Positions 1-32,000 are shown, counted from the first letter of the stretch. The stretch: DNA of 32,000 nt from Candidatus Thorarchaeota archaeon (GCA_048882505.1 JBHLRO010000014.1:60001-92000), one strand, 5' to 3'. Notes: generated from the sequence alone by a model not told the origin. Numbers and translations: made by a program.

Positions 1-966
1 CTCGCAAATGTTTCGGCCCTGTCAGATTATTTTGCACCAATCGTGAACGTCTACAATGCAAATAATTCGAAAGTTGAATACGGTGACACACTCACCATTA
101 CAGGTAAGACGGTAACTTATGACATACCGACAGTTCAAATCCTCACGAGTTACAGGGACTATAATGCCAGTCTAGATGTTACTAATTATACGCTCTTCCT
201 TTATGAAACTGAGTTTCTAATAAGCATACCAACCCTGATTTTTCCCCAAACAAGCAATTTAGATCTTTGGATATGGGTATATGACGGTATTGAATATTAT
301 AAGTATAATCTTACATTCATTACTCACCTAGTCAGCATAAATATTATATCTCCGATGAACAACATGCTTTTAGATGCTTCTAATGCAGATTCCCTTAAGA
401 TCTTTGGGGGGTATCAATCCATCTCAAATCGATCCCAACTCCAAATATTGTATGGTTCTTATTGGTATGTAAAAGACCGGGATTTTGAAAATTCAAGTTA
501 TTGGGTTCCCGTGAATAAGTCTACTGCTTCCACTTGGGAATATACAGTAAATATTTCATCGTTCGTCAATGGTGACAATACCATTAAAGTTCGTATCTTT
601 AATAACAGGTCAGTTCATACGGATTCTGTCAATCTAAGGATACAAGGGTTACCCCAAAACGAAACAGTACCTGTCGAACCAGATAAACCCCCTCCCATAA
701 CCACTGATCCTCTTCAAGCCCAACCTCCGAGGTTAATTGATCAACTCCTAATATTTGGACTCATTGGAACCATAGGAATCGTCATCGTTCAGGGGGTAAG
801 ACAATATTTTCGACAAAAAGGGGAAGAAAGAATTGTTGGGGAGGATATACCCCTTCCTGGACTCTCACGTGAGCTTGAAGAATTAAAACAGAAAATGGCC
901 GAAAAGGAGAAAAAACGGGTTAAACCCCCCAAAAAGACCGAATTTGTACCAAAAAGAAGGAGATAA
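1..966 (+). CDS. C-terminal part of a membrane-anchored surface protein (5' truncated by the window edge)
   Basis: The frame is open from base 1 (LANVSALSDYF...). Beta-rich, N-x-S/T-rich ectodomain, Pro-rich linker, one TM helix (LLIFGLIGTIGIVIV) and a basic/charged tail. Confidence 0.8.
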   Translation, partial: LANVSALSDYFAPIVNVYNANNSKVEYGDTLTITGKTVTYDIPTVQILTSYRDYNASLDVTNYTLFLYETEFLISIPTLIFPQTSNLDLWIWVYDGIEYYKYNLTFITHLVSINIISPMNNMLLDASNADSLKIFGGYQSISNRSQLQILYGSYWYVKDRDFENSSYWVPVNKSTASTWEYTVNISSFVNGDNTIKVRIFNNRSVHTDSVNLRIQGLPQNETVPVEPDKPPPITTDPLQAQPPRLIDQLLIFGLIGTIGIVIVQGVRQYFRQKGEERIVGEDIPLPGLSRELEELKQKMAEKEKKRVKPPKKTEFVPKRRR

Positions 967-971
967 CCATT

Positions 972-1523
972 GTGCGAAGAAAAACTAGCATTCTAGTCTG
1001 TTTATTAAATTTAGTGTTGATAGCGAACGCTACGATTCAAGGTACCGTGTTTACCATCGATTCATACTCAATAAATCAAGTTTGGGAGATAATGCAGACA
1101 ACCGACGAATTTCTGATAATCGATGACAGGCCATATTCGGAATATGTCGAAGGGCATATCCCAACAGCTATCAGCATCGAGCTGAAGGAGACGGTCGATC
1201 CCACAGAAGTAGATACAATCAATGCTTACGGAAAGGAGTATAATATCCTTTATTGTGCCTGTCCAAATGGGGAGAATTCGGAGCATCATGCTGAAGAGCT
1301 CGTCAAGTTAGGCCTTGATTCTATCTCTTACATGCACGAGAGTTTTACTGATTGGGGATATCAAATCGTTACGGGTTCGGAACCAGGCGTATTGGTTTCC
1401 ACGACAATTCCCACCTCTACCCCCGATGGGGGATCGCCTCCACCACCGCTTTCGGATTTAATTTTAGTAAATCTGGTTTTGGTCATGGTCGCTGGACTCA
1501 TCATCTATTGGAAGAAGAAATGA
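972..1523 (+). CDS. Membrane-anchored rhodanese-like domain protein
   Basis: Signal peptide; IIDDRPYSEYVEGHIPTAISI rhodanese motif; loop LYCACPNG; C-terminal TM helix plus WKKK. Confidence 0.85.
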   Translation: MRRKTSILVCLLNLVLIANATIQGTVFTIDSYSINQVWEIMQTTDEFLIIDDRPYSEYVEGHIPTAISIELKETVDPTEVDTINAYGKEYNILYCACPNGENSEHHAEELVKLGLDSISYMHESFTDWGYQIVTGSEPGVLVSTTIPTSTPDGGSPPPPLSDLILVNLVLVMVAGLIIYWKKK

Positions 1524-1540
1524 ATCAAAACGGATAAAAA

Positions 1541-2692
1541 ATGCGAACTCTGGTAGTTAGACACAAAAACTGGTTTCTGTGGATCATCGGATTCGGAGTA
1601 ATGATTACCTGGATTGGATTTTCGGTTCTCATGGGCTGGATTCGAGTGGATCCTAGGGAATATTTCCAAATTCCCGAAAGATCGTTTTATGGACTGACTC
1701 ATCCCGTACTATTTGCTTTTGGATTCTGCATAATATTTGTGAGTTTATTCATTATATTTCCAGCTTTGGGATCAGAAAGTCTCAAATTCCTGAAAAAATT
1801 AGACGTCGTGTTCGTATTAACTTCCATACTGGGATTGGACATCCTGCTGTATGGGATTGCCAATTTCCACAGTGAATCCATCCCTCTGCTGATGGATCAT
1901 CATACATGGTTTGATTATTCCATTATAGGGATTTTCCTCTTCATCTTCGGATTTACACCCATGGTCTTCATCGTCCAGGATTTTAAAAACCACAAAATTC
2001 TCAGGTTCATCTTCGTTGGGTGTACAATCATTGGGTTTTTCTTCCTAGGAGTAAGTTGGATTGAGTATAGTTATCTATTTTATCAATGGGGGGTTCCTCG
2101 GGGAGCTTGGTTCTTCCATTTCATTATTGGATGCTTTTTATTATTTTTAGGGGGACTTCCCTTATTAGTTACTTATATGACCCATCATATGGGATTGCTT
2201 GATGGTCTGCGCCGAATATTTTTATTCTTAACCCTGCTAGGAACTCTGGTCTACCTCAGTCCCACTTTCGCATTCAACGGGATCGTTATCCCATTAACCA
2301 TCTTAAGACATTTTAGTTATTTCGAACTCTTAACGGCAGGCTATCTATTGATCGTGCTTGGGATTGTCCCTCTTGCTGTTTCTTACAAAAACTTCCCTCT
2401 CATTTACAGACTGAGGTATTGTTGGATAGGGTTTCTGGCACTCGGAGTTATTCAAATGCTCATATCGGCTGCCTTTGTTAACTTCGCAGGGTTTTTCATT
2501 GAGATCCCTCTTGGTATTTATAGTATAAGATCCCCTTACGGTCCAACTATTCAGGGAATGACTTGGGATGTGTTTTTTTACAATGGAGCCTTAGTCATGA
2601 CAATTGGGCTGATCTTCATTGCCTCTATCCTATTTTTCGAGATGGTAGATGATGGACGAGGGGAAGAAATGGATCCTTCCCCAGTTTCTTAA
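1541..2692 (+). CDS. Polytopic membrane protein with internal two-helix repeats
   Basis: 383 aa, about 10-12 hydrophobic segments; recurring (W/Y)-x5-6-G-x6-G-x2-P pattern. Confidence 0.85.
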   Translation: MRTLVVRHKNWFLWIIGFGVMITWIGFSVLMGWIRVDPREYFQIPERSFYGLTHPVLFAFGFCIIFVSLFIIFPALGSESLKFLKKLDVVFVLTSILGLDILLYGIANFHSESIPLLMDHHTWFDYSIIGIFLFIFGFTPMVFIVQDFKNHKILRFIFVGCTIIGFFFLGVSWIEYSYLFYQWGVPRGAWFFHFIIGCFLLFLGGLPLLVTYMTHHMGLLDGLRRIFLFLTLLGTLVYLSPTFAFNGIVIPLTILRHFSYFELLTAGYLLIVLGIVPLAVSYKNFPLIYRLRYCWIGFLALGVIQMLISAAFVNFAGFFIEIPLGIYSIRSPYGPTIQGMTWDVFFYNGALVMTIGLIFIASILFFEMVDDGRGEEMDPSPVS

Positions 2693-2776
2693 TCTCCTCC
2701 TCCTGCTTCTACTTTTATGGATAGAAGCTTATAGTACATTATATAACATATATGATATTTCAGGATTCCTAGACTA

Positions 2777-3487
2777 TCAAATATCCGAATTTGTGTTCAG
2801 AAGAAAGTGGGCAGGATTAAAGTAGTACCGATTCGCTTTCTTCTTGTATGGGTCTTTTTCAACCAAAATAAGATTTACCGCATTCATTTCGGAAAGACGA
2901 CGTCGAACGGTTTGAACATGAAGTTTCTTAGAGTTGTTATTATTTCCTAGTCTAACAAGACCATTCTCTAAGATTTTCAAGATCTTTTTTGACGTTATCC
3001 CGTTTTCATGGACTAAAATCTCAAGAATCTGATAACATAGAGGGTTCATGCCAATCGGGCATAGGGTCTTGTCAGTATCAAAATCAATTAGATTAAGAGC
3101 ATAACTGGGGTTTAATGTGTAAAGAATCTCATTCTGTTTGTATCCCCTCACATTAATGCCGAAATCTTCAGGAGAAATCTTCGATAAATTGATTTTAAGC
3201 AGTAATCCCTCAATCATGACTAGTCTGTCATTAATAATATTATAGAATGTTGTGTATCCATCTCGTTCATAGATATAGTATTTCAGAAAACTCTCGTGAA
3301 ATTCGGTGAGCGGAAAGAAGTGCCGCCCCTCCTTGGCCTTCAGCAGGAACAACTGGATGATGGCGATCTCTTTGTAGGACAAACGATGACATAGCGGTAA
3401 TAAGGAACATCCTTGGCAGGAACGGTTAGAAATCCAGGTTGAAAAGATCATAGGTAATTTAGAATTCTTCGTATCCGTTGCTATCAT
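2777..3487 (-). CDS. Winged-helix protein with N-terminal Cys motif
   Basis: CQGC..LPLCH motif; C-terminal wHTH (QILEIL..GITSKKIL..VQTVRRRLSEM..NLILV..RYY); GGAGG upstream of ATG. Confidence 0.75.
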   Translation of the reverse strand: MIATDTKNSKLPMIFSTWISNRSCQGCSLLPLCHRLSYKEIAIIQLFLLKAKEGRHFFPLTEFHESFLKYYIYERDGYTTFYNIINDRLVMIEGLLLKINLSKISPEDFGINVRGYKQNEILYTLNPSYALNLIDFDTDKTLCPIGMNPLCYQILEILVHENGITSKKILKILENGLVRLGNNNNSKKLHVQTVRRRLSEMNAVNLILVEKDPYKKKANRYYFNPAHFLLNTNSDI

Positions 3488-3721
3488 ACTACCCTCCTTC
3501 GATCCTGAGGATCGGATTCGATACCTACTGTTTGATCATATTCAGTGTTATTTCGCCCTTTAGTTTGGGTTGTAATCAACCTTCCATCTCCTTCTCATCT
3601 CTCTCAAGAACCCTCAAAGAATCAATGGTTAATGGTAAGACAATTTGGTTAGAGTTGTGGACAAATAGTATATGTAAAGTCCTATCTAGTACCCAGTTTG
3701 CTATCGGGTCTGTCGCTATCG

Positions 3722-4162
3722 TTAGGGACCCCCTTGGGAATTGTTTTCTAGCGTATATGGCCATTGAAGAATACTATCATTCATGTAGTAGACATTCTGC
3801 ATCCCGAGTCCGATCAGCTGCTCAGCGTACCAACGGGCTGATCCACCGCCGTAACAAGTACAGTATAGTACGTTCCTCGACCGATTGTATCCTTCCAGGA
3901 ACACCACGTCAGCAGCATCAACAGTCCCATTGAAATGAAGATTGATCGCGGTGGGCAGATGGGATTGGGTGTATAAGGCCGATGACCGAGTATCCACAAT
4001 CAACCAGTTCTGGTTCTGTTGGATACCAGCCCACACTTCATGCACGGTCAAATGGGGAACCACTATGGTTTGGTGTGGGAGAAACAGGGGTGCTACCAAG
4101 AGTCCCACAACACTTGCCACACTTCCTATGGCTAACACAGCAATAATCTTCACTTTGACCAT
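3722..4162 (-). CDS. Rhodanese-like domain protein with N-terminal membrane anchor
   Basis: LIVDTRSSALYTQSHLPTAINL; loop LYCTCYGGGS; paralog of 972..1523; TATA-like TATATAAAG upstream. Confidence 0.85.
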   Translation of the reverse strand: MVKVKIIAVLAIGSVASVVGLLVAPLFLPHQTIVVPHLTVHEVWAGIQQNQNWLIVDTRSSALYTQSHLPTAINLHFNGTVDAADVVFLEGYNRSRNVLYCTCYGGGSARWYAEQLIGLGMQNVYYMNDSILQWPYTLENNSQGGP

Positions 4163-4311
4163 CTTTCACACCTTGCCTTTAGGATATGGGGCAGAACTGT
4201 AAATCGTGGAATCACCCCTGATGGAAGACCGACCTTTATATATGCGGAAACGGCCACCAGATCTATCACAGTTCAAGCGGAAGTGTTCCGCTCTTATCCA
4301 TGGCGAAGTCC

Positions 4312-4623
4312 TCATCTATTAAATCTCCAAGGATGATTCATATTTGGTATTATCGGTCGAAATATCTCCTGTTGACGGATTATATTCCGACGAGTTAGCG
4401 GTACCCCGATCACTTGGTTGATAGTGGTTAAATAACCGTCTGGAAGGGTTCGTCTACAAATTTCCAAATAAATTTCAATGAGCGCGAGATAGGCGCCAAA
4501 CTGTTCTGGAGGAGTGATTAACACGAATCCATCCGTATCGTTGAGGAACCTCGTGAGGGATGACAGTAGTAGCTGGGGGAAAAACTCAATTAATCCCCCA
4601 GGAACATACCTACGTGGCCTCAT
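4312..4623 (-). CDS. Hypothetical protein (start may be 4665)
   Basis: ORF with GGAGG before the ATG at 4623; no family recognised. Confidence 0.55.
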   Translation of the reverse strand: MRPRRYVPGGLIEFFPQLLLSSLTRFLNDTDGFVLITPPEQFGAYLALIEIYLEICRRTLPDGYLTTINQVIGVPLTRRNIIRQQEIFRPIIPNMNHPWRFNR

Positions 4624-4783
4624 GACCCGATTCCTCCATTCATAGCTAACTGTAACTTGTGCCATCTTACCTGTAATAACCAGTAATACCAGTAATTAAA
4701 AGTATTCCCAATCATTGCTATCCATCGCTGATATATAGATGCAAAAACCCTGCCGACGCATTCCCTCAAAGGTATGGATCTGA

Positions 4784-5092
4784 ATGTCTGATGAATTACA
4801 GAGCGACCACTTCTTGGTTCTGTTGGCTTTGGTGCTTCGCCCCGAGGTGAGTCAGAAGCAGGAGATTGCCAGACTCGTACACCCGTATATTCGATCTCCA
4901 AAGACCGTGTCACTGAAACTGGCCCAGCTCGAAGATCGAGGATACGTAATTTCCACCCAGATTGGGCGGCGGGTGGTGTACAAGGTAAAACGAACGGGAC
5001 AGACCGCCTTAACTGCCTGGCGGAAATCTGACGTTGGGAAAGAGTTCGGGGGTTCTTGGGCGGAGCACATTCAGGAAAAGGAATTGGAATAG
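4784..5092 (+). CDS. MarR/ArsR-like winged-helix regulator
   Basis: QEIARL..SPKTVSLKLAQLEDRGYV..GRRVVYKV.RTG pattern. Confidence 0.8.
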   Translation: MSDELQSDHFLVLLALVLRPEVSQKQEIARLVHPYIRSPKTVSLKLAQLEDRGYVISTQIGRRVVYKVKRTGQTALTAWRKSDVGKEFGGSWAEHIQEKELE

Positions 5093-5130
5093 GGGTTTGG
5101 GGAAGACATTTTCTTAAATTTAATTTTAGA

Positions 5131-5451
5131 TTAAACCTCATGGGGAAGGGTCACCGTCTCTCCGTTTCTCTCGCGCAAATCCCAAGCAAAGCAAATGCGC
5201 AATTGGTGGGATGTGGGATCCTGGATGAAGTAACATTGGCATCCCGTGGTAGTGTTGACTAGACACAGATAGTGGCGGAGGAGGTGTTTCTGATTATCCT
5301 TGGAGAGGTGTAGTAATTCGGTGCTGAGAGTGAGGGATACGGTGGTTCCCGAACGTTCGATGGTTGAGAACATGTGCTTACTCAAAAACAGCAATTGGAA
5401 GATTCTGTCAATTTGAGTCGGTACCTCGGGTATCCACTGGTAGTCCCACAT
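5131..5451 (-). CDS. Hypothetical protein
   Basis: 106-aa ORF with a TATA-like TTATTTAAA about 26 nt upstream of the start. Confidence 0.6.
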   Translation of the reverse strand: MWDYQWIPEVPTQIDRIFQLLFLSKHMFSTIERSGTTVSLTLSTELLHLSKDNQKHLLRHYLCLVNTTTGCQCYFIQDPTSHQLRICFAWDLRERNGETVTLPHEV

Positions 5452-5725
5452 CGGAACCGTTAACGTAGGTCTGGGGTTTAAATAAGCATAAGTTAGTCAT
5501 TTCGGTCACTTTTTCGAAAAATCTGTCCATGTAGCGCTGTTGGGAAGCTCGAGGCGTGGTCTCCTCCCATTTGGAAAATCACTTCATTTTTTCCGATTTC
5601 GCTTTTTCATTACGCGAGGGCACGGTAATTACACTTCGGTTTTCGTAATCTACGAGGAGAGGCTGAATAAAGGCAGTGGTCTCGGCCAAGGTACTAGAAC
5701 GGAGTCTGATGCCCCTACCATCGCT

Positions 5726-7183
5726 TCATTCTTCTTCTTGAAGGTGATGGTATGTCTTTAGGAGGGAAATCCCCCACTTGAAATGGTCTCTCACCGTATT
5801 GATTTTCCAGTACAATTTCATGTTAGCCTCCCGTTGGCCCTCGAGGATACGATCCATGTTGCGGGCGAAGGGCTTAATCCACTTATTGGGTAATTTGAGA
5901 AATCCAAAGTAGGTATGAGTCGGCCTGGTCTTAGAAATGAAGACATCCACCTTAGGAAAAGTCAAAAAGTGGTCTAGCCAGGGGATTGAGCTATCTTCAG
6001 TCGATAGGTAAAAGTAAATGCTGAGATCCAGGCCAAAATTGAAGAATTGGCTGAGCCTCGTCGTTATTTGGTGTTTGGCGTACTCAGGCAATCTCTGCGA
6101 AATGGTACTTGTGGACACTCCTGTGGCCTGACTCAAATGAGTCAGATTCTCAAGATCCCCCATGGTACTCAAGAAATCAAGAATCTTCACATCCGCAGGA
6201 GTAAGTTTGAAGGATTGATGCTGTACAGCCAGTGGACAATTAAATCGTGGGGAGGGACTGGTGATCTTGACCTGAGGCTCGCCATAGATTAGGGAAGGTG
6301 GTATTTGCCACGGATCCTCACCTCCTACCAGGCCCGATAAATTCCAGTTTATAACCCTTTGATTCACAGGGTAGACCAAACTGTCGGGCAGTTGCTCCTG
6401 TATCGTGTGCAGGATTTGTGTTTCTTTGAACGGGATCTGTACAAGACTGAAGGTTCCAACTGACATGTTCGCGTTCATGAGCAAGACATCAAGAAACCTC
6501 TCGGGAAAACCACCCGTATGGACGATCAGAGAGGTCTCATATCCCAACTGTCCCATGTCCAGCACGTGTTGCACGGCAACCATATCTAGCAGTCTAAGCC
6601 TTTTAATTCGGCGAGAAATCGTCTTGATCGATCTTTTCTCAAGACCAATATAGTCTCTATATGGATAGAAATCCATGAATAGGTTGTTTGGATCCCGTTC
6701 AAGTTGGAGGTTAGCCCGAAGAAGGGCGATATCTATTTTGTCTAAAGGGACGATAAAATTGGTGAGGACGGGGAGAAGATGCTCAAAAATGACTTCTTTC
6801 CTCCCTGGAATCCTTTTAGTATATATACCTTGGAGAATTACATGAATGACGCTTTTGGGGTGACAGCAAACTTCGTAGGTGATGAGTTGCAATGGCATCA
6901 TGTACCCGCCTCTATCTTTCCAACGAAGATGAATAGAGGCGTGCGTTTTTAACCACGGTTCAACCAATCGCAGAGAGGGGTCATGTTTGAATTTTTCATA
7001 AAACGGAAGCACATCATCCACGAGGATGCGTCTTGAGATTCGGAGAACATCATCCAAGCTAGTTTCCTTGGCCAGGTCGTGGATTTTAATCCAGATTCGT
7101 AAGAAATGCTCAACATACGGTTCAAGCTTGTACTCCTGAGGGTTGTGGAGGACAGATTTAATCTGAGAACTGGGAAGTGTCAT
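5726..7183 (-). CDS. Tandem Lrp/AsnC-like double-HTH protein, paralog 1
   Basis: Two AsnC-like HTH starts (LDKIDIALL..; LTPADVKILDFL..), LDMGQLGY after HTH1, family motifs NWNL.GL.GGEDPW and HFLTFPKVDVF. Confidence 0.9.
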   Translation of the reverse strand: MTLPSSQIKSVLHNPQEYKLEPYVEHFLRIWIKIHDLAKETSLDDVLRISRRILVDDVLPFYEKFKHDPSLRLVEPWLKTHASIHLRWKDRGGYMMPLQLITYEVCCHPKSVIHVILQGIYTKRIPGRKEVIFEHLLPVLTNFIVPLDKIDIALLRANLQLERDPNNLFMDFYPYRDYIGLEKRSIKTISRRIKRLRLLDMVAVQHVLDMGQLGYETSLIVHTGGFPERFLDVLLMNANMSVGTFSLVQIPFKETQILHTIQEQLPDSLVYPVNQRVINWNLSGLVGGEDPWQIPPSLIYGEPQVKITSPSPRFNCPLAVQHQSFKLTPADVKILDFLSTMGDLENLTHLSQATGVSTSTISQRLPEYAKHQITTRLSQFFNFGLDLSIYFYLSTEDSSIPWLDHFLTFPKVDVFISKTRPTHTYFGFLKLPNKWIKPFARNMDRILEGQREANMKLYWKINTVRDHFKWGISLLKTYHHLQEEE

Positions 7184-7199
7184 GATTCACGAGGAAGAG

Positions 7200-7231
7200 G
7201 AAAAGGGTTTTATAAAGAGCTCTAGAACCAT
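7200..7231 (-). promoter_or_regulatory. Promoter of paralog 1 (TATA plus palindrome), duplicated at 8609..8640
   Basis: TTTATAAA at 7209-7216, 26 nt from the ATG; 28/32 nt identical to 8609..8640 at the same 17-nt offset from the start codon. Confidence 0.75.
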
Positions 7232-7270
7232 GGGATTATTTTATGCCCAAGAAATATCCGTGATGGATGG

Positions 7271-8437
7271 TCATACCTGGTCTGTGAGTATTCCTCGTAG
7301 TAGCATGCGCCGTTTGAGCACGTTTCGTCTGTGTTTCAATGATAATTGGAATGGTAAACGCGAGTTTCCTTTCGTCTCCTGGTATTGCTGCGCCAGAATG
7401 GCGTAGGCAAGGACTTCGAGATTGGCCTTTTTGATGGTTCTAAAGTACGGATGTCGCGCGAGCAGATCCACCATCGAATAGGCTCCAGTCTGAATTCTCT
7501 TTGTCTCACTCGTGGATAAAGGAAGACTAAAGTGTTTGCTCAGATGTCTGATCTGTGCCTTAAGACTCTTCACCTTCTGCGCCCGCTTCCTTTTCCACCC
7601 TACCTCCTTTTGAGCGGCGTTTTTTCTATCACTTGATGATCTCAGGAGATTGGACAAATGCCGGCGTACTGTGTGACGACTGGCTCCAAGATGATCCGCA
7701 ATCTCCTGCAAGGTCATTTGCGTGTAATTGGCCTCCAGGAAATCCCTATCCTCTTTTCGCCACTTCTTCCTCCGGCCCGACCGTTGTGGAATCGCCCCAT
7801 CCTCCTCCTGCGTCTCCCCTTTTTCCTCTTTCTGTGTGATCCTATGCAGGTCTTGCAATCGGGCTTGATAATATACGGCTTCTGATGAACGATCCAATTT
7901 CACCGCGATTTTCTCGATGGTGTCAGCATCGTTGCGATAGTTCATTTCCAAGTAGTTCAGGTCAGCGGAAGACCACCGCGGTTTTAAATCGCGGATTTTG
8001 AGGGCGAGTCTTTTCATTTTCTTATAGACTGACGTATCTGGACGATTGAGTGCCTTTGCCATCTCTGGGATACTCATGTGCTTACTCTTGTCTTTAAGAA
8101 AACGGATTTCCTCATCGGTCCATTCTTTCCGTAGGGATTTTCCTTCGGTCAATTGCAATTGCGTCAGCTTCGTTCGGATTGAGACATACGGGCGGTGAAG
8201 AGCTTTTGCAATTTCAGAACTGGTCATCTGTTGATAGTTTTCTCTTAGAAACTGGATTTCTCCGGGACTCCATGCTTTACCTTTTCGCCTCCTTTTCTCT
8301 GCGGCTAATCCAAGTCTCTGTAACTTTCTGGAAACGGCAGCTGAGGAACGGTTCAGGGCACTAGCTAGTTCGAAAATGGGCATTGCCCGGCTGTTTTCTT
8401 TTAGAAAAGCGACCTCGGACCGTGACCATGCTGTCAT
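7271..8437 (-). CDS. Protein with five Myb/SANT-like HTH repeats and a possible TFB/cyclin-like C-terminal domain
   Basis: Five W(S/T/R)xx(E/D)xx(F/Y)L..N/K...M...(E)IA..L.R repeats. The ATG at 8437 overlaps the mini-ORF stop (ATGA) and is preferred over the track start at 8482. Confidence 0.88.
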   Translation of the reverse strand: MTAWSRSEVAFLKENSRAMPIFELASALNRSSAAVSRKLQRLGLAAEKRRRKGKAWSPGEIQFLRENYQQMTSSEIAKALHRPYVSIRTKLTQLQLTEGKSLRKEWTDEEIRFLKDKSKHMSIPEMAKALNRPDTSVYKKMKRLALKIRDLKPRWSSADLNYLEMNYRNDADTIEKIAVKLDRSSEAVYYQARLQDLHRITQKEEKGETQEEDGAIPQRSGRRKKWRKEDRDFLEANYTQMTLQEIADHLGASRHTVRRHLSNLLRSSSDRKNAAQKEVGWKRKRAQKVKSLKAQIRHLSKHFSLPLSTSETKRIQTGAYSMVDLLARHPYFRTIKKANLEVLAYAILAQQYQETKGNSRLPFQLSLKHRRNVLKRRMLLRGILTDQV

Positions 8438-8592
8438 TCCAAATCGGGCCTCTGGTATGTCTTTTGGAGGCCAATGCCCCATTTGAAATGATCCCTGGCT
8501 GTGGTAATCTTCCAGTGAAACTTCATGTTGTCGAGCTTGTATTCTTGAGGTCTCTGGAATATTGATTCAATTTGAATTCTGGAAAGTGTCAT
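8434..8592 (-). CDS. 52-aa 'collapsed' paralog (N-terminus plus C-terminus only) of the double-HTH family
   Basis: MTLSRIQIESIFQRPQEYKLD-NMKFHWKITTARDHFKWGIGLQKTYQRPDLE matches residues 1-21 and 454-478 of paralog 1; same promoter; stop coupled to the next ATG. Confidence 0.75.
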   Translation of the reverse strand: MTLSRIQIESIFQRPQEYKLDNMKFHWKITTARDHFKWGIGLQKTYQRPDLE

Positions 8593-8608
8593 TGGTCAAC
8601 TGAAAATG

Positions 8609-8640
8609 GAAAATGATTTTATAAAGAGTTCTAGAATCAT
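8609..8640 (-). promoter_or_regulatory. Promoter of the mini-gene/Myb operon
   Basis: gaaaatgattttataaagagttctagaatcat, 28/32 identical to 7200..7231. Confidence 0.75.
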
Positions 8641-8962
8641 TAACATCCTATTCCTCTCATCAAAACAGAACACACCCAAAATCATGGTTAACCCCTCTTC
8701 GTCTTAAAGCGAGAATGTCCAAGGAGACGGGCAAAATTTTTACAGCCTGCTATCTCAGAGTGATAACTTGGCTCACCGTATCACAAGTCCCAGGACATAC
8801 CCCCAGCTGAACTTTAATCGATCGGTGGGGCTGCGGACTGGGAGGAGTTTCGCCCGTCACACCTAAAGGATCCTCCAACACAAGGGGATCACTGACTAGA
8901 TGATTTGAGGCGAAGATTAGCCCATATAGGAAAATTTGTGTGCCAAAAGCTTTTGGAAAACC

Positions 8963-9121
8963 CTAATCAGCCATGGGAGGATTCGGTCCAGAGCCATTAC
9001 CGCTGGCTGTGCCAACGGACAGGAAGAGTAAGACCAGCATTATTACCCAGGGTAATAGTTTCCAGAAAGCAATGCCTACATCGGGTGTTCTGTCTCGAAG
9101 TCTAAGTTTCTCTTTCATCAT
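8963..9121 (-). CDS. Short signal-peptide ORF (peptide A), 52 aa; start could be 9130 or 9118
   Basis: Basic N-terminus, hydrophobic helix, C-terminal GNGSGPNPPMAD; resembles the ORF at 21884..22009. Confidence 0.5.
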   Translation of the reverse strand: MMKEKLRLRDRTPDVGIAFWKLLPWVIMLVLLFLSVGTASGNGSGPNPPMAD

Positions 9122-9156
9122 TTTCACCATTTTCAGTCTACTAGTGCGTCGTAACA

Positions 9157-9202
9157 TATGCGGAGAGATTCTCTAGGTCTTTTATGCGGAGAAATTCTCT
9201 AG
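9157..9202. repeat. Tandem 20-bp direct repeat with an internal dyad (putative operator pair)
   Basis: tatgcggagagattctctag (9157-9176) and tatgcggagaaattctctag (9183-9202), 19/20 identical, core GAGA-N3-TCTC, between divergent genes. Confidence 0.8.
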
Positions 9203-9240
9203 CCGCAAGTACAGCAGGGATATGAAATAACAAAGTTTAA

Positions 9241-10716
9241 ATGTTTTGGAGATCTCCTCTAGTGTTAAGCATGTCTCCTTCCTCCCTTTTAACCGCATAC
9301 TTGGAAAATAACCGACAAAAACAGGCTGGAGACTCGTCTACTCAGTTTATGCAAGAATGTCTTCTGGTTTGGGATTACATCCATGAAAAAGCACCTGAAC
9401 TTTCGGTGTCCGATATCAAATCATTCTCACGATCGATCTATAAGACGTTGACGCTGCCGCTCTATGAGAAATTTTCCGCTCTAGATTTTTTGGAGAAACA
9501 GGAGGGATGGGTTAAAGAGTACGCCAGCTTGACGATCAATTGGGCTGACAGGGGTCGGATCATTTTCCCCCTCCGCTTGATTACTTATGAAGTGGTCAAC
9601 CACCACAAACGCATCTTTGAGTTTTTCTTGCAAAAACTGCGAACAGGGGAGATGGAGGCCACCGCCCAGAATTTATTTGAGTTCCTGTTTCCTAAATTGT
9701 TAAATATTCCCATCCCTCTGACCAATACGGATCTACTTATTCTCAAGGCTCTTCAACCGTTACAGGATCGAACTGTGGACTATTTAAAGGGCGTTCCAAA
9801 TGAAGAACTCGCTGACTATTCAGGCAAATCCTTTCGGAACATTGTTCGACGCGTAGAATCCCTACGTTTCTGCCAGATTCATGTTCCCATCCATTTCTTG
9901 GATCTCGCGCAGCTAGGATATGAAACCTTCCTATTGTCCCACGATAGTCCTATTCCTGCACAGCTTGCGGACTATACCCTGATGTCCACCGACCTTATGA
10001 TTAGTACTTTTTCCATTGTGCAGATCCCAATTAAAAATAAGAAAATCTTCGTGGAATTTCAAGACCGACTCCAGCCCACCATCTTTCAACCGATGGCGGA
10101 TCGGGCACTAAACTGGAATCTCACGGGATTACGAGCCGGAGACGACGGGTGGGAAGTCCCTCCGTCCTTCATCTATTGTGATCCCACCATAGATCTTACT
10201 GTACCATCGCCAGCGCTTGGTATGTCTGTATTACCGGAACTGGAGCGGTTTCGCTCGCTGACTGCCGCAGACATCAAAATACTGGAATTCTTGACCACAA
10301 TGGGGAGTTTTACCACGAAGAAAAGGTTAAGTGACGCGGTCAAGGTCTCAACCAAAGAGGTCACCCAGCGTGTAACGGAGTACCAGTCCGAACGTCTGCT
10401 CCAGAAAGTCTACCAGTTCTATAACATCGGACTGGATCTAACCGTCTTCTTCTTCATTGCCAGCCCTCAGGATGTTGGAATTTCGTGGCTGAATCATTTT
10501 CTGACCTTTCCGAAAATGGACGTTTTTTCCAACACAGAGCCACCTACCTCATTCTATTTTGGGCATCTCAAACTTCCGCCGAAATGGTATAAAGATTTTA
10601 CTCGAAAACTCAAACAGATCAAGCAGAAGTTTCCTACGGTCAAAATTTATTATTCAGTGGAACCACCTCTAATGGCTAAGTGGAACCTGTCCCTGAAACA
10701 GACCTATGTGTCATAA
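9241..10716 (+). CDS. Tandem Lrp/AsnC-like double-HTH protein, paralog 2 (most divergent; start may be 9271)
   Basis: LDLAQLGYETFLL, NWNLTGL, LTAADIKILEFL, HFLTFPKMDVF, YFGHLKLP motifs shared with the paralogs. Confidence 0.9.
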   Translation: MFWRSPLVLSMSPSSLLTAYLENNRQKQAGDSSTQFMQECLLVWDYIHEKAPELSVSDIKSFSRSIYKTLTLPLYEKFSALDFLEKQEGWVKEYASLTINWADRGRIIFPLRLITYEVVNHHKRIFEFFLQKLRTGEMEATAQNLFEFLFPKLLNIPIPLTNTDLLILKALQPLQDRTVDYLKGVPNEELADYSGKSFRNIVRRVESLRFCQIHVPIHFLDLAQLGYETFLLSHDSPIPAQLADYTLMSTDLMISTFSIVQIPIKNKKIFVEFQDRLQPTIFQPMADRALNWNLTGLRAGDDGWEVPPSFIYCDPTIDLTVPSPALGMSVLPELERFRSLTAADIKILEFLTTMGSFTTKKRLSDAVKVSTKEVTQRVTEYQSERLLQKVYQFYNIGLDLTVFFFIASPQDVGISWLNHFLTFPKMDVFSNTEPPTSFYFGHLKLPPKWYKDFTRKLKQIKQKFPTVKIYYSVEPPLMAKWNLSLKQTYVS

Positions 10717-10984
10717 TGGAAACCAACTCCTCCATTTTGACGGACAAGCCACACCCATCCACCACACTTGCCCACACTGTGCGCGGGCACCAGTGAAGTC
10801 GTTTTTTTTTGACCAAGATCTTAGCATCCTCTGGTTTCGAGGGTATTTGGAAGGAGGTATCGCAACTTTTTGCCATGATCGGGCAATTTTTGGCATGATT
10901 TCGAACCTTCGTGTTTTATTGTTGGAAAGTACCTGGAGGGGACTGACGAAGTTAGTTACTTGTCAGAGAAGGATATACTCGTGA
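10706..10984 (+). CDS. Hypothetical protein with a CxxC motif
   Basis: Overlaps both neighbours in an operon-like arrangement; HTCPHC motif. Confidence 0.45.
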   Translation: MCHNGNQLLHFDGQATPIHHTCPHCARAPVKSFFFDQDLSILWFRGYLEGGIATFCHDRAIFGMISNLRVLLLESTWRGLTKLVTCQRRIYS

Positions 10985-11265
10985 CTCTCCTTACAAAGCA
11001 ATTTGGGGTTACATATCCCTTAGAACACGTTTTTCAACTGATTTATCTTAGTGCGAACCTCTTTTCCTCATTTGAGGTGCAAGATGCCCTGGCTGAATTA
11101 AAATTGCAGGATCCTCATCGATATTCTCCCGAGGAGCACAAGATCGTGCTCCGTTACTTCCTGGATCTCATCGAGAATCTGACGGCTGAACGCCTCAATC
11201 TCATCCAAAATCCCACGGACGACCAATGCTATGTACTCGTCGGTTTCGCGGCAGGAGGCCCCTGA
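10960..11265 (+). CDS. Hypothetical helical protein
   Basis: 101-aa ORF with TTG start; its stop overlaps the next ATG (TGATG). Confidence 0.65.
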   Translation: MSEKDILVTLLTKQFGVTYPLEHVFQLIYLSANLFSSFEVQDALAELKLQDPHRYSPEEHKIVLRYFLDLIENLTAERLNLIQNPTDDQCYVLVGFAAGGP

Positions 11266-11696
11266 TGGTGTATGTCACCCCCCGTTTCATGGAGACCCGA
11301 AAAATGACCCGGCTAAAACAAGTTGTGCGAACCGAAGAGGACATTCAGTCAGGGCAGATGACCCAGCTGGCCGACCGGGTACTCATCCTCTTGTCCTTCA
11401 AGGACGCACCAGTCCAGAACTTATCGTTCATCCTCAAGGCGCTGGGCATCCAGACGGTGGAAGAAAAATCCCAGATCTTACACGAAATTTTCGGTTTGAT
11501 CCGCCAAGGGATCATCTACGTGCCCGACACCGGTTTGCCGGAGCTGATCCAGAACCGCCTCATAGATGCGCAGTCCTTAGATAAGATTGATTTACGTCTG
11601 CTCCAACCTTACGATAAGATCATCGAGGAAATCCAACGACAGGTCAGACTCGCACGGGAAAAACACGACGCAGTTGAAGCGAACCACCATGTCTAG
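11265..11696 (+). CDS. Hypothetical protein, probable winged helix
   Basis: GGAGG then an ATG coupled to the upstream stop; helical pattern ending LIRQGIIYV. Confidence 0.7.
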   Translation: MVYVTPRFMETRKMTRLKQVVRTEEDIQSGQMTQLADRVLILLSFKDAPVQNLSFILKALGIQTVEEKSQILHEIFGLIRQGIIYVPDTGLPELIQNRLIDAQSLDKIDLRLLQPYDKIIEEIQRQVRLAREKHDAVEANHHV

Positions 11697-12006
11697 TAAC
11701 ACCTCTCATTCTAGTCCACGGGGCACGGTCGCCCAAATCCTGAGGCTCTTAAGCGCTCTACGCGACGGGGCCGCCGTGACCGTCCAGGAACTGAAGGCCT
11801 CCATCAATCACAACCTTTCCTGGAGCCTCTTCCTCTGTGGCCTGGCCTACTTGAGTGAGATCAGGGCCATTCAGATTTCCGACGCGGGCATGGTGGCTCG
11901 ACTTTCCACTGCCCCCATCACCATCCCTCTCGATATTGAGACCCGTCTCCAGGAAATCGTCCGAAAATATGATGTCACCCAAAACCAAGCATATCGTGTG
12001 ATCTAA
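11689..12006 (+). CDS. Small winged-helix-like protein
   Basis: QILRLLSAL...VTVQELKASI..LAYLSEIRAIQI; overlaps the upstream gene. Confidence 0.65.
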   Translation: MSSNTSHSSPRGTVAQILRLLSALRDGAAVTVQELKASINHNLSWSLFLCGLAYLSEIRAIQISDAGMVARLSTAPITIPLDIETRLQEIVRKYDVTQNQAYRVI

Positions 12007-12053
12007 ATGGTGTGTGTACCCTTATGGTATATCATAGAACGAAAAGTTTTTCG

Positions 12054-12491
12054 ATGGTAGAATCCTTGTTTCCCGTCCCCGATACCCCTACCGAAACTGT
12101 GAATTGTGATCTGCTGATCGTGGAGGATAACGTGGATCTGCAAGAATATTATCACATTCTCTTTGGCATGACCCCGTGGAACATTGTCGCGCTCCTTGCC
12201 GATGGACTGGAAGCGATCAGCTATTACAAGGATCTCTACCCCAAACCCTCGGTCATTCTCTTAGATATCGACCTGCCAGGCTGCTCAGGGCTTCAGGTCG
12301 CTGAACACATCCTGCAAGCCCACCCCGCCCAGAAAATTGTCTTTGTGAGCGGGGTGCGTCGCGATCTCGTCATCCCTACGGCCCTCCAGGGTATCCCGTG
12401 GATTGACAAACCTTTCCGGATAGATGATTTGCTTGACACCCTTGAGACATTACGCGGTCAAGAGACTCCCGAACCTCCAAGGGATGGGTAG
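12054..12491 (+). CDS. Stand-alone CheY-like response regulator receiver (start may be 12012)
   Basis: LLIVED, ILLDIDLPGCSG (phospho-acceptor Asp), FVSG and KPF are all present. Confidence 0.92.
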   Translation: MVESLFPVPDTPTETVNCDLLIVEDNVDLQEYYHILFGMTPWNIVALLADGLEAISYYKDLYPKPSVILLDIDLPGCSGLQVAEHILQAHPAQKIVFVSGVRRDLVIPTALQGIPWIDKPFRIDDLLDTLETLRGQETPEPPRDG

Positions 12492-12639
12492 GTGGTCCGG
12501 GGGGATACCCCGCCTGTAGTGATCGACGGTCATAGTGATATCCCAGTAGAATTTCATGTTGCAGAAGAGTGACCAGGGAGGGGGGATCCGTCAGGATGAT
12601 CCCTCCTGAGGATAGGTGGTCGAGAGCGGAATACCCCAA
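12485..12639 (-). pseudogene. Degenerate collapsed copy of the double-HTH family
   Basis: GGIILTDPPSLVTLL (matches the paralog 3 N-terminus GGIVLTDLPSLATLL) joined with a frameshift to NMKFYWDITMTVDHYRRGIP, then TTYP in another frame (matches the family C-terminus). Confidence 0.75.
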
Positions 12640-14096
12640 TTCGCCCGATCAACTGGCGTATAGATCTTCCAGTAGAATCTCATATCGGCATCTCGCTGTG
12701 CCTCAAGGATGCGATCCATGTTGCGGGCGAAGGGTTTAATCCATTTGTTTGGAAGTTTGAGATGTCCGAAATAGACTTGAGAGGCCCCTTCGTTGTGAGA
12801 GAAGACATCTGCTTTGGGAAAAGTCAGGAAGTGATCCATCCACGAGATAGACCCCCCCTCTATGGAGAGATAGAAGAATATGGTCAGATCCAGGCCCACT
12901 TTGGCAGGATTGCCTACTCTTACAACCAGGTGGCTCTCTACCATTTCCTTAAGTCCCGTCGATATTCGGGTAACGGACACTCCAATCGCCTTACTTAGGG
13001 CACTTACCGACTGAAAAGATCCTTTAATACTGTAAAAGTCAAGCACCTTGATATCTGCCGGTTTAAGGGGAAAGGGAGAAAATACAGGGGATAGCGAAAA
13101 GTCTACATTCGGCGTGGGAGCGATGAGATCGACTTCAGGTTCGCCATACAAGAGGGACGGAGGGATCTGCCAGGGATCCTCACCCCCCATCAGACCAGTC
13201 AGGTTCCAGTTAACTAGACGGCGATCCATCGAAAAATTGAGCTTGGTATCCGTCAACGATCGTATTGAGGCTAAGATCTTCGGTTGGGAATAAGGGATTT
13301 GCAGGAGACTGAAGGTTCCCAACTGCATCGTGGATGAGAGTAACAAATAATCCCGATATTCTGCGGGAAAGCCGTCTGTATGGAATAACAGGGTGGTTTC
13401 GTACCCGAGCTGCCCCATGTCTAGGGCAAGCATATCCTGAAGCACACCTACCTCATCTAATCGTCTCAACCGACGCATGACCGTTTTTTTGGAGGCCTCA
13501 ACATGGGGGAGATAATCGGCCTTGGAGAATTCGCGGAATGGGTTTTTTGCCCTTGTTTGCAGGAGGGTCCGTGTCTTCAGGAGCGCTACATCCAACGGGT
13601 CCAGGGGCACTATGAAATTTCCCAACACAGGCAGGAGCGTTTCCCAAAGGGCTCGCCTTGTGCCCTTGATCCCGCCACTCCGCAATCCTTGTAAGTAGAA
13701 GTTGAGGAGATTGTCCTTGTGATAACATATCTCATAGGCGAGAAATCTCATTGGGAAGAGATAACTTCCATGTCCCTCCCACTTTATGGTAATAGAGGCG
13801 TATCGCTTTTCCCAAGGTTCGACGCGCTCGAGTGAGGGATCCGGGGAATATTTTTGGTAGAACGCGAGAACATGAGAGTGGAAAATGCGTCGGGAGATAG
13901 GGTACAGGTCATCTAATGTGGCCTTCTTCGCCTCCTCATGGATAATGACCCAGATAGACAGGAAATCGGCCACGAACGGCTCGATGAAGTGTTCCTCAGA
14001 TCTCCCGAGGACACTGTCCAGGAGAGTGGCCAGGGAGGGGAGATCCGTTAAGACAATCCCTCCTGTGAAAAGGTTTCGGACAATGAGAGACTCCAC
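12591..14096 (-). CDS. Tandem Lrp/AsnC-like double-HTH protein, paralog 3
   Basis: Same family motifs; the GTG start overlaps paralog 4 by 49 nt (exact start uncertain). Confidence 0.9.
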   Translation of the reverse strand: MESLIVRNLFTGGIVLTDLPSLATLLDSVLGRSEEHFIEPFVADFLSIWVIIHEEAKKATLDDLYPISRRIFHSHVLAFYQKYSPDPSLERVEPWEKRYASITIKWEGHGSYLFPMRFLAYEICYHKDNLLNFYLQGLRSGGIKGTRRALWETLLPVLGNFIVPLDPLDVALLKTRTLLQTRAKNPFREFSKADYLPHVEASKKTVMRRLRRLDEVGVLQDMLALDMGQLGYETTLLFHTDGFPAEYRDYLLLSSTMQLGTFSLLQIPYSQPKILASIRSLTDTKLNFSMDRRLVNWNLTGLMGGEDPWQIPPSLLYGEPEVDLIAPTPNVDFSLSPVFSPFPLKPADIKVLDFYSIKGSFQSVSALSKAIGVSVTRISTGLKEMVESHLVVRVGNPAKVGLDLTIFFYLSIEGGSISWMDHFLTFPKADVFSHNEGASQVYFGHLKLPNKWIKPFARNMDRILEAQRDADMRFYWKIYTPVDRANWGIPLSTTYPQEGSS

Positions 14097-15538
14097 TTGA
14101 AATGATCCACTGGTGAGATTAGTTGCCAGTAAAACTTCATGTCTGCTTGCCGCTGCTCGTTCACAATGACAGCCAGATTACGGGCAAATGGTTTAATCCA
14201 TTTGAGGGGTAACTTGAGATAGCCAAAGTAGGCGGAAGTAGATGCCTGCTCGTGGATGAAAAGATCCACCTTGGGGAACGCTAAAAAGTGGTCTACCCAG
14301 GGGATAGAGTCCCCCTTGATGGATAAGAAGAAGTAGCACGAAATATCGAGTCCAATGCTAAAGAACTGGGTCATTCGAATGATCAGATCTTGCTGTGAGT
14401 ACCTTTTCAGGGCGGCGGAGAGATGGGGTACGGATACGTCAATGATTTGACTAAATTCCGTGAGCGAGGCAGACCCGCCCTCACTACTGATAAAATCCAA
14501 AATCCTGATATCTGCGGGAGTTAATGGTATGGGATCAAATTCTGGAGGTAAAGACAAGTCTAACCGAGGAGTAGGGGTAATTAAGTTGATTTGCGGATCG
14601 TTATACACCAGGGAGGGAGCAACCTGCCACGGGTCTTCGCCCCCGATGAAGCCCGTCAAATTCCAGTTGCTAATTCGGCGCAGCATGGGATATGAGACAA
14701 GAGACTCCAACTGATCTTGTAGTTGGTGTAACGTACTGGTCTTCTGAAACGGAATTTGCACCAGACTGAAGATTCCCAGTTGCATACGACTGGACATAAG
14801 TAAATAAGGGCGAAACTCCTCGGGAAAATCATTGGTATGAAAAAGGAGGAATGTTTCATACCCGAGCTGCCCCATATCAAGGAAGTAAAGGACTCCCATG
14901 ATCTGAAGCAGATCCAGCTTGGCCCATCTTCGTGTGATCGTTTTTTGCGAGGTGCGGACAAATGTGCCGATCTCGGTTTTTGAAAAGTCTCCGAAGAGTT
15001 TTCCCCCATTGTGTTCTAACCAGAGAATACTCTTCAATATGTCAATATCGACTGGGTCCAGGGGGACTACAAAGTTGGTTAAGGTGGGAAGGAGAAAGTT
15101 AAAGAGTGCGTCCTTTGTGCCTTTCATCTCGTTGGTCCGTAGCTTCTGCAAGTAGAGCCAAAGAAGCTTCTTCTGGTGATAAAAATACTCATACAACAAT
15201 AAATGAAGTGGAAGGTAATAAAGTCCTCGCTTGTTCCAATTGATCAAAATTGAAGCGTAACGCTTTTCCGTGGCGGGAACACGCTTGAGAACAGGATCAC
15301 CGGCATATTTGTGGTAGAACGGGAGAACCTGTTCATTAAGGATTTTCCGACACAGTGGAAGGAGATCGTCAAACGCAATATTTTTCGCTTGCTGTTGGAT
15401 AGAGGCCCAGATGGCAAGGAAATCCGCGACAAAGGGATCGATCTGGTGTTTACCCTTATTGGTCAAAGCGACATTCAATAACTTCGAGAGAGCGGATTTT
15501 CCTGTCATCATGCCACTTCCAAAAGCGATTTGGGACAA
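14048..15538 (-). CDS. Tandem Lrp/AsnC-like double-HTH protein, paralog 4 (start may be ATG 15511)
   Basis: LDPVDIDIL..SQKTITRRW..LDMGQLGY; LTPADIRILDF; HFLAFPKVD. Confidence 0.9.
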   Translation of the reverse strand: MSQIAFGSGMMTGKSALSKLLNVALTNKGKHQIDPFVADFLAIWASIQQQAKNIAFDDLLPLCRKILNEQVLPFYHKYAGDPVLKRVPATEKRYASILINWNKRGLYYLPLHLLLYEYFYHQKKLLWLYLQKLRTNEMKGTKDALFNFLLPTLTNFVVPLDPVDIDILKSILWLEHNGGKLFGDFSKTEIGTFVRTSQKTITRRWAKLDLLQIMGVLYFLDMGQLGYETFLLFHTNDFPEEFRPYLLMSSRMQLGIFSLVQIPFQKTSTLHQLQDQLESLVSYPMLRRISNWNLTGFIGGEDPWQVAPSLVYNDPQINLITPTPRLDLSLPPEFDPIPLTPADIRILDFISSEGGSASLTEFSQIIDVSVPHLSAALKRYSQQDLIIRMTQFFSIGLDISCYFFLSIKGDSIPWVDHFLAFPKVDLFIHEQASTSAYFGYLKLPLKWIKPFARNLAVIVNEQRQADMKFYWQLISPVDHFKWSLSLSETFSQEGLS

Positions 15539-15724
15539 ACCATGGACTTGACCCCGCTCCGTACTCTATCTCAGGTTATTGATTATGTTTCGTTGACTCA
15601 GACAGTTATAACCTCCAAATATTTTAAAGTGCTTTGAAATAGAAAAACACCCCGTTCTTCTAGAACAGATGGGCCTGACCACTTTGGTAGTGCTATGGTC
15701 CAGGGTAGCAACCGCGTGCGGCCT

Positions 15725-16462
15725 TCAACAGCGCCACTGGGAGATCCCGTCATGCCGGGTCATGGTCGGACGGAAAGGAAAACCTAATACCACACAGGCC
15801 TCTCCGACCGAGTCCTCGAGCCGTTTTAATGCGCCCGTCTTGTCTGAGGGAAGGGGGTCGAGCGAAGGAGACTCATAGAAAGTGACCAGTTCCTTGACGA
15901 GGTGGATGAGCTGCGAGGAACCGATAATCGTGTAGGGATCCACACGACTGACAAGGCGGTATCGGCGGCGTTCGGCGATTTCAAGGGCGGTCACGACCGC
16001 AAAAGGCGTCATTAGGGGGGGTTCGCACGGCGCATAGACTGTCACGCGACGCTGGAATTCACGACTCGAGATCCGACCTCGTTGCGAAAAGTACGGAAAT
16101 AACCGATGGCGGAGGTCGTTCGCCCAGAGGTCGGTGTGCTTCCAGGCTGAGAACAGCATGTGTGCTTCCAATGAGTACCAGGGCCAGGGAGAGGCGATTC
16201 GGAGAGTGGCAAAGGCGGAGTCAATCGTTTCGGCCAGTTTGGCTCGACATAGGTACGTGACTAGGATCGGCAGTATCTGCTCCATCGAGGACACCAAGTC
16301 GTTATTGATGAACAGCGTGTGCGTCCGGCTGTGTGGATTGGAATCCAGACAGATCGTCTCTCCCCTCCAGACTTCAAAGAACACCCGCCACTCCAGAGCG
16401 AGTCTTTTGAACACAGGCTGGGTTTCAGAGCTGAGCTGTCTCACGAAATAGTGATAGGGCAT
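15725..16462 (-). CDS. Hypothetical protein
   Basis: The ATG at 16462 overlaps the longin gene end; no family recognised. Confidence 0.7.
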   Translation of the reverse strand: MPYHYFVRQLSSETQPVFKRLALEWRVFFEVWRGETICLDSNPHSRTHTLFINNDLVSSMEQILPILVTYLCRAKLAETIDSAFATLRIASPWPWYSLEAHMLFSAWKHTDLWANDLRHRLFPYFSQRGRISSREFQRRVTVYAPCEPPLMTPFAVVTALEIAERRRYRLVSRVDPYTIIGSSQLIHLVKELVTFYESPSLDPLPSDKTGALKRLEDSVGEACVVLGFPFRPTMTRHDGISQWRC

Positions 16463-16860
16463 ATGAGATCCCCGTCCTGCGGGCCTTTTAACTGGTGAAG
16501 TTGTTGGGCAATCCACTGGGCAAAAGATTCGAAATGGCGGGGTTGGTTGCTTTCTACCCAGGGAAATTGTTCCACAAATCGGTCGAGAATCGTGTTGACG
16601 CATTCCAGGATACCTGGGGTTAGCGCTTGATCCCGCGAAACGAGGGCCACAAGATGCGTCTTTTCCCCCTGACGAAAAACCAGCTTGCTGTTTTGGAGCT
16701 GAATCTCGTCAATGGTGTCCTTCAACCATTCCCTGGCAAGCTGGACAAATGCCACCAGATATCCCCCGATCAACTGCGGATCCTCCGTCAGTTTGGGTTC
16801 ACAATGGACATCGATCAGGCATCCCAGCGTTTCGTGAATAATAAAGATGGAATGGATCAT
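16441..16860 (-). CDS. Longin-like domain protein (Asgard type)
   Basis: MIHSIFIIH..G..L...DPQLIGGYL.AF...A.E.....IDEIQL...KLVF.....LVALV matches the longin pattern common in Asgard archaea. Confidence 0.75.
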   Translation of the reverse strand: MIHSIFIIHETLGCLIDVHCEPKLTEDPQLIGGYLVAFVQLAREWLKDTIDEIQLQNSKLVFRQGEKTHLVALVSRDQALTPGILECVNTILDRFVEQFPWVESNQPRHFESFAQWIAQQLHQLKGPQDGDLICPITIS

Positions 16861-17002
16861 CGATCACACCTAGTTCTAGGTATTTCTTGAAAATGAATTC
16901 AACAGATTTTTTCAGTTTCTTCAGAATGTAAAGAAACTTTTGAAGGAAAAATTTACTAGATAGTTTTTAAAACTTTGCCTTCTGTACCTTCGCCTGAGGA
17001 CA

Positions 17003-17158
17003 ATGGAGAAACCAACTGCTACGGCAAAGCTAACCAGTAACAACCAGATCACACTGCCGAAAGCGATACGAGAACGGCTGGGGGTGAACGTGGGAGACAT
17101 TGTCCTGTTCTTCATTAAGGACGAGGAAATTGTGATCCGTGCCAAAGTGCAATTATGA
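17003..17158 (+). CDS. AbrB/MazE/SpoVT family DNA-binding protein (51 aa, below the ORF-track cutoff)
   Basis: MEKPTATAKLTSNNQITLPKAIRERLGVNVGDIVLFFIKDEEIVIRAKVQL; GAGGA upstream. Confidence 0.9.
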   Translation: MEKPTATAKLTSNNQITLPKAIRERLGVNVGDIVLFFIKDEEIVIRAKVQL

Positions 17159-17244
17159 TCCTGGAATGCCTATGCTTGCCTAGTCAAAATTGCATCCGAG
17201 AAGGAGGGTAATGAGGGCACCACACCAGATTGGAGGGTAAAACC

Positions 17245-17916
17245 ATGAGAACCAAAACGCTCGTGTATGTCAATCTGGCGTCGTTTTGGGCTCTGTTCAT
17301 TATTACCGCTGGTCTCAGATTTCTAAGTACTCCTCCTGAAATCGAGCCTGTACAACTTCTGGCGTTTTCAAGTTTCCTCCGCGCCATTTTGGAGTATCTT
17401 CTCCTGTTCAGTTGGAACCTGGGACTTCTTACCCTTAAACGTTATCAAGACGAGCGGAGGATTAAGCGGCAAAGACTCGTGTTTGGAGGTGCAATTATCT
17501 TGATTGTTACATCGTTTTTCGCCGTATCCATTCTCGATACTGCCCTGCTTCCGCCTGTAGAAGGATCCCCACTCAGCGTGCGGTCATTCGAATATGGTTT
17601 CAACGGAGATGCACCCTCGTTCAACATTCTCCGATTGACCCTATGTAATTCTGGTACTGAGCAGATCCTGATTACTTCTCAGACAGTGCAAACGTATGAC
17701 GGTACCCGATGGAGCGATGCGCCGTATGTCTATAGCTTTTTCCCATATACGCTCAAACCAGGAGGTTGTGGCGGGAAAAGTACCTGGTTTATCCCCCCCT
17801 CCGTGAATCCGGTTGACTATCGTTTTGTCGTGACCTATCGGATTGGAGAGGGGGAACTTCAGGTATTGATCGGCCCGCTCTGGTCGGAATATAATTCAAG
17901 TGCCATCGCTTTTTAA
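17245..17916 (+). CDS. Three-TM membrane protein with a C-terminal beta-sandwich-like domain
   Basis: GGAGG before the ATG at 17245; three hydrophobic helices, then LTLCNSG...TLKPGG. Confidence 0.8.
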   Translation: MRTKTLVYVNLASFWALFIITAGLRFLSTPPEIEPVQLLAFSSFLRAILEYLLLFSWNLGLLTLKRYQDERRIKRQRLVFGGAIILIVTSFFAVSILDTALLPPVEGSPLSVRSFEYGFNGDAPSFNILRLTLCNSGTEQILITSQTVQTYDGTRWSDAPYVYSFFPYTLKPGGCGGKSTWFIPPSVNPVDYRFVVTYRIGEGELQVLIGPLWSEYNSSAIAF

Positions 17917-17943
17917 AAGGAAGATAAGGTTCCGACACTCACT

Positions 17944-18129
17944 TTGCCCCACTCATTAGACGATGATTTTTACCATGTGGAGAGTGCTAACCCTGTGCAA
18001 CGGGTTCTTCGTCCCGTATGCAAGACGTGTGGCACCCGCCAGATTGTGTTAGCCAAGTATTGTTCCTTTTGCGGAACCGAGATCGTCCCCCTCGATGTTG
18101 AGATTACACCTCCTCCTTCACACAAGTGA
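17944..18129 (+). CDS. Small zinc-ribbon protein
   Basis: CKTCG...AKYCSFCG double CxxC. Confidence 0.65.
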   Translation: MPHSLDDDFYHVESANPVQRVLRPVCKTCGTRQIVLAKYCSFCGTEIVPLDVEITPPPSHK

Positions 18130-18192
18130 CTGTGCTGACCCCCCCGGGGGTATAATTTTCAACACAACTCGGGTTACCATCCTGGTCAGACC

Positions 18193-18957
18193 CTATTTTT
18201 CATGCGCTTCGATACATGCTTTGAATAAACGTTCAAACAGGTTGTCCGAATTGAGAAGGTTTTGATAGAAGCGATGAGAATGGCTCAATGCCAGGGACAT
18301 ATCGGGGTTGACCGTAATCATAGACGTCTTTTGGAGCAATTCGACGATATCTAATCCCATGTCGCAGGTGATCCCAAGTAGTTCCCGTACCTCCCTGAGG
18401 TAGAAGGGGATGGCGAGGCGCTCCCGCTGGAACAATAGAAACATGACCATATAGGCCTCAATGGGGTAATTAACGGGACAATCGTTCTGCACCCCGAGAC
18501 ATTCAGCCTCGGGGGGGGTGGTGAGGGAGGGATTAAGGTAGTAGCGCGGGTTTTCTGATCTTATACCTGATCTAGGATGTTGGATGAGCAGCTCCTTTTG
18601 GACAAGTTGTTCCAGGCTTTTGGTAACCTGAGCTAGCTCAGGCATCCCTACATATGACCCGCACATTTGGCCGTAAATCTGGTCGAAATTGATATCCATG
18701 CTAGGTGTTCGTTGCTCTAAGCGTTGGACAGTTTCTAGCAGGCGTAAGTCCAGCTCATCATGGCACAGCAGACATAACGGAACCTGACATCCCCCGCACG
18801 GATTCATCCCAGCGTGTTGAACGAAACTGACGGTCACCAAATTTTCATGGAGTTGACGGAACAGCTCGCCTGCCCCAGGAGTATCAAAAACATCGCTAAG
18901 CGGGCGGTGATTGGCCCATTTCGGGTCATCAAAGAAAGACATTTCGGAGCCATCCAT
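18193..18957 (-). CDS. Double winged-helix-like protein with a Cys motif
   Basis: CGGCQVPLCLLCH; LEQLVQKELL...RYYLNPS; a second HTH-like segment at the C-terminus. Confidence 0.75.
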   Translation of the reverse strand: MDGSEMSFFDDPKWANHRPLSDVFDTPGAGELFRQLHENLVTVSFVQHAGMNPCGGCQVPLCLLCHDELDLRLLETVQRLEQRTPSMDINFDQIYGQMCGSYVGMPELAQVTKSLEQLVQKELLIQHPRSGIRSENPRYYLNPSLTTPPEAECLGVQNDCPVNYPIEAYMVMFLLFQRERLAIPFYLREVRELLGITCDMGLDIVELLQKTSMITVNPDMSLALSHSHRFYQNLLNSDNLFERLFKACIEAHEK

Positions 18958-19028
18958 TTTATGGTTTTTATCACTATAATTAAGCTGCTAACCACCCCGT
19001 CCTCAGGGTGAAATCTGACCAAATCGCC

Positions 19029-19238
19029 TCAGCTGACATCTATCGTGCGCTGCAAGATGATGCTTTTTATATATGAAAACACATCGACATGCCTCGAGGT
19101 ACTGTTGAATCCTGCAAGTGACTCCAAGCCCTTGGCTTTTGACCGAACACTCATGGGATGGTTCAAGTACTCTGGTTCGGTGTAGGAGGATGAATTTGGA
19201 GTCTGAAAGGGAAGAGGGGTTAGGCTGAGTTTCTTCAT
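19029..19238 (-). CDS. Possible small hypothetical protein
   Basis: ATGA overlap with the upstream ORF, but its 3' part looks like a TATA box. Confidence 0.3.
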   Translation of the reverse strand: MKKLSLTPLPFQTPNSSSYTEPEYLNHPMSVRSKAKGLESLAGFNSTSRHVDVFSYIKSIILQRTIDVS

Positions 19239-19444
19239 CCTTGGATTCCTTTCAAAAAGGCCTCCACCACCAACCCTGCAATCTGGAGTTGCTTGGTGCG
19301 GGAGAATCGGGAAAATTCGGGGAAGACCATGTGCAATCCCTCCAGAATGTGGTCCAACACCGCCTTTTGGTCGATCCTCAGGTGATTAAAGTAGTCCTCG
19401 GGACCGTAGGTTTCATACAGGTTATATATTTCGTGATATGGCAT
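19235..19444 (-). CDS. Small hypothetical protein
   Basis: 69 aa, helical composition, GAAGGA before the ATG. Confidence 0.55.
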   Translation of the reverse strand: MPYHEIYNLYETYGPEDYFNHLRIDQKAVLDHILEGLHMVFPEFSRFSRTKQLQIAGLVVEAFLKGIQG

Positions 19445-19914
19445 GTTCCTTCATTCTCTTTGCGAAGTGACGATACACTAGCTGATAAACCTGTTCTTCT
19501 ATTCGTCTTGGATGGGAGACTCGGTGGTTGGAATCTTTAGGTCAATGGCGAGGTGGCGATACGGGACTGGAAGACGTGCCTTTGTCTGGGAAGGCCCTTT
19601 TCCGAGGATCCAAAATTTTAATCCAACATTGGGATCCTCTTCATCCGGCGATTGGAACCACACGAAAGTGGGTACGACTTTTGATCTCCATCTGATCTAT
19701 CGCAGGTTTATGCGGATGATCTGGAACATACTTTTATATATTCACGAAAAGAGGAAAACAACGCGGAGAAACGTAAAACCGACCAGACGAAAATTGACGG
19801 GAATATTGGCACTTTCGCGAAAACCTCCCTTGAGGATGACGTAACCCTTTTTGTAAAATGTAAATACTGAATTAGAATTGCCTAACAGGTAGCACTTTGA
19901 ATGAGAAGTGATTT

Positions 19915-20724
19915 TCAAGCAGTTATCGTTTCCTCGATTAACAATTTTGAGAATTGTTCACTTAATAAGCTTTTGTTGTGGTCTAGGAAATCTATTACAG
20001 CATTAGCAACATTTAAGATCTTTTCATCAAATGTAATAAATTGTACAGGTCTTTTACCAGAACAACAAAGCATAATACAACCTATTAGATGAAATCTGTC
20101 CTTTTTCCCAATATTTGGTGTGTTTTTCTGGAACAAGAAGAAAAAATTCTTGAAATCTATTGCCCATAACATGATACTATCTTTCACCCAACGTCGTACA
20201 AATTTGTGAGTAATAACATCAAAACTTACTACTGCATGAGAAGGGAGTCTATGCAAAAGCCTAAAGAACTCTCCACGGAGGCTAGGATTATTATAAACAT
20301 TGGAGAATCCTTTCCCCCTCCATTCAAAGTAATGATAGATAGAATTAAAATGTGGATTAGATTTTATTTCATTAGATATCTCCCGAAAAACTTCGTTCTT
20401 ATTTTCACCTTCCTCAATTCTTTTTTTTGCATTGAGAAGATAACGTCGTATCAATAAACTAAATTCTTCAACTTTATGAGACACCATATCTGAGAATTCC
20501 CAACTAATTGTATCAAGGACAGCAATGAATTTATTCTTGGATGAATATTCATCTAGTAGTTTTAGAGATGCTTGCCCTAATCTTTGCTTATGAGAATCCT
20601 CACTTAATTCTTCTTCAAAGATTCGGGAAAACCAAATAGAAGTGTCTGGTATTGATTCTGTTGAACTTGAACCTGGGTGAGGAAAATCTAGAAAAATTAT
20701 CTCTTCTTTTTTCACAACTCCCAA
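19915..20724 (-). CDS. PIN-domain-like protein with a helical insertion
   Basis: IPDTSIW near the N-terminus; DRFHLI...FITFDEKIL at the C-terminus; low GC. Confidence 0.7.
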   Translation of the reverse strand: MGVVKKEEIIFLDFPHPGSSSTESIPDTSIWFSRIFEEELSEDSHKQRLGQASLKLLDEYSSKNKFIAVLDTISWEFSDMVSHKVEEFSLLIRRYLLNAKKRIEEGENKNEVFREISNEIKSNPHFNSIYHYFEWRGKGFSNVYNNPSLRGEFFRLLHRLPSHAVVSFDVITHKFVRRWVKDSIMLWAIDFKNFFFLFQKNTPNIGKKDRFHLIGCIMLCCSGKRPVQFITFDEKILNVANAVIDFLDHNKSLLSEQFSKLLIEETITA

Positions 20725-20734
20725 AGATATCTAC

Positions 20735-21451
20735 CTATCCAAAAAGGGCCTTTAGGACTTCTTGTTGAGGTTTTATTTCAGCTCTTATCTTTTCTTTCTT
20801 AGTGGGGAGAATGAGTGAATAGTTAGATACCGTATTTAGATCCCAATATAGGAGATCTTCCATTTGCTTTTTCTGGGCTTCATTTGCTTCCTCCCAATGT
20901 CTCCCTATTTCACTTAGTCTTAATAGAACGATTAGCATAGCGGTCAAAATATTTACTACTGAACCCAATTTTGTATGAGAACGTCTAACTGTGACTCTTT
21001 GTAAAGATTCTTTTACTTCATTTGAGACCTCCTGGAAATTTATAATCGCTTGAGAAAAAAGAAACAATAATTTATGACCATCTGATGAAAATTCGTTATC
21101 TAAATCTGCAAAGTAATGATTTAAGTCAACTTCTAGTTTTGCATAGGATTCAGAAAATCGTTCAAAAGATTCTTTCTTTTCTTGTCTCCAGCGATGATAG
21201 GCGATTGGATGCTTCCTTTCTAGATTTTGTAAATCTTTAGTAAATTTCCCTCTGAGTTCCTGTAATCGATCATCAATTTCCTGAAAAGCTCTGAATTTTA
21301 TGTTCTCAGTTTCTTCTGCTATAAATTCATCTATCTTTTCTCGGAATTTCGTGTCTAATTTATTCAGTTCCTTTTCTTCAATGTCTTCATCTATCGATAC
21401 TCTGTATTTGAATAGATCAAGGATTTTATCTTTAAATTCAGTTGGAAACAA
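20735..21451 (-). CDS. Coiled-coil-rich hypothetical protein (possible partner of the PIN protein)
   Basis: E/K-rich heptads; 10 nt upstream of the PIN gene; low GC. Confidence 0.75.
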   Translation of the reverse strand: MFPTEFKDKILDLFKYRVSIDEDIEEKELNKLDTKFREKIDEFIAEETENIKFRAFQEIDDRLQELRGKFTKDLQNLERKHPIAYHRWRQEKKESFERFSESYAKLEVDLNHYFADLDNEFSSDGHKLLFLFSQAIINFQEVSNEVKESLQRVTVRRSHTKLGSVVNILTAMLIVLLRLSEIGRHWEEANEAQKKQMEDLLYWDLNTVSNYSLILPTKKEKIRAEIKPQQEVLKALFG

Positions 21452-21883
21452 TAATCTTACCCCATAAATGTTAGATATAAGTACAACAAGTTTGCCAAAC
21501 GCGAATCAGTTCTTTGGAATGAGTAATTCAACTATTAGATTCAATATGTTTAAATGTTTTCAAATTTAAAATGACCCTGAAAGAGGCATCCTATACAAAC
21601 CGAAATAGCAATGGAAAAAGGGATCCTCGCTCCAGATGATCAGGAGAATGGCTTGATCAAGACAAGGATGACGATTTCCTTATTGTCTTATTTTGCCTCC
21701 GTAGCCGCTGAGTTTCTCGAAAAGCCCTTAACCGTTTCTAAACCGGCGGACGTGTCTGGGAAAGCCTAGTACCGGTGTTTACATGACCTCACGAATCCAT
21801 TCCTGCGGATCTTTATAAGTAATAAGACGGAGATCCAAAAAAATAAAACGGGGACAGAGCTGGATCTGCGATCGATCGCCAGC

Positions 21884-22009
21884 TCAGCCTGTGCGGGGGG
21901 GAATGGGGCCACCCGCAGGATTGCCCGTGCTGGTCACAACGGCCACCAGCAGGATTAGCAACCATACGGTAATCCCCACCAACTTATAACGGTTGATATG
22001 GAATTTCAT
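21884..22009 (-). CDS. Short signal-peptide ORF (peptide B), 41 aa
   Basis: MKFHINRYKLVGITVWLLILLVAVVTSTGNPAGGPIPPRTG; GAGGTG SD-like sequence upstream. Confidence 0.6.
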   Translation of the reverse strand: MKFHINRYKLVGITVWLLILLVAVVTSTGNPAGGPIPPRTG

Positions 22010-22248
22010 GGAATTCACCTCTTCGAGGGGGCTGAATACGCCCACCTGACAAAGATCACCCCCTATCGGCCTGGGCCTTTAAAAAGGTGGAAACACGGGT
22101 CTCATTTCACGTATATAAAGCGGAGTGGCGTGAATTTGCAATTCACTGGAACTCTCCCCATTGTGGCTTGGTAATTCTGATCGGAATCAAGCCCCTTTAG
22201 ATAGGTGAAATGAAGACCATAGGATGTAATTCGGTATCAGAAAAGGAA

Positions 22249-22494
22249 TTAATCGTGTGCCTTTCGAGCCTGTACTTGGACAAACCGTTTGGTCTTCTCC
22301 TGTCTCGATCGTTCCGTCATTGTAATCAACGGAAACTGGGTTTGACAGTACTCCACGATAGTCAACAGGTTTACTGCCGTAGTATAATCGACATCAGGTG
22401 CTGGTTTCTGGGCAAAATCGGGAATGAGCAGATTAAAGTTGCCCGCGTCCATTTGTTCGTGAATATAATCGTTCATTGTTTCTAAAATTTTCAT
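22249..22494 (-). CDS. Small hypothetical protein, possibly HTH-like (start may be 22542)
   Basis: LIPDFAQK..DVDYTTAVNLLTIVEYCQ pattern. Confidence 0.55.
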   Translation of the reverse strand: MKILETMNDYIHEQMDAGNFNLLIPDFAQKPAPDVDYTTAVNLLTIVEYCQTQFPLITMTERSRQEKTKRFVQVQARKAHD

Positions 22495-22696
22495 AGTCGG
22501 GCGCCGCTTCGCGGATTCATCAGGCACAGCAAAAGTCTCCACAAATCGTGATCTATGAGGTTTTTCCTCACCTCCTCTTTTTGTGTGTTTTGTTACTGAT
22601 GAAATTTGGCTTATGGTGAGATTAATTAGTATTTAGTAAATTATGCTATATTTTAGATAATTTTATAAATACATCCTCACAGAGTGGAGGACGAAA

Positions 22697-23158
22697 ATGA
22701 CCTCGCTCCTCAGTCCCCCAGCCAGCTTGAAAGAAACGCTGTTGCGTGAATTGCACGCCGTTAAAATTCGTCGTGCTATTTACGAAGCGGCGGCCTCACC
22801 CTCACACCCTCCAGCGTCAAAACGTCGGCCCTGTTGGGGAATCCCCTCCCCCACCCGAAAAGGGGATATTGTCCGAAGTAGGGGCGAGCAAATCATCGCG
22901 GACTTCCTGTTTAAGCATCAGATCCCATATGAATACGAACCCCAGATCGCGTTAGGGGAACAGCGGCTCCATCCCGATTTCTATCTCCTCGGTGCAGACG
23001 TGTATATCGAGTACTGGGGAGTGACAGGGGATCCCTACTACGCGAAAAAAAAGGGGCAGAAATTGGCGCTCTATCAACAGTATTCGATCGCCGTCATCTC
23101 GTTATATCAAACCGATCTCCCCTACCTCGCATTGATTTTTGACGTGGACGGGAGTTAA
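22697..23158 (+). CDS. PD-(D/E)XK nuclease-like domain protein (type seen fused to UvrD/helicase IV)
   Basis: KGDIVRSRGEQIIADFLF...YEYE...PDFYL...YIEYWG; TTTTATAAA about 27 nt upstream. Confidence 0.8.
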   Translation: MTSLLSPPASLKETLLRELHAVKIRRAIYEAAASPSHPPASKRRPCWGIPSPTRKGDIVRSRGEQIIADFLFKHQIPYEYEPQIALGEQRLHPDFYLLGADVYIEYWGVTGDPYYAKKKGQKLALYQQYSIAVISLYQTDLPYLALIFDVDGS

Positions 23159-23162
23159 GGGA

Positions 23163-23477
23163 GTGGCCTCTGTTCCAACCTCCTCAACTCGAACCCTGCT
23201 CCAAGAGGCCTTACGTGGTGCCCGTCGGAGACTGACAGCGTCCAGCCAAGGCAGCTGTGTTTTGATTTCAGGGGGTTCCTCGCTTTCGTGCTTGATTTGT
23301 AAATTCCCTATCCAGGATGAAGACCCCTCGCTGAGCTGCCCCGATTGCGGTCAACCGTTTCATCGATCCCACCTCTTGGAGTGGTTGAAGGTGAAACGCC
23401 AGTGCCCAAAGTGCCGGACGGCGCTTCGGGTGTTTGGTTTCCCTACTCCCTTCGAGTCGGTGGATGTCGTAGGATAA
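23163..23477 (+). CDS. RING-H2-type zinc finger protein (putative E3 ligase domain); start may be 23139
   Basis: CLICK..CPDCGQPFHRSHLLEWL...CPKC. Confidence 0.85.
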   Translation: MASVPTSSTRTLLQEALRGARRRLTASSQGSCVLISGGSSLSCLICKFPIQDEDPSLSCPDCGQPFHRSHLLEWLKVKRQCPKCRTALRVFGFPTPFESVDVVG

Positions 23478-23559
23478 AAGACAGGGTTTCCCCATATATA
23501 AGGGTTCAGCAATTGGTGGGTGAATCGCATAACCCTGCATTAAATGGATGGAACCGAGT

Positions 23560-23797
23560 ATGACCTCCCAAGCTGAAGACTTTCAAGCCACGCTGGAACA
23601 AACCATCGATTATCTGAATTACAACGGCCCCATCAGATCAACTGCTTCAGTTGAGACGATTACGGTCAAGGACCCTGAAACCTCGATCCATTCTCCGAGA
23701 AGAGAACGCTCGCACGATTAGGACGAAATATGTTCTCCATCGGGAAGAATGGAAGGCAACGTTGCAAGACCTAGAGAAACTGGCTACCCAGCAGTAG
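23560..23797 (+). pseudogene. Possible frameshifted small coiled-coil gene
   Basis: ATG ORF MTSQAEDFQATLEQTIDYL.. followed in the +1 frame by ..REEWKATLQDLEKLATQQ*; weak. Confidence 0.2.
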
Positions 23798-23940
23798 GTA
23801 CTGGCTACCCAGTGATCCCGAAAACTAGGTCACTTGGGGGAACAATTGGGCATCATCGTCTTCAGGCCCACCTGGAAACCTCGATGGCAGAGGTCAACCA
23901 AATCCAGGAAGAAATCCTAAAAAGATCTCGGTAGTGATCA

Positions 23941-24411
23941 TTAGGAGAACTCGGGATGCCACGTCCAGACCAACCCGGTATTGAGTACCACCAGGACTTG
24001 GGCGAGGGTACAGTTCAGACACAGGGCCCCAATGAGGAACAGTTCGATCCAGATGAGGTTGACAATCGCCACACACATCATCGCATATTGGAGAATGAGG
24101 AACAGATACCATCGCTGCAACCACACTGGATTGATGCCGAGGGCGATCGAGGGCCGCGACGAGAACCCGCCCACTATCAGGGTCTGGATCAACACACCTG
24201 TGATGCCCACCGCCCCTAGCAATGAAATCGGGATCCCAAAAAGCGTCCCATATTCCCGAAAGGCCTGAATCAACTCAGGGGTCGTCGTCCCACATCCACA
24301 GGCCCCCGCCAAATAGTCGAGGGTCTGTACTGTGAGGATCACAATCGCCAGGAGGGAACCCGCCGCGATCAACCCGAAACGCCATCTTCCCAAAGCCGGG
24401 GACACGCCCAT
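23941..24411 (-). CDS. Vitamin K epoxide reductase (VKOR) family protein
   Basis: Four TM helices, Y..LFGIPISLLG, active-site LCLNC; GGAGAG before the ATG. Confidence 0.85.
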   Translation of the reverse strand: MGVSPALGRWRFGLIAAGSLLAIVILTVQTLDYLAGACGCGTTTPELIQAFREYGTLFGIPISLLGAVGITGVLIQTLIVGGFSSRPSIALGINPVWLQRWYLFLILQYAMMCVAIVNLIWIELFLIGALCLNCTLAQVLVVLNTGLVWTWHPEFS

Positions 24412-24417
24412 CTCTCC

Positions 24418-24558
24418 TTACGATGTCAAGGCCTCGTCTTCCTCTTCCAGCTTCTCCTTTAAATGGGTGACGCAATAGTATTGGCGCTTGTAGCTGGCAT
24501 ACATGGGTTTCTCGCAGCGTGAGCAGAGCTTCGGAGCGTCTTCCACGTGTACACCCAA
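24418..24558 (-). CDS. 46-aa zinc-finger protein (not in the ORF track)
   Basis: TTG start; MGVHVEDAPKLCSRCEKPMYASYKRQYYCVTHLKEKLEEEDEALTS; C-x2-C-x13-C-x2-H; sits exactly between two genes. Confidence 0.6.
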   Translation of the reverse strand: MGVHVEDAPKLCSRCEKPMYASYKRQYYCVTHLKEKLEEEDEALTS

Positions 24559-24580
24559 TTTATGATTGGTGCAGAGTCCT

Positions 24581-25390
24581 TTATGTAAGATCCCCTGGGA
24601 ACCGTCGGCCCCTTCCCAACGCCGCCCGCCCGATTTGGAGCCGGAGCTGGTGGGGATCCTCGCCTAATCGGGCCGCCAGTACTTGGTAATGCACTGCTGG
24701 GTGGTGAGGGAGGGGAAGCCGCTTATCCATCTCATACCTATGGATCACGCGCCACAAGCCGGAATTAGAAGTCTCGAACATCTTTGTCAGCAGGATCGTG
24801 GGGAAAGTCGGATAGAGTTCCATCAACGCCCATAGCCGAACTCCGCCGAAGGCCCACCGTTCGGACTCGTAGCCATGGAGGGTCATGGGGCGATAGTTGA
24901 GGCGGAACGCCGCTTTTTCTAACATGTCCACGAGGACAGGGTCGTCCCGATCCACATACATCCCCTTCACATAACGGATGAACACCACTCGCCAGTCCTT
25001 GGTGGTCAACGGGGTGTACCCCATCACCCTGAGCTGTTGATAGACGGAATTGTACTTCCGCTGGAGGATTTGGGCCAGTTCGACTACCAAGAACTTGTCA
25101 TGGTTCGCGTGCAGGAATTTCTTCTCCTTGTCTGTCCAGCGTTGCCGCGTATACTGCCATTGCCAGTAGTCCCCGAATTCGTCCTTGACATACCCAATGC
25201 AATAGTCCCGTTGAATCCCCAATTGGATCGCTTTTCTCCGTACTGCCCCAGGGGACATATTCACATGGGCCGCAACGGCAGAATACGACATATGTGCCAC
25301 GTTGTCCTCTAAATAGCGGACTTTGGTGGGTGTCCACTTCCGTTTGCGTTTGGGTCGTTTCGGTCGAGTTTTCTGCATTAGTTCCGCCAT
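24581..25390 (-). CDS. Protein with two Myb/SANT-like repeats
   Basis: KWTPTKVRYLEDN..AVRRKAIQLGI and RWTDKEKKFLHAN..SVYQQLRVMG; ATG at 25390. Confidence 0.8.
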   Translation of the reverse strand: MAELMQKTRPKRPKRKRKWTPTKVRYLEDNVAHMSYSAVAAHVNMSPGAVRRKAIQLGIQRDYCIGYVKDEFGDYWQWQYTRQRWTDKEKKFLHANHDKFLVVELAQILQRKYNSVYQQLRVMGYTPLTTKDWRVVFIRYVKGMYVDRDDPVLVDMLEKAAFRLNYRPMTLHGYESERWAFGGVRLWALMELYPTFPTILLTKMFETSNSGLWRVIHRYEMDKRLPLPHHPAVHYQVLAARLGEDPHQLRLQIGRAALGRGRRFPGDLT

Positions 25391-25466
25391 CCTGCCACGC
25401 TCTGTAGCACTTCGATGTCGATATGGCCCACGACCTTTATATAATCGGAAACGAATGGAGAGCAAA

Positions 25467-26063
25467 ATGACACCCACCCCCTTTTCTGAGGAGCTCGAAA
25501 GAATCCTGGCTCATGCTTGGTGTCACCATGTCCGCCGTGATTATCGACTAAACAGGTTGTGGGGCGGTGAACGGGCATTACAAGTATCCTTGGGAATGGG
25601 ATTAAGGCAATGGTTAGATCCCTACCCCGAGATTCGGGTGTGGTTCGAAGCCACTCATCCGTATCGTAAGCAGGGCAAAGATTCCACAAAGATCGTGGAT
25701 CTCATCATTGTACGGTTATCCCCAGAACATGCCAAACAGGGAGACCATGTGTATGATGAAATGGCGGATATCCAGTATGATGACTTACTGATCTGTGAAT
25801 TAAAGTACAGTAGTTCGAAAACAAGGTCAATTGATACCGACCTCGCTTTTCTGGAACAATCCCAAGTACAAACATCCGATGTGGTTCAAGTATTTGGGTG
25901 GATTCCCTATACCGACGAGAAAACGCGCGCCCAAGAGAAAATCGATCTGATTGTGGCGAAGACCGCTGCTTTCCCGTTAAGGTTCATGCTGGGGAGACCA
26001 ACCAGTCCGTTTCGATGGTCATATTATGGCAATGGAGAAGAGATGTATTTCTCCCAAGACTAG
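25467..26063 (+). CDS. PD-(D/E)XK restriction-endonuclease-like protein (start may be 25455)
   Basis: ERALQVSL, IVDLIIV, ICELKY; TTTATATA about 25 nt upstream. Confidence 0.7.
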   Translation: MTPTPFSEELERILAHAWCHHVRRDYRLNRLWGGERALQVSLGMGLRQWLDPYPEIRVWFEATHPYRKQGKDSTKIVDLIIVRLSPEHAKQGDHVYDEMADIQYDDLLICELKYSSSKTRSIDTDLAFLEQSQVQTSDVVQVFGWIPYTDEKTRAQEKIDLIVAKTAAFPLRFMLGRPTSPFRWSYYGNGEEMYFSQD

Positions 26064-26116
26064 TCCGTAGCCATCCCATGTGGCTTGATCAGAATGGACA
26101 GACTGTTTAGTACTGT

Positions 26117-27163
26117 TTACATTCTCTTGAATCTATATCTATGACGCCAAGTATAAGCGAGTAGCAGTAAAGCACCAAGAAGGGGGAAAACGATAAGACT
26201 CGTTGATTCACTCACCACTAGTCTTGAGTTCTCGATCGAATAGTCGATTAGCCGTTCAATATGCGCAGACTGCTTGACACTAGCGACGATTTCTCTTTTT
26301 AACGCAGAAGTTGAAATACTCAAATTCCTAGTGATTTCGATGGGTAATCCAATTTCGTTGGCATAAACATAGACATTGCTTCCCGTGTTTGCTCCTTCCC
26401 CAACCAAGGATTCTTTTCGATATTCATACCAATAAACATCCCCGTTCACATCTTGAAAATGGACGTAAAAATCAATTTGTCGCAGGGTTTCTGTAATGGT
26501 AACTGCTGTGACATTGGAACCTTGCCAGAATGTCGAATACGGATCGCTGGGAACGATCAGAAATGTTATCGTGATATGAAATTCAATGGATTGATTTAGC
26601 GGTTCTTGAACCTGAAAGCCATATTTGTTGTTCCAGAATGTCAGGATTTCGTTTTGTGGTTCCCCAGTCACAATCGCGAGATTCTGACTCCCCCGCGTGC
26701 CTATATTACCGTTATTGACCCAAATGGCTCCTGAGATATTTTGTTCTAAACTTTTATTACCAAAAAGAACAGTAATGGTAGCTTCCCCATCCAAACCATG
26801 CCAATAGTTTCCTCTCGTTGAGAAATATTCTTGGAAATCATGTATTTGAATACCTATCGCGAAAGGTCCTGAAATCTGCGATCCTGGATCTTCTGTCGAA
26901 CCATTCTCAAAATAGTAGGAACTATCCTGCCAGGAAAAAAACGGGAGTTGGGGATTGGTGACATTACTTAGGATCAGATTGACCTCTTTATCAAATCTAT
27001 TAACAATAGTTCGATCGACCGTATAATTAACGAATCCGCTAGGAATCTCATATACCCAACTGTCACCTTCATGGATTCGTACTAATTTCGTGATGTCTTG
27101 GCTCGCTCCAGGAGTGATAACGATAAGAGATACCAATAGTAATAGAAAGGGTGCTTTTTTCAT
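26117..27163 (-). CDS. Secreted, C-terminally anchored surface protein
   Basis: Signal peptide MKKAPFLLLLVSLIVI; beta-rich body with N-x-S/T sites; C-terminal TM helix plus a basic tail. Confidence 0.85.
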   Translation of the reverse strand: MKKAPFLLLLVSLIVITPGASQDITKLVRIHEGDSWVYEIPSGFVNYTVDRTIVNRFDKEVNLILSNVTNPQLPFFSWQDSSYYFENGSTEDPGSQISGPFAIGIQIHDFQEYFSTRGNYWHGLDGEATITVLFGNKSLEQNISGAIWVNNGNIGTRGSQNLAIVTGEPQNEILTFWNNKYGFQVQEPLNQSIEFHITITFLIVPSDPYSTFWQGSNVTAVTITETLRQIDFYVHFQDVNGDVYWYEYRKESLVGEGANTGSNVYVYANEIGLPIEITRNLSISTSALKREIVASVKQSAHIERLIDYSIENSRLVVSESTSLIVFPLLGALLLLAYTWRHRYRFKRM

Positions 27164-27378
27164 TTTCTCACCTCATGTCTCTTTGATTAGATGTGCTTTA
27201 AGTTATATCTGGGAAACATCAGTAAATGTAACTGCCTCATATAGCAAATAATTCCACTTTATCCATAAAATCGTTGAGCTTTCCATTCATCACTTCATTG
27301 TATTAAAGATATGCAGTAAAAGCACTGCATACACAGCTCGTTCAACCTTCATATACCCATATTCACAAACTCGATCAG

Positions 27379-27402
27379 AAAAAAAGAGGTGGGGTGCCCC
27401 AC
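27379..27402 (-). terminator. Hairpin plus U7 tract, terminator-like
   Basis: GTGGGG-CA-CCCCAC followed by CTC and TTTTTTT on the minus strand. Confidence 0.4.
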
Positions 27403-27576
27403 GTTCCCGTGCCCTACCCGCACGATGCCCCCAAAGTGTCTGGGTAGGGGAAAACCGGGGGCGGAGTACTTTCCGCGCGGATCGTCCACCACTCGGGTGC
27501 GTGCCCAAACAGGTGAGTAGTGTATGATACTGGGAAAGTCACGGTGACCCCGTCATCCATCCCTACCTTCGGGCCC
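27386..27576. ncRNA. Candidate structured non-coding RNA or mobile-element remnant (family and strand unknown)
   Basis: 121/191 GC (63%) inside AT-rich intergenic DNA; several hairpins and complementary blocks. Confidence 0.35.
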
Positions 27577-27718
27577 TATATTAGCTCACAGGCCCAACTT
27601 TTTGGTTAATATTTGATAATGGTTTTGGAATTATTGGTGCAATGAGAGGTTAATTACCGTAATACATGCAAAGAATTAGATTTATTAGATTGAAAAGAAT
27701 AGAAAAGTATAGTGGCAA

Positions 27719-29488
27719 ATGAGGCTGGAGGCAACCGTATTGCGAGTTGCAATAGTAATAGGAGTTAATAAATACATAATCCAAGGTTATCGATCTTTAA
27801 TTTCCCCAATTTACGATGCAGAAATATTTCACACTTTAATAAGTGCCTCTTCCTCTTATGAGTCTAAGGATACATTGTTGATCAAAGTTTCAAGCAAAAA
27901 TTTCCAACGATTTGGTGTGAATTCTGTTAAAAATAGAATAAAAAAGTTTTTATCCAGGTATGAGGGAGTAAAGGTAGACGAATTGTTGTTTTATTATAGT
28001 GGACACGGTATCCGAATGGACACTGGTGCGAGGGGGGAGGATTTTCATTATGTGTTTACAGATGGAGAACTTAGTGATATTGCTTTGAATGAAATCCTCA
28101 ACCCAGTAAAGCGAACCCGAGCAGTGAAATTCATCGATGCCTGTCATTCGGGCTTACCTATGGAACGTGCTAATCAAATAGTTCTTTCTTCTTGTTCCGA
28201 TTCTCAACAGACAAGGGAAGGCATAACTATTCTTAGTGATTTCACTTTTGCTTTGATAAAGGTCATGTTTACTAAAAGAAATTTAGGAACTAGGCTATCC
28301 TATAACTCGTTATTCAATCAGGTTGGTGAGTTCTTGAGAACGCGTAGAGAGTATATCTCTGACCTACCTACAGCGAATTATAGTACGGCTGCAACAGGGA
28401 ACTTTATCACGGTTACGCAAACTGTAATTGATGCTGTGCACAATAAGATCTTCAATATTTACCAAATCCGACCAGACACGATAAGCAGAATAATAAATGC
28501 CTTATATGTACGCAATGATCTTCCCAAATTAACACATTTTTTGCTGGAATGCTATGAGCATTTTTCGAACTTCTTTTTGAAAATTCTGGAGTTACCTCTG
28601 GGTGCACAACCAATCAGTCAGGATAATGGAAGACGATTTAGGGGATTATCGAAATCTTTAATCAAGAAAATTCGTCTTTTGGTTACCCGTATAGTAGAGA
28701 TCTATAGGAGTGATGCTATCTCCTTACAGGAGAATTCCTTTCCAAATCCAAATTTACTATACGAAAATATGTTGTTTTGTGCATATTTTTATTATTTCAT
28801 CCATGATTGGGAGGGGGCAAGGAAAATCTATTCCATATTGATCAACAACAAACCAGAATGGGATGATTCAATCATAATCCCCGAATCCCGTTTGCATCTC
28901 CAGTATGGGAATACATTGCTAAAAATATCGATGATCAAAGGAAATTATGACATGATTGATGAAATCGTCAGTCATCTAGATCGTAGCCGTGATTTGACTA
29001 GGAAAAAACGTGAGAAAGTCGCTGCATGGTATAACACTGCTCTCGCTCTCCGGTTTAATGGAGAGCTTGAGGATGCCATTGAGGCAATTGACGAAGCAGA
29101 GAAATTATATCGGCAACTAATGAACAAAGGCGAGGAAGTAGAGACATTTGAAAACACTCTAAACGAATCAATTTTGTGTAGACTCTCATTGTTTTGGAGA
29201 AACACCAGAGAAGGATCCGCCGTGGTAGAAAAGGATCTGGAAGAGATAAAAACCAAAATAAATGATTTTGGATCCTATCCCGACGAAATTGGATGGGCTA
29301 ACTACTACCTTGCAATATTTCGCTTCATATACTCTAAAGCTAAAGGTATTAGCCAAAACTATAGAGAAGAGATTTTGGATTTCTTATCCAAGGCCACGCG
29401 ATCTGGAATGGACGTAGAAGAAGAACTTAGAAAAGAGCAAACCTTTCCTGAAATAGCTAAGGATTTAGAAGTAATTCTAAAAGAATAA
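27719..29488 (+). CDS. Caspase-like (peptidase C14) protease with a C-terminal TPR-like region
   Basis: AIVIGVNKY, YYSGHG (His), IDACHSG (Cys), LSSC..Q...DFTFAL; TPR-like AAWYNTALALRFNGELEDAIEAIDEA. Confidence 0.9.
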   Translation: MRLEATVLRVAIVIGVNKYIIQGYRSLISPIYDAEIFHTLISASSSYESKDTLLIKVSSKNFQRFGVNSVKNRIKKFLSRYEGVKVDELLFYYSGHGIRMDTGARGEDFHYVFTDGELSDIALNEILNPVKRTRAVKFIDACHSGLPMERANQIVLSSCSDSQQTREGITILSDFTFALIKVMFTKRNLGTRLSYNSLFNQVGEFLRTRREYISDLPTANYSTAATGNFITVTQTVIDAVHNKIFNIYQIRPDTISRIINALYVRNDLPKLTHFLLECYEHFSNFFLKILELPLGAQPISQDNGRRFRGLSKSLIKKIRLLVTRIVEIYRSDAISLQENSFPNPNLLYENMLFCAYFYYFIHDWEGARKIYSILINNKPEWDDSIIIPESRLHLQYGNTLLKISMIKGNYDMIDEIVSHLDRSRDLTRKKREKVAAWYNTALALRFNGELEDAIEAIDEAEKLYRQLMNKGEEVETFENTLNESILCRLSLFWRNTREGSAVVEKDLEEIKTKINDFGSYPDEIGWANYYLAIFRFIYSKAKGISQNYREEILDFLSKATRSGMDVEEELRKEQTFPEIAKDLEVILKE

Positions 29489-29519
29489 TGTATTCAATGA
29501 TGGGATGGAACAACTGCTA

Positions 29520-32000
29520 ATGAAATCCACCAAAAAGATAATCCTTGTCACCATGATTTTATCTTTTGCCTTCTTCGGTTCATACAAGGGATTTCATGGA
29601 CATACGAAAGGGGAGATTCTCTCTTACCAGTTCACGGAATCGTTTGACACCCAAACCTATCTCGACACTAGTGCTACAACCGCTCTTGGGTGGGGCGGTG
29701 GGAACCTTTCTGTCCCTTTGAAGAACTGGAATAGCATGATTTACAAATCTGCCAAACGGGATGGAAACATTTTCATAAATGGATCAGGAATCGGGGTGAT
29801 GAATTCCGACGCTGGTTCAATTGGCATCTATAATTTTAGTAATCCCTTGAATCCTATCGAACTTGCTCAAAAATACACCCCTTGGACCGATGAAGCGCTA
29901 TTTCTGTACAAAGACCATGTATATATTGCGAGTGGGGGAAATGGTGTAGGCATCATCGATATCCGCGATTTATCCAATCTTTCGGATCCCTTGTACGTTC
30001 CCACGAGTCTAAACGCCAATGATCTGGTCGTGGAGAGGGATTTCGTTTTTGTTGTGGATAAAACGAATCTTGCAATCTTCAATATTACCGACCCGGTCAA
30101 TCCTGGCCCAGTTATTTACCAAACAGCAGACACAGCAGATCATATTGCTGTCTACAATGGTTTTGCGTATATGACGTGCAGGGATAGGATTGGAATCGTC
30201 GATGTTTCAGATCCAACCAACCCCTCTGGTATTTTTTATCGGGATGGCTTTGGGGGGTATACGCTCGAAGGAATTCACATCACAAATGATCTTGCTTTCG
30301 TGGCCGTAGATCATGGAGGATTAGCGATCTTCAATGTGAGCGATTCGTGGAATCCAAGTGTTCCAGTTCTCATAGATACAGGATTCCTCAATATTATAGA
30401 CGTACGGCCTTCCGATATACTTGTTTATGGTGATGTCGCAATCTTGGTGATCTCTGACACGAATAACGACTATTGTGGGTTGGTAGCGATCGATGTTTCC
30501 GAGTTGAACGACCTCAAAACCATGATCTCAATCGAGTTGAATCTTTACCAGGCATTGAACTTAGCCATTTTCAATGATTATTTGTACGTTACTGGGAGGG
30601 ATATTGTGAATTATCAATCAGAACCATATGTGATTATAACGTATTTCAAAGATGTTCTCAAATGGGATTCACCCGTTATTGCTCAAACTTCATCTATTCA
30701 TTATGGTGGGAAGGTTCGAAATGTTACTGTACAGTCGAACGAATTGGTCGGATTAAATTCGAGTATTACTCACCATGTTTCATTCGACAAACGAACTTGG
30801 TACAATGTATCACTGAATGAAACTCATTCGTTCACAACCAATACTGATTTTAACTTCTATTGGCGAGTAGTTCTATTCACTGAGGTAAATGAGACGACTC
30901 CTCCAATTATTTATGAAATTTCGATTCAATACGATGTCTATTACTCCGCAACTACTACTAGTGCTCCGACCACAGCGATAATTCCACCTGGTGAAACTAG
31001 GATCTTCGATTTTTCAATCCTGAATATTTATGATTTCTCCTTTTCAACCTCTCTTTCAGCGGGTTCCACTCAAATCAATCTGAACAACCTCCAATCAGGC
31101 CGAAATTTGCAGATTATCGTTTCTCCACGTCCAAACTTAAGATCAACAGTCTTTCTTCTCTCTAATAGCGGACTCCAATCCGAAATTACCTGGCAACTCA
31201 TAAATCCTCAAGGATTTCCCAAATTGGCCGTAACTCAATCAGCTGGTGAGACTACGACTAGATCGATAACCATAGATGCATCAGGATCATGGAGCCTTCT
31301 GTTTCAGTGGGACGACTCAATTGAGGCCACGCTTTTTGATTGTCAGGTCACATTTACACCCGTGTCAGGAAATCCCCAGTCGATCAATCCAGATCCCCTG
31401 TTTCTACCTGTATTGATTTTTACGATACTGCTTTCAATAGTAGGAATTATTCTTTACAGATCGGTTCCCGCTTGGCGTCGAGAACAGCAAAAACGTGCTA
31501 TAAAACCACCCCTTCAAAAACCGAGTTTCCGACTGGATATTAAAAAATCTGGAAAGGAAATCCCCAAAACTCAAACCCCTCAGCACAAGGTTCAACTTAT
31601 TAGACAAAAGGCGAAACAAGACCCCGTTCCCCTCCAACCTAGGGTGAAAACTGAAATACCCAGTGAAGTACCAATTTTAATTTGGGCTATTGCTGGTATG
31701 CAGATTCTAATGGGCATTTTTTCCCTATCTTTTAACCTTTTACTTGGAATCTTAATATTGGCAAGTGGGATTCTGACGATTCCTGCTTACTCTCAAAACA
31801 TGGAAGCAAGGAGAAAACGTGAGCGAGAAAGTGTTGGTCTTAAGGCGGTAAATAGGATTACACTGGACGGTACGATCCCCGAACCTATAGGACGAATTTC
31901 CTTCTTCTGCCAGCTCGACAACCTACAACATCCAAAGACCACAGCGGGTTATCAGTGTCAGAATTGTTCACGAATGGTTTGTGCGGACTGTTATGAAAAG
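29520..32000 (+). CDS. Receptor-like membrane protein: signal peptide, LVIVD repeats, TM helices, cytoplasmic Cys/His finger (3' truncated)
   Basis: ATG at 29520 and the same frame at the window end; the track lists no stop-terminated ORF here. LVIVD-type repeats (GVGIIDIRD, LAIFNITDPVNP, IGIVDVSDPTNP, GLAIFNVSD), TM segments near 31400 and 31670-31790, terminal FCQLD..H..YQCQNCSRMVCADC. Confidence 0.85.
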   Translation, partial: MKSTKKIILVTMILSFAFFGSYKGFHGHTKGEILSYQFTESFDTQTYLDTSATTALGWGGGNLSVPLKNWNSMIYKSAKRDGNIFINGSGIGVMNSDAGSIGIYNFSNPLNPIELAQKYTPWTDEALFLYKDHVYIASGGNGVGIIDIRDLSNLSDPLYVPTSLNANDLVVERDFVFVVDKTNLAIFNITDPVNPGPVIYQTADTADHIAVYNGFAYMTCRDRIGIVDVSDPTNPSGIFYRDGFGGYTLEGIHITNDLAFVAVDHGGLAIFNVSDSWNPSVPVLIDTGFLNIIDVRPSDILVYGDVAILVISDTNNDYCGLVAIDVSELNDLKTMISIELNLYQALNLAIFNDYLYVTGRDIVNYQSEPYVIITYFKDVLKWDSPVIAQTSSIHYGGKVRNVTVQSNELVGLNSSITHHVSFDKRTWYNVSLNETHSFTTNTDFNFYWRVVLFTEVNETTPPIIYEISIQYDVYYSATTTSAPTTAIIPPGETRIFDFSILNIYDFSFSTSLSAGSTQINLNNLQSGRNLQIIVSPRPNLRSTVFLLSNSGLQSEITWQLINPQGFPKLAVTQSAGETTTRSITIDASGSWSLLFQWDDSIEATLFDCQVTFTPVSGNPQSINPDPLFLPVLIFTILLSIVGIILYRSVPAWRREQQKRAIKPPLQKPSFRLDIKKSGKEIPKTQTPQHKVQLIRQKAKQDPVPLQPRVKTEIPSEVPILIWAIAGMQILMGIFSLSFNLLLGILILASGILTIPAYSQNMEARRKRERESVGLKAVNRITLDGTIPEPIGRISFFCQLDNLQHPKTTAGYQCQNCSRMVCADCYEK

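Follow-up and report, generated by a model that had tools for sequence, protein, structure and literature searches.

Within the window, a stretch of 32,000 nucleotides corresponding to positions 60001-92000 of contig C14, two very short copies of a family of long archaeal proteins take up the family sequence again at the same codon after most of the gene body has dropped out. The question raised by this locus is whether two events with one common boundary reveal a mechanism or selection, as the original prediction had reasoned, or whether the boundary coincides for ordinary reasons. Our analysis points to the latter. We put at roughly two in three the probability that the second short copy, mini 2, is the dead remnant of a third tandem unit which was lost in the ordinary birth-and-death decay of a paralog cluster, and that it shares its restart point with the first short copy, mini 1, by chance. 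The features discussed are collected in Table 1.

Four full-length members of the family, whose proteins have about 480-500 amino acids, are present in the window. Their pairwise identity is 37-49%, the value for paralogs 4 and 3 being 49%. For paralog 4 the database protein P0003 starts at MMTGK. The same genome contains further copies on contigs C13 and C20 and weaker ones on contigs C1, C5, and C6. In a set of 5.8 billion proteins all relatives are about 480 amino acids long and come from Heimdallarchaeota/Hodarchaeales bins; most of them are without a name, and two bear the JGI name "DNA-binding Lrp family transcriptional regulator". In a genome library the family was present in all 21 genomes of the genus to which the window belongs, with 1-12 matches each, and it was absent from both genomes of the sister family. 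By the distribution of its sequence matches the family is confined to one Heimdall/Hodarchaeales-type genus. A literature search on this protein family returned nothing relevant. Another genome of the same genus (G005, contigs C234, C126, and C97) displays an independent expansion of the family with 12 matches, five of them on one contig, and one of its copies is split by a frameshift (C234:12547-13967).

At the level of sequence profiles a winged helix-turn-helix was not recognised in the full-length paralogs: all Pfam matches to helix-turn-helix families stayed below the curated cut-offs, the best being MarR_2 with 22.3 bits on paralog 4 (cut-off 27), with further matches of 13-17 bits to HTH_24, HTH_AsnC-type, and MarR families. 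Paralog 1 was modelled with AlphaFold2 on the basis of 25 relatives (pLDDT 87.6, pTM 0.86). When this model was compared with solved structures by Foldseek, the top match was NirDL (4czc; E = 1.5e-7 over 368 columns), and many Lrp/AsnC/FFRP chains were retrieved with E values from 2e-3 to 1e-1 and probabilities of 0.96-1.00. The model has the fold of the Lrp/AsnC (FFRP) proteins, a winged helix-turn-helix and then a RAM domain (beta-alpha-beta-beta-alpha-beta). Judged from these matches, the predicted architecture of the paralogs is an N-terminal helical domain followed by two Lrp/AsnC-like modules.

Table 1. Family members, remnants and neighbouring features. Positions without a contig name are counted from the first letter of the window; model positions refer to the family model.
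Feature	Position	Strand	Description
Paralog 1	5726..7183	-	485 aa; closest full-length relative of mini 1; protein modelled
Gene with five Myb/SANT-like repeats	7271..8437	-	downstream of mini 1; repeat pattern read from translation
Mini 1	8592..8434	-	intact 52-codon ORF; paralog 1-like codons 1-21 fused in frame to paralog 1-like codons 453-485
Promoter-like stretch upstream of mini 1	8609..8640	-	TTCTAGA.CTCTTTATAAAA; from alignment; also present upstream of paralog 1 (7200..7231)
Paralog 2	9241..10716	+	491 aa; most divergent copy in the window
Response regulator receiver gene	12012..12491	+	Pfam PF00072, E = 1.3e-12, residues 35-144 of 159; convergent with the array
35-codon open frame	12450..12557	-	from internal ATG; in ORF list
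Mini 2, tail	12458..12500	-	TTYPSLGGSGVS then stop; after second frame slip; homologous to TTYPQEGSS-stop of paralog 3 plus unit junction
Mini 2, right half	12501..12560	-	NMKFYWDITMTVDHYRRGIP; family C-terminal block from the N/D-M-K position on (AAC ATG AAA TTC TAC TGG ...)
Mini 2, junction base C	12561..12561	-	right half one base out of frame relative to left half; direct reading
Mini 2, left half	12562..12639	-	TTG at 12639 homologous in position to the GTG start of paralog 3
GGIILTDPPSLVTLL in left half of mini 2	12606..12562	-	frame opened by TTG at 12639; equals residues 12-26 of paralog 3
Paralog 3	12591..14096	-	501 aa; second array unit; GTG start within the last 16 codons of paralog 4, other frame
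Paralog 4	14048..15538	-	496 aa as listed, 487 aa from the ATG ATG ACA start; first unit of the tandem array
Remnant	G007:C24:7648-7523		..SLLTDKYDIKFYHKIFTSIDQFKWGISLADTYHQPK; 56.9 bits; no ATG/GTG/TTG; model positions 449-479
Remnant	G007:C24:4160-4086		model positions 466-479
Remnant	G013:C14:4314-4192		SRKIDRIRREFGIKCYYELFTPIGHFIYSISLKETYN; model positions 443-478; 80 nt downstream of a full-length gene belonging to another subtype
Remnants	metagenome contig L011		two successive fragments; model positions 377-478 and 429-478
Remnant	L012/L013		11-codon tail; model positions ~468-478

Paralog 4, paralog 3, and mini 2 follow each other head-to-tail in this order, and paralog 4 is the only unit of the array with an upstream region of its own. 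An alignment of the unit junctions shows that the end-to-start junction between paralogs 4 and 3 corresponds base for base to that between paralog 3 and mini 2, through ..CAGGAGGGAT..TCYTRACGGATCYCCCCTCCCTGGYCACTCTYCTG and up to ..ACTCTYCTG, where the two split and paralog 3 continues with GACAGTGTC.. and mini 2 with CAACATGAAATTC.. The GTG start of paralog 3 sits in a different frame in the K-W-S codons of paralog 4, and the TTG of mini 2 is found at the same spot in the N-W-G codons of paralog 3. Likewise, the first 49 nt of mini 2 overlap the end of paralog 3 in the same way as paralog 3 overlaps paralog 4. Since the unit junctions align and the start positions match, the array is a chain of units. 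The units after the first have neither a promoter nor an ATG of their own; each of them uses as its start a GTG or TTG situated within the final 16 codons of its predecessor.

Mini 2 occupies positions 12639..12458 of the minus strand, across and just beyond the stop codon of paralog 3. Reading this strand we obtained exactly what had been described before, namely a left half, an extra C, the AAC ATG block, a slip, and TTYP. The latter is encoded by ACC ACC TAC CCA at 12496..12485, and the tail closes with TGA at 12460..12458; in an alignment this tail shares ACCACCTAYCC and GGAGG with the unit junction of paralog 3. About 443 codons are absent, and the frame is disturbed by the one-base offset at 12561 and by the second slip before TTYP. 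The N part is identical to paralog 3 at 12 of 15 residues; the other paralogs attain at most 5 of 15, and the highest value among 3000 shuffles of the 201-nt stretch was 8 of 15. Scored against a 26-position model of the family C-terminal block, the C part obtains 17.1 bits and the 3000 shuffles 10.2 bits at best, and its E value is 0.035 when the whole 4.3-Mb genome is translated in six frames (0.0225 in a second search). Both halves thus exceed all shuffles, the C-terminal similarity is significant, and mini 2 can indeed be regarded as a collapsed copy of the family. In the genome-wide scan with the C-block model only six full-length genes, mini 1, and mini 2 rise above noise, and a third mini was not found in the six frames of this genome.

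Mini 2 has the marks of a gene remnant, its homology being significant, its frame disrupted, and the unit not conserved in relatives. What is left are only the equivalents of residues 12-26 and 470-497 of paralog 3, with neither a helix-turn-helix nor a complete RAM domain; judged by the model of paralog 1, the last strand and the tail are all that is retained of the RAM-like domain. The alternative open frame of 35 codons, to which attention had been drawn before, is indeed contained in the ORF list and is probably fortuitous, because the conserved tail is lost from it at the frame slip. On the other strand the response regulator gene has its last ~14 codons (12450-12491) opposite the tail of mini 2, and with its receiver domain ending at residue 144 of 159 there may be a rearrangement edge at 12450-12491.

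As to the parent of mini 2, the original prediction had argued from residues which differ from the adjacent paralog 3 that the copy derives from another paralog. This claim is not supported. The GIP and the tail ACCACCTAYCC (TTYP) of mini 2 are common to paralog 3 only. The D-H-Y-R of mini 2 is near the D-H-F-K usual in the family, where paralog 3 has D-R-A-N instead; D-H-[FY]-[KR] is the common family state, and it is paralog 3 itself that has lost it. From the tail common to paralog 3 only, together with this retained common state, we infer that the parent of mini 2 was a sister of paralog 3, although the first 20 residues of the C part match paralog 1 (10/20), paralog 3 (10/20), and mini 1 (11/20) alike and identity over this stretch does not discriminate between parents.

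Mini 1 consists of MTLSRIQIESIFQRPQEYKLD fused in frame to NMKFHWKITTARDHFKWGIGLQKTYQRPDLE. In the scan of its own genome the C block of mini 1 reaches 47.8 bits (E = 9e-12). Mini 1 is identical to paralog 1 at 12 of 21 residues in the N part and at 15 of 20 residues in the C part, and the two share an unusual Arg in ..RDHFKW. The stretches 7200-7231 and 8609-8640 are near-identical and contain a TTCTAGA-centred near-palindrome abutting a TTTATAAAA box; these promoter-like stretches of paralog 1 and mini 1 are better conserved than the coding sequence after them. Between mini 1 and paralog 1 we calculated a pN of 0.17 and a pS of 0.61, the synonymous sites being near saturation. Taken at the level of substitutions, this comparison shows long purifying selection on the mini 1 lineage, with the reservation that pN/pS cannot separate the time before the deletion from the time after it.

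The TGA of mini 1 overlaps the ATG (8437..8435) of the next gene as ATGA. This gene with Myb/SANT-like repeats likely starts at the ATG at 8437, where the first repeat begins; the listed ORF 7271..8482 begins 15 codons before 8437, inside the C block of mini 1. A second protein with the W-x-x-x-E..FL.. Myb/SANT-like repeat pattern is encoded at 24581-25477 on the minus strand. We also considered an orphan piece in G007 as an ortholog of mini 1. This assignment was rejected, as the orphan resembles its own neighbour (GISLADTYH type) and has neither a start codon nor an N part.

At their junctions, 4 kb apart, mini 1 reads AAG CTC GAC AAC ATG AAG TTT CAC TGG and mini 2 reads CTT CTG C AAC ATG AAA TTC TAC TGG. 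Direct reading therefore bears out that both restart at C AAC ATG AAR TT, within 0-1 nt and at position 454 of the family model. It also bears out that the left halves follow different paralogs and end 13 codons apart, the left half of mini 1 at codon 21 of paralog 1 (equivalent to codon 39 of paralog 3) and that of mini 2 at codon 26 of paralog 3. With left halves and flanks from two paralog lineages, those of paralog 1 and paralog 3, minis 1 and 2 are to be read as the records of two separate events and not of one inherited junction.

In the model of paralog 1 the last helix comprises residues 433-449 and the last strand residues 455-461, so that N453/M454 lie in the connecting loop. The restart point thus falls in the loop that leads to the last beta-strand of the second RAM-like domain, and at the same time it is the first residue of the best-conserved block of the family. 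As such a loop is a tolerable fusion point and as homology is recognisable only from there on, edges would be noticed at this place for ordinary reasons. Most likely the shared restart is a matter of chance helped by this structural and detection bias; it is real but not shown to exceed coincidence.

We also looked at the DNA and RNA around the junctions. The duplexes formed by the boundary flanks in paralogs 1 and 3 were unremarkable in comparison with 2000 random site pairs and amounted to -18.3 kcal for paralog 1 (12% of random pairs as low) and to -24.8 kcal for paralog 3 (3.7%). BHB geometry was not found at these flanks, and the left boundaries are 13 codons apart. An origin at a BHB-like structure or at the RNA level was rejected on these grounds. 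A microhomology-mediated deletion was rejected as well, the longest shared words being 4 nt and none of them lying at the junction. By eye, the p3-type sequence CTG GACA GT and the p4-type sequence GCA GACA TG share GACA; this candidate was dropped, the predicted product CTG GAC ATG not being seen. The original junction is not recoverable, the sequences being too diverged (pS 0.6-0.7).

For a census of remnants we searched 24 genomes of the order with mini 1 and the C-block profile and scanned the fetched loci in six frames with the full-length profile. Such a census detects only pieces holding the C block, and the edges, taken from local profile alignments, may be a few codons off. Six further remnants were found with left edges at family-model positions 377, 429, 443, 449, 466, and 468. 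None of these six has an N part and none starts at 454. A mini joining an N part to a C part was found neither in the 23 other genomes of the order nor in the 11 metagenome loci. Among the proteins of 28-91 aa in the set of 5.8 billion there was no short annotated relative of mini 1 (52 aa), and residues 430-485 of paralog 1 matched only one contig-end fragment among proteins of less than 266 aa. With eight edges distributed over 92 codons, the chance that at least two of them coincide is 27%; for two edges specified beforehand it is 1.1%, given edges uniform over the last 92 codons.

The junctions are scattered elsewhere, and by the refuting condition set in the original prediction the inference of a dedicated mechanism fails. 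The expected clustering of right boundaries at the codon shared by the minis was not observed, and with scattered edges, no BHB, no microhomology at the junction, and no short annotated relatives, a mechanism or selection behind the shared boundary is not supported. The other remnants hold the 3' end only, and minis 1 and 2, which also hold a 5' piece, are of a distinct kind; the scatter of 3'-only remnants may be the wrong null for these two.

The loci retrieved in the census provided some additional observations. In G007 (locus L001, contig C24) a 55-nt direct repeat with 91% identity is present at 4083-4137 and 7520-7574. The repeat represents the last ~18 codons of the family C-terminal block (DQFKWGISLADTYH..) and flanks a 1023-aa gene (4172..7243) with a hydrophobic N-terminal stretch. 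The arrangement resembles an insertion or a duplication whose ends fall in the C block, and no integrase-like ORF was noticed in the 3.4 kb between the repeats. The loci L007 (G013:C14, 4100-4360), L012 (5570-5740), and L016 (2440-2660) have a 3' flank which is >90% identical in all three. In L016 this flank is preceded by a full-length KCYY-type paralog. In G013 and L012 a KFYYKIYTP-type paralog comes first, and between it and the flank there are only the final 37 and 11 codons, respectively, of the KCYY type; L012 and L016 are from the same metagenome. The pattern points to a gene replacement or to the deletion of a tandem partner, the stumps left behind being of unequal length. In L011 (6466-6953) a full-length copy (7596..9392) has two C-terminal fragments in succession just upstream of it, the first of about 100 residues and the second of about 50. 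In L007 (3957-4010, plus strand) a full-length tandem pair (995..2500 and 2455..3930) is followed by a third unit of which only the start (..LKGNLEKFHIEPFVLDFL) is present, and this N-terminal stump in G013 is the counterpart of the left half of mini 2.

Several other explanations have to be weighed against the decay of a third unit. The start of the C block could be a preferred DNA breakpoint, perhaps as the sole stretch alike enough for ectopic pairing of the diverged paralogs, and rearrangements of different sorts would then stop within or beside it. Every remnant found retains the 3' end with its edge in the last ~100 codons, the G007 repeat of the block tail brackets a gene, the KCYY-type 3' ends of G013 and L012 follow a different paralog with the same flank, and two edges in the genome of the window coincide. 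We nevertheless consider such a hot spot unlikely: the edges extend over 92 codons and do not mark one site, the search used the C block and could find only remnants bearing it, the N and C sides of the minis are not homologous and pairing cannot explain these junctions, and microhomology amounts to at most 4 nt and is off the junction. Alternatively, a mini-protein composed of the N-terminal helix and the last RAM-like strand with its tail might have been useful and might have been made twice, mini 1 being alive and mini 2, once in frame, having decayed. It may have served as a translated leader coupled to the next gene or as a strand-donating cap at the oligomer interface, hindering the assembly of the full-length regulators, and mini 2 would once have read CTG GAC AAC ATG and later have lost GA. 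Such a role would fit with the intact frame of mini 1, its conserved family residues and promoter, its ATGA overlap with the next gene, and its pN of 0.17 against a pS of 0.61, as well as with the junction in a loop of the modelled protein; with two bases restored, mini 2 would have L-D-N-M, the same junction residues as mini 1. We still regard it as improbable, because a low pN/pS can predate the deletion, no short relative exists among 5.8 billion proteins, the remnants in other genomes lack both a start codon and an N part, the frame of mini 2 is broken in two places, and one helix and one strand do not make a domain.

Quite improbable, too, is a small duplication by which an unequal exchange would have copied ~160 nt across the unit junction (C block, junction, and the first 26 codons of the next unit) and so placed a mini between two full units, the downstream unit being lost later. 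It predicts the p3-like tail that the mini has, and a junction-like sequence is found again after the mini 2 tail (GGAGG..TCTCTTGACCG vs GGAGGG..TCCTGACGG), but it requires the extra loss of a whole unit, no further family sequence was traced beyond 12458, and mini 1, with a promoter and not a full-length gene upstream of it, would be left unexplained. It is very improbable that both minis descend from one ancestral mini which arose by a single deletion and was then copied, mini 2 losing 12-13 more codons beside the junction while its left side was converted toward paralog 3. C AAC ATG AAR TT is identical in both, and the C part of mini 2 is marginally nearest to mini 1 (11/20 vs 10/20). Mini 1, however, has the promoter of paralog 1 and the MTL start, mini 2 has a p3-type junction, a GGI.LTD extension, and a TTYP tail, and a second deletion ending exactly at the first junction would itself be a coincidence. 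Finally, collapsed repeats in the assembly, the start of one copy having been joined to the end of another, deserve hardly any weight. The genome is a draft of 83 contigs, but protein identity between the paralogs is only ~48%. Mini 2 departs from each full copy at 16-37% of bases, with many differences on either side of the junction, and the longest stretch that it has exactly in common with paralog 3, about 11 nt, is too short to mislead an assembler; by this divergence of the sequences an assembly collapse was rejected.

We therefore prefer to explain mini 2 by the decay of the third tandem unit, a once full-length unit 3 which would have been cut by a deletion, the shared edge having no mechanistic meaning. 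Unit 3 would have begun as a sister of paralog 3, and an illegitimate (non-homologous) deletion would have removed about 1.3 kb of it between codons ~27 and ~469. The one-base frame break at the junction could have been acquired later or could have been present from the deletion on. Unit 3 would then have gained the second slip, close to the tail, and several replacements of conserved residues. Mini 1 would go back to a separate in-frame deletion in a p1-type copy, with promoter and start kept and the stop overlapping the start of the next gene. A genome with an intact third unit was not found, and we infer the state before the deletion. Nothing suggests that mini 2 now encodes anything. The family turns over, with 1-12 matches per genome, and its fragments are common and have scattered edges.

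To sum up, the result mainly records the turnover of a lineage-specific regulator family in Heimdall/Hodarchaeales-type archaea, with units chained by overlapping starts, losses by large deletions, and 3' stumps lasting in several genomes. An annotation should label 12450..12639 as a remnant and should not treat the 35-codon or the 87-codon ORF in it as a gene. That both minis restart at one codon would be important only if edges piled up there in a wider census or if mini 1 turned out to be expressed and active; if that were so, archaea would provide a rare example of a mini-protein derived from a regulator on two occasions.

The full-length paralogs share with Lrp/AsnC and NirDL/AhbAB proteins two tandem modules, each consisting of a winged helix and a RAM-type alpha/beta domain. 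Unlike these proteins they carry an extra N-terminal helical domain of ~140 residues. The likeness to the siroheme decarboxylase NirDL/AhbAB is one of predicted fold alone, and haem or d1 synthesis genes are absent from the ORF list of the window. Compared with Lrp/AsnC, mini 2 has only 15 + ~24 terminal residues, with no helix-turn-helix and no RAM domain. MicroProteins, small proteins which descend from transcription factors and retain just an interaction surface, offer another comparison, and mini 1 may be likened to them as a short regulator-derived ORF with a strand of an oligomerisation-type domain. In contrast to MicroProteins there is no conservation outside this genome, the piece is a fragment and not a whole domain, and mini 2 is frame-broken; being out of frame, reduced to one domain strand and devoid of relatives, mini 2 does not qualify as a MicroProtein.

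Orphan 3' gene ends are known from Rhs/CdiA loci. G013 and L012 are comparable in that the 3' end of the other type, with its flank, comes after a full-length paralog, and mini 2 likewise lies directly after a full copy. Unlike in Rhs/CdiA loci, the piece kept is the conserved end and not a variable toxic tip with an immunity gene, and no evidence of cassette exchange was found in the window. Set against the usual deletion pseudogenes, mini 2 differs in two respects: both termini are kept, and the right edge coincides with that of an intact remnant of another lineage within the same 10 kb. In all other respects compared, mini 2 is like the pseudogenes which arise by internal deletion in tandem clusters. 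It has no counterpart in related genomes, its residues changed at an accelerated rate, its frame is broken, and its body is lost nearly totally, while its homology is to the neighbouring gene.
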